NCBI GenBank assembly: GCA_963764725.1
Contig: CAVXTM010000010.1
Location: 1 to 64,000, forward strand
DNA from: an uncultured Gammaproteobacteria bacterium
GTDB taxonomy: Bacteria > Pseudomonadota > Gammaproteobacteria > JACCXJ01
DNA: 64,000 bases
Direction: 5' to 3'
In this document: piece by piece, positions 1 through 64,000 of the stretch
How the letters are laid out: each line of letters starts with the position of its first letter
Numbering within the stretch: the stretch's first letter is position 1
Notes under the pieces: model-generated
What the model was told of the DNA's origin: nothing
The model's database searches: none
The model's input: the letters and a program-made list of their open reading frames with translations, nothing else
Translations under genes and position numbers: made by a program

Positions 1-82
1 CAAGCGCATCCAGCGGACGGCCGCGAAGCGATAGAATGAGGCGTAGACGCATCGGCTGCCGCTGATGCGCAATGCGTTAGGC
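1..82 (+). mobile_element. Integron attC-like site, 5' end (R'') cut by the window edge
   Basis: Imperfect palindrome CAAGCGCATCCAGCGGACGGCCG ... CGGCTGCCGCTGATGCGCAATGC ending in GTTAGGC (76-82), which fits the GTTRRRY R' box. Confidence 0.7.
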
Positions 83-135
83 GTAGCGGCATCGCCTGGA
101 TTTGCCGCGTTCAAATGCGAAAGGAGGTGATCGAC

Positions 136-231
136 ATGGGCACCAAGTTTGGTGCCTGGATGATGCGCTTCCCCTTCCACAAAGACGGCAAGCTTGCAAC
201 TGGGGTTGCGTATTGTGGCATTATGCATTAA
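136..231 (+). CDS. 31-aa ORF just after the attC site, possibly a truncated cassette gene
   Basis: Perfect SD AAGGAGGTGA at 121-130; ATG at 136; MGTKFGAWMMRFPFHKDGKLATGVAYCGIMH*. The stop abuts an IS5-like end GGAACCTCTGAACAA. Confidence 0.35.
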   Translation: MGTKFGAWMMRFPFHKDGKLATGVAYCGIMH

Positions 232-307
232 GGAACCTCTGAACAAGTAATCAAGAATGGTTGCGCGGGGTGCATACGAATCGATTTCAGACGGAAAAGC
301 AGCCGGG

Positions 308-352
308 AGCCCGCGTAGGGCGGAAGCCCCGCAGGGGTGTTCCGCCGAATGA
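308..352 (+). repeat. REP element (GTAG family), left of RAYT
   Basis: GTAG followed by hairpin GGCGGAAGCCCCGCAGGGGTGTTCCGCC; inverted copy at 951-995 with 2 mismatches in 45 nt. Confidence 0.85.
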
Positions 353-375
353 ATGAAAGGAGATAAAGCTCACCG

Positions 376-940
376 ATGCCGGATTACCGCCGTTACCGTG
401 TGCCGGGAGGCACTTACTTTTTCACCATCAATCTATTAGAACGCCGGGCTGACTTGTTGGTGCGGCATATTGAACCGTTGCGGAAGGCTGTGAAGTACAC
501 GCGAGCCGATCGACCGTTCCATATCGATGCCTGGTCGCGCTTGCCATGCATTGCGTGATTACCCTACACCGGCGATGATGACTTCTCCAATTGCATTAAA
601 GCAATGAAAATTCGTTTTGTACAGGCGCTGCCGCAACGGAAGGGCGTTCATTGATACGAATGGCGAAGGGTGAAAGCCAGGGCCAGGGGATTGGCCCTGC
701 CTGGCGCGCTGAGGATGCAACGTGGCATCTGGCAACGAGGGGAGCATGCTATTCGGGACGAGGGAGATTATGCGCGCCATTTGGACTACGTGCACTTTAA
801 CCCGGTCAAACATGGCTATTTATCGATCGTTGCGCACTGGCCCCGGACATTTCATCGGTGGGTGAAGGCAGGTGCTTATCCACGCGATTGGGGTGGCGAG
901 GGTCCGTTGGATGTTTCTGTCGGGAGCGTAGACGATAATG
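376..940 (+). pseudogene. REP-associated tyrosine transposase (RAYT/TnpA-REP), frameshifted
   Basis: MPDYRRYRVPGGTYFFTINL...FHIDAW in one frame and IWQR..EHAIRDEGDYARHLDYVHFNPVKHGY in another. The HUH motif region is disrupted. Flanked by inverted REPs. Confidence 0.88.
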
Positions 941-950
941 TGGTGACGTG

Positions 951-995
951 TCATTCGGCGGAACGCCCCTGTGGGGCTTCCGCCCTACGCGGGCT
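951..995 (-). repeat. REP element, right of RAYT
   Basis: Reverse complement of 308-352. Confidence 0.85.
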
Positions 996-1065
996 TGCGT
1001 AGAAAAAGAGATTGGAGCATAAATCTATCTCAATTCAATATCCACTACACTTGTTAATTCGATCT

Positions 1066-1710
1066 ATGTATCTGCACCTCAGACTGTGGGCAGTTTTGGC
1101 CTTACTGATAACTCACTTCGCCGTTGTGACCAACCTCGGTGCAATACCGGCAGGGGTCGCTGGAAGTCCAAGGGAGTTAGTCGAGCGCACCACCGAAGAG
1201 CTGCGCACGGCTGTCATACGAGAGCAAGAGGCAATCAAAAAAGACCCAAATCGCACCATCCACCTTGTCGATAGGATCGTCTCACCCCATGTGGACACGA
1301 TTCGGGTAAGCAAGTGGATTGTGGGAAAACATTGGCGTCGGGCAACACCCGAGCAGCGGCAACAGTTCATCGATGCCTACCGTAAGCTACTACTGCGAAT
1401 CTATGCTGTGCGGGTTGGCGACTACACTGATGTCGAGGTCACTTACCTGCCCGTGCGCAACAACAATGATAAAGGTACCCTCGTTACCGTTCGAACCCAG
1501 GTATCGCACCAGGGCAAACCGCCTACTCGAATAGACTACCGCCTACACGAAAAGGAGGGTACCTGGAAGGTCTACGATGTAATTGCGGAGGGTATTAGCA
1601 TCGTTGCGACATTCCGGGCAGTCGTGGATGCCGAGGTGAGAAACTACGGTATCGACGGCTTGATCGCGCGCCTGAATGCGAAGAACGCACAACCTCTCTC
1701 TTCAAAATAG
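1066..1710 (+). CDS. mlaC: MlaC/Ttg2D-family phospholipid-binding periplasmic protein
   Basis: Signal-like N-terminus; GKHWRRATPEQRQQF and WKVYDVIAEGISIV motifs. ATG at 1066 preferred over the 1012 track start. Confidence 0.85.
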   Translation: MYLHLRLWAVLALLITHFAVVTNLGAIPAGVAGSPRELVERTTEELRTAVIREQEAIKKDPNRTIHLVDRIVSPHVDTIRVSKWIVGKHWRRATPEQRQQFIDAYRKLLLRIYAVRVGDYTDVEVTYLPVRNNNDKGTLVTVRTQVSHQGKPPTRIDYRLHEKEGTWKVYDVIAEGISIVATFRAVVDAEVRNYGIDGLIARLNAKNAQPLSSK

Positions 1711-1805
1711 AAACAAGCCACGCTTGTCTGTCTAGTGGGTTGAGAGATACTCCTGCCGCCTTAGATTTCTGCAAACGACGAGAGTTCTCCAGCTTGTGCC
1801 TCACT

Positions 1806-1940
1806 CGTGAGATCGAGGGGAAGCGGCGCTGGTTCGTGCATGGGATCTGTGACTAGGAGGAGGCGGCGCTAGGTTGCTATCTCTCCCATGCCGGATTTGG
1901 CCCGCTACGCCGAGCTTCACTGCTTCTCGAACTTCACCTT
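1806..1940 (+). pseudogene. Remnant of an imuB-dnaE2 junction (ImuB C-terminus plus DnaE2 N-terminus)
   Basis: 1806-1856 reads REIEGKRRWFVHGICD*. ATG at 1888 reads MPDLARYAELHCFSNFT, the PHP-domain start of DnaE2, then breaks off. Confidence 0.7.
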
Positions 1941-2000
1941 ACGCCCGGCCCCACAACACCCCGCATGCGGGTCCACACGGCGCGTTTCCTTCAAGGTTTA
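1941..2000 (-). mobile_element. Group II intron domain V remnant (class C-like)
   Basis: Minus strand AACCTTGAAGGAAACGCGCCGTGTGGACCCGCATGCGGGGTGTTGTGGGGCCGGG resembles a domain V hairpin. Domain VI and the RT ORF are absent. Confidence 0.6.
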
Positions 2001-2124
2001 AAGCAGCAAGATGAATCTTTCGGCTTCAAAGCTGGTTACGACAACCTACCGCCAGCACGGGCTTCCAGCAAGCGAACGGGTCGGGAAGACCCACGGCGTT
2101 AACAATGATGATCGGGGGGCATTA

Positions 2125-2180
2125 GGGGACAGACCGACCTGGACAGACCGGTCTGTCCCCGATAGGCACCCGATAGGCAC
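2125..2180. repeat. Short GGGGACAGACC inverted/direct repeats plus tandem CCCGATAGGCA x2
   Basis: GGGGACAGACC (2125), GGACAGACC (2141), GGTCTGTCCCC (2150); resembles repeats that accompany Y1/RAYT transposases. Confidence 0.55.
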
Positions 2181-2432
2181 ATTGGAGACGCCTTTCGCCC
2201 GATCTGCGATAATCGTTACATGAACAAACCCGCTGAGCCATTGACTGCGACTGCTGTCTTCGATCCCGTAGAGAAGTGAGCCTGGCAAAGTGCCTGCCGC
2301 TTCGAAATGATGTATCCAACGAGCGCCGCCCAACAACCAGCACTCGGAACAAGGGTTATGCCTGATGAATGTCACGTTATCGTCGCGCACCGATTCCCCG
2401 TGCAACCTATTTCACAAATAGAGGAGAGCATC

Positions 2433-2822
2433 ATGGCTGTGCAGCTCAATCACACTATCGTGATGGCACGTAACAAGGAGGCATCCGCGAGATTTCTCAC
2501 CGAGATTCTCGGGCTGCCCGAAGCCACCCGCTTCGGCCCGTTCCAGGTGGTCGAGACGGACAACGGCGTGAGTCTTGACTTTTACGAGACCGATGGCGAG
2601 ATTGGCCCGCAGCACTATGCCTTTCTGATCACCGAAGCGGAATTCGATGATATCGTCGCCCGGATCCGAGAGCGAAACCTTGAGTACTGGGCCGACCCAA
2701 GTAAAAGCCGAACGGGTGAGATCAACCACGATGACGGCGGTCGCGGTGTGTACTTTGAGGACCCGAACGGGCATCTCCTGGAGATCATCACCCGGCCCTA
2801 TGGCAGCGGCAGCGATGACTGA
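2433..2822 (+). CDS. VOC/glyoxalase family protein
   Basis: SD GAGGAG; MAVQLNHTIV...QHYAFLI...GRGVYFEDPNGHLLEIIT. Confidence 0.9.
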   Translation: MAVQLNHTIVMARNKEASARFLTEILGLPEATRFGPFQVVETDNGVSLDFYETDGEIGPQHYAFLITEAEFDDIVARIRERNLEYWADPSKSRTGEINHDDGGRGVYFEDPNGHLLEIITRPYGSGSDD

Positions 2823-2984
2823 GCCCCTCGGCGTCACCGGCGAGGTGCAACGCGAGGGGGGAGGTGGTGCACGTGCCGGCCCGGCGACTCGAGGACCATA
2901 CGCATCTGCTGGAGCGTCTCTCGACCCAGCCGCGAGAGTTTCGTTGAAGGCCCCTCCGTTTGCTCATTTCAATGCGGAGCTTGT

Positions 2985-3123
2985 GAGGGTAGCGATCCAT
3001 ATCTTCTTTTTGATCGGCTTCCGGAACCGCCTCCTGGTCATGATCAACTGGGCCTATGCCTATGTGACTCTCCGGGGTGGCGCCCGGTTGATTACCGGCG
3101 ACCCTCCTGCGCCCCTCTTGTAG
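2985..3123 (+). pseudogene. C-terminal remnant of type II NADH dehydrogenase
   Basis: AIHIFFLIGFRNRLLVMINWAYAYVTLRGGARLITG is the characteristic NDH-2 C-terminal membrane anchor; no upstream part present. Confidence 0.75.
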
Positions 3124-3216
3124 AGGAGCTCGGCGCTCCAGGTAGATTTCGCTGGAGGCGTTGTCTAACATACGTGCCTGTGCGGCACGTTCAGGTAGGT
3201 CGTGGAGGGGCTCGAC

Positions 3217-4932
<1,716 letters not shown>

Positions 4933-4933
4933 A

Positions 4934-6649
4934 ATGGCCGCCAAGCCACTATCCGACAACCAGACTGACACAATCGGCTCCTACCTTGCCGCGCGACTCG
5001 TGGAGCTCGGGGTACGCGACTACTTTGCGGTCCCCGGAGATTTCAACCTAGTGTTACTGGACGAGCTTCTCAAGAACCAGAAATTGCGGCTCGTTGGGTG
5101 TTGCAATGAATTGAACGCCGGCTATGCCGCCGATGGCTATGCGCGTGCCAATGGGGTCGCCGCCTGCGTCGCGACCTACAGCGTCGGGGGATTGAGCTTC
5201 GTCAATGCTATTGCAGGAGCCTATGCCGAGGACCTGTCGGTGGTGGCAATCTCAGGTGGGCCCAATACGAACACTGAACCATCACGACAATACCTCCACC
5301 ACACCCTGGGCGAAATTTCGTACCGGTACGTGGTGGAGGTGTTCCAGCGTGTGACCGCCCACGCAGTGAGCATCGACGACCCAGCCCGCGCGCTGCAGCA
5401 GATCGACCGAGCCCTGGATATCTGTGTGAGTCGGCGCAAGCCGGTCTATCTGGAAATCGCCTGTAACCTGGCCGCTTGGGCCTGCTCGGCCCCGAAACCC
5501 TATGTGTTTGGCGCACAAAAGGTTGTCACAAGCCGACCTGCACTTCAGGAGGCGGTGGACCGGGCCGCGGGAATGCTCAATGCCGCACTGAAACCGGTGC
5601 TGGTGGCGGGAGTGAAGCTGCGACCGCACGATGGCCGCGAGGCCCTTGCGCGGTTGGTGGAAGCTTCTGGGTATGCCACCGCTGTGATGTCGAACGCGAA
5701 AGGCATGATCTCCGAGAAATTGCCAGAGTTCATCGGGGTCTACTGGGGCGCAATCAGCTCGCCTGGGGTCAAGGAGGTGATCCAGTCCGCCGATGCGGTC
5801 CTCTTTGCTGGACCGCTGTTCAACGACTATACGACCTGCGGCTATACGATGTTGCTAGACCGCCAGAAGATGATCGAGGTACAGCCCGATGCGGTGGTCG
5901 TTGCCGGACATACCTATACGAACGTGACCATAAAGGAGTTTCTCGGTGAGCTGGCGAAGAAGGTCAAGCACAACCCAGCATCACTGCGTCAATTCAACCA
6001 GACCAAGGAAGAGACGGTGCCAGAACCGCCGATGCAGCCGTCGAAGAAGCTCACCAGGCGGCGACTTTTCTGGCTGGCGCAGCGGGTTGTCACCAGCAAC
6101 TCCGCCGTGATTGCAGAGACAGGCGATTCCTGGTTCAACGCTATACGACTTCCCTTGCCAGAAGGATGCCGCTTTGAGATCCAGATGCAGTACGGTTCGA
6201 TCGGCTGGTCAGTGGGCGCGATCCTGGGTTACGCGATGGGAGCGGGATCACAGCGCCGGGTCGTTGGCTTTGTGGGTGACGGTGCGTTCCAACTGACCGC
6301 GCAGGAAGTCTCGACCATGATCCGATACGGGCTGAATCCGATCATTTTTCTGATCAACAACGGCGGCTACACGATCGAGGTAGAAATCCACGACGGCCCC
6401 TACAACAACATTCAGAACTGGAATTACGCCAAGCTCATCGAGGTGTTCAACGGCGCAGATGGAGGTGGTTGGAGCTGCAAGGTGCAGACGGAAGGAGAGC
6501 TCGATAAGGCCATCAATCAGGCGATCAAGCATAAGAGGGTGAGCTTCATCGAGGTAATGATAGGTCGCGATGATTGTACAAAAGAATTGTTGGAGTTTGG
6601 GAGCCGCGTCGCCCGGACCAATTCGCTGAAGCCGAGCTTCGTGGTCTAG
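4934..6649 (+). CDS. ThDP-dependent alpha-keto acid decarboxylase, pyruvate decarboxylase-like
   Basis: PGDFNL, NELNAGYAADGYAR, LHHTLG, GDGAFQ...INN ThDP motif, YTIEVEIH. Confidence 0.88.
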   Translation: MAAKPLSDNQTDTIGSYLAARLVELGVRDYFAVPGDFNLVLLDELLKNQKLRLVGCCNELNAGYAADGYARANGVAACVATYSVGGLSFVNAIAGAYAEDLSVVAISGGPNTNTEPSRQYLHHTLGEISYRYVVEVFQRVTAHAVSIDDPARALQQIDRALDICVSRRKPVYLEIACNLAAWACSAPKPYVFGAQKVVTSRPALQEAVDRAAGMLNAALKPVLVAGVKLRPHDGREALARLVEASGYATAVMSNAKGMISEKLPEFIGVYWGAISSPGVKEVIQSADAVLFAGPLFNDYTTCGYTMLLDRQKMIEVQPDAVVVAGHTYTNVTIKEFLGELAKKVKHNPASLRQFNQTKEETVPEPPMQPSKKLTRRRLFWLAQRVVTSNSAVIAETGDSWFNAIRLPLPEGCRFEIQMQYGSIGWSVGAILGYAMGAGSQRRVVGFVGDGAFQLTAQEVSTMIRYGLNPIIFLINNGGYTIEVEIHDGPYNNIQNWNYAKLIEVFNGADGGGWSCKVQTEGELDKAINQAIKHKRVSFIEVMIGRDDCTKELLEFGSRVARTNSLKPSFVV

Positions 6650-6811
6650 TTAGACCGGAGGGGTTTCCGGAGGGCGATGGATGCCCCGCCATGCGTACTG
6701 GGCCGTGCTCGGCATCGAAGCACCGGCGCCGCTACTCGCCGCCACCACCGTCAATGAAGCCTTGCCCTGGATTAAAGGAAGCTCAAAGACCCAAAAGGGC
6801 GACCCGCTTGC

Positions 6812-8047
6812 TCAAACCATTTCCCGCAGGCGGCGGATCTCTTCGCGCCAACTCATAACCACTGGATCCGCTTCGGGGTTACCACCGCGGTCGTATACGC
6901 GACGCTTGCGAAAGGCAAGCTCATGCTGAGCGTTCACCAGGGCAGCCGACCGTCGGCGGTCGACGGCGGCAATCCGACGCGTGCGAAAGACACCGTCATG
7001 CTTAATGCCCTCGTATTCTTCCGGTGTCACCGTGTCGGCTAACTCATTCGCCAGTTCTTCTTGGATGACCTTCCGCTCCCAGCGGCCGCTGCGCCACAAC
7101 AAAAACAGCGTCAGCACGACAAAAGGCAGGAAGACTATTAGATTCATGAGGCTGACGGATATCCATGCCTCCAGCAGGCCGACATCCGGCGGCGCAGTCG
7201 CTTCGGTGGGCGGCGACTCACCCGCAGCGACCTTCGCTAGGGTCACCACCATGGGCAAAATATTGTTCAGCGCGTGGGCGGATATGGCGAGCAGAAGCCC
7301 CACTAGCGGCGCGCTATAGCGGACAAACCAACGGCGCGTTTGTCGGGCAAGTCCCAGAAAAGCACCGAACAGCCCCGAGTACAGCGCGTGGCCGGCCATA
7401 CCGAAGAGCGCAAAGCGTGCTCCAAGCTGCAGCTCCCAAGGCGCGTCACCATACTCTGCGTATCCCTGCGCCACGTAGAGCGGTGCCTCGAGCCAGTTGA
7501 ATCCCGCGCCTACGACCGCGCCGTAGATGAATCCGTCCCGCATGTTGTCGTACTCGGAGCGCAACAGGAAGAAGAGCAATAGAACGCCAAGCCCTTTGGT
7601 GATTTCCTCGACGAGTGGTCCGGCAATGGGCGCACCGATCATGAGCGCAGCATCAGGCCCGAGCGTCAGTTCAATGGCTGGGTTCTTTGCGACCCATTGG
7701 GCGATAACCGCAAGGATTGCACTATTGAACGGCAGAGCCAGGCTAGTTGCGATCACGCCGCCCCAAAGGAAAGCCGCCGCGAATAGCCATGGCGACTCCC
7801 GCTCGCGGCGATCGAGCCACCATAAGATGGCAACTGGCATCAGTGATAAAACACTCGTTGCGAACATGCTGCGCAAGAACACGCTCGCTGTATCCGGACG
7901 TATGCTGCTAAACGTTGAAATTAAGATCGCCGCAGCAAAAGCGAGCAACAGCAGCAAACTAATGATGGTTCCAATGGCGAAACCCCGCCGCCGCAGCGGC
8001 GAGCCTATTAAATTTCGATTCAGTTGGACTTGCAATGAAGAGCTCAT
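6812..8047 (-). CDS. PrsW-family intramembrane metalloprotease
   Basis: Multi-TM protein; GPLVEEITKG, GAGFNWLE and H-x-x-x-N motifs. Confidence 0.88.
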   Translation of the reverse strand: MSSSLQVQLNRNLIGSPLRRRGFAIGTIISLLLLLAFAAAILISTFSSIRPDTASVFLRSMFATSVLSLMPVAILWWLDRRERESPWLFAAAFLWGGVIATSLALPFNSAILAVIAQWVAKNPAIELTLGPDAALMIGAPIAGPLVEEITKGLGVLLLFFLLRSEYDNMRDGFIYGAVVGAGFNWLEAPLYVAQGYAEYGDAPWELQLGARFALFGMAGHALYSGLFGAFLGLARQTRRWFVRYSAPLVGLLLAISAHALNNILPMVVTLAKVAAGESPPTEATAPPDVGLLEAWISVSLMNLIVFLPFVVLTLFLLWRSGRWERKVIQEELANELADTVTPEEYEGIKHDGVFRTRRIAAVDRRRSAALVNAQHELAFRKRRVYDRGGNPEADPVVMSWREEIRRLREMV

Positions 8048-8133
8048 GGCGCCTCACGGTTGAGATGTCAAAACCGCCTTGCTGTTTCCGGCACAATTAT
8101 CGACACAGCCCTCTGCACGACTAGTGCCCAGCA

Positions 8134-8187
8134 CACAACCGCCGCATTTACCCTACCCCTCGTACCTAACGGGCTTCGTCATCTTGT
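8134..8187 (-). mobile_element. Group II intron domain I fragment (class C-like)
   Basis: Minus strand ACAAGATGACGAAGCCCGTTAGGTACGAGGGGTAGGGTAAATGCGGCGGTTGTG resembles, from recollection, the conserved 5' region of IIC introns. Confidence 0.5.
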
Positions 8188-8222
8188 CGCTTCGAGCCGG
8201 TCTGCCTCGTCACACAGAAGTA

Positions 8223-10796
8223 TTAGTTGGTGGTGATGACCTTAGCACTGTGCTCTCCGAGCGGTCTCGGTCTCCCCACCGCATAGCCTTGCGCGTAGTT
8301 CACCCCGATCGCCTTGAGCCGTGCCAGGATGTTCTCGGTCTCGACGGATTCCGCGATCGTTTCAATACCCATCACATGGCCGATTCTGTGGATCGCCTCC
8401 ACCATGGCATGGTCGATCGGGTCCCGTATCATGTCCTTGACGAAGCCACCGTCGATCTTCAAGAAATCGACGGGAAGCGTCTTCAAATAAGCAAATGACG
8501 ACAGGCCGCTTCCGAAATCGTCGAGGGCAAAGCGGCATCCCCGCGGCTTGAGCGCGCAGAAAAAGCGCTTGGCGTGACTGAGATTGCTGATGGCAGCCGT
8601 CTCCGTGATCTCAAAGCAGATCCGAACCAAGGGGACCGCCCAATCCTCTATTTGTTGCTCGACGAAGTCCAGAAACTCCCGGTCTCCTAGGGACTGGCCA
8701 GAGAGGTTAATCGCGACTCCGCCCGATGGCACAACGGTGTCTGGGTCACCCAATGCCACAAAAACGGTGCGGATCACCCAGCGGTCGATGGCCTGCATCT
8801 GGTTATAGCGCTCCGCCGCGGGGATAAACACCGAGGGCGGTATCAGCTCGCCGTTCTTGCTGAGCAGACGCAACAGCACTTCGCCGTTCGGTCCTCCGCC
8901 CTGACCGAGCGGAATGATCGGTTGGTAGTAGAGGACAAAGCGGTTGTCGACCAATGCCTGCTGGATGTGCGGTATCCACTGCATCTCCCCGTGACGCCGA
9001 GCGAGGTCGTGGTCGTCAGGCTGGTAGACGTGCACCCGGTTTCGACCTTGCTCCTTGGCCGCATAGCATGCGTCATCTGCAGCCCGAAAGACGCTGGCGA
9101 GGGTTTGGGCACCTGGACCGATAGGTACAAGTCCGAAGCTTGCGCCAACCGCGAAGCCTCGCTCTTGCCACACGAAGCGGAAATCCTGCAAGGCCTCGCG
9201 CATCAGGTGAGCAAGCCGCAGGGCCTGCCCCTGTTCGCAGTGTTCAAGCAGGACTCCGAACTCATCGCCGCCAAGGCGCGCGAGCGTATCGCGCTTGCGG
9301 AGCTGGGACGTGAGCACCGCCCCGACCTGGCGCAACAGCTCGTCTCCTGCGACGTGCCCGCACGTGTCGTTCACGACCTTGAATTGGTCAAGATCGAGGT
9401 AAATAACGCCATGCCTTTCGTCTTCTGTAGCGGTGCCGAGGATGCGCTCTAGGCGGCGCTCGAACTCCCGGCGATTGACGAGCCCAGTCAGCGCATCGTG
9501 GGACGCGTGGTAGCTCAGTTGGCGCTCGGCTCGGCGGGCCTCGGTAACGTCACGAAAGATCAACACCGCTCCAGTCGTCGCGCCGTCATGGTCGTGGATT
9601 GGGGCCGCCGAATAGTCTATCGAGAGTTCCAGACCCTCGCGGCGGATCAAAAGCGTATTGCTCGCAAGGACGATTACCTTGCCCTCCTGAACGCAGCGCT
9701 GCACGGGGTCCTCGATCCGATCACGCGAGCCCTCGTCAACGATGTTGAACACCTGGCTAAGAGGTCGACCCGCGGCCTCGTCCTTCGACCAGCCCGTCAG
9801 TTGCTCGGCGCTGCGGTTCAGGTAGTCGATGCGATCATCGACATCGGTGGTGATAACGGCGTCCCCTATGGACGCCAGAGTGACCTGGATCCTTTCCTTC
9901 TCGTCGAACAGCGTGTTCTCGGCATGCCGCCTTTCCGCAATCTCCCTTTGCAGCGCGGCAACCGTTTGACCAAGCTCCGCAGTCCTCTCCTGTACACGAC
10001 GCTCGAGCTGCCTCTGGCTGTCCGCAACCTGCTCCGTCATGCGGTCAAAGGCCCGGCCCAAGCCTGCGACCTCATCCCTCCCGCGCAATCCGGCACGCGC
10101 GTCCAGGTTGCCTCCGGAAAATCCCTGCGTGGCGATCAACAAGGCGTTCAGTCGCCGCGTCACCAAGAGATGAATCAGGGCCCCGAGCACCACGGCCAGG
10201 CCAACGAGCACACCGACCATCTCCAGCCTGTGTTTCTCGACCGTGCGCCGGGCATGGGCGAGCTCGTGCAAGAGGTCTCTTTGCACAACCAAAACACCTA
10301 CCCGCTTCGGTGGAAGTGCATCGGCGCGCGCGTCCAACTTAACTGGGTATACTCCCAATACATAGCGGCCACCGGCAACCAGGAACAGCTCACCGGAATA
10401 TTGCGCTCGCACTCGGTCGATGATGGCTTGCAACGGCTCGCCCGGCCAGCGTGGCCATTGCGCTTGGGACGCCTCCGCCAGCGATCGGCCGACCCATTCG
10501 CCCTTCGTTGCGCCGAGCACGATGGCAGCATCATCTGCCAATATCGCAAACTGCGGCTCCTGAGCACTGCCGAGGAGTGACATCTCTTGTGCAATACGCT
10601 CGCGGTCACCCGTAGCGTATGAATAACTTAAGTGCTTTTGTAGAAGAGTTATGCGGCTTATCATCTGCGAAACCGCTTCTCCCCGGACGACGGCTTCCGC
10701 GGCACCCCATTCCCTGTGCACTGTGTACGCCGCGAGCACGGCCGTGAACACGACGATGAGGAGAGGGATCCCATAGCGTATGGAGACTCGAAACAT
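8223..10796 (-). CDS. Membrane HAMP-PAS-GGDEF-EAL diguanylate cyclase/phosphodiesterase
   Basis: Two TM segments, HAMP, PAS, intact RLGGDEF, EVLLR and DDFGSGLSS. Confidence 0.93.
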   Translation of the reverse strand: MFRVSIRYGIPLLIVVFTAVLAAYTVHREWGAAEAVVRGEAVSQMISRITLLQKHLSYSYATGDRERIAQEMSLLGSAQEPQFAILADDAAIVLGATKGEWVGRSLAEASQAQWPRWPGEPLQAIIDRVRAQYSGELFLVAGGRYVLGVYPVKLDARADALPPKRVGVLVVQRDLLHELAHARRTVEKHRLEMVGVLVGLAVVLGALIHLLVTRRLNALLIATQGFSGGNLDARAGLRGRDEVAGLGRAFDRMTEQVADSQRQLERRVQERTAELGQTVAALQREIAERRHAENTLFDEKERIQVTLASIGDAVITTDVDDRIDYLNRSAEQLTGWSKDEAAGRPLSQVFNIVDEGSRDRIEDPVQRCVQEGKVIVLASNTLLIRREGLELSIDYSAAPIHDHDGATTGAVLIFRDVTEARRAERQLSYHASHDALTGLVNRREFERRLERILGTATEDERHGVIYLDLDQFKVVNDTCGHVAGDELLRQVGAVLTSQLRKRDTLARLGGDEFGVLLEHCEQGQALRLAHLMREALQDFRFVWQERGFAVGASFGLVPIGPGAQTLASVFRAADDACYAAKEQGRNRVHVYQPDDHDLARRHGEMQWIPHIQQALVDNRFVLYYQPIIPLGQGGGPNGEVLLRLLSKNGELIPPSVFIPAAERYNQMQAIDRWVIRTVFVALGDPDTVVPSGGVAINLSGQSLGDREFLDFVEQQIEDWAVPLVRICFEITETAAISNLSHAKRFFCALKPRGCRFALDDFGSGLSSFAYLKTLPVDFLKIDGGFVKDMIRDPIDHAMVEAIHRIGHVMGIETIAESVETENILARLKAIGVNYAQGYAVGRPRPLGEHSAKVITTN

Positions 10797-10970
10797 CCTC
10801 GGTGCCCGCGCCTCACGTCGGTGGGTCAGGCGCAAACAGCACGCCCAACCCACCCTAGTTCCGATGCCGTCGGCTTAAGCGCCAACCAATAACCGCCAAC
10901 CTATAACCGTCTTCTTCTATAGGCAACTCCCATCCCATTTTTCCTTGTGTAATTGTGTCGGGCGGTCACG

Positions 10971-11639
10971 TCAGCAGTCTCCATGACAAGTGGTGATGTT
11001 GGAGCAGGCAAAAGGAGTTCCACGAGGGGGGAGGTTTTCTGGGTATTTTTCCAAATTGAACCCAACCGGAAGTGTGCATGTTTTAGCCTCCCAAGAACTG
11101 TGGGGTTCATCCGGTTTGCTGAAACACGCCTTATCAGTCAATCGGGAGCAATATAGATTCATCTTTACTGCCATCTCGCGGATTATCACATCCTTTGGGG
11201 TCGACTTTGGACAAAAGATAGAGTCGGGATCCTCGAGAAAATGCGCGTCAGAAACGATGACTGCCCATTCACCATTGCGACTCACCTTACCTCTAGGATT
11301 TGTTACTCTAGTAATATCACTTCCAACTATTGGCCTTCGTGTAGCCAGAGTCCACTGCTCACTTGACAGATCAAGTTTTTGTACAATTCCGTCGCACAAT
11401 ATCTCCACCTGTTTCGGCGTCACAACAACTTCGCCTATCGGGGGGAGAAGGATAGGGACAGGGTCCGGCGCTGGTTCCTTATCCTGCCGAACACATTCAC
11501 CGCTATGCCAAAAACACCGGCCCTTAACTACGACCCAGTGCGCCTCGGCCTTGGCTCCCAGCATGGCGATCAGGCCGACCATCATGACTGTCATTACACT
11601 CTTAACTGTCTTGGACACTCTCTTAACTGTCTTGGACAT
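10971..11639 (-). CDS. Secreted cysteine-rich hypothetical protein
   Basis: SD GGAGGGG; signal peptide ending AEA; about 9 Cys; 21-bp tandem duplication at the N-terminus. Confidence 0.6.
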   Translation of the reverse strand: MSKTVKRVSKTVKSVMTVMMVGLIAMLGAKAEAHWVVVKGRCFWHSGECVRQDKEPAPDPVPILLPPIGEVVVTPKQVEILCDGIVQKLDLSSEQWTLATRRPIVGSDITRVTNPRGKVSRNGEWAVIVSDAHFLEDPDSIFCPKSTPKDVIIREMAVKMNLYCSRLTDKACFSKPDEPHSSWEAKTCTLPVGFNLEKYPENLPPRGTPFACSNITTCHGDC

Positions 11640-11769
11640 AATCCCCTCCGCTTGCTTGTATACTGCTCCACAGCCCTACGTGGAGCGCCTTTCTATTGCC
11701 GAGACGGCCTCGCCCGGCTCGCCGCCAGTGAACCAGTGCCTCATTTCAAAACACTGGACTTCCCGATCC

Positions 11770-14700
11770 CTATGGAAACGCCAGCATGACCCTCGCGAAG
11801 ACCGTGCGGGTCGGCTGGATCGTCGGGTTGTCGAAATCGACCTCGAAGAAGTTGAACTCCTCGTTGAACAGATTCGTTGCTCCCACCGAAATGATACCAA
11901 ACCGCTTCGGCAGACGGTACGAGATCGCCGCATCGACCGTCCAGAACTCATCGCTACCGCTCCGAAGAACGGTGTTGTCAAAGAACTCCGTAGACGTGAC
12001 ATCCTGATCCCAGTATGTGGCCGTCACGGAGGCACTCAGCCCGGAAGGGTGGAAGAACCCGATCCCTAGGGGCACACTTTGCGTATCCAGCTCCCTGGGT
12101 GTCAGGACATCTCGTTCGAAACGCTCGAAGATGTACTGTGCCCTGAGTGCCAGCCATCGATGCGGCGTCCAGAACAGGTACGCACGGCCCAGATACTCGT
12201 TCAAGTCCACGTCCCGGTTTACCGGGTTGGATGGATCCGCCAAGTCCTGGATGGGAGCCGTCAGATCCCGCTTGGAGAATTCCACGCCTCCGAACAGGTT
12301 GCTCGTGAACTTCTGATCGATCGCCCCCCCGTAACGCCAGGCCGCCGTCAGGTCGAAGTCATCGAAGAACTGGTTGAACCCGGCCACTTGGGTGGGCTCC
12401 AGCGTCTGGTCGGTGATCAGTGTTCTCTTGAGGACCCTGAACGCCGCCCCGCGAAGGGTAGTTCCCGCGAACGGAGTCCAGGTGATCCCGAACTTCGGGT
12501 TGATCGGGTCCTTATCGATATCCTCGTCGCCGCTCAGGGAGTCGAAGCTGAGCCCCAGCGTGGCAGTCACGTTTTTCGGGAGGTTGACGTCCGCGTACGC
12601 GTACACGTTGACGTGTTGGAGATCCGTGTCGGTCACCGACTGGAACTCAATCGGGTCGGGTCCGGGAAACCCGAACGTAATGTCCAACTTGCTGTCGACA
12701 CCGAAGTATCCAGCGCCGGTCTGCAGATTTAGGTACCGCGAGCGAAACAGGTGCTGGAGCTCGACGCCAAAAGCAGTTTCCGGAATCTTGAAGTCGGTGA
12801 ATTCCCCAGGCTCAGGAAAGTCATCGGTCCTAAGACGATCATCTTCATCTGTATAAATAAATGAGCCTAGGAGAATAGAATCCGGCGAAAAGGCGTGCCG
12901 TCCACCGAGGCGGATGGAGGTACTCTCTGATTTGTCTGTCAGGCCAGGGAAGATGTCTTCCGGGAAGAATCGCTGTTGAACGTCACCGTGTTCTACATCC
13001 CTATATCGATATTCAGCTTGAATGCTGGTATTGGGAGAGATTTCCCGCTGTACAAAGACATTGGCGATTTCATCCCGCTGGCCGGCGTTTTCTCGAAACC
13101 CGTCGGTGGTAAAGTGGAATCCACCGACGCTGAAGGATGTCTTCTGGTAGATGCCCGAAACAACGGCTTCTCCACCATACGTGCTATGCTCCCCGATGAG
13201 TCCGCTCGTCTGTAATGTGAAACCGTTTCGGTTGAAAATGGGGTTAAACTCATTAAAGGACAGCGTCGCTGGACCTAGGCCACTGATGAGGAATAGGTTG
13301 CTCTCGGCCAGGTGAGGCTGAATGGGCGTCATGTTGAGAGGCTGAAGCAACTGAGACTGGAGGAGCTCGCTGACCCTGGCGATCTCATGGCGCGGCAAAA
13401 CCTGATACGAATCGGCTAGAAACCGGTGGGCAGAAAAGTTGGTCGGATCGATGTTGACCGACTTCCAGCCTTCCACCAAGGCCAATTGCTGGAACCCCAG
13501 ATCGGTGTAGATCCGGGCCAGGCTCGCGCTGCGGGCCGCCAGGTCCGAATCGAGCAACAGACGTGATCGGTAGACTAGCCGGTTGTCGTTCAATTCAATG
13601 GCTTTTTGCATGTCCTGCAAGGCCTCCACCGGCCGGTTCGTCGTCTGTTTCGCGATTGCATCGTAGAACCAAGGGGTGGGATCCTTGAGGTCCAGTTCCT
13701 TAGCAATAGTATACTGGTGCTCATCCAAAGGCATACGTTTCTCTTCATAGTAGGCCTTGCCCAAATAGCTCCGGACAATGGAGTTATTCGGATCCAAGCT
13801 CGCGGCAACCTCGATCTCGCGGCGTCCCGCATGCAGATCGCCCTCCCGGATCTTGGCCAGCCCTAGACCGAGCCTTGGGAGGGGGTCCGCTTGGTCAAGT
13901 GCAATCGCTTTGTCAAAGGCCTCCTTAGCATGGGTCGTCTTGACCTCGGTCAGGTAGACGAAACCCAGGACCGTCTGTGTCCGTGAGAGATCCGGCTCCA
14001 GGATCACTGCCTTCTCTGCCGCTTCGAGGCCTTGCCCCAGACGGCCGAATGACGACCAGAGCTCTGCCAACCGTGCCCATGCCAGGGCATTTTTCGGCTC
14101 CAGTTGCACCGCTTTTTCTAGACTCGCGCGTGCCCCTTCGAGGTCAAACCTGGCCTGCCGGGCATAGGACAGGGCGATCAATGCGGTGGCGGAGCCGGGA
14201 GCCGCCTCGACGGCGCGTTGTGCGACGTTGAGCGCTTTGTCTTTCTCATTCTGCACCACAGCGATGATCGATTGCAGCGCCAAGGCATTGCTGTCGTTTG
14301 GGGCCAACCATAGCGCCCGCCTGATATCTGCATCGGCCTCATCCACGCGGCCCAAGGCCAGCAGCAGCGAGGCGCGATAAGCAAAAAAGCGCGGGTCGCG
14401 GACGGTCTCCGGAACGATCGCGATACGCTCGAATGCCTTCCGCCGATCCCCTCGCAGGTAGAGCTCAAGGGATCGTCGAACCATCCCTTGCCAGCCCGGG
14501 CCGGGCGGAAACTCATCAGGGCGAAAATAGAGGACGGGCGGATAGTATAGCGCCCACTGGACGGCATCCCACGGGCGGACAACAGTGCGGTACACAGGTG
14601 CCTTTCCGGCTTCCGCGGTGGCGGCGTGACCTGAGGCAATCGCGAGGCGCCCTCTATCGTTTGAAACCAGTACGCTGACCTTCGAAAACAATGAGCAGCG

Positions 14701-15151
14701 AACGATCACCTTCCACTTGGACATAAAACTCCGTGCCGTCGATATCCCCTTTGAGGTGGGGTGTCGTAACCTTTAGCAGCCAGGGTTGGCGGCTGAAAGA
14801 TTGGAGGGCGCCGCTCACAAGGTCAATCCAAGACCGCTCGTCGGTCTTCCCCGTAATATTGACAAGGCGTATGGCTGTATTTTGGTCGATGCGCAACACG
14901 GCGTCATTGATCAACTGGACGGCCGCACGACTGCGCTCTCCCACACGGATGGTGTCGCCCTCGCACAGGCGCTGATCCAGTTGCGCAGCGCGCCAGCCTC
15001 CTCCACCATCACTCTGGACATCGGCCTCGCCCTCGATGCTCGCGAATCTTCCCACCGGTTCCGGACAGGTTTCCTGTGCGTAGGCACCGAAGGTGAGTAA
15101 GCAAGAGGCAAAGGCCAGTAAGGCGGGACAACCAAGGCACCGCAAACCCAT
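11770..15151 (-). CDS. FecR-TPR-outer-membrane beta-barrel (TonB-dependent-receptor-like) protein, one frameshift near 14674
   Basis: 14654-15151 has a signal peptide plus FecR (GDTIRVGERSRAAV, GTEFYV, VFEG). 11770-14724 has multiple TPRs then a beta-barrel ending MLAFP. One extra base in GGT CAG C GTA CTG joins the two. Confidence 0.8.
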
Positions 15152-15299
15152 GATGGTTTGCTTACGAACGGGATCGATCCCCAGAAACCATGCCTACCCC
15201 TCTCCCCACACGTGTCTCCGGCGCTGTGTCCAGAAGCGCTATCCAGGTGTCGGCACCGCATCCGGGGAAAGCATGTTCTTCCTGGCCATCCGGTCGTGG

Positions 15300-15405
15300 T
15301 CCCGAGTCGGATCAGGTCCGCAAGGCTGCGGGCGCCGAGCTTCTTCTTAAACGCCAATTGTGTAGTTTGCAACCGGATCGCATAGTTTGCAACGGATTTT
15401 ACCAT
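15300..15405 (-). pseudogene. LuxR/NarL HTH C-terminal remnant
   Basis: KSVANY...KKKLGARSLADLIRLG, with an internal duplication of TAGTTTGCAAC. Confidence 0.5.
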
Positions 15406-15658
15406 CCGAACCAAAAACCGCGTGGCTACGGATTGCGAAGGGCAATTTTCCAAGCTGCTACTTCCGACAGGTACTCTACGCCTTCCGGATTCCCGGCCGA
15501 AGCAGACCGACACTGAGGCCTCTGCCACCGGTCGGGCCCCGTCCTGTTGGGCATCGTGCGTTACCTGTCATCTTACGCAATCGTGGCATGTACTCAGCGT
15601 TACCTTCCAGATAGCGTGCGCCGCGGTGGTCTCGTGGCGGCTAAGCAGGTATTTTGTT

Positions 15659-15958
15659 CTAGCGCAGATGGAGATCGTTCTTCACCGACACCACGCCGGG
15701 TACGGATCTGGCAATCGCCCCGGCGCGGTTGCGTTCCGCCTCAGTGTGTACGAATCCGCTCAACTGAACGGTGCCCTTATACGTTTCGACACTGATGGAA
15801 AGCCCGCTCGTGCCGGGATCCGCAAACAGGCTCGATTTGACCTTGGTCGTGATTGCCGAATCGTCTACATATTGGCCCGTGCTCTCCTCCGTGGGCGATC
15901 CAGCACAGGCATTCAGTAACAGACCCAACAAGGCGGCAAGCATCGTTTTACGTATCAT
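15659..15958 (-). CDS. BON-domain (OsmY-like) lipoprotein
   Basis: Lipobox LNAC; DDSAITTKVK, GTVQLSGFV, GVVSVKNDL. Confidence 0.92.
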   Translation of the reverse strand: MIRKTMLAALLGLLLNACAGSPTEESTGQYVDDSAITTKVKSSLFADPGTSGLSISVETYKGTVQLSGFVHTEAERNRAGAIARSVPGVVSVKNDLHLR

Positions 15959-16079
15959 GGTAGACCTCCCTTGATTGATGCTGGTTATCTTAGCGCCTAA
16001 ATTGTTTCGAGCATATACTCCGCCGCGGTTGTCATCACCCCGCAGTTACAGGCCTGATTCTGTGATATAGAATGTGTCA

Positions 16080-16150
16080 ATGCGGTTGAATCTCATATCA
16101 TTATTTACTGATTTTTCGGGCAGAATCGATCGTCGCGCTTATGGCGCTGG
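16080..16150 (+). pseudogene. DUF805-like N-terminal remnant
   Basis: NLISLFTDFSGRIDRRAY resembles the F-x-GR-x-x-R start of DUF805; downstream sequence is unrelated. Confidence 0.4.
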
Positions 16151-16273
16151 GTTTCCCGGCGTCTGCGGAGCTTTAAGCGACGCGAGCCGCCGTCGGAGAG
16201 CCCCGCGTTGCCTCCGAGCGGCGTCGCATACGGGGTGGCTGGATAGGTTCCTCGTGGTGCTAAGGAGGATGTC

Positions 16274-17623
16274 GTGATCCCGTTGCTGGTGCTGCTCGCG
16301 TTGCTGTCTGGGTGCGCGCTGCTCGATCGGGCGGCCGATGTCACGAGTCGCGCATTCGCGGGGATAACCGGCCGTGACACCACCCCGGTCGGAGACCCCC
16401 TCTACCTCCAGCTCCAACTCACTATGCTCTCGGACGCGGTCGTTACGCAAATTCTGCAAAAGACGGCGACGCCCTTGGACGCCGTCGATGACCCGAAACG
16501 GCGGGCGGCCCTGCTGGAGATACGCCTGGACTACGCCGCCACAATGTGGAACGCGGCGTCGGGCCCGAACCCCTACGCCAACGCCATCCACATGCTGCTG
16601 ACCCTAACCGCCGGCCGGCGGCAGCTCGAGCGATCGCCGCTCGCGCACGCGCTCGGCGAGTCACTGCGACCAACGCTCGCCGTACTGAGGTCCGCGCAGG
16701 GCGACGTGGAGAGGCTGGTTCGGAGCTTTCTCACTCCCGCCGAGTTCAGCGCCCTCGATCAAGCCATGCAGAAGGCGCAGGAGCACGTCGCGGGCACGGG
16801 GCCGCGGATGGCCATCGTTGACCTGCAACAGATCCTTGCGTCGTCGAGAGTCACGCAGAGCGGCGGTGGAGGAGCTTTCACGAACCTTGTCGGCATCCTC
16901 GGCCTGAATCCCTTTGCCGGGCTCGACCCCGCGACGCGCGAGATTGCCGAGAGCCGGCAGTTCGGCGAGCGGCTCTTGTTCAACGTGCAGCGCATGCCGG
17001 TCCTGATACGCCTGAACGCCGAACTGCTGGCCACCCAGGTCGCGGCAGACTTCGATCTCGACCGCGCGCAGGCGAGCCTGGATCGGGCGACGACTGCGAT
17101 GCAGCAGGTGGCGCAGACTGCGTCGGAGCTCCCCGACCGCCTGAGCGCCGAGCGGGCGCAGATCGTCGCGGACGTGCGAAGGGAGGCGGAGCGACTGGGG
17201 ACGCTGGCACACGACTACCGGGGGTTGTTCGATGCAGCCACCATGACAGCGGGGACGACCGACCAGGCGCTGCAGACGTTCGCGGGCGTGATGCAGCGCT
17301 TCGAGTCGGAAGAGAGCGAGCCGTCGGTGCCGTCACGTCCCTTCGACGTCACCGAGTACGCCGAGACCGCACATCGGATCAGCGAGGCCGCGGTCAACCT
17401 GTCGGAGCTGCTGTCCAACTTCCACAATACTCTGGACGCGCCAGGGTTGACCCGCCTCACGCCTCAGGTGGAGGCCCTGCTCTTGGGGGCGGAAGAACGG
17501 GTCCGGCGCTGGCTCTACACGGCGTTCGCACTCGGCTGCGGCCTAATCGTCTGTGCCGGCCTCACCGTATGGGTGTTGCGCTCGCTGCGGGGACAGCCCG
17601 CCGCGAGGACGGACTCCGTATAG
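16274..17623 (+). CDS. Hypothetical helical lipoprotein with C-terminal TM anchor
   Basis: SD AGGAGG; lipobox LSGC; 449-aa ORF with coding-like codon usage. Confidence 0.75.
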   Translation: MIPLLVLLALLSGCALLDRAADVTSRAFAGITGRDTTPVGDPLYLQLQLTMLSDAVVTQILQKTATPLDAVDDPKRRAALLEIRLDYAATMWNAASGPNPYANAIHMLLTLTAGRRQLERSPLAHALGESLRPTLAVLRSAQGDVERLVRSFLTPAEFSALDQAMQKAQEHVAGTGPRMAIVDLQQILASSRVTQSGGGGAFTNLVGILGLNPFAGLDPATREIAESRQFGERLLFNVQRMPVLIRLNAELLATQVAADFDLDRAQASLDRATTAMQQVAQTASELPDRLSAERAQIVADVRREAERLGTLAHDYRGLFDAATMTAGTTDQALQTFAGVMQRFESEESEPSVPSRPFDVTEYAETAHRISEAAVNLSELLSNFHNTLDAPGLTRLTPQVEALLLGAEERVRRWLYTAFALGCGLIVCAGLTVWVLRSLRGQPAARTDSV

Positions 17624-17670
17624 ATTTCCCGGGAATGCCCTATCCTGCAACACCAATAGAGGAGAATATC

Positions 17671-18804
17671 ATGGAGTTCATCTGGTTCATCGTAATCGGT
17701 TTGGCCGGCGTGCTCATGAAGGGTGTCGTTGGCGACATCATCGTCGTGGAAGACAACCCTACGCGGCGACTTTCGATGATGCTCGGCGCGTTATTCCTGG
17801 TCAACGCCGCGCACGCCGCGGTGCCGTTCTGGGGCGATAAGGCTTCGATGCCGGCCGACACCCCGCCCACCGCGCTCAAGCAAGGCCAGTTCGTGTGGGA
17901 TCCCGCCGCCGCGCCCAGTGGCCCGATCGTGGTCGTGGTCAGCCTCACCGAACAGATCGCCTACGTATACCGGAACGGCCTCCGGATCGGCTACACGACG
18001 GTCAGCACTGGGAAGCCTGGCCACGAAACGCCGACCGGGGTGTTCACGACCTTGCAAAAGGACAAGGACCATCGCTCCTCGATCTACCACAACGCGCCGA
18101 TGCCCTACACACAGCGACTGACCTGGGGCGGCGTATCCCTTCATGCGGGCGGGCTGCCGGGCTATCCATCCTCGCATGGCTGTGTGCACCTGCCGTCCGA
18201 TTTCGCCCAGCTCCTGTTCGACGCGAGCCCAATGGGCATGACCGTCGTCGTCGCCAATGCCGCGAGCGCACCGGCCGACGTGGTGCACCCGGCGGCGCTG
18301 TCGCCGGTCGACGCAAAGACGGGCACGGACAGCGAGATGCCGCGCTTGTCGGCGACCGAGGCCTTTCGCTGGGAGCCGGAGAAATCGCCCGAAGGACCGG
18401 TCTCGGTGCTCATGAGCGCTGCAGACCAGCGGGTGCTGGTGTTGCGCAACGGGATAGAGATCGGGCGTGCGAAAATCCGTATCGCCGAGCCTGAGCAGCC
18501 GCTCGGCACCCATGTGTTTGTGGTGATGGAGGGCCAGGGCGAGGGCCCGAACAGCGCGGTACCCGGCGCGCCGACGCCGCGCTGGATCGCGGTCGGCATT
18601 CCGGGCTACGCCAGCGACGACAAGCACTCGCTGGATCCGGCGGCGGTCGCACGCGTCTCGATTCCGCCCGAGTTCGTCAAGGCGATCTATCCGCTGCTCA
18701 TCCCCGGCACCACGATGATGGTGACCGACGCAGCCGTGCTCGAGTCGACCACCGGCACGATGCTCGCGGTTGTCACCAACCAACCACCGCCGGCGAAGCC
18801 CTAG
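17671..18804 (+). CDS. L,D-transpeptidase (YkuD) family protein
   Basis: VSTGKPGHETPTGVF and LHAG...SHGCVHL catalytic motif; N-terminus looks like a fused GlsB/YeaQ remnant. Confidence 0.88.
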   Translation: MEFIWFIVIGLAGVLMKGVVGDIIVVEDNPTRRLSMMLGALFLVNAAHAAVPFWGDKASMPADTPPTALKQGQFVWDPAAAPSGPIVVVVSLTEQIAYVYRNGLRIGYTTVSTGKPGHETPTGVFTTLQKDKDHRSSIYHNAPMPYTQRLTWGGVSLHAGGLPGYPSSHGCVHLPSDFAQLLFDASPMGMTVVVANAASAPADVVHPAALSPVDAKTGTDSEMPRLSATEAFRWEPEKSPEGPVSVLMSAADQRVLVLRNGIEIGRAKIRIAEPEQPLGTHVFVVMEGQGEGPNSAVPGAPTPRWIAVGIPGYASDDKHSLDPAAVARVSIPPEFVKAIYPLLIPGTTMMVTDAAVLESTTGTMLAVVTNQPPPAKP

Positions 18805-18878
18805 TCGTTGCGACAGTCGCGGTGCAGCTCGCAGGCCTTGCCAACCAGTTCATGATCTGCGCGCCGGCCGCCTGCATC
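18804..18878 (-). repeat. 75-bp diverged copy of an internal ycaC segment (20429-20504)
   Basis: Direct alignment shows 4 substitutions and 1 indel. Confidence 0.9.
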
Positions 18879-18879
18879 T

Positions 18880-20328
18880 CTAGAACCAGAGCCGTACCTC
18901 CGCGCCAATGAAGTGGATGGTATCGTCTCGGCCGGTCTCTTCGATGAACCGGCCGGCTTCGAAGCGCGAATAGGAAATCTTAAAATTCACTTCGCGTAGC
19001 GGCGAGTAGCTGAGCACGAGCTCGGTCTGTCTGCCAATGAAGCGGGCATCGCTGCCGCCGTCGGCGCGTATCAGCCCGCCGCCATTATCGTAGAGGCCGT
19101 CCCCGCTACTCTCCCGCCAGTAAAGCGCGGCCGCGGCCCTGACCTCCCACTCCTCGCTTATCGTGAAGGTCAGAATGGGGTGCACATCGATCAGATTATA
19201 CGGACCCAACAGTCCCATCTCGTCGAAGTACTTACCCTTGGGGAAGAGTGGATTGAAGGTCTGTAGATCCGGATCGGCGGGGTCCTCATCCCCGCTGATG
19301 ATACCGGCCCTGAGCCCAAGCCGCGGGGAGAGGGGCAGCGCCGCGAAGGTGTAGCCGGAATCGGAGGCGAGCGACCAGGCCGAGATCGCGCCGGCATCGA
19401 AGTCACCGAACTGATAGAAGGCCTCGAAGTTCCAGTCCCAACCGCGGGCGGCTCCGAAAAACCGCGTGCCGAGCGTCTGGCGCCGCTCATGGCCCGCGCC
19501 CTGGTTGAATACGGCCCGGTTGTTGTTGTATCCAATGTAGTAGAGGTCGAGGCCCGACTCCTGGCCAAGCAGCAGGGCCCGGGTCGTGTAGAGGGACCAC
19601 AGCGCCTGGTCGTCCCCGGTTTCGTCATCGAAGCTCTCGATCCCCGTATCAACGGGACGCACATAGAAGGCATCGACGCGCCAGGGGCCTGCATCGAGGC
19701 GAGCTATGCCACCGTCGAACGGCCGCGGTACGTTGAGTCCATAGCGAGTGCTTATCAAGCGCTCCGATCCGTAGGCGAGGAGTTGCCGGCCACCCCGCAA
19801 GCTCAGCACGCGCTCGCCGAGTGGTTGTTGCAACTCAGCGAATCCCTGCAGCAGATCCGTCTCGGTCTCATCGACCGGCGTGTCGGCCGGTGCCACACCC
19901 TCGGCGAATGCGGCGATGAGTTGACCGAAGAGCCGCACGCGGGGGCCGAGGTGCAGATCCGCATAAGGCATCGCCCGGTACCAGAGGTACCCGTCATCGG
20001 GCACCGGTGCCTCTCCCCAGAGGTTGTTCTCGAAGTGCTCGTAGCGCAGGCGCAGCTCGCCGCCGAGCACAAGGTAGACTTCACCCGAGCCGCTCAAGGA
20101 TGCCCTCTTGAGCGGCTCCCACCAGGCACCTGTCCGCTGCTCGGGCTGGCGCAGGTAGCGGTAATCCGCGTCGTACCATTGCGAGCTGAAATCCGGTGCG
20201 GCAGCGCCTGCCGCCGAGGGGTCTTGTGCCGGGCTCAGGACCAGCACCAAGAGGAGTGAGAGTGCCGGCGCGCCGGGTGTCCCGTGCCCTAGCCTGGCAT
20301 TTGCTCCGCAAGAAGGCGAAGCAATCAC
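18880..20328 (-). CDS. Alginate export (AlgE-like) outer-membrane beta-barrel
   Basis: GGELRLRYE, RGGRQLL, TFNPLFP; terminal Phe; typical neighbour of ycaC. Confidence 0.85.
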   Translation of the reverse strand: MIASPSCGANARLGHGTPGAPALSLLLVLVLSPAQDPSAAGAAAPDFSSQWYDADYRYLRQPEQRTGAWWEPLKRASLSGSGEVYLVLGGELRLRYEHFENNLWGEAPVPDDGYLWYRAMPYADLHLGPRVRLFGQLIAAFAEGVAPADTPVDETETDLLQGFAELQQPLGERVLSLRGGRQLLAYGSERLISTRYGLNVPRPFDGGIARLDAGPWRVDAFYVRPVDTGIESFDDETGDDQALWSLYTTRALLLGQESGLDLYYIGYNNNRAVFNQGAGHERRQTLGTRFFGAARGWDWNFEAFYQFGDFDAGAISAWSLASDSGYTFAALPLSPRLGLRAGIISGDEDPADPDLQTFNPLFPKGKYFDEMGLLGPYNLIDVHPILTFTISEEWEVRAAAALYWRESSGDGLYDNGGGLIRADGGSDARFIGRQTELVLSYSPLREVNFKISYSRFEAGRFIEETGRDDTIHFIGAEVRLWF

Positions 20329-20347
20329 AGCCCGGCAACCACACGCT

Positions 20348-20968
20348 CTACTTTTTGGCGAAATAGCTCGTCATCAGATTCCGATAGTTGGGAATGTGAT
20401 TGGAGAACAGCGTGCCCAGACCTTCGATGTCGTTGCGCCAGTCGCGGTGCAGCTCGCAGGCCATGCCAAACCAGCTCATGATCTGCGCGCCGGCAGCCTG
20501 CATCCGCAACCAGGCACTGTGACGGGTAACCTCATTGAAAGTGCCCGAGGCGTCGGTGATCACGAAAACGTCGTATCCCTTCTCAATGGCGGAAAGCGCA
20601 GGAAAGGCCACGCAGACCTCAGTGACCACGCCGGCAATGATGAGCTGTTTGCGGCCAGTCTTCTTGATCGCTTTGACGAAGTCCTCGTTATCCCAGGCGT
20701 TAATGTTCCCAGGACGTGCAATGTAGGGTGCGTTCGGGAACATCTCCTTCAATTCCGGCACCAGTGGCCCGTTCGGGCCGTTCTCGAAACTCGTGGTCAG
20801 AATCGTCGGTAGTTTGAAATACTTGCCGCAGGCGGCTACGGCCAGCACGTTGTTCTTGAATTCACTGGGCGAGAAGTCTTGCACCAGCGAGATCAACCCT
20901 GCCTGGTGATCCACCAGCAGCAGGGCCGCGTCGTCCTTTTTCAGGCGCTTGTATTTGAATGTACTCAT
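20348..20968 (-). CDS. ycaC: YcaC isochorismatase-family cysteine hydrolase
   Basis: LLVDHQAGL, TTSFENGPNGP, GVVTEVCVAFP, ELHRDWR. Confidence 0.93.
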   Translation of the reverse strand: MSTFKYKRLKKDDAALLLVDHQAGLISLVQDFSPSEFKNNVLAVAACGKYFKLPTILTTSFENGPNGPLVPELKEMFPNAPYIARPGNINAWDNEDFVKAIKKTGRKQLIIAGVVTEVCVAFPALSAIEKGYDVFVITDASGTFNEVTRHSAWLRMQAAGAQIMSWFGMACELHRDWRNDIEGLGTLFSNHIPNYRNLMTSYFAKK

Positions 20969-20981
20969 GACTTCCTCCTCA

Positions 20982-21183
20982 GAGTTTGTGAATAAATCTA
21001 CTGTGCATCCCGATCGTGCGTCGCGTGCTCGCTCCTCGCCTATCGAGTTGATATGTCTCGTCGCTCACTCCGCGGTTGCTCGTCTCATCCTTGAGACTCG
21101 CCCCTTCGGGCTTATGCGCCGTTTCGCTCCCGGCGAAACGGTCCTTGCGCTCGGAATGCTCGCGACGATTTATTCACAACCTC
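20982..21183. mobile_element. About 200-bp MITE-like element
   Basis: Terminal inverted repeats GAGTTTGTGAATAAAT and ATTTATTCACAACCTC (15/16); internal hairpin CCGTTTCGCTCCCGGCGAAACGG. Confidence 0.65.
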
Positions 21184-21289
21184 GCAGTCGATTGTGGGTG
21201 AACAGCACAACGAGTGTGGATTCGCGGGCCCCGGTTTGGCTAGACAAGGAACTCCGAAAGAGACGTTTGAAAAATCCGAACACCTGCGC

Positions 21290-22222
21290 TTAGCGGGTGG
21301 ACAAGTCACGCTCCCAGGGCGGTACGCCGGCCAGCGCATTGCGAAGATGTTCTACTACGACGCTGAGCCGCCGCAGCTTGTGCCGCCGCTGCGGATACAC
21401 AGCGTAAATGGCGTCGGGTACTGGCGTCTCCCGCGGCAGTACATGGATTAGACGGCCGGCGCGCAAATCCTCGGTGACGATAAACAGCGGCAGCACCGCC
21501 AGCCCCAGACCGGCCACGGCCGCATCGCGCATGGCCTCGCCATTGTTGGTGAGGATCCGGCCTTTGGACGTGGCGATGTGCAACTGTGCCGTCCGCCGGG
21601 CGGGCGCGAACTGCCAGAGATGATTCGCCGCAGGATGGGCGTAACCGATCCCCGCATGCTGGGGAAGCTCCGCCAACGTCTTCGGCAGGCCGCGTTTTTT
21701 TGCGTAGTTCGGGCTGCAACACACCACCCGGCGGCTGTCCGCCAGCTTGCGCGCCACCAGCAGCGAGTCTTCCTTGATGCGGGTGATGCGGATGGCCAGG
21801 TCATAGCCCTCCGCCGCCACGTCCACCATGCGGTCGCTCAGGTCCAGCGCCAGTTCCAGGCGCGGATGCGCGCGCATGAACTCGCAGAGGATAGGGCTGA
21901 GATAATGCGTGCCAAAAGTCATCGGCACGCTGATGCGCAGCAAGCCGCTGAGCGCCGCCTCATCGTCGGTCACGGCCTCCGCCGCCTGCTCCAGTTGCGC
22001 GATGGCGGCGCAGGCCTGCTCATGAAACACCCGGCCCCTATCGGTAGGCGTCACGCCGCGACTGGAGCGGTGCAGTAGTTCCACCCCCAGCGCGGCCTCC
22101 AGGTGCGTCACGCGCTGGCTGACCACCGACTTGGTGATCGCCAGCCGCGTGGACGCGCCGCTGATGCTGCCGCTCTCCACCACGGCGAGGAAGGTCTTGA
22201 TCTCGTCTAGGCCGTATTTCAT
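21290..22222 (-). CDS. LysR-family transcriptional regulator (CrgA-like)
   Basis: N-terminal HTH FLAVVESGSISGA...LEAALGVELLHRSSR plus LysR substrate domain. Confidence 0.93.
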   Translation of the reverse strand: MKYGLDEIKTFLAVVESGSISGASTRLAITKSVVSQRVTHLEAALGVELLHRSSRGVTPTDRGRVFHEQACAAIAQLEQAAEAVTDDEAALSGLLRISVPMTFGTHYLSPILCEFMRAHPRLELALDLSDRMVDVAAEGYDLAIRITRIKEDSLLVARKLADSRRVVCCSPNYAKKRGLPKTLAELPQHAGIGYAHPAANHLWQFAPARRTAQLHIATSKGRILTNNGEAMRDAAVAGLGLAVLPLFIVTEDLRAGRLIHVLPRETPVPDAIYAVYPQRRHKLRRLSVVVEHLRNALAGVPPWERDLSTR

Positions 22223-22359
22223 GTTTGTAACTCAATATACTTCGCGAGGCGGGGTATGAATCCCGCCCTTGACCAAAGGGGAGAGCTGCGCTTCTCCCCT
22301 TTGGAAACCCCATCGCTAAGGAACCCGCGGCAAGACCGCGGGGTATGCTTTTAACGAGC

Positions 22360-22376
22360 GTTCGCCAGAGCCGAAC
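22360..22376. promoter_or_regulatory. Putative LysR T-N11-A operator
   Basis: GTTCG-N7-CGAAC palindrome in the divergent lysR/reductase intergenic region. Confidence 0.6.
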
Positions 22377-22466
22377 AAGGGGTTCGTCGCGCGCACGCTG
22401 GCAGACTGGCTGATATCGCCTAAAGTTACCGCATTTCAGCGCCGCATCCAACCACGAGGAAAAATC

Positions 22467-23033
22467 ATGAGCGCCGCCATCAAAGTCCTCGGCATCTGCG
22501 GCAGCCTGCGTCAGACTTCCTACAACGCCGCCGCGCTGCGCGCCGCGCAGGAGCTCGCGCCCGCTGCCGGGGCCATGATCGAGACCGCAGATATCTCCGA
22601 TCTCCCGCTATATAATGAGGATCTCCGCGCCCAGGGCTTTCCGGGCCCGGTCGAACGCTTGCGCGAGCAAATTCGCGAGGCCGACGCCCTGCTGTTTGTT
22701 ACGCCGGAATACAACTACTCTATCCCTGGTGTGCTCAAGAACGCCATTGACTGGGCCTCGCGCCCGCCCGACCAGCCTTTCGCCGGCAAGCCCGCGGCCG
22801 TGATGGGCGCGAGCCCGAGCCTGTTTGGCTCGGCGCGGGCGCAATACCACCTGCGGCAAAGCCTAATTTTTCTGGACGTACATTTCCTCAACAAGCCGGA
22901 AGTGATGATCGCCCAGGCGCAGGAGCGTTTCGATGCCCAAGGCGGGCTCACGCACGAGCCCACGCGCGAGTTCATTGCCAAGCTGCTCGCCGCCCTGGTG
23001 GACTGGACGCAGCAACTCGCGCCTAGGTCATAG
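22467..23033 (+). CDS. NADPH-dependent FMN reductase (ChrR-like)
   Basis: GSLRQTSYN and TPEYNYSIPGVLKNAIDW. Confidence 0.93.
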   Translation: MSAAIKVLGICGSLRQTSYNAAALRAAQELAPAAGAMIETADISDLPLYNEDLRAQGFPGPVERLREQIREADALLFVTPEYNYSIPGVLKNAIDWASRPPDQPFAGKPAAVMGASPSLFGSARAQYHLRQSLIFLDVHFLNKPEVMIAQAQERFDAQGGLTHEPTREFIAKLLAALVDWTQQLAPRS

Positions 23034-23058
23034 CCAAGGCATCTGGGAGGATCTGCAT

Positions 23059-24018
23059 ATGAGCAATCTGGCGCTGCAAAGCGAAGGCTCGCGCTCCACC
23101 GACTGTCCCGTCTGTCCGGGCAAGCCCGTGATCGAGCGCATCGAGACGCGCGCCGCGGAGATCGGCGAGGGCTTCACCATCCGCCGCGCAGTGCCCAACC
23201 GCCAGCGTCGCATGGTTGGCGCCTGGTGTTTTTTCGATCATGCCGGCCCCGCGGATTACGGTCCGGGCAAGGGGCTGCACGTCGGACCGCATCCGCATAT
23301 CGGCTTGCAGACCTTCACCTGGATGATTGCGGGCGAAGTACTGCACCGCGACAGCTTGGGCTATGAACAAATTATCCGGCCGGGACAAGTGAACCTGATG
23401 ACCGCCGGCTCCGGCATCGCGCACGCGGAAGACTCCGTGACCGAGGACGCGGGCCGCTTGCATGCCGCACAGCTCTGGCTGGCGCTGCCCGAGACCGAGC
23501 GCCGGCGCCCACCCAACTTCCAGCACTATCCAGTCCTACCGGTGCTCGAAGCCGGCGGCTTCCGTGTCACCGTGCTCGCCGGCACCGCCAACGGCCTGAC
23601 CGCGCCCACCGAGGTCTTCTCGCCGCTGCTGGGCCTGGATATCACCGCGCTGCGCTCCGCGCATACCACCTTGCCGCTCAATCCTGCCTTCGAACATGCA
23701 GCCTTGACCTTGAGTGGCGAGGTGGAGGTGGCGGGCGAGCGCCTCACTCCCGGCACGCTGCTTTATCTCGGCCGCAGCCGCGAGCGCATCCCGCTGCGCT
23801 GCGACGCACCCGCACGTCTGATGCTCATCGGTGGCGAGCCTTTCAAGGAGGAAATCCTTTTATGGTGGAACTTCGTCGCCCGCACGGAGGAGGAGATGGT
23901 CAAAGCGACCGAGGACTGGAACGCGGGGCGCTACTTCCGCGAAGTCAAAGGCAGCCCCTCGCCACGCCTGGTCGCCCCGGATCTTGCTGGTCTGAACCTG
24001 AAGGGAGCTCGCAAATGA
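23059..24018 (+). CDS. Pirin family protein
   Basis: PHPHIGLQT and MTAGSGIAHAE. Confidence 0.92.
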   Translation: MSNLALQSEGSRSTDCPVCPGKPVIERIETRAAEIGEGFTIRRAVPNRQRRMVGAWCFFDHAGPADYGPGKGLHVGPHPHIGLQTFTWMIAGEVLHRDSLGYEQIIRPGQVNLMTAGSGIAHAEDSVTEDAGRLHAAQLWLALPETERRRPPNFQHYPVLPVLEAGGFRVTVLAGTANGLTAPTEVFSPLLGLDITALRSAHTTLPLNPAFEHAALTLSGEVEVAGERLTPGTLLYLGRSRERIPLRCDAPARLMLIGGEPFKEEILLWWNFVARTEEEMVKATEDWNAGRYFREVKGSPSPRLVAPDLAGLNLKGARK

Positions 24019-24117
24019 AGCCCATCGCCACCGCCGAACGCGGGTTTCGGCCATTGTGGTCTTTTGCTGGCAACCCGCCACCCCCATTGGTCAGCTGAGT
24101 GACACCAGAGGCACAGC

Positions 24118-24987
24118 ATGAAACAGCTCACCCAGATCATCCCCCAAGCCTCGGCCCACTGGGTCGGCGACGGCTTTCCAGTGCGCAACCTAATCTCCAT
24201 CCCGCGTGACGCGCGCGACACCAGCCCTTTCCTGATGCTGGATTACGCCGGGCCCTATGAGTTCAAGCCTGCAAGTAAGCCGCGCGGCGTGGGCGAACAT
24301 CCGCATCGCGGCTTCGAGACCGTGACCATCGTCTATCAAGGCGAGGTGGCGCACCGCGACACTACCGGCAACTCCGGCGTGATCGGCCCCGGTGACGTGC
24401 AGTGGATGACCGCCGCCTCTGGCGTGCTGCACGAGGAGTTCCACTCGCCAGCGTTCACGCAGAAGGGCGGCACCCTGGAGATGGCGCAGCTCTGGGTCAA
24501 CCTGCCCGCGCGCGAAAAGATGAGTGCGCCGCGCTATCAGGCCATCCTCGACGCGCAGATACCCGCCATCGCGCTACCGGAGGAGGCCGGAACCGTGCGT
24601 GTCATTGCCGGCGACTACGAGGGTACCAAGGGCACGGCGCTGACTTATTCACCGATGAATGTCTGGGACTTGCACCTCTATGCCGGCCGCCGCGTCGCAT
24701 TCACCCTGCCCGAAGGCTGGACCACGCTTCTGGTGGTACTGCGCGGCCAGGTCGCTGTGGATGACATGACGATGGTTATCGGTCAGACCGCGCACTTCAC
24801 GCGCACGGGCGAAACCATCGCCATCGAGGCGGAAAAAGACAGCCTCGCGCTCTTGCTCAACGGTAGGCCCCTGGATGAGCCCATAGCCCACTACGGCCCA
24901 TTTGTGATGAACACCGAGAAGGAGTTGAGCGAAGCGATTGACGACTTCCGTAGCGGGCGTTTCGGAAAGCTTGAACATGGCTACTGA
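24118..24987 (+). CDS. Pirin family protein
   Basis: EHPHRGFETVT, MTAASGVLHEE, GPFVMN. Confidence 0.93.
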   Translation: MKQLTQIIPQASAHWVGDGFPVRNLISIPRDARDTSPFLMLDYAGPYEFKPASKPRGVGEHPHRGFETVTIVYQGEVAHRDTTGNSGVIGPGDVQWMTAASGVLHEEFHSPAFTQKGGTLEMAQLWVNLPAREKMSAPRYQAILDAQIPAIALPEEAGTVRVIAGDYEGTKGTALTYSPMNVWDLHLYAGRRVAFTLPEGWTTLLVVLRGQVAVDDMTMVIGQTAHFTRTGETIAIEAEKDSLALLLNGRPLDEPIAHYGPFVMNTEKELSEAIDDFRSGRFGKLEHGY

Positions 24988-24994
24988 TAGGGCG

Positions 24995-25025
24995 GTTTGA
25001 CAGCTAACAGGTCCAGCCGTATCTT
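24995..25025 (+). promoter_or_regulatory. Sigma70-like promoter, copy 1 of a 31-bp direct repeat
   Basis: TTGACA-17 bp-TATCTT; 30/31 identical to 31487-31517. Confidence 0.7.
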
Positions 25026-25074
25026 GGTGGCTCCGGGTGAGGGAAGATCTCCGCCTTACGATGTTCTCTACGTC

Positions 25075-25292
25075 ACGTTTATCGAACCTGGATGCGGTTT
25101 GGGTTACTGCTCAGCCGCATCACGACTCCGGTTGTCCTGGGTATCGTGTACTTTGGGGTCATCACCCCTATGGCCTTGGTCATGCGCGCTGCGGGGGAAG
25201 ATCCCATGGCGCGACGCTTGGATAGGAAGATTCAAAGTTATCGTATCCCCAGCCGAAAAGTCACTCGTGAGCATATGGAGAAACCTTTCTGA
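25075..25292 (+). pseudogene. 5'-truncated SxtJ-family membrane protein
   Basis: YRTWMRFGLLLSRITTPVVLGIVYFGVITP...DPM...SYRI...MEKPF; adjacent to DUF5989. Confidence 0.7.
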
Positions 25293-25444
25293 TGCGTGAG
25301 TTTATTGTAGATCTATGGCAGTTCATGCGCGAGCGCAGGAAGTCTTGGCTGGCGCCATTGATTATCATCCTAGTGCTGCTAGGAGCACTACTCGTCCTCG
25401 CGCAAGGATCCGCAGTAGCACCGTTTATCTACACCTTGTTTTAG
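25292..25444 (+). CDS. DUF5989 (SxtK-like) 50-aa protein, below the ORF-track cutoff
   Basis: MREFIVDLWQFMRERRKSWLAPLIIILVLLGALLVLAQGSAVAPFIYTLF. Confidence 0.85.
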   Translation: MREFIVDLWQFMRERRKSWLAPLIIILVLLGALLVLAQGSAVAPFIYTLF

Positions 25445-25533
25445 TGTTGCCAGCACGGTTGTTAAAACAGTGCAACGATGACCACGTAAATCCTGGCGCC
25501 GATGGGAGTCACACAGCGCTTGTAGCTCTCACC

Positions 25534-27393
25534 CTAATGCCGCCCTGCCGGGGAGGCGGTCCGCGTAATTGTCGAGACCGCTTCCAGGTCCCGCGTCAGT
25601 TCCCGTAAGGCCGCTTCATCGAGCGTTTCTTTGACCAGAAGCTCCTTTGCGCAGCGATCGAGGACCTTGCGGTTTTGCGCGAGCAGGTCATGGGACCGCT
25701 GGAACACGTCCATGACTACGCCGCGTATGGCCTCGTCGATCTGCTGGGCGGTGTGCTCGCTCACCCGGCATCCGCCCTGGGTCATGCCCCCCGGCGCCTG
25801 GAGGAACTGCGGCTGACTCGGCTCGAAAACGACATAGCCGAGTTGCTCTTCCATGCCGTAGCGGGTGGCCATGTCGCGGGCGATGTCGGTGGCCTTGGCG
25901 AGGTCGTCCGCGGCGCCCGTGGACAGATGCCCGAACACCAGCTTCTCCGCGGCGCGCCCGCCGAGCAACACGGCGATCTTGTTCTCGAGCTCCTCGCGGG
26001 TCATGAGGTAGCGGTCTTCGGTGGGGCGTTGGATTGTATAGCCCAAGGCGCCGATCCCGCGCGGGATGATGGAGATCTTATGCACGGGGTCGGTGCCCGG
26101 GAGGGCGAGCGCACAGAGCGCGTGCCCCATCTCGTGGTAGGCTACCACCTCCCGTTCCTTCGGGCTCAGGACCCGGTTCTTCTTCTCGAGCCCCGCGACG
26201 ATGCGCTCGATGGCGTGGGTGAAGTCCGCAAGCGTGACCGCCTCTGCTTTACGGCGGGTCGCCATCAGCGCCGCCTCGTTGACCAGGTTCGCGAGATCGG
26301 CACCCGAGAAGCCGGTGGTGAGCGCGGCGATTCTCTCGAGGTCCACATCCGGGGCGAGGCGGGCCTTCTTGATATGGACCTTGAGGATCTGCACGCGGCC
26401 TTGCTTGTCCGGGCGATCGACGAGCACCTGGCGGTCGAAGCGACCAGCGCGCAAGAGCGCGGGGTCGAGGATCTCGGGGCGATTCGTCGCGGCGAGGAGG
26501 ATCAGGCCTACGGCGGGGTCGAACCCATCCATTTCGGACAGGAGCTGGTTCAAGGTCTGCTCTTTTTCATCGTGGCCGCCGATCCCCGGAAACGCGCCCC
26601 GCGCCCGGCCGAGCGCATCGAGCTCATCGATGAAGATGATGGCCGGCGCCTTGGCGCGGGCCTGCTCGAAGAGATCGCGCACTCGCGCCGCGCCGACGCC
26701 GACGAACATCTCGACGAACTCCGAGCCGCTGATCGAGAAGAAGGGCACGCCGGCCTGACCGGCCACCGCCCGGGCCAAGAGCGTCTTGCCCGTGCCCGGC
26801 GGACCGACGAGCAGTACGCCCTTCGGGATCCGCGCGCCCAGCCGTCCATAATCCTGGGGATTCTTCAGGAAATCGACGACTTCCTTGAGCTCCTCCTTGG
26901 CCTCGTCGACGCCGGCCACATCGTCGAAGGTCACGCCGGTCTCTTTCTCCATGTAGACCTTGGCGCGGCTCTTGCCGATCGCCATGAAGCCGCCCAGCCC
27001 CTGCTTTTCGGCGAACCGCCGGAACAGGAAGAACCAGACACCGAAGAAGATGAGCGCTGGAGCGAGCCAGCCGAGCAGATCGCGCAGGAAGGTGCTCTCG
27101 ATGACGCGCGCATAAGGCACGTTGTACTGGGACAAGCGCGCCGCCAGATCCGGCTCGACACGGGTCGCGGCGATCACGGTCTTGCCGTTAGGATCAGGCG
27201 ACTTGAGCCGGCCTCCGATCTCGAGGTCCGAGATCCACACCTCGGAGACCTTGCCCTCCTTGAGATAGCGTTCGAACTCGCTGTAGGGCAGCGGCTCGAC
27301 CTCTCTGGCAGCGCTCCACCAGTTCTGCAGCATCATGAACAAAGGGATCGCGACGATCCAGTAACCCACGTTCCATTCGGTTTTCTTTTCCAT
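25534..27393 (-). CDS. ftsH: ATP-dependent zinc metalloprotease FtsH (accessory paralog)
   Basis: Two TMs, [21 protein letters not shown]. Confidence 0.95.
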
Positions 27394-27409
27394 ACCTCAC
27401 CTCGCGTCT

Positions 27410-28537
27410 CTAACCACCTGTCTGGAGCGTCACGGTGAGCTCGGCCTCACCGCTCTCGCGCAGCACCGTCACCCGCACCGCCTCGCCCACCTTGAAATCG
27501 TCGAGCCGGCCGAGGAGCTTTGCGACGCTGTCGACCGGCTTGTCGTCCACGGCGACGATGATGTCGCCGGGGGTAATGCCCTCGGCGTCGATGCGGGCAC
27601 CTTGCATGCCGGCCGCCTCGGCGGCCGAGCCCGGAGCGACCCTGAGCACCAGCACGCCTTCGACGCCCAGCTTCTGCGTCACCTGGCGGTTCAGGTCCTC
27701 GTCTACCTCGATCCCCAAGGCAGGGCGTACATACTTGCCGCTCGCGACGAGCTCCGGCACGACTCGGTTCACGGTGTCGACCGGCACGGCGAAACCTATC
27801 CCGGCGAAGGTCCCCGAGGGGCTGAAGATGGCGGTATTGATCCCGATGAGCCGTCCGGCGGAATCGAGCAAGGGGCCGCCGGAATTGCCGGGGTTGATGG
27901 CGGCGTCCGTTTGGATTAGGTGCTCGATGACGCCGCCCTGGTCGGATGGCAGGGAGCGGTCGAGCGCCGAGACGATCCCGGTCGTCAAGGTCCAGTCAAG
28001 GCCGAAGGGGTTGCCGATCGCGAACACCTTCTGGCCGACCTTGAGGTTATGGCTAGTGCCGAGGGGCACGGGCGGCGGGCGGTTGAAGGCGACCCCGATA
28101 CGCAGCACCGCGAGGTCGTGGGCCCGGCTCGCCCCGACCAGCCCCGCACTGTGTTCGCGCCCGTCGCTCAATCTTACCCGCGCCTCCGAGACGTCCGCTA
28201 CCACATGGTAGTTGGTGACCACATGGCCCTGTTCGTCCCAGATGAAGCCCGAGCCCGTGCCCTGCGGGATGCTGAAGATGTCGCGTGTCCAGGGATCCAT
28301 CACTCGCTCGCGGGTCGTGATGAACACGACCGAGGCTTTAGCCTTCTCGAAGAGTTCCATCGTTGTCTTCTCGTCGGCGCCGAGATCGCCGCGCGGGGTG
28401 ACCACCCGCGGTGTCGCGTCCACGCCCAGGATCCGCCGCTCGATCGAGGGCAATGCTTGCCAGAGAAGCAGCAGCGCAGCCGCGGCGAGGGTTATCCAGA
28501 GAACGCGGGAGAAGAATGGATCTCGGCTAGTGTTCAT
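27410..28537 (-). CDS. HtrA/DegP-like serine protease with one PDZ domain
   Basis: GTGSGF, TNYHV, GNSGGPL. Confidence 0.93.
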   Translation of the reverse strand: MNTSRDPFFSRVLWITLAAAALLLLWQALPSIERRILGVDATPRVVTPRGDLGADEKTTMELFEKAKASVVFITTRERVMDPWTRDIFSIPQGTGSGFIWDEQGHVVTNYHVVADVSEARVRLSDGREHSAGLVGASRAHDLAVLRIGVAFNRPPPVPLGTSHNLKVGQKVFAIGNPFGLDWTLTTGIVSALDRSLPSDQGGVIEHLIQTDAAINPGNSGGPLLDSAGRLIGINTAIFSPSGTFAGIGFAVPVDTVNRVVPELVASGKYVRPALGIEVDEDLNRQVTQKLGVEGVLVLRVAPGSAAEAAGMQGARIDAEGITPGDIIVAVDDKPVDSVAKLLGRLDDFKVGEAVRVTVLRESGEAELTVTLQTGG

Positions 28538-28577
28538 GGCGGTTGCTCCCTTCTGTCGCAAATTATTTCTCTTCTGT

Positions 28578-28631
28578 ATTTCGGATGTGGCTCAACTCGT
28601 GGGCGAGCACCGCGGTGATCTCGCGCAGCGT
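28578..28631 (-). pseudogene. HtpX/M48 metalloprotease active-site remnant
   Basis: Minus strand reads TLREITAVLAHELSHIRN (HExxH), with no surrounding gene. Confidence 0.7.
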
Positions 28632-28703
28632 GGCCGCTGCGGCAGGATGGAACCGCGGGGCTTGCTGCGTTGGAGGTCTTCCATGGGCTCATGAAATACT
28701 CTA

Positions 28704-30062
28704 TCACCTTGTACCAATGCCGGTCTTCCAACTTTTACGTTTTTCGTCGAGCCTGTGCTGCTCGGCATATTCGGCCCGCTCCGGGCTATCTTGCGTCGGT
28801 AAGAAGACCACCACCTCGAGGCCCGGGTGGGCGTTACGCAGGCTCAGCGTGCCGCCGTGCGCTTCGGCGATCCGGCGGCAGAGATAGAGCCCGAGGCCGA
28901 CGCCGCCGCGGCCGTGGGTGCGTGCCTGATCGGTACGGTAGAACGGCTCCGCCAACTGTGTTAAATGCGCAGCCGTGACGCCCGGTCCGAAGTCCCGTAC
29001 CGACAGTCGGGCGCGGTGGGCCTCGATTGTCGTCACCACGATCGGCGGCTTGGCGGCCTCGCGGCTGTAGCGCAGGGCGTTGTCGATCAGGTTGTGCAAC
29101 AGCAGTTGCAGCCGCGTTCGATCCAGCATCAGTGTTGGTAATCGTGGTGCAAGCTCGATCTCGAGTCTTCCTTGGCCAAGCGCGTCGGCCACGGTCTCGT
29201 TGACAAGCGCGTTGAGATCGGTCGGTTCGGGATGCAAGGCGGCGTGACGGTCGTTCAGACGTTCGCCCTCGAGCAACTTCTCGATCAGATCGCGCATCAC
29301 GGCCAGATCCCGCAGCAGGGCGTCGCGCTCGCCGGACTCCGCAAGAAGCTCGGTATTGAGCCGGGCTCGGGCGAGGGGCGAACGCAGCTCATGGCTGATA
29401 GCCAGCAGCAGCTGACGTTTGGCATCCAGCATCTGCCGGATGTCCTCGGCCATGGCGTTGATCTCGGAGGCGAGATCGCTGAGGTCGTCGTCGCGGCGCT
29501 TCGGGATCGGCTGCGAAAAATCACCGCTCCCGAAGCGGATGGCCCCGGCGCGGATGTCATCCAGCGGCAGGAACAGGCGCCGCACCAGCCAATAGGTCGC
29601 CGCGGTCAGCAGCAGCAGCACCGCTAAGGTGATGGCCCCGATGATCGCCGGTCGGCCTTCGCGATCGGGCTTCGGAAAACGAAACATGATGCGGTGCCCG
29701 TCGGCCAGCACGCGCAGGTGCACCGGTGGGTGTAGTCTATCGTCCGCACGGACAACAGAGAAGTCTGCGTCGCTGTCCGGGTGCGACGACCAATTGACCC
29801 TCGGCCCTCGCACGGCGATCTTCAGAGGCAGGCGTGCGACCAGCGCTTGTGCCCGCTCAATGCTGGGTGGGGTGCCGATCTCGGCGGCAAGGGCATCGAT
29901 ATGATGCTCGATATGAGGCCGCATGACGTCATGGAAATTGCGGGACAGCGCGAGCCTCATCCCGTACAGAAACACCACGGCAAGCACCACGGCGAGAAAC
30001 AGAAACAGAACCGTGAGCCGCACGCTGAGGGAGCGCTGCAAGCCTCCGAGCCATGCCCTCAC
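28704..30062 (-). CDS. HAMP sensor histidine kinase
   Basis: ISHELRSPL, NLIDNALRY, DFGPG, GVGLGL. Confidence 0.93.
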   Translation of the reverse strand: MRAWLGGLQRSLSVRLTVLFLFLAVVLAVVFLYGMRLALSRNFHDVMRPHIEHHIDALAAEIGTPPSIERAQALVARLPLKIAVRGPRVNWSSHPDSDADFSVVRADDRLHPPVHLRVLADGHRIMFRFPKPDREGRPAIIGAITLAVLLLLTAATYWLVRRLFLPLDDIRAGAIRFGSGDFSQPIPKRRDDDLSDLASEINAMAEDIRQMLDAKRQLLLAISHELRSPLARARLNTELLAESGERDALLRDLAVMRDLIEKLLEGERLNDRHAALHPEPTDLNALVNETVADALGQGRLEIELAPRLPTLMLDRTRLQLLLHNLIDNALRYSREAAKPPIVVTTIEAHRARLSVRDFGPGVTAAHLTQLAEPFYRTDQARTHGRGGVGLGLYLCRRIAEAHGGTLSLRNAHPGLEVVVFLPTQDSPERAEYAEQHRLDEKRKSWKTGIGTR

Positions 30063-30730
30063 TTGCGTGCCCCGGCGAAGGTATAGCCGGCGTTCCGCAG
30101 GGTCCTGATACAGTCGAGTGGCTCGAGCTTCTTGCGCAAGCGGCTCACCAGGATGTCCACGGCACGCGTATAGAGATCGGCATCGGTGCCACGCAGACGG
30201 TTCAGTATCTCATCGCGGGTGAAGACCTTTTTTGGCTCCGAGGCGAGCAGCTTGAGAAGCTCGAACTCGGTGCCGGTGAGATTGACGGCCTCGCCGTGCC
30301 GCAACACCTCCCGGCGTTCCAGATCGATCTCGATACCGTCGAAAGCGAGCCGCTGCCGCGGTGCCTTGCGCCCCTCACGACGCAAGATGGACTGAATCCG
30401 TGCCACGAGCTCGCGCGGCTCGAAGGGTTTCGCGAGATAATCGTCGGCGCCGATCTCGAGCCCGGCGATGCGGTCCGGCAACTCACCGCGGGCAGTCAGC
30501 ATGATGATGGGAATGTCGCGCTCCTTGCGAATGGTTCGACACAGCTCGAACCCGTCCATCTCGGGCATCATGACATCGAGGATCGCCGCATCGAAGGGTT
30601 CGGTGCGCAGCCGCGCGAGGCCGACGCTAGGAAGCGTGGCACTCTCCAAGTCGACGCCGAAACGTCGGAAATAAACTGCCAGCGGCGCCGCGAGCTGCTG
30701 GTCGTCGTCGATGAGCAGGATTCGGGACAT
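30059..30730 (-). CDS. OmpR-family response regulator
   Basis: ILLIDDD, LDVMMP, GADDYLAKPF and wHTH ending RNAGY. Confidence 0.93.
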   Translation of the reverse strand: MSRILLIDDDQQLAAPLAVYFRRFGVDLESATLPSVGLARLRTEPFDAAILDVMMPEMDGFELCRTIRKERDIPIIMLTARGELPDRIAGLEIGADDYLAKPFEPRELVARIQSILRREGRKAPRQRLAFDGIEIDLERREVLRHGEAVNLTGTEFELLKLLASEPKKVFTRDEILNRLRGTDADLYTRAVDILVSRLRKKLEPLDCIRTLRNAGYTFAGARK

Positions 30731-30807
30731 GGCACATTCTCGCAGCTCCGTGAGGCGAAAAACAGCGACGGCCCGGCACCCGGGCCGTCGCACAAGGGAT
30801 GGAGGAA

Positions 30808-31329
30808 CTAGCCCGCTGGGTCGGCCTTGGGACGGTGATCCCGGTGACCATGACGCCGCTCCAGGAACTCGCGCACCTTCTGCTGTTGCTCGGCGTTGAG
30901 ACTGTCGAAGAGATCGGCTGCGGCCGCGATCAGCGCCGGGCCGTTGCTCTGTAGCCGAGCCGCCTTCTCGTTCAAGAGTGCCTGTGCGCGCTCGCGATCG
31001 AGGCTCTCGCCCTTGATGAGCGATTGTATCCGCTCATGGCGGCCCTTCGAGTCGCCCATCATCGCCTTGCGCTGCTCGGAAAGCTTGTCGAAGAAGGTCG
31101 ACAGCTTCTGCTTCTGCGCATCGTTCAGGCCGAGCTCCGTGCTGATCCGCTCGACTCGTTTCGCTCGGAACTCGGCGCGCGCCTTGTCATCGTGCATCCA
31201 GGATTTGCTACAGCCATGAAAGCCTTCGCCAGGGTGTCCGCGATCGCGATCGGCAAAGGCGGTCGCGGCGGTCGCGATTAGGGCAGTTCCGCAGAGGCCC
31301 ATTAGTAATTGCTTGATCCACGGGGTCAT
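30808..31329 (-). CDS. Spy/CpxP-family periplasmic protein
   Basis: Signal peptide; LGLNDAQKQK and SLNAEQQQK LTxxQ-like motifs; upstream of the TCS. Confidence 0.85.
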   Translation of the reverse strand: MTPWIKQLLMGLCGTALIATAATAFADRDRGHPGEGFHGCSKSWMHDDKARAEFRAKRVERISTELGLNDAQKQKLSTFFDKLSEQRKAMMGDSKGRHERIQSLIKGESLDRERAQALLNEKAARLQSNGPALIAAAADLFDSLNAEQQQKVREFLERRHGHRDHRPKADPAG

Positions 31330-31404
31330 GCGATTTCTCCTTTGAGGTTGGTTTCGATACGGTAGCCATCTTAGCGCCCCAGCCGCAAGCGATCCTTTCG
31401 CCGG

Positions 31405-31430
31405 TGTATCGACGTGTTTCGCTTTGTTTC
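31405..31430 (-). promoter_or_regulatory. Putative OmpR-family binding site
   Basis: Three direct repeats with 10-bp period (GAAACA-N4-GAAACA-N4-GATACA on minus), upstream of spy-RR-HK. Confidence 0.6.
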
Positions 31431-31486
31431 ACCGCAGCCGCGGTGAAGGTGGGCTATTCCCCGATCCTGGACCCCAGGACCCGCGC

Positions 31487-31517
31487 GTTTGACAGCTAAC
31501 TGGTCCAGCCGTATCTT
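31487..31517 (+). promoter_or_regulatory. Sigma70-like promoter, copy 2, upstream of the CMD gene
   Basis: TTGACA gctaactggtccagccg TATCTT. Confidence 0.7.
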
Positions 31518-31603
31518 CCTTTTTGAAGAAATTGGCCTTTTAAAATCCATACTCCCCGTCGGATTAAGCCGATTCGCATTTTTGAGTTGAACGAGGAAAC
31601 TAC

Positions 31604-31957
31604 ATGGACCTTTATCCCCCACTCAGTAAAGAACTCGCACGCAAACGGGCCCAGCTGGCACCGGAGATCTCCGCCGCGTTCAAGGCCTTCAGCCAACGGG
31701 TATTCGCCGAGGGCGCGCTGCCCGCGAAGACCAAGCAGTTGATCGCGGTCGCGGTGGCCCACGTCACCCAATGTCCGTACTGCATTCGCGGGCACACCGA
31801 GCTTGCGGCGAACCACGGTGCGACCGAGCAGGAGGTGATGGAAGCCATCTGGGTCGCCGCGGAAATGCGCGCAGGCGGCGCGTACGCGCATGCGAACCTT
31901 GCGCTTGAGACCATGAGTCAACGGGATGCGGGCAGGTCCGGCGGTGGAACGTCGTGA
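31604..31957 (+). CDS. Carboxymuconolactone decarboxylase/AhpD-like protein
   Basis: KQLIAVAVAHVTQCPYCIRGH. Confidence 0.92.
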   Translation: MDLYPPLSKELARKRAQLAPEISAAFKAFSQRVFAEGALPAKTKQLIAVAVAHVTQCPYCIRGHTELAANHGATEQEVMEAIWVAAEMRAGGAYAHANLALETMSQRDAGRSGGGTS

Positions 31958-31959
31958 AC

Positions 31960-32111
31960 GCCGCGCGGCCATCCAACAGGGAATTCCGGTAAAGATCATC
32001 AACAAGACGAAAGGAGAAACGTACCTCGCGGAACATGCATTGACGGGACGACAAGTCGAGATGATTTTATCCGGAAGTCTACTCAACTTGATGCGCAAGC
32101 CTCCGGCCTAG
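31960..32111 (+). pseudogene. Aconitase C-terminal remnant
   Basis: VKIINKTKGETYLAEHALTGRQVEMILSGSLLN resembles the end of the aconitase swivel domain. Confidence 0.6.
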
Positions 32112-32144
32112 CTGGCGTCGCGTCTGAACGCCGGAGTCATTCCG

Positions 32145-33944
32145 TTGACTCGAAGTATTGACCACATCACCCCGCAGGCTGCCCGCACGCTCGCCGGGCT
32201 TTTTCAGGAGCGTATCTCGCTGACGCCGCAGTCCGTCGCTTACCGCTATTTCGACCCTGCTGCGAGCACCTGGAAGGGGCTATCCTGGCAGGAGATGGGC
32301 ACGCATATCGCGCGCTGGCGGGCAGCATTGGCGCGCGAACCGTTGCAATCCGGCGATCGCGTCGCCGTGATGCTTCGCAATTCGCCGGAGTGGGTCATGT
32401 TTGAGCAAGCAGCGCTAGGGCGAGGTCTTGTCGTCGTCCCCCTGCATACCAACGATCGTGCCGAAAATATTGCCTACATGATCAGAGATGCGGGCGCAAA
32501 AGTGCTGCTGCTCGGGGATGCCAAGGACTGGCGCCTGTTGCAGGCTGTGCGTAATCATTTAGTGGGCTTGGTGCGCGTCCTTACCCTCGCACCCCATGAG
32601 GGCGAATCCGACGATGCGCGTCTGTGGGATGTTAATGCATGGCTATCGCTCGCCGATAAGGCCGCACCGATGCATGCAGGCCTCCCCGATGATCTCGCCA
32701 CCATCGTATACACCTCGGGAACGGTCGGCCGCCCCAAAGGGGTGATGCTGAGCCACCGAAACATTTTGTGGAACGCCTATGCGCTCATGCGACGGTTCTC
32801 CATTTGTACAGACGATGGGTTTCTCTCTTTCTTGCCTCTTGCGCACAGCTTCGAGCGCACCGTTGGCTACTACCTGCCAGTGATGGCAGGTGCTCTCGTC
32901 ACTTACGCACGCTCACCTCGGCAGCTTGTTGAAGATCTCCCAGAGGTCCGGCCGACCATCTTGCTAGTCGTGCCTCGGGTCCTCGAAAAAATCTACGCAG
33001 GACTTCAGTCGAAATTTGAAAGCAACACCCTTCTAAAAACCCTGTTTGAGCTGACCATCAGAATCGGGTGGCAACGCTTTCTGTACTTGCAGGGGCGAGG
33101 GGACTGGCGCTGGCCGTTACTCTTATGGCCTTTGCTCAATCGGCTCGTGGCACATCGGATCCGCACCGGGTTAGGGTGCGATCGTCTGCGCATAGTCAGC
33201 TGCGGGGCGGCGCCCCTAGAGGCACGTCTCGCGATCGTGTTTATTGGCTTAGGATTTCCCATCTCAAATGGTTACGGCCTGACCGAGGCGAGTCCCGTGG
33301 TAAGCGCTAATGCGCTCACCGAAAATGATCCCTTCAGCGTCGGCACTCCGCTCGAGGACGTGGAAGTGCGCTTCGGTGACGAAGATGAACTGCTCGTTAA
33401 GAGTCCCGGCGTAATGTTAGGTTACTGGGGTGACCCAAAGCTTACCGCGAGGACAATCGACAGCGAAGGATGGCTACACACCGGCGACCAGGCGCGGATC
33501 AACGAGCACCATATCTACATCACTGGCCGAATCAAAGAGATCATCGTGATGGCCAATGGTGAAAAGGTGGCTCCAGAAAGTATGGAACGCGCGATTATCC
33601 TGGATCCGCTCTTCGAGCAAGTGATGGTGACGGGAGAAGGTCAGGCCTATCTGAGTGCGAGCGTCGTGTTGAACCGAGAACACTGGTCGAAATTTGCACG
33701 TGACCTTGGCCTCGACCCGAACGACCCGGCCACACTTGACCAGGCGCAGATCCAGACGACGATCTTAGACAGGATCGCGATGCGACTCCACGCGCTCCCA
33801 GGTTATGCGAAGGTGCGAAGCGTTACCCTGAGCTTGGAACCATGGACCGTGGAAAACGGGCTGTTGACGCCTACTCTTAAGGTTCGTCGCGACCGAGTAC
33901 TCGCCCATCTCCAGACGCAGGCCCTAAGCAAGGCCAGCGAGTAG
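32145..33944 (+). CDS. Long-chain fatty acid-CoA ligase (AMP-binding)
   Basis: YTSGTVGRPKG, GYGLTE, WLHTGD, LTPTLK. Confidence 0.92.
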   Translation: MTRSIDHITPQAARTLAGLFQERISLTPQSVAYRYFDPAASTWKGLSWQEMGTHIARWRAALAREPLQSGDRVAVMLRNSPEWVMFEQAALGRGLVVVPLHTNDRAENIAYMIRDAGAKVLLLGDAKDWRLLQAVRNHLVGLVRVLTLAPHEGESDDARLWDVNAWLSLADKAAPMHAGLPDDLATIVYTSGTVGRPKGVMLSHRNILWNAYALMRRFSICTDDGFLSFLPLAHSFERTVGYYLPVMAGALVTYARSPRQLVEDLPEVRPTILLVVPRVLEKIYAGLQSKFESNTLLKTLFELTIRIGWQRFLYLQGRGDWRWPLLLWPLLNRLVAHRIRTGLGCDRLRIVSCGAAPLEARLAIVFIGLGFPISNGYGLTEASPVVSANALTENDPFSVGTPLEDVEVRFGDEDELLVKSPGVMLGYWGDPKLTARTIDSEGWLHTGDQARINEHHIYITGRIKEIIVMANGEKVAPESMERAIILDPLFEQVMVTGEGQAYLSASVVLNREHWSKFARDLGLDPNDPATLDQAQIQTTILDRIAMRLHALPGYAKVRSVTLSLEPWTVENGLLTPTLKVRRDRVLAHLQTQALSKASE

Positions 33945-33974
33945 TGCACGCGGATACACCGCTTAAGTAGCCTA

Positions 33975-34190
33975 TCAACCGTCCGCTTCGTACTTGAACG
34001 ACAACTGTACCCGTGCCCGGTAAGCGGTGACTCGACCGTTTTCAATCTTCATATCGAGTTTGGTTATTTCGGCGACGCGGAGGTCGCGAAGATGCTTGCC
34101 GGCCTCTTCGACGGCGTTCTTTGCTGCATCCTCCCAGGATTGTGCACTGGTTCCAATGATCTCGGTGATTCTGTACACGCTTTCTGTCAT
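33975..34190 (-). CDS. Dodecin family protein
   Basis: SVYRITEIIGTS..SWEDAA...YRARVQLSFKY. Confidence 0.92.
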   Translation of the reverse strand: MTESVYRITEIIGTSAQSWEDAAKNAVEEAGKHLRDLRVAEITKLDMKIENGRVTAYRARVQLSFKYEADG

Positions 34191-34412
34191 TTTTCCTCCT
34201 CTGTTTCCGGAGCCTCCTGTCTGCTCAGGTCATGCGCAGGCAACAATTGACCTCTGACGCTTCACGGCATCCAGAGCAATGCTCCGAGAAATTTCCATTG
34301 CCCTAGGATGCATTCTACTCCTTTTTACAGCAACTATAAGCCTTCACCCATCCGCGAGACATGGTTGATACGATTCCTCCAGGCGCCTCGATTCCAGCGT
34401 TAGATCCCGCTG

Positions 34413-35156
34413 TTAGCGCGATACGATTCGGACGGGCGAAGCGCGCAAATATTTTCTCTTGAGTTGCCCGTAAAGGCAGTTTTCGTGATATCGTGCATTC
34501 TTATCTTGAGCGGCGGCTCTCCACATTTCGTTCCAAAGATGAATCGCGTAAGTGCTTTCATCGAGCACGGTTTCCACATCAGGTTCTAGCACTTTGTGCC
34601 ACTCGGAGTAACCCAACGGACAAAAAACGTAATGTGGCTTTGTATATTTTCCCAGCGAATACTTTCTGACCGCTTCTGCCATTAGTCTTGGCCCAGTCTC
34701 TCCCCAAACCAAATGCTCCGGGTTCTTAGACTGACAAACTCCCCACGCATAGGTCATAACGTTACTCCCTGCTGGAGCTTTGAGGATGCCGCTAGTTACA
34801 ACTTCGAGCCCCTTACTTATTATCTCGCTGGAGAAAACGTGCTTTTCAGGAAAATCAAACGGCTTCAGGCAAATGATATCGGTATCGGCCCACCACCCCC
34901 CACGATCGAGTAGTAGCTTATAGCGAAAAAAATTTGCAAAACCTGCATAGCTTGGATAGTGCTTGTATTGAAAGATGCGCGAGGACGGCAATATCTCATT
35001 AGCATCCTTGATGACAGTCCCAACCGGGATGTTCTTCGGCTCATCGTAAACATACAGATGGTACTCATGTCCGTTCAGCAGGAACGAAGAGACTGACAAC
35101 TGTTCCATCACAGAAAGTTCAGGACCGATCCAAAGTCCCTGAATGATCTTGTTCAT
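34413..35156 (-). CDS. GT32-like (alpha-1,4-/DXD) glycosyltransferase
   Basis: IQGLWIG, FFRYKLLLDRGGWWADTD, WGETGP, AIHLWNE; visibly lower GC than its neighbours. Confidence 0.85.
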   Translation of the reverse strand: MNKIIQGLWIGPELSVMEQLSVSSFLLNGHEYHLYVYDEPKNIPVGTVIKDANEILPSSRIFQYKHYPSYAGFANFFRYKLLLDRGGWWADTDIICLKPFDFPEKHVFSSEIISKGLEVVTSGILKAPAGSNVMTYAWGVCQSKNPEHLVWGETGPRLMAEAVRKYSLGKYTKPHYVFCPLGYSEWHKVLEPDVETVLDESTYAIHLWNEMWRAAAQDKNARYHENCLYGQLKRKYLRASPVRIVSR

Positions 35157-35179
35157 CTCTCGGTGTTGCTAGTTAGCGC

Positions 35180-35340
35180 GTCTTCAGGCGCCGTTTCGGG
35201 CGCTCTCTTTCTGGTACTCGACGACGTAATCGGCCGCCATTCTCAGGGAATGATCCTCTACTTACAGCCTTGTCCCGGCATGCCTGGGAGAAACATCGAC
35301 GATATCATCGATGAGCGCCTCTGTCGCTGCACCGGCGCTT
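35180..35340 (-). pseudogene. Probable GT4 glycosyltransferase C-terminal remnant
   Basis: Broken frames give EALIDDIVDVSP...LRMAADYVVEYQK. Confidence 0.4.
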
Positions 35341-35420
35341 TGCGGCCTATAACCTCCCATAGGTTTTATGTTATACCAAGCGAGTTGTAGATATCGGGCC
35401 TCGTCGATGCCAAAAGAGAA

Positions 35421-36896
35421 GTGGACCACACCGCGATGAGCATAGGGATGGGGGGCGAGCGAGCGCAGCTGGTGGCTACCCTGCACGCACCGCCGTCTCC
35501 CGAAGCTCGCGAGGTCGGCGGCGCGGACTGGATTGAGGTGCGGGCAGAGGCCACTGGCGAGCTAGATGCTGGCTGGCTGCGCAACCGGTTCCGCGGCGGT
35601 CTCATCTACGGCCTGGGCGCGGGGATGTCTGCTGAGGCGCGTTGCCGGCGGCTCTGCGCCGCCCGCGAATATGACCTCATCGACCTGGACGGCGAGCGCG
35701 ATCTGGTGCCCGAGATTCTGGAAGCCATCCCCAGAGAGCGGCGCGTGATCTCTTGGCACGGTCCGGGGGAGGGCTACGAAGACCTACACCGGCGCTTCGA
35801 ACGCTATGCGGCGGCGGGAGCGGTCTTGATCCGGCTGGTTCCTTGGGCCGGCGCGCTGCCGGACGGCTTAGCCCCGCTGTCGCTGCTGAAGAGCCTGCGG
35901 CGCCCCGACTTGGTTGCCTACGCCGCGGGGGACTGCGGTTACTGGACCCGACCCCTAGCCGCGCGCTTGGGGGCGCCCTGGGTCTTCGGAGAGGCGTCCG
36001 GCGGCGAGGACGGATGCAGCATCGCCCGCTTGATCGAGGACTTTGGCGTACCCCTTCTTTGGACTGCGGACGAAGTCTTTGGGATTGCGGGCGATCCGGT
36101 GCTCCAGGCCTATTCGACCCGGCTGCACAACGCGGCATACCGAGCCCTCGGCCGGAAAGCCCTGTACCTGCCCTTCTCCTGCCCCGACTTCGCCGACCTG
36201 TGGGAGGGGATCGTAGCGCCTGGAGCCTTGGACGGCTTGGGCTTTCCTCTGCGCGGGCTCACCACCGTCTCTCCGCATAAAGAAGCGGCTCTCGCGCAGG
36301 CGCGGATCAGCAGCGCGCTTTCCAGCCAAGCTGGCGCCTCCAATCTGTTGTTGCGGCGCGGGGCAGATTGGACCGCGACCACCACAGACGCGCTGGGAGT
36401 CCTAGAGCCGCTGCGCCGGCGCCGCATTCCTCTGGCCGGATCCCGGGCGGCGGTGCTCGGCTGCGGCGGGACGGGACGCGCGGTGGCGGTGGCGCTCAGC
36501 GCCGCCGGGGCCGAGGTGTCGCTGGTCAATCGCGGAAAAGCGCGCGGGCACTCCGCCGCGCGCCGGCTTGGGCTACCTTTCCTCCCCTTGGCCGGCTTCG
36601 CACCCGCCGGTTTCGACCTGATCGTGAACGCCACGCCGCTCGGGCGCGGGCCCGACGAATGCCCCTTCGACGCAGGGCGCGCCCGTCACGACACGGTGAT
36701 CGCCGATTTTGTGTACCGCAGTTCCCCCACACGCCTGGCGGCGGTGGCCCGCGCCCGTGGCCTGCGGGTAATCGATGGCCATGAGATCCTTGGCGTCCAG
36801 GTTCGTGAACAATTCCGCCGCCTCACCGGCCAGCCCTGGCCTGACCAGGTTGCGGCCATGCTGCCCCTGCGGCTCGCCGCCGGACAGCCCCTGTGA
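35421..36896 (+). CDS. Fused type I dehydroquinase-like / shikimate dehydrogenase-like protein
   Basis: DWIEVRA and VISWH (AroD-like); SPHKE, TTD, LGCGGTG, NR and IVNATPLG (AroE-like). Confidence 0.8.
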   Translation: MDHTAMSIGMGGERAQLVATLHAPPSPEAREVGGADWIEVRAEATGELDAGWLRNRFRGGLIYGLGAGMSAEARCRRLCAAREYDLIDLDGERDLVPEILEAIPRERRVISWHGPGEGYEDLHRRFERYAAAGAVLIRLVPWAGALPDGLAPLSLLKSLRRPDLVAYAAGDCGYWTRPLAARLGAPWVFGEASGGEDGCSIARLIEDFGVPLLWTADEVFGIAGDPVLQAYSTRLHNAAYRALGRKALYLPFSCPDFADLWEGIVAPGALDGLGFPLRGLTTVSPHKEAALAQARISSALSSQAGASNLLLRRGADWTATTTDALGVLEPLRRRRIPLAGSRAAVLGCGGTGRAVAVALSAAGAEVSLVNRGKARGHSAARRLGLPFLPLAGFAPAGFDLIVNATPLGRGPDECPFDAGRARHDTVIADFVYRSSPTRLAAVARARGLRVIDGHEILGVQVREQFRRLTGQPWPDQVAAMLPLRLAAGQPL

Positions 36897-37504
36897 GGCC
36901 CGTTATCCCGCGGCCATGCTCGTGGGGCCGATTCAGGCCTAGCGTGGTGCGCGCAGCCACAAATTGAGCGGACCCTCCTCAACAACGGTCGAGGGGCGTG
37001 TCGGTGATGAGGTTACGGATGATGGCGCCCAGGTTCTTCCCCCGCTCGCAGCCGCGCCGGTACGCCGCTTCGACAATGCGCCCATCGTTCCCGACCGATC
37101 CGTTGACCGCCTCGAACCCCAGGACCATGGGAACGTTCGCATCCTCCGGGCTGACGGCTGCATCTGGCGCGCGATCTTGCCGCGCTTGAGGCACATCCTG
37201 CCTCGCCGGATCCGCAGGTGCGTGAATTGCTCTTTGACGCTTATGTGATCCATAGTGAATACCTCCGGGTCTGTGGTAGTACTCTCGCTTCTACTAGACA
37301 AACAACTCAGATGAACCATCCTCTGAGTGCGAAGGACATTATTCTGCGAATTTATGACGGCCGAATGACGTTGACCGGTGCTTTCCGTGAAGGGCCCTCC
37401 TCGATGCTGATGCCTCCATTAGAAAGTGTAGCACTGTTATCGAGAAATCCTATTTGCATTGCACAACCGGGGTTAATATGGCTGAGACCGGCGAGGCGGG
37501 TTAG

Positions 37505-38740
37505 TTAACCTTCATACTTTCGAGCGATGAGCACAGCATTGGTGCCCCCGAAGGCAAAGGAATTCGACATCACAGTGGCGACGGCGACGTTCGTTCGAGC
37601 GCTATTCGCGACGTAATCGAGGTCACACTCGGGGTCTGGATCCGTGAGATTGATGGTCGGTGGTATGGCTTGGTGTTTTAAGCTCATGATCGCGACAATT
37701 AATTCCATGGCCCCCGCCGCGCCTAAGAGATGCCCGTGCATGGATTTCGTCGAGCTAATCGGGATCTGATAGCCGTGGCGGCCGAATACCTCCTTGATCG
37801 CGGTGGTCTCGACGGTGTCGTTTTGCGACGTCGCCGTCCCATGGGCATTGATGTAATCAATTTCTTCTGGTCCCATCTTGGAATCCTCCAACGCGGACCG
37901 TAATGCGTGCGCCTGCCCTGCGAGCGAGGGCCGGGTGATGTGCGCGACATCGGTGGTCTGGCTATAGCCGACGAGCTCGGCATAGACCGGCGCGGTGCGG
38001 GATCGCGCCCGTTCCAGATCTTCAAGAACGACAATTGCCGCGCCTTCACCGAGCACCAGCCCGGTACGGTTCTTCGAGAACGGCTTGCAAGACGCCGCGG
38101 GATTTTCCGGGTCCTCTAAGGCGAGCGTGCGCAGCGCTTCCCACGCCTTCATAGTGCCATAGGTCAGAGGCGCCTCGGCGCCGCCCGCAAGCGCCGAGTC
38201 GATGCGTCCGAGCGCGATCTGGCGATAGGCTTCCCCCACCGCGACAGTGGACGAGGAGCAAGCGGTCGAATACGTGAGACACGGACCTGTCAGCCCGTAT
38301 TCGAGAGCGATCCACGAGGCGGGGGCATTGTTCATCGTCATCACCACCGTGAAGGGCGGCAAACGCTCCGATCCCTCGCGATACAAAATCGCATACCCGG
38401 CATCGGTCGTTTCCGCGCCGCCCATGCCCGTGCCCAAATACACACCGCACCGGGGTTCCTCACCGCGTTGGAAGACCAACTCCGCATCGGTCACGGCCTG
38501 TGCCGCCGCGCTCAGGGCGAGCTGACTGACTCGATCTAGAATTTTCAAGCGGCCAGGAGGGAAAAACAGCGCCCCGTCAAAATCAACCTGCGCGCCGATG
38601 CGGATCGACAGCTTTTCGGCGAACGGCGTTTGCAGCCTCCCAATGCCGGACCTTCCCGCGAGCAGGTTTTTGAAGAACTCTTGCGGGTCATTCCCGAGCG
38701 GTGAGATCACCCCCAGCCCGGTAATGGCCACCCTTCTCAA
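37505..38740 (-). CDS. Beta-ketoacyl-ACP synthase II (FabF-like)
   Basis: TACSSS, NAHGTAT, KSMHGHLLGA (Cys-His-His triad). Confidence 0.93.
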   Translation of the reverse strand: MRRVAITGLGVISPLGNDPQEFFKNLLAGRSGIGRLQTPFAEKLSIRIGAQVDFDGALFFPPGRLKILDRVSQLALSAAAQAVTDAELVFQRGEEPRCGVYLGTGMGGAETTDAGYAILYREGSERLPPFTVVMTMNNAPASWIALEYGLTGPCLTYSTACSSSTVAVGEAYRQIALGRIDSALAGGAEAPLTYGTMKAWEALRTLALEDPENPAASCKPFSKNRTGLVLGEGAAIVVLEDLERARSRTAPVYAELVGYSQTTDVAHITRPSLAGQAHALRSALEDSKMGPEEIDYINAHGTATSQNDTVETTAIKEVFGRHGYQIPISSTKSMHGHLLGAAGAMELIVAIMSLKHQAIPPTINLTDPDPECDLDYVANSARTNVAVATVMSNSFAFGGTNAVLIARKYEG

Positions 38741-39003
38741 GGACTGCGTTCCTCAACAGTGGGCTGAACGTGCTGCTCTGCAACCAAGCGATCGATATAT
38801 TCGACAACATCCTGGAGGGTTTTCAGAGGCGCCTGGTCACGCGGCACGGTGATGTTGAATTCGTCTTCGATGTTGAACAGCAGATCGATGGTGTCCATCG
38901 AATCGAGCCCAAGCGCCTCGAGCGACGCGGCCGGCACGAGATCACCGTGTTTAACTTGGTTGTGCTTAACCAGCAACGCCTGTAAGCGTTCCAAGGTCGT
39001 CAT
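38737..39003 (-). CDS. Acyl carrier protein
   Basis: LGLDSMD phosphopantetheine site; IEDEFNI. Confidence 0.92.
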   Translation of the reverse strand: MTTLERLQALLVKHNQVKHGDLVPAASLEALGLDSMDTIDLLFNIEDEFNITVPRDQAPLKTLQDVVEYIDRLVAEQHVQPTVEERSP

Positions 39004-39029
39004 TATTTAGTCTCCGGGAGATTGATCCC

Positions 39030-40094
39030 CTAGGTCACTTCTAACAAGGCCCCGTGACAGCTGAACCCGGCGCCAAACGAGGACATCCACCACCAACCGC
39101 AGGGCGCCGAATGCTTCAGGGCGGCGCTGAGCACGAAGTACACGAAGGCGCTGCTCAGGTTGCCGAATTCGCTCAATGTCTCCCGGCTATGGAGGATCGC
39201 CTCCTCGGGTAGCTCCAATCGTTCCTTTAGAGCCGCGAGCACATCGCGCCCGCCCGCGTGCCAAATCCAAGTGCTGATATTTTGCTTGTTCATACCAGAG
39301 CTTTCCAGTACCGTCCCCAATACCCGCTCCGCATAAGCCGCCGCCAGCTTTGGAACGGGCCGGGTGAGGATATTGCGTAGCATCCCCTGGCGCTGCTCAA
39401 AACGCAGATCATCGCGCCGTTCGGGATCGGTAAGGGACGCACTCGTTTTCCATTCGATGCGCCGGCGGCCCGGAACCGCGGCATCGGAGAGCACCGCCGC
39501 GCCCGCCCCATCACCGAACAAGCAACCGCTGATCAGCACCCCCGGATCGTTGTCGAGATAGATCGCCGCGCTGCACACTTCGGCCGAGACAGCCAACACA
39601 TTCCGGCACCGGCCAGCCAAAAGCAGCGCCTCCGCCATCATCCAATTGGGCAAAGCAGCGCCGCATCCCTGACCGACGAGATCGAATGCCAACGCGTTGG
39701 GCCGCAACCCGAGTCCCTCTATCAGATAACTCGTCAGGCCCGGACACAGGTATCCTGTACAGGTGCTTGCGATCACCGCATCGATCTCGGGGGCGCGCCG
39801 CCCGGCGTTCTCGAGCGCCTGGCGCGCCGCGGCGATCGCCAGCCGGGGAGCGTGATCGCCGAAGCGCCGATGCAGGGTGTCGGCATCGATCTCGAACACT
39901 TCGCGCAGGTTTTCCGGCGCCAAATACCTGGTTGCGATGCCGTTATCGCCGAGCAATACCTGCTCGATGAGAGCACAGGCGCGCCGGTCGAGCCGGGTAG
40001 CGAACGAGGAAACCTTAAACGCTTCCCAGCATTCGGCCTGCGTATAGCGCTGCGGAGGCACGGCGGTGCCGAGCCCGGTGACGAACATTGCCAT
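39030..40094 (-). CDS. Type III polyketide synthase
   Basis: GQGCGA (Cys), WHAGG (His), GNLSS (Asn), LFGDGA, FGAGF. Confidence 0.92.
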   Translation of the reverse strand: MAMFVTGLGTAVPPQRYTQAECWEAFKVSSFATRLDRRACALIEQVLLGDNGIATRYLAPENLREVFEIDADTLHRRFGDHAPRLAIAAARQALENAGRRAPEIDAVIASTCTGYLCPGLTSYLIEGLGLRPNALAFDLVGQGCGAALPNWMMAEALLLAGRCRNVLAVSAEVCSAAIYLDNDPGVLISGCLFGDGAGAAVLSDAAVPGRRRIEWKTSASLTDPERRDDLRFEQRQGMLRNILTRPVPKLAAAYAERVLGTVLESSGMNKQNISTWIWHAGGRDVLAALKERLELPEEAILHSRETLSEFGNLSSAFVYFVLSAALKHSAPCGWWWMSSFGAGFSCHGALLEVT

Positions 40095-40149
40095 TATTAG
40101 TTGTGTTTTTTAGACATGATAGCCCAAGCGCACGGTCGAGGCCGAGGCG

Positions 40150-41331
40150 TCACGCCGGATGACTCATACGCACCGCAGGCCGATGATTCAATACCTTCAG
40201 CAGCGGCACCGCCAACCCGGGGATCCGCGCCAGGATGGAAAACGCCGCCCGTGTTAAGCCCGGCCGCCTGAGGATCCCAGCGGCGGCGTGGCAGAGGACT
40301 CTGCGCCCGATCACGCGGCGATAGGACCATTCCCACTCCGCGATCAGAGCGGGATCCCAGCGCCGGACGGCCTGGAGCGCTAACGGGACCACGGCTTCCG
40401 CCGAGGCCAACGCCCAGGCGATGCCCTCGCCGGTGAAGGGTTCCACGTAACCCGCGGCGTCGCCCAGGACGAACACGCGCTCGGAGGCGAGACACGGCGG
40501 CCGGACGGTCAAACGCGCCGTTCCCCGCCAAGCTGCCTCGGCTAGTGGGGGAATTGGCGGCCAACCCACCTCGCCCAGAATCGCCGCCGCCGCAGCCCCC
40601 GCCCCACCCAGCGTGCGGACGAACCCCCGATCGAACGCCGCCGCCACATTCAGCCGTCCGTCCTCCACGCGCACCAACCCGACGTAGCCGCGCGCGCCGC
40701 AGGCCATGAAGATCGCTCCGGACGCATAAAAAGCCGGCGCCGGCACGACGATCACCCCGGCCCCGACGCGCGCATCCTGTGCGACCCGCGGAGCATATTT
40801 CACTGCCGCGCGGATCAAACGGCTACCGAGTCCGTCGGCGCACAACACCAGCTGGCTCGACACAGCGCCGCATTGAGGGCCCTGCCGCAGTGCGACGGCC
40901 GGCTTCGTGCCGGCTCCTAAGCATGCGACCGTGCCTGGTAGAAACTGCGCTCCCGCGCCGACGGCCGCTTGGATCAACGCCGCGTCAAACACCTCGCGGC
41001 TGAGCGCGACCCCTCCCGGTACCGCGAGCGTCAGATCCCCGCCCCGGATCGCGGCATGGAACGCCTTGATGGGTACCGCGCCGCAACGCTCCGCCAAGGC
41101 ACCGAGGCCCGCCGCGTTCAATACCTCCAAAGCGCGTGGATTCAAGCAGGCGCCGCACACTTTGTACCGCGGAAAAGCCGCCTTATCGACGAGCAGCACC
41201 CGTAGCCCGTGCCGCGCTAATGCGTGCGCGGCGAACGCACCGGCCGGCCCCGCGCCGACGATGAGCACCTCCCATTCCCGCGCGGCCGCATCGGTGATCG
41301 CGAGCGTCCCTATCGTATCGGTCGGGTTCAT
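40150..41331 (-). CDS. FAD-dependent oxidoreductase (geranylgeranyl-reductase/halogenase-like fold)
   Basis: VGAGPAG, FPRYKVCG, ADG, GDAAGYVEPFTGEGI. Confidence 0.9.
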   Translation of the reverse strand: MNPTDTIGTLAITDAAAREWEVLIVGAGPAGAFAAHALARHGLRVLLVDKAAFPRYKVCGACLNPRALEVLNAAGLGALAERCGAVPIKAFHAAIRGGDLTLAVPGGVALSREVFDAALIQAAVGAGAQFLPGTVACLGAGTKPAVALRQGPQCGAVSSQLVLCADGLGSRLIRAAVKYAPRVAQDARVGAGVIVVPAPAFYASGAIFMACGARGYVGLVRVEDGRLNVAAAFDRGFVRTLGGAGAAAAAILGEVGWPPIPPLAEAAWRGTARLTVRPPCLASERVFVLGDAAGYVEPFTGEGIAWALASAEAVVPLALQAVRRWDPALIAEWEWSYRRVIGRRVLCHAAAGILRRPGLTRAAFSILARIPGLAVPLLKVLNHRPAVRMSHPA

Positions 41332-41355
41332 GGGGTTAAAATCCGTCGCGCCCGA

Positions 41356-42066
41356 CTACTCTAACCATTTGTCGATCAGATCCGCCATCTCGCCGGTACG
41401 CATCGGAGGCTCCGCGGTATCGAACCAGCGCATGGATTGCGCCGCGATCAACCGAGTAATCTTCTCCCCGCTCACCAGACCATGTTGGTCGTAACACCGA
41501 TCCGGACATTTCGCAAGCACATTAAGCGCCGCGCCGAGCACTTTTTCCCGCGTGCTGGGAGCATCCTTTCTCGAAGACGGATTAGGTTCCTGGCGGACGG
41601 CGCCTGGTAACGAGGCCGAGGATCCCGGAACCACGCGCTGGATGAACTGCATGAGCGCCTCGAATGGTTCCGGGATCGGGACGCCCGAGGCGCGTGCCCA
41701 CTGATAGAGATCGATCGGCGCACAACGCCAATCCTCATCTGGAACATCGGGGTTCATTACTCGCGGTTTGCCTTCGGTAATGACCGCATCTCTCACGAAT
41801 GCCCACAGCTCGTTCTCCCGCGTCTTGCATTCGCCGGAAGCGCGCAATGTTTCCCACGCATCGGGCGCGATTCCAATAAGGAGCGGAATGCCTTCCGCCC
41901 GCAGCGACCACGCCGGTTTAGGCATCCAGCGCTCATAAAGCAATTGCGCCTGCGGGCTAGCATCCCGGCTTGCCACGTCCGGGGACGCTATCGGCACGGA
42001 TGACTGTAGTAACATACAGTCCAATAACTGCGCTAGTTTTTCGGCGATGTCGTTGTGCTGTCCCAT
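41356..42066 (-). CDS. Hypothetical protein
   Basis: 236-aa ORF from ATG at 42066; the upstream extension in the track runs through repeats. Confidence 0.65.
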   Translation of the reverse strand: MGQHNDIAEKLAQLLDCMLLQSSVPIASPDVASRDASPQAQLLYERWMPKPAWSLRAEGIPLLIGIAPDAWETLRASGECKTRENELWAFVRDAVITEGKPRVMNPDVPDEDWRCAPIDLYQWARASGVPIPEPFEALMQFIQRVVPGSSASLPGAVRQEPNPSSRKDAPSTREKVLGAALNVLAKCPDRCYDQHGLVSGEKITRLIAAQSMRWFDTAEPPMRTGEMADLIDKWLE

Positions 42067-42187
42067 AAACGAATTAGAAAACGGAGGGTCTTCCGGTAGT
42101 TTCGTGTCAGAGCAAAAACCACTTGGAACATGATACGCGATCCGCTGCCTAAAATAAGGCTCCTCGGCAGAATCTATGGGTATTCGG

Positions 42188-42237
42188 TTAACTCCCTCTC
42201 CCACCGGTCTATACACCCGGAGGGAGAGGGAGTAAAC
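42188..42237. repeat. CCCTCTCCC...GGGAGAGGG palindromic repeat
   Basis: ACTCCCTCTCCC / GGGAGAGGGAGT stem. Confidence 0.7.
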
Positions 42238-42257
42238 CATGGCGGCACTTACCTTGC

Positions 42258-42349
42258 CGCGACGCCTCGATAGCAATTCTTTCATCGTTGATTTATCCTC
42301 CCCGCGTTGAATGCTTCTCGCTCGGCGCGGGTTAATTCGGGCGTCATGC
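42258..42349 (-). mobile_element. Degenerate, truncated attC-like site
   Basis: Minus strand GCATGAC GCCCG AATTAACC CGCGCCGAGCGAGAAGCATTC...GCTATCGAGGCGTCG has R''/L''-like spacing; L'/R' are missing. Confidence 0.45.
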
Positions 42350-42370
42350 GACGCAGGAACCGATAAGGCG

Positions 42371-42607
42371 ATGCCAACGATACTGAGAAGCGGGCCGTAC
42401 AGGTTTTACTTTTACAGCAATGAGAGAGGCGAGCCGCCGCACGTACATGTGCAGCGGGAGCGCTTCTTCGCAAAGTTTTGGTTGAATCCCGTGACGTTGG
42501 CGAGTTCTATCCGATTCGCTTCGCACGAGTTGCGGGCGATCCAAAGAATAGTCGAAGATCATAGGGACAATTTTCTGGAGGCTTGGAATGAGCACGCAGG
42601 CGATTGA
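42371..42607 (+). CDS. DUF4160 putative toxin
   Basis: MPTILRSGPYRFYFYSNERGEPPHVHV...AKFWL. Confidence 0.9.
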   Translation: MPTILRSGPYRFYFYSNERGEPPHVHVQRERFFAKFWLNPVTLASSIRFASHELRAIQRIVEDHRDNFLEAWNEHAGD

Positions 42608-42833
42608 AGTGCACCCATTGGCGCAGCAGGTTAGTTTCACGGATAGCGACATGGTCGTTGCGCTGGTTGATGGCCGTACTGTCTCAGTGCCGCTCGTCTG
42701 GTTTCCTAGACTAGCGAGTGCATCGAGACGACAATTGGAGAACTACGAGATCCTGGCAGACGGTGAGGGTATTCACTGGCCGGAGGTCGATGAGGACTTA
42801 AGCGTCGCGGGCCTGCTCCGAGGCGCGCACTGA
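42588..42833 (+). CDS. DUF2442 putative antitoxin
   Basis: LVDGRTVSVPLVWFPRL...GIHWPEVDEDLSVAGLL; overlaps DUF4160. Confidence 0.9.
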   Translation: MSTQAIEVHPLAQQVSFTDSDMVVALVDGRTVSVPLVWFPRLASASRRQLENYEILADGEGIHWPEVDEDLSVAGLLRGAH

Positions 42834-42869
42834 TAACATCAGGGGTTAAAGCAGGGGTTGCAGGGGCTC

Positions 42870-43205
42870 TTAGTCCATTTTCGACCAGATTTTTTCCCAC
42901 ACATCGATTTTGATCGGGAAAAGCACCCGGTTGTAGTGGTGTTTGAGCGATCCGAGTTCGACCACAACCTCGGCCGGAAAACCCGCGCGATTGCCGCGCG
43001 TGTTGACCATGATTTCCTCGAAGTACGTACGCATCAAGTCCGGCTGTTGCCAAAGTTCCACCATGCGATTGACGATGCGTGGATACTGTTCGGGTAAGTG
43101 CTTCGGACGGACTTTCTCATCCAGGGAGGTGAGCCACTTGGATGCCGCCGGGCTGAGGTCTATGGCATTCTGTTTTGCAAACTTTTCTGATGTATCGTGT
43201 GTCAT
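42870..43205 (-). CDS. Conserved hypothetical protein
   Basis: YPRIVNRM..LW...YFEEIMVNTRGNRAGFP motif typical of small proteobacterial hypotheticals. Confidence 0.7.
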   Translation of the reverse strand: MTHDTSEKFAKQNAIDLSPAASKWLTSLDEKVRPKHLPEQYPRIVNRMVELWQQPDLMRTYFEEIMVNTRGNRAGFPAEVVVELGSLKHHYNRVLFPIKIDVWEKIWSKMD

Positions 43206-43527
43206 AGGAACGGCCTTATGGGTTGACTGAGGGACCGGAGTCTTCCCCTAGGTACACTCTCCGACACGCTCATTACTGCAAGATGCTTGCCCATGACAGC
43301 GCATTAGCGTCCTTTTCCAGGGAAGAAGAATGTTTGCAATGCGGAGCCACTTGCGCGTTTAGCGCGGATCTATACATCGTGAGCGGAGCTGTGCGTGGCG
43401 GTAGGCGACGAGCGCATTCTCCGCTTCTTCGATCGCGATGAGCACCGCACCGGTGGCGAGCCGCTGCGGGAACCTACTCGACCGATTCCGGCGCCAGGGG
43501 TACGATCAAGCACAGGTCAAAAAACTC

Positions 43528-44019
43528 ATGGCCGCGATCGCACATCTTTTCCGCCAGCTTACCCACGGCGTCTATATCGTGGGCGTCGCCCACGGCAGCG
43601 AGTGCAATGCCTTCACCGCCGCCTGGGTGATGCAGGCGTCCTTCGATCCGCTCCTGCTCGCCCTCGCTATAAACCCGCGGAACGCATCGTATCCCCTCTT
43701 GATCGCGAGCGGAGCGTTCACCGTCAACGTGCTGCGCCAAGACCAGATGACGCTCGCCGCCCATTTCGGTCAACCACGATGCGAGCACAAGCTGGCTGGG
43801 TTCGCTTGGTCACAAAAACGCACCGGCGCACCGGTCTTGGCGGAATGCCTGGCTTATTTCGAGTGCGTGATTGCGAGCCGCTGCGCCGCCGGCGATCATG
43901 AGATCGTACTGGGTCGAGTCGTTGACGGCAGCCTATTGAACGAAGGTATCCCACCGCTGCAATATCGCGACACTGGGGATCTAGACGGTAGCGATCGCTT
44001 GTTCCCGGAAGCTCTCTAA
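43528..44019 (+). CDS. Flavin reductase-like domain protein
   Basis: [27 protein letters not shown]. Confidence 0.9.
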
Positions 44020-44053
44020 GCGGTGTGGCGATCCTAGCCCGAGGCGATTAGCA

Positions 44054-47000
44054 TTGAGCCTGGACCAATTTCATCCTGCTGTCCGAGACTGGTTTCAGGG
44101 CCGGTTCCGTGAGCCGACGCCCTGCCAAGGACGCGCTTGGCCCGCCATTGTTGAAAATCACCATACCCTGATCGCGGCCCCGACAGGCTCGGGCAAGACA
44201 CTAGCGGCGTTTCTCGCGGCGATCGATACGCTCGTGCGCAAAGCTGAAAGCGGGCACCTCGGCAATCGGACGGAAATCGTGTACGTGTCGCCGCTGAAAG
44301 CGCTCAGCAACGACGTCGAGCGGAATCTTCAAGGCCCGCTACAAGGGATTCAATCGCTGTTGCGCGAGCGTTACGGCGTCGAGCCAACCATTCGTGCTTT
44401 CGTTCGTACGGGCGATACGCCGGGCCGCGACCGTGTTGCGATGCGTAAGCACCCGCCCCACATCCTGGTGACGACTCCCGAATCGCTTTATATCGTACTC
44501 ACGAGCGTCGGTGGCCGAGAGATGCTGCGCTCCGCTCGCACGGTCATCATCGATGAGATCCATGCCCTGTTTAGTAATAAGCGGGGGGCTCATCTGGCAC
44601 TCAGCCTCGCCCGGCTCGACATGCTTGCCGGCGCACCGTTAACGCGTATCGGCCTGTCCGCGACACAGCGCCCCATCGACGAGGTCGCGCGCTTTCTGGC
44701 GGGTTGCGATCCCAACGCGAATCGCCCATGCACGATCATCGACATGGGTCATGAGCGCGCGTGGGATCTCGCGATCGAGGTCCCACCGTCACCGCTCAGC
44801 GCGGTGATGTCAAACGAGGTCTGGGAGGAAGTCTACGCGCGCCTCGCGGCACTCATCACCGAGCACCGCACGACCTTGGTATTCGTCAACACCCGGCGCA
44901 TGGCCGAGCGCGTGGCGCGCCATCTGAGCGAACGCCTCGGCACGGACGCAATTACGGCCCATCACGGCAGCATGGCGCGGGAGCACAGGCTCGAAGCGGA
45001 GCGGCGGCTCAAAGCTGGAGCGTTGCGCGCGCTCGTCGCGACCGCTTCGCTCGAGCTCGGGATCGACGTGGGCGAGGTAGATCTCGTGTGCCAGCTCAGC
45101 AGCCCGCGCTCAATCGCGGGGCTCCTCCAGCGCGTCGGACGCTCCGGTCATGCGCTCTCGGCGCTCCCGAAGGGCCGGCTGTTTCCATTGAGCCGCGACG
45201 ATCTGGTGGAGTGCGCGGCACTGCTCGAAGCCGTCCGCTGCGGCGATCTCGATCAAGCTAAGGTGCCACCGGGGCCGCTTGATGTCCTCGCGCAACAGAT
45301 CGTGGCCATGGTTGCCAACGAAGACTGGGATGAAGATGAGCTCTACGATCTCGTTGTGCACACCTACCCTTACCGCGCCCTCGTCCGAACTGAATTCCAG
45401 CGGCTTGTCCGCATGCTGTCCGAGGGCTTTACGACGCGCCGGGGCCGGCGCGGCGCCTATCTCCATCGCGACACGGTGCAGCGGCGGTTGCGGGCTAGGC
45501 GCGGTAGCCGCCTCGTCGCCGTGACCTGCGGGGGAGCCATCCCCGACAACGCCGACTACGAAGTGCGCCAAGAACCGGCGGGCACCTTCGTCGGGACGGT
45601 CAACGAAGACTTCGCCATCGAAAGCCTGGCCGGCGATATCTTCCAGCTCGGCAACACCTCGTGGCGGATCCTGCGCGTCGAGACCGGCATCGTCCGGGTG
45701 GAGGATGCCCGCGGTCAACCGCCCACCATTCCCTTTTGGCTGGGCGAGGCGCCCGGACGGACCGCCGCCTTATCACAGGCCGTATCCCGCCTTCGCGCCT
45801 TGCTCGACGAGATGCTCGTCGAGAGCGGTATCGAGGAGGCCGTCCGCTGGCTGCGGCTGCACTGCGGGCTCACGGAGCCCGCGGCCTTGCAGCTCGCTCA
45901 ATACCTAGCCAGCGCGCGCGCCGCGCTCGGCGTGCTCCCGACCCAGGAGACGCTGGTACTGGAACGCTTCTTCGATGAGTCGGGCGGCATGCAGTTGGTC
46001 CTGCACTCCGCGTTCGGATCGCGGCTCAATCGCGCCTTCGGTCTGGCGCTACGCAAACGCTTCTGCGCCAAGTTCAACTTCGAGCTTCAAGCCGCGGCCA
46101 CGGAAGACGCCGTGGTGTTGTCGCTCGGCGAGACCCATAGTTTTGCCCTCCCCGACGTTTGGGGCTATCTCAACGCGGCCAGCGTCCGCGAGGTCTTGAC
46201 CCAGGCATTGCTCGATGCGCCGATGTTCACTCTGCGCTGGCGCTGGAACGCTTCGATCTCGCTCGCCGTCCCGCGCGCCCAGGGCGGACGCAAGGTCCCG
46301 CCACGCTTGCATCGTATGCGCGCGGAGGATCTCCTGGCGGTCGTGTTCCCCGATCAGGTGGCCTGTCTTGAGCACCTGGCCGGACGGCGCGAGATCCCGG
46401 ACCACCCCTTGGTGCGCCAAACGCTGAGCGATTGCCTCACCGACGCCATGGACATCGACGGGCTGGAAGCGCTCTTGAAAACCATCGAAGCCGGACAGAT
46501 ACGCTTGCTCGCGCGCGCTCTCACCGAACCCTCGCCGCTCGCCCAAGAGATCCTCAATGCGCGGCCCTATGCCTTTCTCGATGATGCGCCCTTGGAGGAA
46601 CGGCGCACTCAAGCCATCCTCAGCCGCCGCTGGCTGGATATCGAGTCTGCCGAGCGCCTTGGGCGCTTGGATCCCGGCGCCATCGAACGGGTATGCGCCG
46701 AGGCCTGGCCGGATGCATCGACGCCCGACGAGTTGCACGAGGCGCTGACCTTGGCGGGATTTTTCACCGAGTCCGAGAGCCGCCGTAGCGCCGCTGGCGA
46801 GGCGGTGAACGCGGGAGGATGGGGAGGGTTGCTGGAACAACTCAAGTTAGAAAAACGCGCAACGGTTTTATGTGTCGGGGAGTGGCGGGCGTGGGTCGCC
46901 GTGGAGCGCTTACCCGAGCTTTTAGCGCTTCATGCCGACGCCGCCATCACTCCGATTCTGCAGGTACCCGCGGAGTATGCGTCGAAGGCTTGGACCGCAG

Positions 47001-48373
47001 AGGATGCCTTGGTCGAATTGCTGCGTAGTCGGCTCGAAGTTCTCGGACCCACGACACCGGCTGCACTTGCCTTCGAGTTTGAGCTTGCAGAGCCATCCCT
47101 ACGGACCGCGCTACTGACCCTCGAATCCCAGGGCTACGTCTTGCGCGGCGACTTCACCGGGCAGGATCGCGAGGAATGGTGCGAACGGCGTTTGCTCGCG
47201 CGTATTCACCGCTATACCGTACAGCGGCTTCGCCAGGAGATCGAACCTGTCGCGGCGGCGGATTTCTTGCGTTTTCTGTTCCGCTGGCAGCATGTGGATC
47301 CCGCGACGCGCTTGAGCGGCGAGCCTGCCCTCCCGGCCGTATTGGAACGGCTCGAGGGCTTCGAGGCAGCCGCGGCGAGCTGGGAAGAAGAACTCCTCCC
47401 CGCACGTCTGCGCGATTACGATCCCGCATGGATCGATCGCCTGTGCTTGTCGGGACGCATGGTTTGGCGCCGGCGCGCAGCCGCACCGCCCGCCGGGAAC
47501 GCCGCGGGGCCCCTACGTTCCACGCCGATCACGTTTTTGGCCCGCCAACGCGAGTGGCCGGGGGAGATAGCCGACTCCGGTAGCATCGAACTCGGCCCGC
47601 ACGCGGGGGCGGTTGCCGAGTCGTTACGCCGGCAGGGAGCCTTATTCACCGAGGATTTGATCGCCGAGCTCGGTTACCTGAAGACCCAAGTGGAACAGGC
47701 ACTTGCCGAGCTGGTTGTGAAGGGGATCGTGAGCTGCGATAGCTTCGCAGGCTTGCGTTTGTTGCTGGCCCCCGCCAGCGGCCGCCAGCGGCGATCACGA
47801 CGGCGGGGGTGGGTGCGTGACCACGCCGCCGGACGCTGGGTCCTGGTGCGGGAGCGTTTGCCGACAGCGCCTGCGCCGGATCCCTTGCTCACGCAGGATA
47901 CAACGGACGCTCTGGAGGCATGCGCCTGGGTTTTGCTCCGCCGCTATGGGGTCGTCTTCCGGCGCCTGACCCTGCGCGAGCCCAGCTTACCTCCGTGGCG
48001 CGATCTGGTTCGGGTTTATCGGCGCTTGGAAGCAAGGGGCGAGATCCGCGCGGGGCGGTTCGTGGCAGCGATGAGCGGCGAGCAGTACGCCCTCCCCGAG
48101 GCCGTGGGGCTGCTACGCGCGACGCGGCGCGAGGAAAAGACGGGTAGCTTAGTCGCCGTGAGCGGCGCGGACCCCTTGAACCTCGCCGGGATCATCACAC
48201 CCGGCGAGCGCGTGCCTGCGTTGACCTCTTATCGGATCCTATATCTCGACGGAGAGCCGATCGCGACACTGCAAGGAAAAGCAGTGCAATTCGCCACCGC
48301 TCCTGAGCCCGCGAATGCTTGGGCGTTACGAAACGCCCTGATTCGGCGACCAACCGCGGCGCAGCTTGAGTGA
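44054..48373 (+). CDS. lhr: Lhr-family SF2 helicase with extended C-terminus
   Basis: [33 protein letters not shown]; C-terminal LRRYGVV/GRFV region. Confidence 0.9.
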
Positions 48374-48396
48374 GAAACGCGGCAAATGCCGCACCC

Positions 48397-48535
48397 TGTT
48401 AACTCGCGGATCAATGGCGCCGATCGGCGTGTGGTTTTCCGGGTCTCGGACTTTCTGACGCGCTAGCCTTCGGACTTTTTGTCCAGAGGCAGCGCGATGG
48501 CTAATAGGAGGTTCGAGATGTACGAGCCTCCTTAA
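48397..48535 (+). mobile_element. IS21-family left end with the first codons of istA
   Basis: TG-initiated end TGTTAACTCGCGGATCAATGG...; ATG at 48497 reads MANRRFEMYE, then truncated. Confidence 0.5.
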
Positions 48536-48629
48536 ACGCCCAGGCTATGCGCCCATCGCCATCTGCTTTGCTGGCCCCGAGCAGCGCGTAGCTACTGAGA
48601 GGTTTCGCGCGCGCTGGTAGTGGTCACGC

Positions 48630-48804
48630 GCCAACACCTCCATAAATGCCGACTGATCAACATCGTCCAAGGCCATCGGCTCTCGCCTGTCGCCACGCGA
48701 GGTGATGTGGTACACCACCCCTTCGTATTCGATCCCTAAGGGCCTCGCCATGGGGCGAGAAGAGATCATAGAGGCCATCTATGCAAGATGGGAGACTTGA
48801 CCCC
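48630..48804 (-). pseudogene. Y1/RAYT-type transposase N-terminal remnant
   Basis: MARPLGIEYEGVVYHITSRGDRREP...DD; upstream GGGGTCAAGTCT repeat. Confidence 0.8.
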
Positions 48805-48935
48805 AAGTGTTTACATTTGGCACAGGTTTGAGGCCTACGTCACAAAACGGCTGGCTGGGTATTGTTAACCTCTCCGACTTTCGTAGTATGTCGGCGCAAG
48901 AATAACTAAAGCGCTCTGCGCTAATAACAGACGGC

Positions 48936-49130
48936 TCAGCAAGAACTATAAGCGGCCTGGATTGACCCGAAGCGTTCCGGAAACTCCCGTCGATACTTGA
49001 GGGCCTTTAACTGCCTTTCCGAGAAGGCGTTGTCATCGGGGACGTGTGTCCGGCTATGAATGGTGGGAAGACCGAGGTCAGAAACCAGACAGGCCACGCG
49101 CTTTGAGGTCATTGCGGATATAACAACCAA
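48936..49130 (-). pseudogene. IS3-family transposase (integrase core) remnant
   Basis: MTSKRVACLVSDLG...HSRTHVPDDNAFSERQLKALKYRREFPERFGSIQ. Confidence 0.8.
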
Positions 49131-49145
49131 TCGGAGGAACGTCAG

Positions 49146-49385
49146 ATGCCAAGAAAATTCACGATGCTGCTCGCCACAATAGCGCTAATCGGGGCAACGA
49201 CATCTGCGAACGGTCAGCAAGCCATAAACAAACGTCCGCTCAGCCTCGACAGATCGACGCGCCGCGTGCGAGCAAGATCCGCGCGTCCTCGTCGGGGTCG
49301 TGAGCGTCAATGTGTGCGTCGGAGCCGATCTGTTTCCGCGAGGAGTTCGCCGGCAACGGCCGGTCGTGCGCGACGTGCCCGCAGT
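49146..49385 (+). pseudogene. Remnant of an exported c-type cytochrome (cytochrome c peroxidase-like)
   Basis: Signal peptide MPRKFTMLLATIALIGA; shifted frames give GADLF/REEFAGNGRSCATC, with the CxxCH motif cut before His. Confidence 0.5.
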
Positions 49386-49412
49386 TGCAAAACTAAAACA
49401 TAACGGAGGAGT

Positions 49413-50813
49413 ATGATGCACTATATCACTATAGTTCTACTAACAAGCCTATTAACAATGCCAGTAGCTGAGGCGGCAGACACCAATAAGTTTGGTCGAA
49501 TGTTTCCTCAGTTGCCAGCCTTTGTTTCACCAACACCGGAAGAGCTGACGGATCTTTCGCTGTGCATGCAAGACCCTAACGCGGTCGAGCAAAACAACGA
49601 TGGGATCACTGCCGGGTTCACGTACCTCGGGCAGTTCATTGACCATGACCTTACCCTGGATACAGAACCTCAACCCACGGACTCAGTTGACCCGACGAAG
49701 CTGGTCAACCGCCGGACGTTCTTCTTCGACTTGGACTCAGTGTTCGGAGGCGGACCCACGAAAAGTCCTCAGCTCTATGAGGTCGATAGCCCGAGGATGT
49801 TGATCCAGGAGTTCACGGATGTGGATGGAAAGCCAGTACGCGACGTACCGCGCAACGCGAACGGCTCGGCCATCATCTCCGATGGGCGTAACGATGAAAA
49901 TCAAATAATCGCTCAAATCCAGGTAGCGTTCATTAAATTCTACAATCGCTTGGTCGACGACGGCTTCACGCACAGCGCGGCGCGTCGTACGACTACCGAG
50001 TATTACCAGTGGGTGGTGTTGCATGGCTTCTTGCCGCACCTGGTGGGTCGTCGCCGCGTCTCTGCTGCTTTAATACAGCAGGCCCTAGGTAGGAACTACA
50101 TCAAGGCGCTACCCAGTGCCCCGGTGGAGTTCTCCGTGGCAGCGTATCGGTTTGGACACTCCATGGTGCGTAATGCCTATCGGATGAACACTGCTGCGTT
50201 TCCTGTGTTTAATCCGTCAGCCGAGGATCTGCACGGCGGGCGTCCCATTCTTGCGGTTAAGTTGATTGACTGGGGCAACTTCTTTACTGCTTTAGCTGGT
50301 CCAGGTAATGTCGTTAACATCTCGCGCCAGATCGACCCACTACTCACCGCTTCGTTGTTCAATCTCCCGATTCCGGGAGCCGCTCCGCAAGGGAGCAACA
50401 ACCTGGCTTTTCGTAACATGCTCCGTGCAAAATTTTACGGGCTGCCCTCGGGACAGGACGTTGCCAAGACCTTGAGATTGCCTGAGCTTTCTGCTAAGAG
50501 CCTCAACCCCACTGGTCTACCAATGCATCACCCACTGTGTCCGGTGCCCACCGCGGCCCCTGCGTTCGCAGCATCGTTGGATAAAGGGACGCCGCTGTGG
50601 TTCTACATCCTGGCGGAAAGCCGGGCGGTCAAGGATGGGGCGCAGCTCGGCCCAGTTGGCGCGCACATCGTGGTTGACGTGTTCCTGCGTCAGCTTCGTA
50701 ACAGCACGCCGTCCATCATTAAGTCGCACTTCATTCCCAGACCACCGATAGCTCCGGCTTTGGGGCGGTTTGAGATGAGTGACTTCCTGACGTTCGCCGG
50801 GGTAGCGGACTAA
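49413..50813 (+). CDS. Secreted heme peroxidase (peroxidase-cyclooxygenase superfamily)
   Basis: Signal peptide; YLGQFIDHDL, DGRNDEN, AYRFGHSMVR, TPLWFYILAE, LGPVG. Confidence 0.9.
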   Translation: MMHYITIVLLTSLLTMPVAEAADTNKFGRMFPQLPAFVSPTPEELTDLSLCMQDPNAVEQNNDGITAGFTYLGQFIDHDLTLDTEPQPTDSVDPTKLVNRRTFFFDLDSVFGGGPTKSPQLYEVDSPRMLIQEFTDVDGKPVRDVPRNANGSAIISDGRNDENQIIAQIQVAFIKFYNRLVDDGFTHSAARRTTTEYYQWVVLHGFLPHLVGRRRVSAALIQQALGRNYIKALPSAPVEFSVAAYRFGHSMVRNAYRMNTAAFPVFNPSAEDLHGGRPILAVKLIDWGNFFTALAGPGNVVNISRQIDPLLTASLFNLPIPGAAPQGSNNLAFRNMLRAKFYGLPSGQDVAKTLRLPELSAKSLNPTGLPMHHPLCPVPTAAPAFAASLDKGTPLWFYILAESRAVKDGAQLGPVGAHIVVDVFLRQLRNSTPSIIKSHFIPRPPIAPALGRFEMSDFLTFAGVAD

Positions 50814-50831
50814 CACACTCAGGAGGTACAG

Positions 50832-50859
50832 AGCCCCACACCTGGCAAGTGTGGGGTTC
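50832..50859 (+). terminator. Hairpin after the peroxidase gene
   Basis: AGCCCCACAC-loop-GTGTGGGGTT stem; weak U-tail. Confidence 0.4.
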
Positions 50860-51342
50860 GCCTATCGAATGGCGACGAAACCTGAAGGCTGGATTAAAAG
50901 AATCGTCAAGGAGATGCTAGACATGCACCCACGCGCCTACCACCACATGCCTGTACAGAACGGCTGCGGGACTTCCAGACCGGTGCGATCATCCAGCACT
51001 ACACGCGCAGCCTCGATCGCGTCCCCGGCGACTTCCGGGGGTCTCGTCTGCGTCCGGTAAGCTCAGCAAAAACCTCAGGTTCGGGGGGGGCACCGTGATG
51101 TTCTGAGTCAGGGCGCGCAGGCCGCGTTGACGATCTTTGCAACCCACGCAGCCCATCGCCGCGACATTGAGCGTCTCGACGCCGGGGTAGCGCGCCTTTC
51201 ACGCCGGCATCGACTCGTGGATAGAATCCTGGATACCTTTCGCGAGATCCTGGAACGCGGTCGAGGTGGTGCGCCCGCAGCCGGGCAGGTGGTTATTTGC
51301 AGCCTCACCAGTATCAGGCAATTAGGCCGAGATGTACGGCTA

Positions 51343-54300
51343 CTAACATGATCCCTGGGCCGCATTGGCAAACTCGCAGCGCGCGAGCACACGTAGCTCG
51401 GCCAGCGCGACGGTCACCATGGCAAGATCACACCGCTCCGCGTTTCCGATCTCGCCGAGGAGATGATGGTAGCGCTTGAGCGCATCGCGAAACGGAGCCG
51501 AGCGGCGATCCACGAGGCCCTCAGCCGGTTCTGTCGCAGCCTTAAGCACGAGCACCGTTAATTCCGAGTGCAGCGCGGCCAGTTCATCGCCTGCATCAAT
51601 GCGCGCCCGCTCTTGCCAGCTCCCTTGTAACGGCAAGTTCTCAATTTGATCGCGCAGCCAGTCTATTTTGAGCCGCTCACCGAGATCGCAGTACACGGTG
51701 CCCACGTTGCCTAACTCGAGTCCCGCTTGCATGCGGATCTCGCTGATGTCGAGGACATGGACCAAGGAGCGAAGCCGCGCGGATTTTACCGCCAGCTCCT
51801 GCGGAACGCCCTGGCGTGTCCAGGTCTCGATCGAACGGGCCACGCCCTGACCCTCAGTGCCGATGGCAGGCTGGTCGAGTTGCTGGCCAAACCATTGCAC
51901 CGCGGGACCGAACTGTTTCACCGCAGCAGTGATATCGAGGGGTCTCCGCGAGCGCCGTAAAAACCAGCGCGTGGCCCGTTCAACGAGCCTCTGTGTCTCT
52001 GAAATCAGCTCGATCTGGACCGTGAGCGCTGCCCGATTTTCGCTCCGGTCTATTTCGTCCCAAAGCGCTCGAACCTCGAAAACATCGCGCGCCGCCAGGT
52101 AGGCGCGGGCGATGGCGGGGACATCGCGTCCGGTAAGCTCATGCATGCGCAGCGCAAACGTGATCCCGGCTCGGTTCACCATGCTGTTAGTGACAATGGT
52201 CGCAATGATCTCGCGGCGCAGGCGGTGATCAAGCAACTCCTGAGGAAAGCGTTGTCGCAGCGGCGCGGGAAAATAACGCTCGAGCACGCTCGCGAGATAA
52301 GGCTCGTCGGGCAGGTCGGAGGCGAGGATCTCAGGATAGAGATCCATCTTCGCATAGGCCAAGAGCACCGCGATTTCCGGCCGCGTGAGGCCCAGGGCCG
52401 CCGCCTTGCGCTCGGCGAGCGTCTTCTCCCCCGGCAGGGCCTCCAGCGTCCGATCGAGCAATCCGTCGCGTTCGAGCGCAGCCATGAGCCGCTGGTACCC
52501 CTCAAGCTGAGATCTCGCGTCGGCCTCCGCGATGCTGATCGCGCGCACTTGGCGATAGCAATCGTGGAGCACATGCCCGGCCACTTCCTCGCTCATCTCG
52601 GCCAAGAGTTGGTTACGCATCTGCTCGCTGAGATCGCCGCGCGCGGCGGCCGCGTTGAGTGGGATCTTGAGGTTGACCTCCCGGTCCGAGCAATCGACCC
52701 CGCCGCAGTTGTCGATGGCGTCCGTATTGAGACGCCCGCCCCTGAGCGCATACTCGATGCGCCCCCGTTGGGTCAGGCCGAGGTTACCGCCCTCGGCGAT
52801 CACCCGGCAGCGCAGCTCGTGGGCATCCACGCGGACGCCATCGTTACTCCGGTCCCCAATCTCCGCGTGACTCTCCGCTTGGGCCTTGACGAAGGTTCCG
52901 ATCCCGCCGTTCCAAAGGAGATCCACGGGCGCCTTGAGCAAGGCGCGGATGAGCTCGGCGGGAGTCAGACGCTCCGCTTGCAGGGCGAGGGCTTCCTTGA
53001 CCTCCGCCGAGAGCGCGACGGCCTTGGCCGCGCGCGGATACACGCCGCCGCCGCGCGAGATGAGCGCTGGGTCATAATCCGCCCAGGTCGTGCCCGCCTG
53101 CGCAAACAAACGCCGGCGTTCCTCGTAGCTTGATTCCGGATCCGGATTGGGATCGAGAAAAATATGCTGGTGATTGAAGGCGCCGATGAGCTTGATGTGC
53201 CTGGATTGCAGCATGCCGTTGCCGAAGACATCTCCCGCCATGTCGCCGATGCCGGCTACCGTGAAGTCCTGTGACGCGACGTCCAACCCGAGGTCCCGGA
53301 AATGATGTTTGACTGCCTCCCACGCCCCGCGCGCGGTGATGCCCATGCGCTTATGGTCATACCCTGCGGAACCGCCCGAGGCGAAAGCGTCACCGAGCCA
53401 AAACCCGTACTCGCGCGCAATGGCGTTGGCGAGATCCGAAAACGCCGCCGTCCCCTTGTCCGCCGCGACCACCAGGTAGGGATCGTCCTCGTCGTAACGC
53501 ACCACATCCCGCGGTGCCACGACGCGCTCCCCGGCGCGGTTATCGGTGATGTCAAGCAAGCCGCGGATAAAGATCTCATAACACGCGGCGCCCTCTCGGT
53601 GCGATGCCTCCGGCCCATCGGCGGCCGGCGGGTGCTTGACGACAAACCCGCCTTTGGCCCCCACGGGCACGATAAGCGCGTTTTTAACGCGCTGCGCCTT
53701 CATGAGGCCCAGCACTTCGGTGCGAAAGTCTTCCCGCCGATCGGACCAGCGGACCCCGCCTCTCGCCACCTTGCCGCTACGCAAGTGCACGCCTTCCGTG
53801 CGCGCTGAATAGATAAACACTTCGAACATCGGCCTGGGCTTCGGCAACTGCGGGATCAAGGCGGGATTGAGCTTGACCGACAGGTAGGGTTTATAGCGCC
53901 CGGCCGCATCGCGCTGGAAATAATTGGTCCGCGTCGTAGCTTGGATGAGCGTAAACGCCGCTCGCAAGATCCGGTCTTCGTCGAGACTCGGCACGTTGTC
54001 CAGGGCGCCCTCCACGTATGCCGCGAGGGTCGAAATCGCGCCCGCCCGGCGTTTGCGTTGCGGATCGAAGCGCGCCTGGAACAGATCTACCAACATGCGC
54101 GCGATGCCAGGGTTGCGCGCCATGCAATCTTCCATATAGGACTGGCTGAAGGCTATGCCGAGATGGCGGAGATAGCGGCAATAAGCGCGCAGCACGAGGA
54201 TTTCGCGTGCCTCCAGCCGAGCGCGCAACACCAAACGGTTAAAGCCGTCGTTCTCAACCACGCCCGACCAAACTTGCGCGAAGGCGTCCTGAAACTTGGC

Positions 54301-56184
54301 GCGCACGGCATCGACGTCGAAACCCTCGCCCTCGCCATGCTTGAGCTGAAACTCTTGGATCCACACCGCCGCAGCCGGTGCTTTGATCTCGTAAGAACGA
54401 TCGGAGGCTACCGTGACACCCATGTTCTCGAGCATCGGCAAGACACCCGAGAGCGGAATCGAGGCGCGCGGGCGATAAAGCTTGAACGACAGCTCAGCGG
54501 CGGTGATCTCCGGAGCGCCGAAGAGATGCATCTCCAAGCGGCCGCTGGCGAGAGCCGACTCGATCTCGCCAATGTCATAGACTGTGCTCCGGGCGCTGAA
54601 GTCCTCCCGATACGCGACCGGAAAGGCATCGCGATAGCGGCCGAACAAATCATTGCCGGTCTCCTCCCCGTGCGCCTCCAAGAGCGCTTCGTGCAATCGG
54701 TCCTGCCAGGAACGTGTGGCCTCCGCGAGACGGGCCTCGATTTCTTGTACATCGTAATCCGCGCGGCCGCCGGACTTGGCGTGGACGATGAAATGGATGC
54801 GCGCCAAAGGCGATTCGGAGAGCGCCACCGTGAATTCCACCTCGGATGCGTCGAACGCGATGCGCAAGATCGCCTGCATGCGCTGCCGCAGCTCGGTGTG
54901 GAAGCGATCGCGCGGGGTGAACACCAGGCAAGAAAAGAAGCGGCCGTACGGATCCTCGCGCACGAACAGACGCACCCGCTGGCGTTCCTGAAGATGCATG
55001 ATCTCCATCGCGAATTGCAGCAACTCATCCTCGCCGATCTGGAACAATTCATCGCGCGGATAGGAGTCGAGGACAAACAAGAGCGCGCGCCGCGAGTAGC
55101 TTCCCGGGAGTAACCCGGAGCGCGCGATCACCCGCTCGATCTTATGACGCAGCAAGGGGATGGTCTTGGGATCGCTCTGGTAGGCGCTCGCGGTATACAA
55201 TCCCAAGAACCGGTGCTCACCGATCACCTCCGCCTTAGCGCCGAAGCGTTTCACGCCGATGTAATCGAGATAGCCGGGGCGGTGCACGGTCGAGCGCGAG
55301 CTCGACTTGGTGACGATGAGAGGATAGGGATCGAGGGCCAGGCGCTTGATCTCGGCGGGGAGCTCCGCGAAGCTGCGCGAGATTGCGGGCGCCATGCGCT
55401 CGCGTAGCAGACCGAGGCTGGATCCCGCTTCCACGGCGAGCTCTTCCGCCCCGTTGCTCCGGATGAGCCGATGGTTGCGGTATCCGAGCAGGACGAAGTT
55501 ATCCTGGGCTACCCATTCGAGAAAGGCAAGAGATTCGGGCACCGCCGGGTGCACCGGCGGGTGCGCGGATAGCTCTTGCAAGGCTCGTGACAGAGCGGCG
55601 CGCATCTGCGGCCAATCCTCGACCGCCATGCGCACATCATCGAGCGCCCGATGGAGGTCCTCTGTTAGCCGCTCCAAGGCCTGCGCGTCGGACTCGCGAT
55701 TGACCTCGGCATGGATAATCGACTCGAGGCCGCCCGCGTTGGCGTCCAGATCATGAACCGTCAGGAGATCCCCTTCAGGGTCGCGTTCCAAGCGCATGAT
55801 CGGGTGCACGATGAGGTGTACCGTGAACCCATGGCGATTGAGCGCCATGCTCACCGAATCCACCAAGAACGGCATGTCGTCGGTAACGATTTCTATGATC
55901 GTGTGGGTGGATTGCCAGCCATGCTTCTCGAAGCTCGGGTTGTACACACACAGCTTGCGATGGCCGGGCGCCCGGCGCCGCGCAAGCGTCCAGTGAACGA
56001 CGGCGGCGCCGAATAGATCTAGGGGCTGACTTTCGGCGAGGTCATCGGCCGCGACCCCAAGATAATACTGGCGCACGAAGCGCACGGCCGGCTCGGCATC
56101 CTCGGGGGCGAAGCGTTCGCGTGCGAGCGCGGCGAGATCGTCGATGAGCCCGGCTTTCCACTGTTCCGTACGCGCCGAAATCAT
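51343..56184 (-). CDS. gdhB: Large NAD-specific glutamate dehydrogenase
   Basis: DDMPFLVDS, ARGGVRWSDRREDFRTE, VAADKGTA, GDMAGDVFGNG; 1613 aa. Confidence 0.95.
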   Translation of the reverse strand: MISARTEQWKAGLIDDLAALARERFAPEDAEPAVRFVRQYYLGVAADDLAESQPLDLFGAAVVHWTLARRRAPGHRKLCVYNPSFEKHGWQSTHTIIEIVTDDMPFLVDSVSMALNRHGFTVHLIVHPIMRLERDPEGDLLTVHDLDANAGGLESIIHAEVNRESDAQALERLTEDLHRALDDVRMAVEDWPQMRAALSRALQELSAHPPVHPAVPESLAFLEWVAQDNFVLLGYRNHRLIRSNGAEELAVEAGSSLGLLRERMAPAISRSFAELPAEIKRLALDPYPLIVTKSSSRSTVHRPGYLDYIGVKRFGAKAEVIGEHRFLGLYTASAYQSDPKTIPLLRHKIERVIARSGLLPGSYSRRALLFVLDSYPRDELFQIGEDELLQFAMEIMHLQERQRVRLFVREDPYGRFFSCLVFTPRDRFHTELRQRMQAILRIAFDASEVEFTVALSESPLARIHFIVHAKSGGRADYDVQEIEARLAEATRSWQDRLHEALLEAHGEETGNDLFGRYRDAFPVAYREDFSARSTVYDIGEIESALASGRLEMHLFGAPEITAAELSFKLYRPRASIPLSGVLPMLENMGVTVASDRSYEIKAPAAAVWIQEFQLKHGEGEGFDVDAVRAKFQDAFAQVWSGVVENDGFNRLVLRARLEAREILVLRAYCRYLRHLGIAFSQSYMEDCMARNPGIARMLVDLFQARFDPQRKRRAGAISTLAAYVEGALDNVPSLDEDRILRAAFTLIQATTRTNYFQRDAAGRYKPYLSVKLNPALIPQLPKPRPMFEVFIYSARTEGVHLRSGKVARGGVRWSDRREDFRTEVLGLMKAQRVKNALIVPVGAKGGFVVKHPPAADGPEASHREGAACYEIFIRGLLDITDNRAGERVVAPRDVVRYDEDDPYLVVAADKGTAAFSDLANAIAREYGFWLGDAFASGGSAGYDHKRMGITARGAWEAVKHHFRDLGLDVASQDFTVAGIGDMAGDVFGNGMLQSRHIKLIGAFNHQHIFLDPNPDPESSYEERRRLFAQAGTTWADYDPALISRGGGVYPRAAKAVALSAEVKEALALQAERLTPAELIRALLKAPVDLLWNGGIGTFVKAQAESHAEIGDRSNDGVRVDAHELRCRVIAEGGNLGLTQRGRIEYALRGGRLNTDAIDNCGGVDCSDREVNLKIPLNAAAARGDLSEQMRNQLLAEMSEEVAGHVLHDCYRQVRAISIAEADARSQLEGYQRLMAALERDGLLDRTLEALPGEKTLAERKAAALGLTRPEIAVLLAYAKMDLYPEILASDLPDEPYLASVLERYFPAPLRQRFPQELLDHRLRREIIATIVTNSMVNRAGITFALRMHELTGRDVPAIARAYLAARDVFEVRALWDEIDRSENRAALTVQIELISETQRLVERATRWFLRRSRRPLDITAAVKQFGPAVQWFGQQLDQPAIGTEGQGVARSIETWTRQGVPQELAVKSARLRSLVHVLDISEIRMQAGLELGNVGTVYCDLGERLKIDWLRDQIENLPLQGSWQERARIDAGDELAALHSELTVLVLKAATEPAEGLVDRRSAPFRDALKRYHHLLGEIGNAERCDLAMVTVALAELRVLARCEFANAAQGSC

Positions 56185-56228
56185 TAGCAGAAAGACGCTA
56201 CCGTTCGCGAGGAGTTGCGAGACCAGAG

Positions 56229-57545
56229 CTAGGTAACACTCTTGATGAAAACCTTTGAATTGCGTTGATAGTTATACAGACCCTGCCGCGCGACGGGCAA
56301 GTCCTCGATACGCGCTTCCGTAAAGCCGCGCTCGATAAACCAATGGGCGGTGTGCGTGGTCAGTACGAACAAGGTTGTGAGACCTAAGCTTCGGGCGTTG
56401 GCTTCTAAATCGAGAAACAACTGGCTGCCGCGTCCCGCATCTTGGTAACTCGGGTGCACCGCAAGGCACGCAAGCTCGGCTACGCTTTCACGGGGATAAG
56501 GATACAGGGCTGCGCATCCGATGATGGCCCCATCCCGCACCAGTACGGTGAAATGATCCATTTCCATCTCAAGCTTCTCTCTTGAACGCCGCACCAGCAC
56601 CCCTTGGGCTTCGAGCGGCGCGATAAGCTCCAAGACGCCGCCGACATCATCGATTGTCGCCGGGCGTAGGTCATCGAAACGCGCCGCGCTCACCAGGGTC
56701 CCAATCCCGTCACGCTGAAACAACTCCAGCAGTAATGCCCCATCGGTGGCCTGGTCAATCAAATGCGTCCGGCCGACGCCGTTGCGCGAGGCTCGGATGG
56801 CGCACTCGAGCTCCGAGAGATCGTCGCCCGCGCTTCTGCGCTCGATGAGAAACTGCTGGGCTTCATGGTCCGTGAGCTGACGGACCAAGGTGCCCGATCC
56901 ATCCAGCACTCCGGGGGCGGCGAGCATGAAGATCAACTTGCTCGCACGCAGGCTGATCGCTACCGCCGTCGCGACCTCATCCGCATCAAGGTTGAACACC
57001 TCGCCGGACGGTGAATAACCCACGGGCGGGATCACAACGATATCGCCCTGATTCAATTGGGCATGGATGGCTTCCGCATCGACCCGCCGCACCTCCCCGG
57101 TATAGCGCAGATCGGTTCCGTCGCGCACACCCGAGGGCTTGGCCGTGATGAAGTTTCCCGAGGCGACGCGGATGCTGGCGTTAGCCATGGGCGAATTGGG
57201 CAGCCCCAGCGACAAGAGGGCTTCGATCTCGATACGCACGAGGCCGGCCGCCTCTTTCACACACCCGAGCGCCCGCTCGTCGGTCACCCGGAGACCATTG
57301 ACATAATGCATATCCGCGCGCGCGCTCTGTAGGCGCGCCTCGATCTGAGGCCGCGTGCCATACACCAAGACTTGCCGGATCCCCAGGCTATTGAGCAAGG
57401 CGATGTCATGTATCAGGCTCGGAAACCCTCGATCTAGGACCATCTCCCCGCCGAAACAGATGACGAAGGTGCGGCCGCGGTGATTATGGACATAGGGCGA
57501 TACGGCGCGAAACCAATCGACGAAATCTTGCGGGCCGGCCGGCAT
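56229..57545 (-). CDS. argA: Amino-acid N-acetyltransferase (N-acetylglutamate synthase)
   Basis: FVDWFRAVSPYVHNHRGRTFV AAK domain plus GNAT domain ending YNYQRNSKV. Confidence 0.95.
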   Translation of the reverse strand: MPAGPQDFVDWFRAVSPYVHNHRGRTFVICFGGEMVLDRGFPSLIHDIALLNSLGIRQVLVYGTRPQIEARLQSARADMHYVNGLRVTDERALGCVKEAAGLVRIEIEALLSLGLPNSPMANASIRVASGNFITAKPSGVRDGTDLRYTGEVRRVDAEAIHAQLNQGDIVVIPPVGYSPSGEVFNLDADEVATAVAISLRASKLIFMLAAPGVLDGSGTLVRQLTDHEAQQFLIERRSAGDDLSELECAIRASRNGVGRTHLIDQATDGALLLELFQRDGIGTLVSAARFDDLRPATIDDVGGVLELIAPLEAQGVLVRRSREKLEMEMDHFTVLVRDGAIIGCAALYPYPRESVAELACLAVHPSYQDAGRGSQLFLDLEANARSLGLTTLFVLTTHTAHWFIERGFTEARIEDLPVARQGLYNYQRNSKVFIKSVT

Positions 57546-57550
57546 TGCTT

Positions 57551-58709
57551 TCAAGCCCCGAGGCAATACTCGGCGATCAACGCTTCGAGAATCGACTGCA
57601 TCGGAGCCAAGCGCGCGCCGTCCACATACTCGTCGGGCTGATGAGCCTGCGCGATGTCCGCCGGCCCGCAGACGACGGTCTCGATGCCGAGCGCGTTCAG
57701 GAACGGCCCCTCGGTCGCGAAGCTGACCGTACCCGCGGGGAGGCCGGTGAGCCGTTCGAGCGATTGCACGATCGCCGAGTCGCGATCGGTCTTCATGGCG
57801 CCGATGCCCGCCACCAACGGCCGTACCTCGAAGGCGAGACCGCTCCCCTCGACGGCCCGCTCGACGCGCTTGGCGAGCGCTTGGTGTAGCGTATCCAACG
57901 GCATGCCCGGCAAAGTGCGGATATCGATCTGGATCTCGCATTCGGCGCAGATCCGGTTAGGGCTGTCGCCGCCGTGGATATTACCGAGATTAAGCGTCGG
58001 CTCCGGGACCTCGAAATCATGATCCGCATACTCCGCCTGCAGCTCGCCTCGCCATTCCATCAGGGCGCCCAGGACCCGGTACATACCGTCGATCGCATTC
58101 TTCCCGAGCTTCGGGTTGCTCGCATGCCCGGAACGCCCGCGGAGCCGAATGGATTCCAGCGTTACGCCTTTGTGCATATAGACAGGCTTAAGGGCCGTGG
58201 GCTCGCCGATGAGCGCGTAGCGCCCAAGCTTCTCGCCTGCGGCTGCGAGGGCGCGCATCCCGGCCATCGAGCACTCCTCGTCGGCGGTCGCGAGGACGAC
58301 GAGCGGACGCGTCAACGCCCGGAGATCCATAGTGCCAGCCGCGGCGAGGATCAAGGGGAAAAAATTCTTCATGTCGGCCGCACCGAGACCATAGAGCCTC
58401 CCGTCCCGCTCGGTGAGCGTGAAGGGATCAGTCGAACCAGTTGCCCTCGTCATAGGGCACGGTATCGGTGTGCCCGGAAAGGACCAAGCCCCCTTCTCCC
58501 GGACCGCTACGGGCGATCAGATTGAGCTTATCGGGATGATGCCGAAGCGGCATCAGCTCGGTTTGAAACCCCAGGTTCTCGCACCAATCCGCCAGGCATT
58601 CGACCACGGCGCGGTTGCCGTGGTCGTAGCGCGGATCGACGCTGCTCATCGAGGGGATCGCGATGAGCTGCGATAGCATTTGCACTAACGTAGGCAGTTG
58701 CGCCGCCAT
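57551..58709 (-). CDS. argE: Acetylornithine deacetylase, one frameshift near 58435
   Basis: LSGHTDTVP in the 58428-58763 ORF continues as GLGAADMK, ADEE, IGEPT, AHQPDE in 57551-58453. One extra T in TGG T TCG. Confidence 0.88.
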
Positions 58710-58784
58710 GTAAGGCCGCTCAAAGTCATGGAAAGCGGGATTGTACACGGGCCATGCGCTCAAGGCATCGGACCGTTGTGATGA
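58707..58784 (-). repeat. argE leader/promoter region, copy 1 of a direct repeat (continues at 61227-61244)
   Basis: 69/78 identical to 62775-62852; contains TACAAT and the argE ATG. Confidence 0.9.
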
Positions 58785-58878
58785 GGTAGTGTTTCAGTTT
58801 AAGTTTCGGCTTCCGACCCTTACGCGACGTTGCGGATCGAGTCGCGGCTGTCATACGGTCCTTGTTGCACCGGAGACG

Positions 58879-60990
58879 CTACTGGGCCAGGCAGCATTTT
58901 TTGTATTTCTTCCCACTTCCGCAGGGACAGGGATCATTACGGCCGACCTTTCTGTTTTTCGCGGCGGCCGCAACAATCTTTGCTGGTCTCTCGCCGACCC
59001 GAAGATGCTTGGTGAGTTCGTCCATCCTCCCGCTGCGCTCCCATTTGTAGTCCAAGCAAAGCCCGAATCTCAACGATGCTTCCTCGGGAAGGACGCATAC
59101 GCCAAACCAAGTCCTCGCCTTTTCAGTGTACTTTCGCATCTCGCAGTGCCCCTGCAACCTGGGACCCGAAATGTCGATCGGATCACTGTTGCAATGGATT
59201 GTGAGGCCCGTGCCCGCTGCTGTTATTCCTACCGTCAAATCGTGATGCTTGCGGTCCATTCGCGCCTGTTTTGCAATGTGGTCTATTCCGTTACTCACAT
59301 CGTTGACGGTGTCTTCGCTCAGAGTCAGCAGCAGAAACCCGAGGTCGATAGTCCCAGGGTCTGGCCTTGCCTCTATCTCGCGAACGATTTTTCCGATAGA
59401 AGTCGCCGCAGAACGGGTCAATATGCCGTCCGGAGTTGGCTTGCCAGGAATTCCGTCTCGGCGCACAGCCATGGCAACGTCTAAGTCCGATGAAATATCA
59501 TCAGACAACATCACCATGTCGTGCTCGTCGTCGAACCACAGGTTGTTCTTGAGATGATACGAAAGGATCGTCAACTCGTGCGACGCAAGTAGCCGATCCG
59601 AATAGTTCGTACGGCGATTCGTATAGCTTAGGAAATGCAACGGCGACTGAAGCATCTCAGTCATTGCATCCAGCAGAAAGACGTCCATGACGAAAGGAGG
59701 CTGAATCGTTTCTGTCTGCTCGAATCGGAGGAATTGGCGTGCCTGAAACGCAAGTGCCGGATAATGATCAGCTACCACGCAGAAGATGTATATCTCTTTG
59801 AGGGGGACCGGTATCTGAACTTCTCTGGAGTCAGCGGTCACCAGCTTGTAGATGGAGTCAGACAGGAGCTTTGCGCATTTGTATCCTTGGTCGTGCGAGT
59901 CTTGAATGCTCTTCTTAAAGTCGTCCTTGATGCGGCCGTCGTGTCCCTTGCGTGCTTCCAGAGTCAACCGCTTGGACTTCGCCTGAAGGACGATAGCTCT
60001 ATTTGCAAAGACGACCAGAACGTCGATCTCACCGGCTTTCCTCCCTTTGGCCCCAACGATGTAGACGTTGGAATAGACCTTGTCCTGCCCGAACACGAGT
60101 TCGAGTCGCTTGCGTGAAAATTCCTCAGTAAAGCGTCCCCTGTGACGCACGGCGTCGTTCACATAAGTCTTGTCGGCGCCCATCCAGTAGAAGGGCACTT
60201 CGTACAACGCCTCTACGAGGTTGTACGTCTGAAACAGTATGAATTCATCGCTGTTAAGACGAAGCAACGGTGAAGCGTTTGTAGCGTTGAAATCGTTGAT
60301 CGCCCGAAATCCACTATTGTTCTCACTTGGCGGCAACGAGAACGCGAGGAGCACTCTTTCGACATCGGCGATATCACAACCCGATTGGTCGGCCACCTCT
60401 AGCGCAGAAAATGTAAACCCAGGAAGCATTGTCCACTGCTCCGGCGGAGCCTTCTTGAGTGCCTTCAGTGTCGAGGCTGTTTTTCTGTTCTGAATCTCGC
60501 TCACTGCACGAACGACATTGCTTGCCTGCTGGATTGAGAAACCCTTATTGGTGATCAGCCAGGCGTCATCGTTCGCGTATTTTTTGATGGCTAGATCCCG
60601 GTATTGAAAGGTGTAGGCAGATTCGCCTCCATAGAAAATCGGCTCCCTCAATGCTGCTCCACTTGTTAATGGGTTCTCAGCTAGCTTTGCAGACATGGAG
60701 TTGTGCATTTCCTGGAGCAACGCTTCGGTTTTCTCCAAATAGTTTTGCATCACTACTGGCGTTGGCAGCGAGTAATTGATTTTTCCCTTGATAAGTAACC
60801 CGATCAGAGTGGAGATCTCAGTGCGTACCAATCTGTCCATTGAAAATAGATGCGGCATGTCTTCGGCCGTCATTTCTCCTTCGTAGCCGACCATGTTGTC
60901 TCGGAAGCACAGGTACGCTATTGCGTGCGCATACCCCGGCGAAGCACATATCTTCGCGAGGTCATCAAAGATTTCTTGCTCTTCGCGCAT
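58879..60990 (-). CDS. NERD/PD-(D/E)xK-like nuclease domain protein with C-terminal SEC-C motif
   Basis: FTE..SRKRL...GEIDVLVV...IVLQAKSK and KVGRNDPCPCGSGKKYKKCC; lower GC than the host genes. Confidence 0.8.
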   Translation of the reverse strand: MREEQEIFDDLAKICASPGYAHAIAYLCFRDNMVGYEGEMTAEDMPHLFSMDRLVRTEISTLIGLLIKGKINYSLPTPVVMQNYLEKTEALLQEMHNSMSAKLAENPLTSGAALREPIFYGGESAYTFQYRDLAIKKYANDDAWLITNKGFSIQQASNVVRAVSEIQNRKTASTLKALKKAPPEQWTMLPGFTFSALEVADQSGCDIADVERVLLAFSLPPSENNSGFRAINDFNATNASPLLRLNSDEFILFQTYNLVEALYEVPFYWMGADKTYVNDAVRHRGRFTEEFSRKRLELVFGQDKVYSNVYIVGAKGRKAGEIDVLVVFANRAIVLQAKSKRLTLEARKGHDGRIKDDFKKSIQDSHDQGYKCAKLLSDSIYKLVTADSREVQIPVPLKEIYIFCVVADHYPALAFQARQFLRFEQTETIQPPFVMDVFLLDAMTEMLQSPLHFLSYTNRRTNYSDRLLASHELTILSYHLKNNLWFDDEHDMVMLSDDISSDLDVAMAVRRDGIPGKPTPDGILTRSAATSIGKIVREIEARPDPGTIDLGFLLLTLSEDTVNDVSNGIDHIAKQARMDRKHHDLTVGITAAGTGLTIHCNSDPIDISGPRLQGHCEMRKYTEKARTWFGVCVLPEEASLRFGLCLDYKWERSGRMDELTKHLRVGERPAKIVAAAAKNRKVGRNDPCPCGSGKKYKKCCLAQ

Positions 60991-61160
60991 TTCTTACGTA
61001 ACTTGAAGTGTTCGCTGACACGTTGATCGCGCCCAGCTTCGGCACTTCTGCGTGTCCAGTGCGACTGTAGATCCTGCCGCATTACTAGAGAGCCGTCGTG
61101 CTCTCCGCGCGCCACCGCTCAGTGACCGCTACAGGAACAGGCTCATCAACGTCCGGAACT

Positions 61161-61198
61161 GGCCGAGGCTGTGTGGGTTTTTACACAACCTCGGCCGA
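61161..61198. mobile_element. Collapsed IS1182-like ends inserted in a palindromic site
   Basis: GGCCGA GGCTGTGT..TTTTACACAACC TC GGCCGA: a palindrome with duplicated GGCCGA. Confidence 0.5.
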
Positions 61199-61293
61199 TA
61201 GCCGAAATTCAATCTGAGACACTACCTGTGATAACGGCGGCGCCAATATCCCATTAGCCAACGTAGCGTGCGCCGTGCGCACGAACTACGATT

Positions 61294-61482
61294 TTATGAT
61301 AACGGCTCTCCGCCGCGAGCATTGGCCTCGAAGAGCGCCTCCTGGAAGTCCAGCGCAGCGCCTTGGAGGCGTTGTGTGATGACGAAGCGCTGTGCCTTCG
61401 GGAAGCGATCGCACTGCGGGAGCAGCCAGGTTAGCAAGTCGTAGGTCTGGGTTAGAATTACCAGCTCTTTGGCATCCGACAT
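61294..61482 (-). pseudogene. avd: Truncated DGR accessory protein Avd (four-helix bundle)
   Basis: ELVILTQTYDLLTWLLPQCDRFPKAQRFVITQRLQGAALDFQEAL is the N-terminal half of Avd; the C-terminal helices are missing. Confidence 0.75.
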
Positions 61483-61536
61483 GACGAGGAGGATCTGCTA
61501 AATAGTCTCTCGTAATTTCTTGAGCTCGCCCTATTC

Positions 61537-61674
61537 AATGTAGGGTGGGTGAGCCGCGGCGGCGTTACCCACCAACCGTCGGCCGCAGGCCGACACCTTG
61601 AGGTAAGGAGGCCCGCTACGCGGGCCGAGTCGGTGGGTTGCGGCATAAACAGCATGCCGAACCCACCCTACATT
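61537..61674. repeat. Inverted REP doublet (REPIN-like)
   Basis: AATGTAGGGTGGGT...ACCCACCCTACATT perfect 14-bp terminal IR; each unit is GTAG plus a hairpin. Another small GTAG hairpin lies at 61263-61283. Confidence 0.8.
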
Positions 61675-61796
61675 TCCGGAGTCTACAATTTCAAACATCT
61701 TCGGGCTACGTTTCAACGCAATAACGGCGTGGGATAACCTGTGGCTGGAGCACCTGGTTCAAGGCGATATCCGCTTCCTGCTCGCCGGGTTCAATA

Positions 61797-62756
61797 CTAT
61801 CGAGATGGGCCGGACCACTGCCCTTCGAGCTGCGCTGCTCCCGCAGGCGGAGCGCCGGTCGTGTTGTTGCCCCTGGAGACCGCCTCGATCTCGGCCTTGA
61901 GTTCCTCGACTTGCTGTACCGCTGCAGCTTGCTTGTCTGTTGGCGCCTGTTGCGCGACAACGGCCAGCAGGGACGCGAACAGTGGTTCCAAGTCCTTTGG
62001 CGAAATGCCCTGGGTAATCCTGTCGCGCCCGACGAAGTCACGGCCCGCGTGCGCGTCGCCGCCGACGTAGGCGCCACCGCCGGTATCGGTGTTCGTCTGC
62101 GTGCCGGTGTTGACGTTCCCGGTGTTTTTGCCGCCGACATGGACGCCACGGGCGCCGACCGCGGTCGCGCCCGGTCCTTGCGCGATCGCACCACTGCCGG
62201 CGAGGGTCGCCTGGTAGGTGTTGCCGTGAGGCGCGGCGGCGTCACCCTTGTCCGGCTTGAATTCCATGAAGCCGCCTGCAGCAAGCTTGTCCAGTTGCTG
62301 AGTGAAATGGAGTAACAGGCCCTCGGTGTTCTTGTAGCGAGTGTAGAAATGTCCTAGGGCGTCCAGCTTCTCCTGGAACGCAAACAGGCTCATCAAGTCC
62401 TTCTTGTTGGCACTGCTGAGGCTGACTTCGGCCTCCTTGAAGTAAGTGAAGATGAATGGCTTGTGGGTGGATTTGAATTGTTTGAAGGCGTGCTCGAACT
62501 CTTCCTCTGTGTACTTGCCGACCTTGGTCCAGAACAGCATCACGAAAATGTCGCACTCCCGGATGGCTTTGTTGTATTCGTCCTGTAGCCGGCTCTGCGA
62601 CATGGCGTCGAGGAAATCCTCCCACATGACGAGTTCAAGGTAGACGCCTTGATCTACCCAATGCTTGTTCTTGCGATTGATGAAGATCTCGAACTCTTTC
62701 CGGTCCTCCTTCAATTCAGCGGAGGAGGCGAGAAATATTTTCTTCGTTTGCGTCAT
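61797..62756 (-). CDS. TIR-like/DUF4062-like domain protein with Gly/Asn/Thr-rich amyloid-like motif
   Basis: KIFLASSAELKEDR...IRECDIFVMLFWTKVGKYTEEEF, followed by GSGAIAQG...VGGKNTGNVNTG...GGAYVGGDAHAGRDFVGRD. Confidence 0.75.
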   Translation of the reverse strand: MTQTKKIFLASSAELKEDRKEFEIFINRKNKHWVDQGVYLELVMWEDFLDAMSQSRLQDEYNKAIRECDIFVMLFWTKVGKYTEEEFEHAFKQFKSTHKPFIFTYFKEAEVSLSSANKKDLMSLFAFQEKLDALGHFYTRYKNTEGLLLHFTQQLDKLAAGGFMEFKPDKGDAAAPHGNTYQATLAGSGAIAQGPGATAVGARGVHVGGKNTGNVNTGTQTNTDTGGGAYVGGDAHAGRDFVGRDRITQGISPKDLEPLFASLLAVVAQQAPTDKQAAAVQQVEELKAEIEAVSRGNNTTGAPPAGAAQLEGQWSGPSR

Positions 62757-62774
62757 GGTGTTTCCTTGTACCGG

Positions 62775-62862
62775 CATGTAATGCCGCTCAAAGTCATGAA
62801 AAGCAAGATTGTACATGGGCCATGCGCGCAAGGCATCGCGTCGTTGTGATGACGGCGGCGCC
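62775..62862 (-). repeat. argE leader region, copy 2 (uninterrupted)
   Basis: Aligns to 58707-58784 plus 61235-61244. Confidence 0.9.
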
Positions 62863-62931
62863 GGATGAGATGAAATTTTGCTGCGTTTCCTACGCTGCTT
62901 TGGCCCCCTCCGGGGCATCCGTGCTACGTGC

Positions 62932-63357
62932 TCAGCCCATCCGCGACCCAGAGCCTTCCAGTTCTATTAGAAACGCCGCCACCGTAAGGATAGCGATACC
63001 TCGAAATGGATGCTGCATCAGCAGATCCTTGTCGCCGGTCAGAATGCGATCCGCGTCACCGCAGACCGCCAGTTCGAGGAACTTGTTATCTCTTCGATCA
63101 CGGCAGGCGGTGATTTCCTGGTCAATCTTGACCTCCTCACCCGTGGCGATGAACTCGGCGATAAAGGCGCGGGCGGTTTCCGCTTCAATATACCGGGCAA
63201 ACTTCGGTCGAGTGAGCACCTCAGCCAACTCGGCCAAGGTGGCGGAAGAATACAGCAGCGTGTGTTTAGCCGTAACATGATCCAGGACTGGAATGAGCGG
63301 CGAATTTGGATGGATGAGGTAACTGACCCACAGGTTGGTGTCTACCACCACCCTCAT
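62932..63357 (-). CDS. PIN-domain toxin (VapC-like)
   Basis: MRVVVDTN, ELAEVL, CRDRRDNKFLELA, ILTGDKDLL. Confidence 0.92.
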   Translation of the reverse strand: MRVVVDTNLWVSYLIHPNSPLIPVLDHVTAKHTLLYSSATLAELAEVLTRPKFARYIEAETARAFIAEFIATGEEVKIDQEITACRDRRDNKFLELAVCGDADRILTGDKDLLMQHPFRGIAILTVAAFLIELEGSGSRMG

Positions 63358-63551
63358 GCGTCAGACTGCACCAGTTCCTTGAAAATATCATCAGTCATGC
63401 CCCGGCGCTTAGCCTCTTCACGGGCGCGCCGGGCAATGTCGGCTAGGCTCTCATCGACCAGAACGGTCACGGGCTTGTCGGGCGCGATGCCCAGTTGTGC
63501 CAGGATCTTACTGGCGTCGCCCGCAGCGATGTTTTCGATGGCTCGCGTCAT
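63354..63551 (-). CDS. Putative antitoxin of the PIN toxin
   Basis: 65-aa ORF with a 4-bp overlap upstream of PIN; EAKRRGMTDDIFKEL. Confidence 0.75.
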   Translation of the reverse strand: MTRAIENIAAGDASKILAQLGIAPDKPVTVLVDESLADIARRAREEAKRRGMTDDIFKELVQSDA

Positions 63552-63751
63552 ACGCTATCCCCGGTCAGAGCCGGAAGTTTAGGATAGCACCTTAGCACAC
63601 GTCGGATCCTTTTAAAATGGCGTAGTCGGCGTAGCACGGAATAGGTTACGTCGTACGGCGCGCTGAGCGCAGACTATGCTCGCTGTGTCGCGGCTCGCCT
63701 CCCCTACGGTGGAACCGAGTGCCATACGGACGACTCAGTATGGACGCCGCG

Positions 63752-64000
63752 TTTCTCGCCAGCTGGCGCCGTACGGAACTGGTTGCCAGCGGGGTAGGGT
63801 TGTCGCGGCCGTGCAACGGTTCCTCCGCTTTCCGATGAGCGCGCCGGTCACATGGCGATCAGACCTTCCAAGATCCGTGCCCATCTTGCTGTCGTCGGCG
63901 CTGCCGGTTGGCATGAACGGCAGCCCGCGACTTTCTCGCGAGGCTGCGCGCCGTACGGAACTGGTTGCTACGGGCTAGGGTACTCGGCGCCGTGCAACGG
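63752..64000 (+). repeat. About 70-bp direct repeat with 180-bp period, running off the window end
   Basis: TTTCTCGC..GCGCCGTACGGAACTGGTTGC..CGGG.TAGGGT..GCCGTGCAACGG at 63752-63819 and 63932-64000. Confidence 0.85.

Follow-up and report, generated by a model that had tools for sequence, protein, structure and literature searches.

A probable IS1-family mobile insertion cassette carrying a single passenger gene ahead of an argE-like gene

Architecture of the locus

In the window, by which we mean the whole 64,000-nucleotide stretch of DNA that was analysed, copies of one repeat lie upstream of an argE-like gene (peptidase M20; Peptidase_M20 and M20_dimer on 57551-58453) and upstream of a TIR/DUF4062-like gene. 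It is in the spacer ahead of the first of these, an arginine-biosynthesis gene, that a cassette of 2442 bp sits (Table 1). The argE-like gene has a possible frameshift at position 58435. The cassette is bounded by inverted arms of 35 nt each (58784-58818 and 61193-61227, 80% complementary), whose 26-nt cores match at 22/26 positions on direct reading, as the first-pass annotation of this DNA had stated; with as many as three mismatches allowed, the window has a single occurrence of the left 26-mer, and 100 shuffles gave no match. The same annotation placed the element at 58777-61234, a span that does contain it but takes in both copies of the target duplication, the proper limits being 58785-61226. 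The 8-bp duplication is present as described, with TGTGATGA on the left and TGTGATAA on the right agreeing at 7/8 positions. Because the duplication is imperfect and the left end departs from the family consensus, this copy may be old and may no longer be mobilisable.

The motif TTCCGACCC just inside the left end is common to many ends of the same type, and the right side holds one AGCGGTCA-type subterminal motif together with a perfect 14-bp hairpin at 61161-61196 (fold, z = -3.75). One metagenome contig lacks positions 61161-61192. A metagenome joint between 58818 and 61198 was discounted, its two sides being only 28-29 nt long and lying inside the inverted repeats.

Table 1. Features of the cassette and of its insertion site (window positions).
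Feature	Position	Strand	Remark
Left flank, 87-nt repeat copy	58698-58784		Last 8 nt are the left duplication copy; 86% identical to 62766-62852
Left target duplication copy, TGTGATGA	58777-58784		Present as a single copy in the empty paralogue and orthologues
Terminal inverted repeat, end A	58785-58810	+	3 mismatches to family consensus; complementarity with the other arm reaches 58818
Non-coding subterminal stretch, A end to cargo stop codon	58811-58878		Starts with TTCCGACCC motif
Passenger gene, 703 aa	58879-60990	-	Intact, full length relative to homologues
Non-coding 5' leader and subterminal stretch, B side	60991-61200	-	One AGCGGTCA-type motif
Terminal inverted repeat, end B	61201-61226	-	1 mismatch to family consensus
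Right target duplication copy, TGTGATAA	61227-61234		7/8
Right flank	61227-61314		With 34 nt of the B end, paralogous to contig positions 75061-75181, outside the window
Uninterrupted paralogous target	62766-62862		Repeat, a single TGTGATGA, then CGGCGGCGCC

The insertion site

The pre-insertion site was said to survive as a nearby paralogue with both junctions exact, and this is what we find at 62766-62862: the paralogue matches the left flank over 87 nt and the right flank at 17/18 positions (62845-62862 against 61227-61244), so that the uninterrupted copy spans both junctions exactly. The orthologous site is empty in three of the six genus genomes compared at the junction (G003 and G006, published; G005, unpublished). 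Set against these sites, 58785-61226 proves to be a discrete insertion, flanked by an 8-bp duplication, in a spacer left uninterrupted in the paralogue and in these orthologues.

The 2442-bp unit need not have been the original mover. The partner of the A end at 58785 could have been the B end at 75095 on the contig, the two making a compound of about 16.3 kb; alternatively, the two ends seen here could stem from separate events or from a rearrangement between cassettes. The right junction is indeed present twice, and its paralogue (83.7% identity over 123 nt) meets a B end of the family at the identical nucleotide. The outer pair of ends is flanked on either side by a perfect TGTGATGA, against 7/8 for the inner pair. 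The inner right flank, however, carries the repeat onward just as happens at the empty paralogous and orthologous sites (TGTGAT[G/A]A, then CGGCGGCGCC), one A end and one B end surround one gene as in the 1506-bp sibling on contig 1, and a metagenome contig of 2550 bp holds the whole 2442-bp unit with both junctions. The stretch from argE to the gene that here lies beyond 75171 is variable across the genus, and in two relatives, G008 and G005 (unpublished), an A end at this kind of site is followed by that gene 1.6-2.4 kb on; no B end was found in G008, and 13 kb searched with as many as eight errors allowed yielded no left-end partner for the solo B end at 75095. Weighing these observations together, we consider a mover other than the 2442-bp unit unlikely.

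The passenger gene

The discrete 2442-bp insertion has an interior that bears out the earlier description of 2.44 kb with one cargo ORF and no transposase: genome-wide six-frame searches placed no IS1 or IS256 transposase inside 58785-61226, and Pfam assigned a family to none of the four other ORFs tested within the element. In the 703-aa protein, residues 285-385 form a NERD (PD-(D/E)xK-like nuclease) domain and residues 684-701 a SEC-C metal-binding motif; D323 and Q336-x-K338 are invariant in 27 homologues. Its family is large and uncharacterised, and the protein is predicted to be a nuclease, possibly defence-related; its PADLOC matches cover residues 670-702 (the SEC-C motif) only and are uninformative on a defence role, and a literature search for the NERD domain together with SEC-C gave no match. 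Between 58600 and 61400 no sigma-70-like promoter site was found for the gene, against 1.9 expected. The low G+C content of the element (52.5%, against 59.4% for the genome) suggests that the cargo was acquired from elsewhere.

Since this protein is the sole gene of the unit and has a nuclease-like domain with invariant residues, it might be asked whether it is itself a nuclease-based transposase that moves the unit, and not cargo. Among 80 loci retained in a search for its homologues three are full length, the rest being dominated by the SEC-C motif pattern, and around these three, all in reference genomes, there are neither family ends (at up to eight mismatches) nor any 11-mer inverted repeat. 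Moreover, sibling cassettes with the same ends hold unrelated genes, and a dedicated IS1-type transposase goes with the same ends elsewhere. The 703-aa protein is thus almost certainly not the mover, and we treat it below as the passenger.

Elements with the same ends

The first-pass annotation stated that its reading would fall if the ends occurred nowhere else in the genome and had no kinship with an IS; they are in fact repeated and IS-related. This genome has 12 family ends at up to six substitutions, and the paired elements among them measure 1506 bp (8/8 duplication), 5363 bp (8/8), 2442 bp (7/8) and 5538 bp (6/8); the cargo of these paired elements is unrelated, with no protein in common. 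A hidden transposase shared by the ORFs of about 390 aa in three of the siblings was considered and rejected, as these show 20-25% identity, no conserved blocks and no Pfam family.

In other genomes, an exact 22-mer of the end recurs in 72 stretches, among which there are 26 convergent pairs with a duplication of 8/8 in 13 and of 7/8 in three; of these 16, five contain a transposase and 11 do not. The IS1-type transposase, held by seven of the 72 foreign loci, is the sole protein cluster that recurs inside paired elements, while the foreign cargo includes a P450-like protein, a methyltransferase, an epoxide hydrolase, a PIN protein and AAA ATPases. There are also short siblings of 583-830 bp. 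Each of the seven transposase-bearing siblings looked at (L034, L053, L075, L084, L097, L098 and that of G003) has at least one further ORF. A conserved small gene was looked for at the non-transposase end of the autonomous siblings: all nine elements examined have small ORFs, with no mutual similarity by eye.

An internal site at which the vehicle captures genes, as had been proposed, is not borne out by these elements: over 98 ends, conservation falls to near zero past about 35 nt from the tip, so that no fixed internal capture site is visible, and the distance from tip to cargo gene varies from element to element.

Family assignment

The elements that share these ends encode a transposase of about 300 aa, a single ORF with an N-terminal helix-turn-helix of the HTH_38 type followed by an IS1-type DDE domain. 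The Pfam model DDE_Tnp_IS1 (PF03400) scored above its cut-off in all four of the transposases tested from such elements; the best NCBIfam model, transpos_IS1, reached 69 bits, under its cut-off of 100. Among 15 homologues listed, the plasmid records H1, H2 and H4 give theirs as "IS1 family transposase"; H2 and H4, the two inspected, have the gene inside duplication-bounded elements. A profile of the transposase aligned to E. coli InsB (hhalign 88.6%, E = 2.6e-6) with the D, D and E blocks in register. The tips tell a similar story: they read GGTAGTG, in agreement with the IS1-type terminal consensus of ISfinder, GGnnnTG, and they are identical to the end of E. coli IS1A (NC_000913.3) at 13/26 positions, GGTAnTGnCTC included. 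The duplication too has the 8-9 bp length of IS1, at 7/8 here and 8/8 in two of the siblings in this genome. A search on ISMhu11 gave no match.

The element had been called IS256-type, a non-autonomous vehicle that would be mobilised by resident IS256 transposases. The genome is certainly rich in such genes, with 24 PF00872 matches of which at least nine are full length, and IS256 likewise gives duplications of 8-9 bp, as seen on the resident copies, and has inverted ends of like length. In both resident IS256 groups, however, the ends start with GAG and have no similarity to those of the cassette. None of the IS256 copies has a cassette end in its vicinity, the elements with cassette ends were never seen to contain a PF00872 gene, and every transposase found within same-ended elements is of the IS1 type, whereas that of IS256 belongs to another fold family (Transposase_mut). 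The search for an autonomous partner that the first-pass annotation called for has led to elements with an IS1-type transposase in other genomes and not to an IS256 partner, and we regard an IS256 vehicle as scarcely credible. A GG start with an 8-bp duplication does not discriminate IS1 from IS256; the lesson for annotation is that such ends do not imply IS256.

Since the same ends bound elements with an IS1-type transposase elsewhere and the resident IS256 ends are unrelated, 58785-61226 is very probably a non-autonomous element of the IS1 family, more precisely a mobile insertion cassette (MIC) with one passenger gene. With 2442 bp and an intact 703-aa ORF it is not a MITE, which would be non-coding and no longer than a few hundred bp, and with only about 35 nt of each tip related to an IS it is not a composite transposon, which would be flanked by two complete IS copies; IS-derived inverted repeats around a passenger gene, with no transposase, are what define a MIC.

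Mobilisation

Judging by this structure, the cassette would have been inserted by an IS1-type transposase acting in trans, an enzyme that would bind the 26-bp tips and cut the target with a stagger of 8 bp; presumably it was the cognate transposase described above that moved it. A profile search of the assembly returned one fragment of 22.5 bits and PF03400 had no matches, which in an assembly that is 96.9% complete in 19 contigs is not proof of absence. As this assembly has no cognate transposase, we infer that in it the cassette is at present stranded. A member of the same genus, G003, has an intact transposase of 308 aa in a 2810-bp element with the same tips and an 8/8 duplication.

Relation to known systems

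In E. coli K-12, IS1A (NC_000913.3, 19796-20563) shares with the cassette the tip GGTAnTGnCTC, and its InsB DDE core aligns to the cognate transposase. IS1A is, however, passenger-free and autonomous at 768 bp, its insA and insB are joined by a frameshift whereas one ORF of about 300 aa encodes the cognate enzyme, and the similarity of the enzymes is low (33% over 119 columns). Another comparison is with the IS1-family "transporter IS", which carry passenger genes between the same ends and make the same 8-bp duplication, although the element in the window is devoid of any transposase.

PMC4337579, citing Chen et al. 1999, describes MICs as one or more passenger genes between IS-type inverted repeats without a transposase; its examples are MIC231 of Bacillus cereus, which has IS231 ends, and the Xanthomonas MICs derived from TnXax1. 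On that description they resemble the present family in having a target duplication of the length of the parent family and in comprising many cassettes that share their ends and differ in cargo; they differ in their parent, which is IS1 here (8-bp duplication) and IS4/IS231 or Tn3 (5 bp) there. Mobilisation in trans was shown for MIC231 according to the same source, whereas here it is presumed from the structure.

The cassette adds one more member to a kind of element already described. Its empty paralogous and orthologous sites make it a clean natural example of a single gene that appears to have been moved by an IS1-type transposase it does not encode, the gene in question being a candidate nuclease from a large uncharacterised family. 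The same 26-bp tips surround many single genes, unrelated to one another, in metagenome-assembled genomes whose labels span several phyla, and so transposase-less IS1 cassettes may be an under-catalogued route of gene traffic.

Repeated occupancy of one nucleotide

In two other genus genomes (both unpublished) the identical nucleotide is occupied by family ends with differing interiors. Taking these two genomes together with a duplicated copy in a third and the paralogous junction in the present genome, three different interiors are found at this nucleotide, and a tree of the flanking 2.56 kb requires at least two gains or losses to explain the pattern of occupancy. The target duplications of the family show no consensus elsewhere. 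One might speculate that the IS1-like family works as a transposon-borne gene-cassette system that reuses resident ends or target sites; on present evidence we think this rather unlikely. If it were so, the site would be a strong site-specific hotspot for the transposase despite the lack of a duplication consensus elsewhere, or else cargo would be swapped in place by way of the roughly 35 nt conserved at each tip, in a recombinational "cassette swap" akin to the cassette turnover of integrons.

Anatomy of the cassette and its siblings

The cassette on contig 10 is delimited by two 26-nt end cores that agree at 22 of 26 positions and sit within longer inverted arms; the octamers beside it are TGTGATGA and TGTGATAA, and a perfect 14-bp hairpin lies on its B side. 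At up to three mismatches the left core has no second occurrence in the window, and 100 shuffles gave no match. A single long ORF lies between the ends, and none of the four other ORFs inside the unit (0/4) has a Pfam family. The first-pass annotation had described the ends, the octamers and the single long ORF, all of which we confirm in the sequence; the uninterrupted paralogous target that it had proposed is also real, by two repeat matches (see table).

The ends recur in this genome as a repeat family: its assembly (4.21 Mb in 19 contigs, completeness 96.9%), searched with up to six substitutions allowed, contains 12 ends, which make up four convergent pairs and four solo ends. The sibling interiors are mutually unrelated and hold no transposase. 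One carries a 390-aa ORF without any family, another a PPIase-like protein, a DUF3604 protein and a 393-aa ORF, while the 919-aa ORF of the contig-18 sibling weakly matches STAND-type defence models (PADLOC PDC-M54A, Avs4). The sibling cassettes' three ~390-aa ORFs are not homologous to one another.

Coordinates of the cassette, its siblings and neighbouring features (contigs of the same assembly)
Feature	Contig	Position	Strand	Length	Remarks
Cassette in the window	10	58785-61226		2442 bp	duplication 7/8
Inverted arms	10	58784-58818 / 61193-61227		35 nt	80% complementary
Sole long ORF between the ends	10	58879-60990	minus	703 aa	
Sibling pair	1	94315-95820		1506 bp	duplication GATTTTTC, 8/8
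Sibling pair	7	67624-72986		5363 bp	duplication GAGACATC, 8/8
Sibling pair	18	333958-339495		5538 bp	duplication 6/8
Solo B end	10	75095			
Solo ends	2, 12, 15				
Empty paralogue of left flank	10	62766-62852			86% identical to 87 nt left of insertion
Empty paralogue of junction	10	62845-62862			17/18 identical to duplication + next 10 nt
argE-like peptidase M20 gene	10	57551..58453, 58428..58763	minus		two frames; overlap 58428-58453
bAvd-like fragment	10	61294-61482	minus	62 aa	
Short repeat	10	61524-61708			perfect 14-nt inverted repeat, 61537-61550 / 61661-61674
TIR_2/DUF4062-like protein	10	61797-62756	minus		N-terminus matches PADLOC PDC-S60
PIN_3 (VapC-like) gene	10	62932-63357	minus		
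Small ORF upstream of PIN_3	10	63354-63551	minus		
Two tandem units	10	63747-64000 (to ~64030)			~181 nt apart
Variable island	10	58785-75095			bounded by family A end + B end

The end family in other genomes

The end's exact 22-mer was found in 72 stretches of a species-representative genome collection, from metagenome-assembled genomes and isolates labelled Alpha-, Beta- and Gammaproteobacteria, Acidobacteriota, Planctomycetota and others. Counted within stretches of up to 8 kb per locus, these contain 26 convergent pairs, with an 8-base duplication that is perfect in 13 and 7/8 in three; no shared sequence was seen among the duplicated octamers. Of the 16 duplication-bounded elements, 11, with lengths of 583-1784 bp, lack a transposase. 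The cargo between paired ends, as catalogued here and in the own genome, consists of unrelated genes; abroad it includes a P450-like protein, a SAM methyltransferase, an epoxide hydrolase, a PIN protein and a hydrolase-cyclase fusion, in a list of paired elements with scanned ORFs of which some have a clean duplication and others none. One Acidiferrobacterales MAG contig (L027, 3188 bp) holds four family ends within 3 kb, two of them sharing a left flank, and the subterminal sequence of one is nearly identical to the B side of the window's unit; the arrangement suggests nested or tandem cassettes.

It had been proposed that an internal site of the element captures genes, a reading that the ends do not bear out. 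In an ungapped alignment of 98 ends, information content is high at positions 1-26 (positions 5-26 being fixed by the search pattern in 72 of the ends and free in the partner ends and those of the own genome) and about zero beyond ~35 nt from the tip, and no internal capture site is visible. The spacing between tip and cargo gene varies as well: the window's unit has 94 and 236 nt, its sibling on contig 1 has 179 and 154 nt. Seventeen of the 98 ends contain AGCGG(A/T)C(A/G), a motif of loose placement with clusters around +38 and from +72 to +84, against a mean of 0.7 and a maximum of 5 in shuffled sequences; it may be a subterminal binding site.

Cognate transposase and family assignment

Clustering the ORFs of the 72 loci yielded one recurrent protein inside the elements, adjoining one tip: a transposase of about 300 aa, 59-71% identical among four copies, all four of which score above the Pfam cut-off for DDE_Tnp_IS1. 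An N-terminal helix-turn-helix is present in three of the four, always below the Pfam cut-off (HTH_38 twice, HTH_23 once), and the top NCBIfam model is transpos_IS1, at 69 bits against a model cut-off of 100. A profile built from this protein matches seven of the 72 foreign loci. Plasmid homologues occur in 28 records; among the 15 listed, those on three plasmids (H1, H2 and H4) are annotated as IS1 family transposase, and in the two plasmid records examined the gene shares its element, which has the same tips and is bounded by a duplication, with extra genes. Against E. coli InsB the profile aligns at three catalytic blocks (hhalign 88.6%, E = 2.6e-6; 33% identity over 119 columns), and the K-12 IS1A end shares 13 of 26 positions with the cassette tips, including GGTAnTGnCTC.

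The first-pass annotation had called the vehicle IS256-type. IS256 is well represented in the own genome, with 24 PF00872 matches, but as parent family it is rejected: the resident IS256 ends begin GAG and are unrelated to the cassette ends, no IS256 transposase gene lies beside a cassette end in this genome, and where elements with cassette ends encode a transposase, it is the DDE_Tnp_IS1 enzyme. Judged from sequence, the cognate enzyme is of IS1 type. The resident IS256 elements include two active-looking groups of ~1.38 kb, on contigs 5, 9, 10, 11, 12, 15 and 18, with copies 99.8-100% identical and duplications of 8-9 bp; some copies on contig 9 are nested in one another.

A putative autonomous partner of the sort anticipated earlier, though an IS1-type and not an IS256 element, is intact in a published genome of the same genus (G003), while none was found in the own draft assembly. 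The G003 element (2810 bp) encodes an intact 308-aa transposase and one passenger ORF, has a perfect duplication, CCGGCCCG, and the first 19 nt of both its tips are the same. In the own draft the transposase profile found only a 22.5-bit fragment (contig 16), PF03400 had no match, and no cassette end lies at a contig terminus. Across 31 genomes (the own and 30 relatives), eight, all of the same taxonomic family, have a match at E <= 1e-10; within the genus it is three of eight, the own genome counted as negative. Further intact copies occur in G013 (published) and G010 (unpublished), the other matches being fragments. Six autonomous siblings (L075, L053, L029, L025, L044, L084) have an inward-facing promoter-like sequence just inside the non-transposase tip (TTGAC, spacer, TATATG or TATGCT), and beyond it a small ORF that varies from element to element.

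Mobile insertion cassettes (MICs) are described in PMC4337579 as passenger genes within IS-related inverted repeats, without a transposase and activated by a cognate one. The window's unit fits this definition, its activation by the cognate transposase being putative. PMC8496243 cites Siguier et al. 2009 for IS1 and IS1595 elements with passengers; a search confined to the open literature found no description of IS1-family MICs. The kind of element is already known and this example is new.

The passenger gene

A NERD domain (E = 9.9e-7) and, at the C-terminus, a SEC-C motif (E = 1.8e-10) are recognisable in the cargo protein. It belongs to a large family of ~715-aa proteins, with 3212 of 7998 scored candidates matching at E <= 0.001, whose only name is "SEC-C metal-binding domain-containing protein". 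Homologues are 59-70% identical, except for one 98% relative, and E321, D323 and Q336-A-K338 are invariant across 27 aligned members. An AlphaFold model of moderate quality (pLDDT 70.6, pTM 0.58) gave Foldseek matches that are weak yet all PD-(D/E)xK nucleases, namely Upx (E = 1.5e-4, TM 0.23), then FokI, N.BspD6I and Can2; accordingly, the cargo is classed here as a predicted nuclease. PMC13099982 presents Upx as a dual nuclease directed against phage; a defence role for the cargo is a guess. Cassette ends surround the full-length homologue in none of three reference genomes (0/3), and the gene is therefore ordinary cargo, outside the transposition machinery.

History of the insertion site and neighbouring DNA

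Copies of an 87-nt repeat precede both the argE-like gene, where the insertion lies 19 nt beyond the repeat, and a TIR/DUF4062-like gene at a distance of 4 kb. Nothing interrupts the argE-proximal copy, and TGTGATGA stands there only once, in the published G003 and G006 and the unpublished G005; the last of these has another copy of the repeat as well, which is occupied. Two further unpublished genomes, G001 and G008, carry a family A-type end at the identical nucleotide and differ beyond the tip from the window and from each other; all statements on G001, G005 and G008 rest on unpublished genomes. For the adjoining 2.56 kb, a maximum-likelihood tree (a single locus, six rows, no outgroup) has one supported split, {own, G003} versus {G001, G008, G005, G006} (97/98); this does not match the occupied genomes, and it therefore takes two or more gains or losses to account for them. 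Repeated occupation of one nucleotide may reflect a hotspot, or interiors exchanged between cassettes.

Beside the solo B end on contig 10 lie TGTGATGA and a paralogue, 88 nt long, of the right flank of the window's unit, the paralogy starting exactly 34 nt inside the end. From argE to the gene beyond 75.1 kb the distance is ~16 kb in the own genome against ~3.6 kb in G003, and since no genus genome compared has the same stretch there, it is a variable island, most of which lies outside the window.

Some sampled words of the stretch occur in 14 metagenomic runs from six studies, and half or more of them in three runs. Contigs were compared from four runs of three studies (sediment and cave) and show presence only. 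One, of 2550 bp, spans the whole unit and both junctions with ~20 differences and a 32-nt deletion within the hairpin, and agrees with the 98% protein relative, likewise on a 2550-bp contig. Others follow the left flank up to 58783 and continue into unrelated sequence, which is what relatives whose site is unoccupied should show. Contigs from four runs have one base fewer than the window at 58435, in the argE-like gene, and the window's copy thus carries a 1-nt frameshift or an assembly error.

The genes beside the cassette look like a small defence or toxin-antitoxin islet. The short repeat among them, probably a MITE, has copies on contigs 1, 2, 10 (83.6 kb), 11 and 18 and a very high summed contig depth in metagenomes. 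The tandem units at the end of the window share a perfect 21-mer and an 83% 30-mer.

Follow-up and report, generated by a model that had tools for sequence, protein, structure and literature searches.

Layout of the 58785-61226 element

The window analysed here, a stretch of 64,000 nucleotides from an uncultured gammaproteobacterium (genome G000), carries at positions 58785-61226 a 2.4-kb element with an 8-bp target duplication outside both of its ends. The element is bordered by imperfect terminal inverted repeats (TIRs) and encloses a single gene for a protein with NERD and SEC-C domains. An earlier reading made from the letters of the window (hereafter the sequence-only reading) had singled out two 30-bp sites around this gene, at 58802-58831 and 61148-61209, and had attributed them to an integrated gene cassette. 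The features of the locus are the following, with the strand given where one applies:

58698..58784: left flank, copy a of repeat D1; 5' end of an acetylornithine-deacetylase-like gene and its upstream region; 87 nt, 86% identical to 62766-62852
58777-58784: last 8 nt of the left flank, holding the target duplication in its left copy, TGTGATGA; the orthologous flanks of relatives reach the same nucleotide
58785..58831, plus strand: left (A-type) TIR, ~47 nt, with the tip GGTAGTGTTTCAGTTTAAGTTTCGGC; matches the right end at 35/47 positions
58879..60990, minus strand: cargo gene, 703 aa; NERD domain at residues 285-385, C-terminal SEC-C zinc motif at 684-701
61148..61226, minus strand: right (B-type) TIR with its outer end at 61226, broken by a 32-nt secondary insertion; holds the right site of the sequence-only reading
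61165..61196: secondary 32-nt insertion, made of a 28-nt palindrome (two terminal repeats of a resident IS) and a duplicated GGCC
61227..61234: target duplication in its right copy, TGTGATAA, agreeing with the left one at 7/8 positions
62766..62862: paralogous empty site, with the flank copies fused, a single TGTGATGA at 62845-62852 and no TIR

The strings of both 30-bp sites were found exactly as quoted, the right one yielding its 30-mer once 32 nt are taken out. Rather than standing free, the two sites are positions 18-47 of one imperfect TIR, and beyond them the inverted repeat runs 17 nt further outward (repeat pair 58784-58818 / 61193-61227). Without the 32-nt insert the ends form an ungapped inverted repeat, with identities of 22/26, 27/35 and 35/47 over increasing lengths; at least 35 matches were reached in 4 of 200,000 random 47-mer pairs (drawn from the window, self-overlaps included), and the end-to-end match is beyond chance. 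When the full 26-nt left tip was searched for with up to 3 mismatches, it found itself alone in the window (0 expected). In a fixed register the outer arms of the two sites pair at 8/9 and the inner arms at 7/9 positions as inverted repeats, and each site by itself is indeed a poor palindrome. The description of these arms as swapped did not survive, since the pairing of outer with outer and inner with inner arms is that of any inverted repeat and the sites are the inner part of a 47-nt TIR. Both 6-bp cores fit YGRCCS as claimed; scored as an inverted repeat they match at 4/6 positions, and because the right core is almost its own reverse complement the "same orientation" ascribed to the pair is indistinguishable from an inverted one.

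The GC content of the element is 52.5%, against 62% in its left flank. An Rfam scan of 58300-63000 gave no match, a promoter scan returned 0 sites, and terminator-like sites numbered 3 against 3.1 expected. One independent metagenome contig of 2550 nt covers the entire element together with both of its junctions.

The cargo gene is the sole long ORF inside the element giving domain matches, its product scoring 29.7 bits against PF08378 (cut-off 22.1) and 40.9 bits against PF02810 (cut-off 20.4), and no transposase lies between the repeats. The sequence-only reading was right in seeing here a mobile DNA unit with a single cargo gene (the NERD/SEC-C gene lies within TIRs and a target duplication) and in placing any enzyme in trans. 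The GC content of the gene is 51.9%, compared to 59.4% for the genome. Its homologues form a large family of ~715 aa named "SEC-C metal-binding domain-containing protein"; in a search across the class at E <= 1e-10, 3 of 400 genomes scored, G000 counted in, while a search of metagenome contigs kept 80 loci, of which 2 (L236, L237) cover most of the protein and the others, whose match is confined to the SEC-C motif, were left out. At all seven of the loci examined (7/7) the cargo homologues are without TIR-type sites, an outcome that the sequence-only reading had itself set against its model. The NERD/SEC-C protein is probably a nuclease and may possibly be the product of a defence gene.

The 32-nt insert in the right TIR is real and secondary, being a remnant of a resident IS together with its GGCC duplication. 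Its arms are the 16-nt terminal repeat of the IS at G000:C5:109302-110994, which has GGCC on both sides, and its placement slides by up to 5 nt because GGCCG is repeated. The element minus exactly these 32 nt is present in contigs of two public metagenome runs, X1 and X2, as the joint 61160->61193 (depth 234 and a side of 165 in X1, a side of 45 in X2).

Target duplications, empty sites and the transposase of the repeat family

The 8-bp duplication flanks the whole unit including its TIRs; site-specific recombination is not known to make a target duplication. At the empty site inside the window, left-flank copy b (62766-62852) overlaps the right-flank copy (62845-62862) by 8 nt. Orthologous empty sites in G006, G003 and the unpublished G005 read ...GTTGTGATGA directly followed by CGGCG..., equally without a TIR. 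The sequence-only reading had supposed that the cassette entered a resident MITE and had predicted an empty allele of about 65 bp. Conserved MITE-type repeats do frame the unit, and this part of the proposal stands; the resident 65-bp MITE does not, as the empty sites have no TIR or other site, frame-only copies were found in 0/9 genomes of the genus, and the smallest TIR pair met measures 583 bp. Among 25 complete TIR pairs assembled for flank comparison, the 8-nt flanks were identical in 15 and matched at 7 or more positions in 22 (7/8 for the window element); six of those pairs carry an IS1-family transposase.

In the species-representative genome collection the 21-nt TIR core was found in 116 stretches from several phyla, among them records titled Alphaproteobacteria, Acidobacteriota, Gamma- and Betaproteobacteria. 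The sole gene recurring inside TIR pairs encodes a transposase of ~300 aa (L119, L132, where it is frameshifted, L148, L206, L231 and L232), and these transposase carriers share the first 19-23 nt of the TIR without a difference. The transposase scored 32.2 and 28.5 bits against PF03400 (DDE_Tnp_IS1), above the cut-off of 24.1; its best NCBIfam model was that of the IS1 family, NF033558 (E 3e-20), ahead of IS481, IS6 and IS1595, with 73 and 69 bits, which do not reach the curated cut-off of 100. Plasmid homologues with 59-68% identity are annotated "IS1 family transposase" by PGAP, and two such copies, NZ_CP041717.1 and NZ_CP011481.1, lie between this TIR with perfect 8-bp duplications. The ends here begin with GGnnnTG and the duplication is of 8 bp; GGnnnTG ends and a duplication of 8-9 bp are said, with reference to ISfinder and Siguier et al. 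2009, to be typical of IS1. Unlike in IS1, the transposase is a single ORF with an N-terminal HTH instead of the two-ORF frameshift arrangement, and the autonomous copies, of 2.6-4.3 kb, carry passenger genes. Resting on Pfam, on the PGAP names of the homologues and on the features of ends and duplications, the assignment would make these transposases distant or atypical members of the IS1 family.

An intact autonomous copy of 2810 bp with the duplication CCGGCCCG is present in a congener (G003:C198). The repeats of the autonomous copies end at ~20-23 nt. TIR positions 27-47, which make up the subterminal modules A and B, are missing from them and are extra conserved sequence peculiar to the non-autonomous lineage; outside the genus the two ends lose their symmetry past ~nt 26. 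Two Acidobacteriota records, L107 and L128, share an identical 744-bp element at sites that differ, and whole elements therefore transpose. Other cargo framed by this TIR includes an AbiEii-type ATPase, P63C-domain proteins and DUF4209/DUF7380 proteins, and an element on a Hoeflea plasmid has an XRE family regulator inside. When G000 was searched with PF03400 no match was obtained, and the transposase used as a query found nothing there but one 57-aa match (E 2e-4); G000 has no cognate transposase. A literature search for the TIR string found no paper containing it.

The anatomy of the element, its target duplication, the corresponding empty sites and the association between TIR and IS1-family transposase are shown above, and we consider that 58785-61226 is very probably a non-autonomous, cargo-carrying derivative of the IS1 family, of the type known as mobile insertion cassette (MIC) or as transporter IS (tIS) deprived of its transposase. 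The terminal 20-26 nt, common to the autonomous relatives, would presumably be bound by the transposase. The element would have inserted whole, with its TIRs, at a point immediately upstream of the deacetylase gene, duplicating 8 bp of target, and it carries one foreign, lower-GC gene for the NERD/SEC-C protein; it would move only if an autonomous relative supplied transposase in trans. Since G000 has no cognate transposase, decay has reached the TIRs as well as the duplication, and another IS has struck one of the TIRs, the present copy is probably stranded.

Shared slots across the genus and competing explanations

A profile search found 15 TIR ends in G000, all of which begin at profile positions 1-5 (15/15), and the 30-bp site proposed as a stand-alone recombinase site is thus never present without the outer 17 nt of the TIR. 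Four A-end/B-end pairs of 1.5-5.5 kb enclose different genes and no transposase, and the other ends are single; no arrays of TIR ends were seen in this genome. Copies in relatives also enclose different genes, as the sequence-only reading had proposed checking for its frames.

TIR ends lie at the identical nucleotide in 2-4 species of the genus, with flanks 83-97% identical up to the TIR, and such shared slots number roughly nine. Among cross-species pairs that share this nucleotide and have interiors of at least 200 nt on both sides, interior homology was found in 0/16, most of these pairs involving unpublished draft genomes and 2/16 resting on G000, G003 and G006 alone. Four distinct interiors were met at one and the same position, which lies upstream of the deacetylase gene or of the repeat paralogous to it, and 0 interiors among 38 ends were common to two slots. 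This slot pattern, with unrelated interiors at the same nucleotide, is not easily explained by simple transposition. Rare TIR variants are common to same-slot elements, A12G in G001, G008 and G005 and T8C in G000:C12 and G003:C329. A second B end lies in G000 at C10:75095, with a flank orthologous to the right flank in G001, and one A end therefore delimits two alternative units, of 2.4 kb and 16.3 kb. There is likewise a B end at a third location in G000, where the 18-nt target is similar. Homology between orthologous elements ends 35-45 nt inside the TIR, and a motif of the GCGG(A/T)C(A/G)YT type is present around positions 36-48 of A and B ends alike. A contig joint 58818->61198, whose sides of 29 and 28 nt both fall below 30 nt, was seen in X1 and in X2, in one contig of each; either a short or frame-only element or some TIR element of another place could underlie it; the joint 58430->61629 in X3 was ignored, as it touches a highly repeated stretch.

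We regard it as possible, though rather unlikely, that cargo is replaced in situ within these IS1-derived elements once a frame has settled in a slot, either by homologous exchange through the near-identical TIR tips or by a transposase that pairs a resident end with another end; the slots would then outlast their changing cargo. The unrelated interiors between conserved flanks, the four interiors at one nucleotide, the shared A12G and T8C variants and the two alternative units with one A end all agree with such replacement. Repeated insertion into preferred targets could produce the same picture, the third G000 place having both a similar 18-nt target and a B end; homologous recombination would find little length in the TIR tips, the variants in common could mark a donor subfamily and not common descent, the same cargo was never seen in two slots, and the pairs come mostly from unpublished drafts. 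We find it distinctly less probable that the A/B-framed elements are long-lived slots in which cargo is exchanged at the inner TIR edge, by TIR-guided recombination or by another enzyme acting on the conserved subterminal motif; on this reading they would be gene cassettes of transposon origin whose effect resembles that of integrons or dif modules, with a cargo largely of nuclease-, ATPase- and toxin-antitoxin-type genes.

According to the sequence-only reading, a tyrosine recombinase put a circular single-gene cassette into the palindromic 9-3-6-3-9 site of a resident MITE, and attL/attR-like hybrids remained. The variable genes within frames and the wholly different interiors at orthologous slots are compatible with this mechanism, as are the end of homology near the proposed core, the motif found in both end types and, if clean, the joint 58818->61198 as a frame-only allele. 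That joint, however, has sides of 28-29 nt only, and a plain TIR accounts for the arms. In the register of the sequence-only reading, the inner arms match at 7, 5, 2, 7, 1, 2, 1 and 3 of 9 positions in 8 elements, and their complementarity is not partner-specific (same-element 7.0 vs cross-element 6.55, sd 1.9), a second outcome that the sequence-only reading had set against its own model. Ends outside the genus are asymmetric past ~nt 26, the site is never apart from the TIR tip, the elements inspected showed no recombinase within or next to them, and the enzyme of the autonomous relatives that share the TIR tip is an IS1-family DDE transposase, not a tyrosine recombinase. The duplication outside the TIRs and the empty sites without TIR or MITE largely refute this explanation, to which we accord very little probability: the observation behind it is confirmed and its interpretation partly supported, but the part that concerns the cassette mechanism is not. 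G000 is a draft of 19 contigs, and one might suspect that the gene is an ordinary chromosomal one and that the inverted repeat around it arose by chance or in assembly; the 15 family ends in G000, the 116 stretches in other genomes, the target duplications consistent across the family and the independent 2550-nt contig refute this.

Relation to named systems and discarded transposase sources

The non-autonomous IS1-family derivative that we favour resembles MICs and tIS, presented in the descriptions cited here as IS derivatives with passenger genes whose own transposase is present or absent (PMC3129680, PMC4133298, PMC9330008, PMC7986276). In the same descriptions these have IS-type TIRs, a target duplication and one or more passenger genes, all of which the present element has too, MICs being devoid of a transposase and presumed to be mobilised in trans (PMC3129680, PMC4133298, PMC9330008, PMC7986276). 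The present lineage differs in being IS1-derived, in having conserved A/B subterminal modules of its own that are missing from its autonomous copies, and in filling shared chromosomal slots with unrelated cargo within one genus. TIMEs, of the Tn3 family, are described as having 38-bp repeats and 5-6-bp duplications, with mosaics that end in a whole TIME on each side (PMC4133298). According to that description they too are transposase-less, keep only the inverted repeats of their family, range from miniature to several kb and contain assorted modules (PMC4133298), whereas here there is one repeat per end and an 8-bp duplication.

Among named systems the cassette model comes nearest to the dif modules (pdif, XerC/XerD) of Acinetobacter plasmids, described as gene modules between inversely oriented 11-6-11 sites with the enzyme acting in trans (PMC6449649). 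A dif-type site is described there as two arms around a 6-bp centre, with palindromic inner arm parts (PMC6449649). Discrete gene modules, inversely oriented sites and an enzyme in trans are thus points of likeness with that account (PMC6449649), but the present sites belong to transposon ends of greater length, are not internally palindromic, and come with an 8-bp target duplication and a link to a DDE transposase family. The sequence-only reading had itself, and rightly, stated that the sites are neither attC nor dif. Integron cassettes are likewise single promoter-less or short gene units of variable content in fixed places; in contrast, the present elements have no attC structure or GTTRRRY, no arrays and no integrase, and they have target duplications.

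A new recombinase-driven cassette system does not hold at this locus, which consists of a captured gene between two decayed transposon ends and is, in itself, an ordinary kind of mobile element. The family is nevertheless worth keeping in view for its IS1-type TIR tip, conserved letter for letter across several phyla, its many transposase-less units and its highly varied cargo. If the slot pattern reflected in-situ exchange and not repeated targeting, it would offer a simple way to swap accessory and defence-like genes at fixed chromosomal places.

Several candidates considered as sources of transposase or as associated enzymes were discarded. ISL3, with ~10 copies in G000, has different ends (GGGTCTTCGTGAAA...), as has IS1595 (AACGGGCTATCC...); IS66 is absent from G000 and its copies in relatives have no TIR nearby. 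The multi-copy sequence after a B end in G001 is not an autonomous element of the family but a separate IS5-like IS of 1571 bp with its own 16-nt ends, located at the GGCC of the B end. An integrase and IS91-like pair beside the TIR in L038 (of the unpublished G001) lies past an unrelated 85-nt palindromic repeat inserted in the TIR, and this repeat is also found at G000:C12:203697-203781.

Anatomy of the element and its ends

The sequence-only reading had proposed that a tyrosine recombinase integrated a circular cassette into a palindromic site carried by a MITE. A sequence read-out located both strings on which this rested at 58802-58831 and 61148-61209, and the arm counts were correct (outer 8/9, inner 7/9). 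In a repeat search both sites proved to form the inner portion of a more extended inverted repeat (I1, 58784-58818 / 61193-61227), and two direct repeats were returned:

D1: 87-nt stretch ending at 58784; second copy at 62766-62852
D13: 18 nt from 61227; second copy at 62845-62862

Since the second copies of D1 and D13 overlap by 8 nt, TGTGATGA, the segment 62766-62862 represents the site without interruption. The 2442 bp at 58785-61226 are accordingly an insertion between TGTGATGA and TGTGATAA. Read from outside to inside and without a 32-nt insert in the right end, the element ends form a plain ungapped inverted repeat (identity 22/26, 27/35 and 35/47). Such a repeat always pairs outer with outer and inner with inner arms, so that nothing is swapped in what had been taken for swapped arms. 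The terminal inverted repeat (TIR), the target duplication and the TIR-less empty sites described below lead us to replace the cassette interpretation, while keeping the observations behind it: the element is very probably a non-autonomous cargo element of the IS1 family.

The insert consists of a 28-nt palindrome and a second GGCC, and its arms are identical to the 16-nt repeats that terminate an IS on contig C5 of the window's own genome, G000 (109302-110994). When contigs of four public metagenome runs were mapped on 58300-61700, a clean 32-nt skip (61160 to 61193) was found in runs X1 and X2, one 2550-nt contig spanning 58774-61160 and 61193-61357. An insert-free allele thus exists at the same chromosomal site, and removal of the insert in the earlier reading was justified. 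The C5 IS measures 1693 bp, has ends GAGGTTGTGTAAAAAC and carries GGCC on either side. The GGCC of right (B-type) ends is repeatedly occupied by related IS or their remnants (window 61165-61196, several copies in the unpublished congener G001, and loci L096 and L025).

A family of ends and its transposase

A profile search detected 15 clear end matches in G000, every one starting at profile positions 1-5. Two subterminal types could be distinguished, A-type (left, ...TTTCGGCTTCCGACCC...) and B-type (right, ...TTTCGGCTATCGGCC...), and the G000 ends form four A/B pairs whose genes differ from pair to pair and include no transposase.

A/B pairs in the window's own genome
C10, 2.4 kb: window element
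C1, 1.5 kb: 390-aa protein, no Pfam family
C7, 5.4 kb: DUF3604 and PPIase-like protein
C18, 5.5 kb: 919-aa protein with weak matches to defence-candidate ATPases

When up to 2 mismatches are allowed, the 22-nt core occurs in G000 and in 7 of the 8 congeners; it was not found in 32 sampled genomes of other genera. Scanning the species-representative genome collection for the exact 21-nt core gave 116 stretches, in records whose titles name Alphaproteobacteria, Acidobacteriota, Gamma- and Betaproteobacteria; of the 80 fetched loci carrying it, 18 have two or more ends. No paper turned up when full texts were searched for the TIR string. From G000, the congeners, this wide scan and two plasmids we assembled 25 complete pairs, the smallest of 583 bp, with 8-nt flanks that are identical in 15 and agree at no fewer than 7 positions in 22. 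An identical 744-bp element occupies different sites in two Acidobacteriota records (L107 and L128), which indicates ordinary whole-element transposition.

The sole recurring gene inside complete pairs encodes a roughly 300-aa protein that has an N-terminal HTH, exceeds the Pfam DDE_Tnp_IS1 cut-off (32.2 and 28.5 bits vs 24.1) and has IS1 as its best NCBIfam family (E 3e-20), yet under that model's cut-off. A tblastn search of plasmids with this transposase gave 18 records, the best annotated 'IS1 family transposase'.

Copies carrying the transposase
Acidiphilium multivorum plasmid NZ_CP041717.1: transposase between the same TIR, passenger genes, perfect duplication AAGCCGAG
Hoeflea sp. plasmid NZ_CP011481.1: transposase between the same TIR, passenger genes, perfect duplication GATGATTG
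Congener G003, contig C198: autonomous copy, 2810 bp, duplication CCGGCCCG

A search of G000 for the cognate IS1-type transposase found none. The ISL3, IS1595 and IS66 elements of these genomes were rejected as source, their ends being different. A P63C-domain protein lies beside the transposase in two autonomous copies from unrelated bacteria (L148, 3203-4297; L206, 342-1400); the element may carry it as an accessory gene.

A second B-type end at C10:75095, 11 kb downstream of the window and oriented as the end at 61226, adjoins a similar 18-nt target; paired with the A end at 58785, it delimits an alternative unit of 16.3 kb containing MFS and AI-2E transporter genes and a sulfatase gene. 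A multi-copy 1.16-kb IS (C18:332608-333772) precedes the A end of the C18 element by 186 bp and is elsewhere interrupted by an IS1595-family copy; judged by eye from the ORF, its product resembles an IS110-family transposase. An 85-nt palindromic repeat starting TTAAGGGTTGTTAGA (G000 C12:203697-203781; L038, 64-148; L228, about 2405) interrupts members of this TIR family in two unpublished congeners.

Empty sites and slots shared between species

A cassette entering a resident 65-bp MITE is contradicted by the empty sites. Upstream of the deacetylase gene, the orthologous place in the congeners G006 and G003 reads ...GTTGTGATGA directly followed by CGGCG..., with no TIR, and the unpublished G005 has the same TIR-less sequence there. 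None of the 9 genus genomes yielded a frame-only copy, defined as two ends no more than about 110 bp apart. Both results are what insertion of the whole unit predicts. Nor are the inner arms consistently complementary: in the earlier register, eight genus elements match at 7, 5, 2, 7, 1, 2, 1 and 3 of 9 positions.

Local similarity over the subterminal 36 nt
Same element: mean 7.0 (n = 8)
Cross-element: mean 6.55, sd 1.9 (n = 56)
Shuffled: mean 5.6

The inner arm is thus a family motif, GCGG(A/T)C(A/G)YT, without a tightly fixed position, and not a partner-specific recombination product. The A/B modules are missing from autonomous copies, and outside the genus the ends are asymmetric past about nt 26. 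Among named systems, the cassette idea comes closest to the dif modules of Acinetobacter plasmids, whose 28-bp XerC/XerD sites have 11-6-11 geometry and are inversely oriented (PMC6449649); the free-standing sites of that system and its integration without target duplication are lacking in the window element. The features of the element agree with mobile insertion cassettes and transporter IS as described in PMC3129680, PMC4133298, PMC9330008 and PMC7986276.

Simple transposition of an IS1-type element does not readily explain one feature. Within the genus, 23 cross-genome end pairs have outer flanks 83-99% identical right up to the TIR (to within 0-3 nt in 22 of them), and nt 51-400 are without homology in all 16 pairs with both interiors of at least 200 nt, a result that needs closed genomes before it carries weight, as 14 of the 16 include unpublished drafts. 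No interior is common to any two of 38 genus ends. The deacetylase-gene slot holds four unrelated interiors across G000, G001 and G008, counting G005, whose element is placed at the paralogous repeat copy. G001, G008 and G005 have the rare TIR variant A12G in common, and G000:C12 and G003:C329 the variant T8C, a hint that each slot passes on its TIR tips as its contents change. For the second B end, at C10:75095, the true orthologue of its flank is the right flank in G001. Three explanations of these slots are retained: repeated insertion into strongly preferred targets; exchange through TIR tips, or use of alternative ends; and, least likely, a dedicated recombination. The element itself is of modest interest, and the cross-species slot pattern deserves follow-up.

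Cargo gene and neighbouring features

The 703-aa cargo protein combines a NERD nuclease-related domain with a SEC-C motif and has more than 3000 relatives. The closest (98% identical) lies on a 2550-nt contig, and the next are full-length at 60-69% identity, some named 'SEC-C metal-binding domain-containing protein'. The gene is rare in a sample of the class (3 of 400 genomes), and its GC content is 51.9% vs 59.4% for the genome. At seven homologue loci (four annotated plasmids, two metagenome contigs and one genome) this TIR was not found nearby, just two weak partial matches (E 0.07 and 0.33). The cargo is a member of a free-standing gene family, captured at this place.

The 5' end of the deacetylase gene and its upstream region (58698-58784) are duplicated with 86% identity at 62766-62852, in front of a DUF4062/TIR_2-like gene. 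Right-flank sequence occurs in three copies, including 61227-61314 and C10:75096-75184, and the gene order between copies varies among congeners. The locus has the appearance of an accessory-gene hotspot undergoing rearrangement. At 61537-61700 lie about 170 nt with perfect 14-nt inverted arms (I20), a sequence that has dozens of matches in each genus genome and very high summed contig depth in metagenomes; it is probably an abundant MITE. The neighbouring genes, among them a PIN_3 toxin that likely forms a toxin-antitoxin pair with its small upstream ORF, are:

61294-61482: truncated bAvd-like four-helix ORF
61797-62765: DUF4062/TIR_2-like protein, matching defence candidate PDC-S60 (E 4e-12)
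62932-63551: PIN_3 toxin and small upstream ORF
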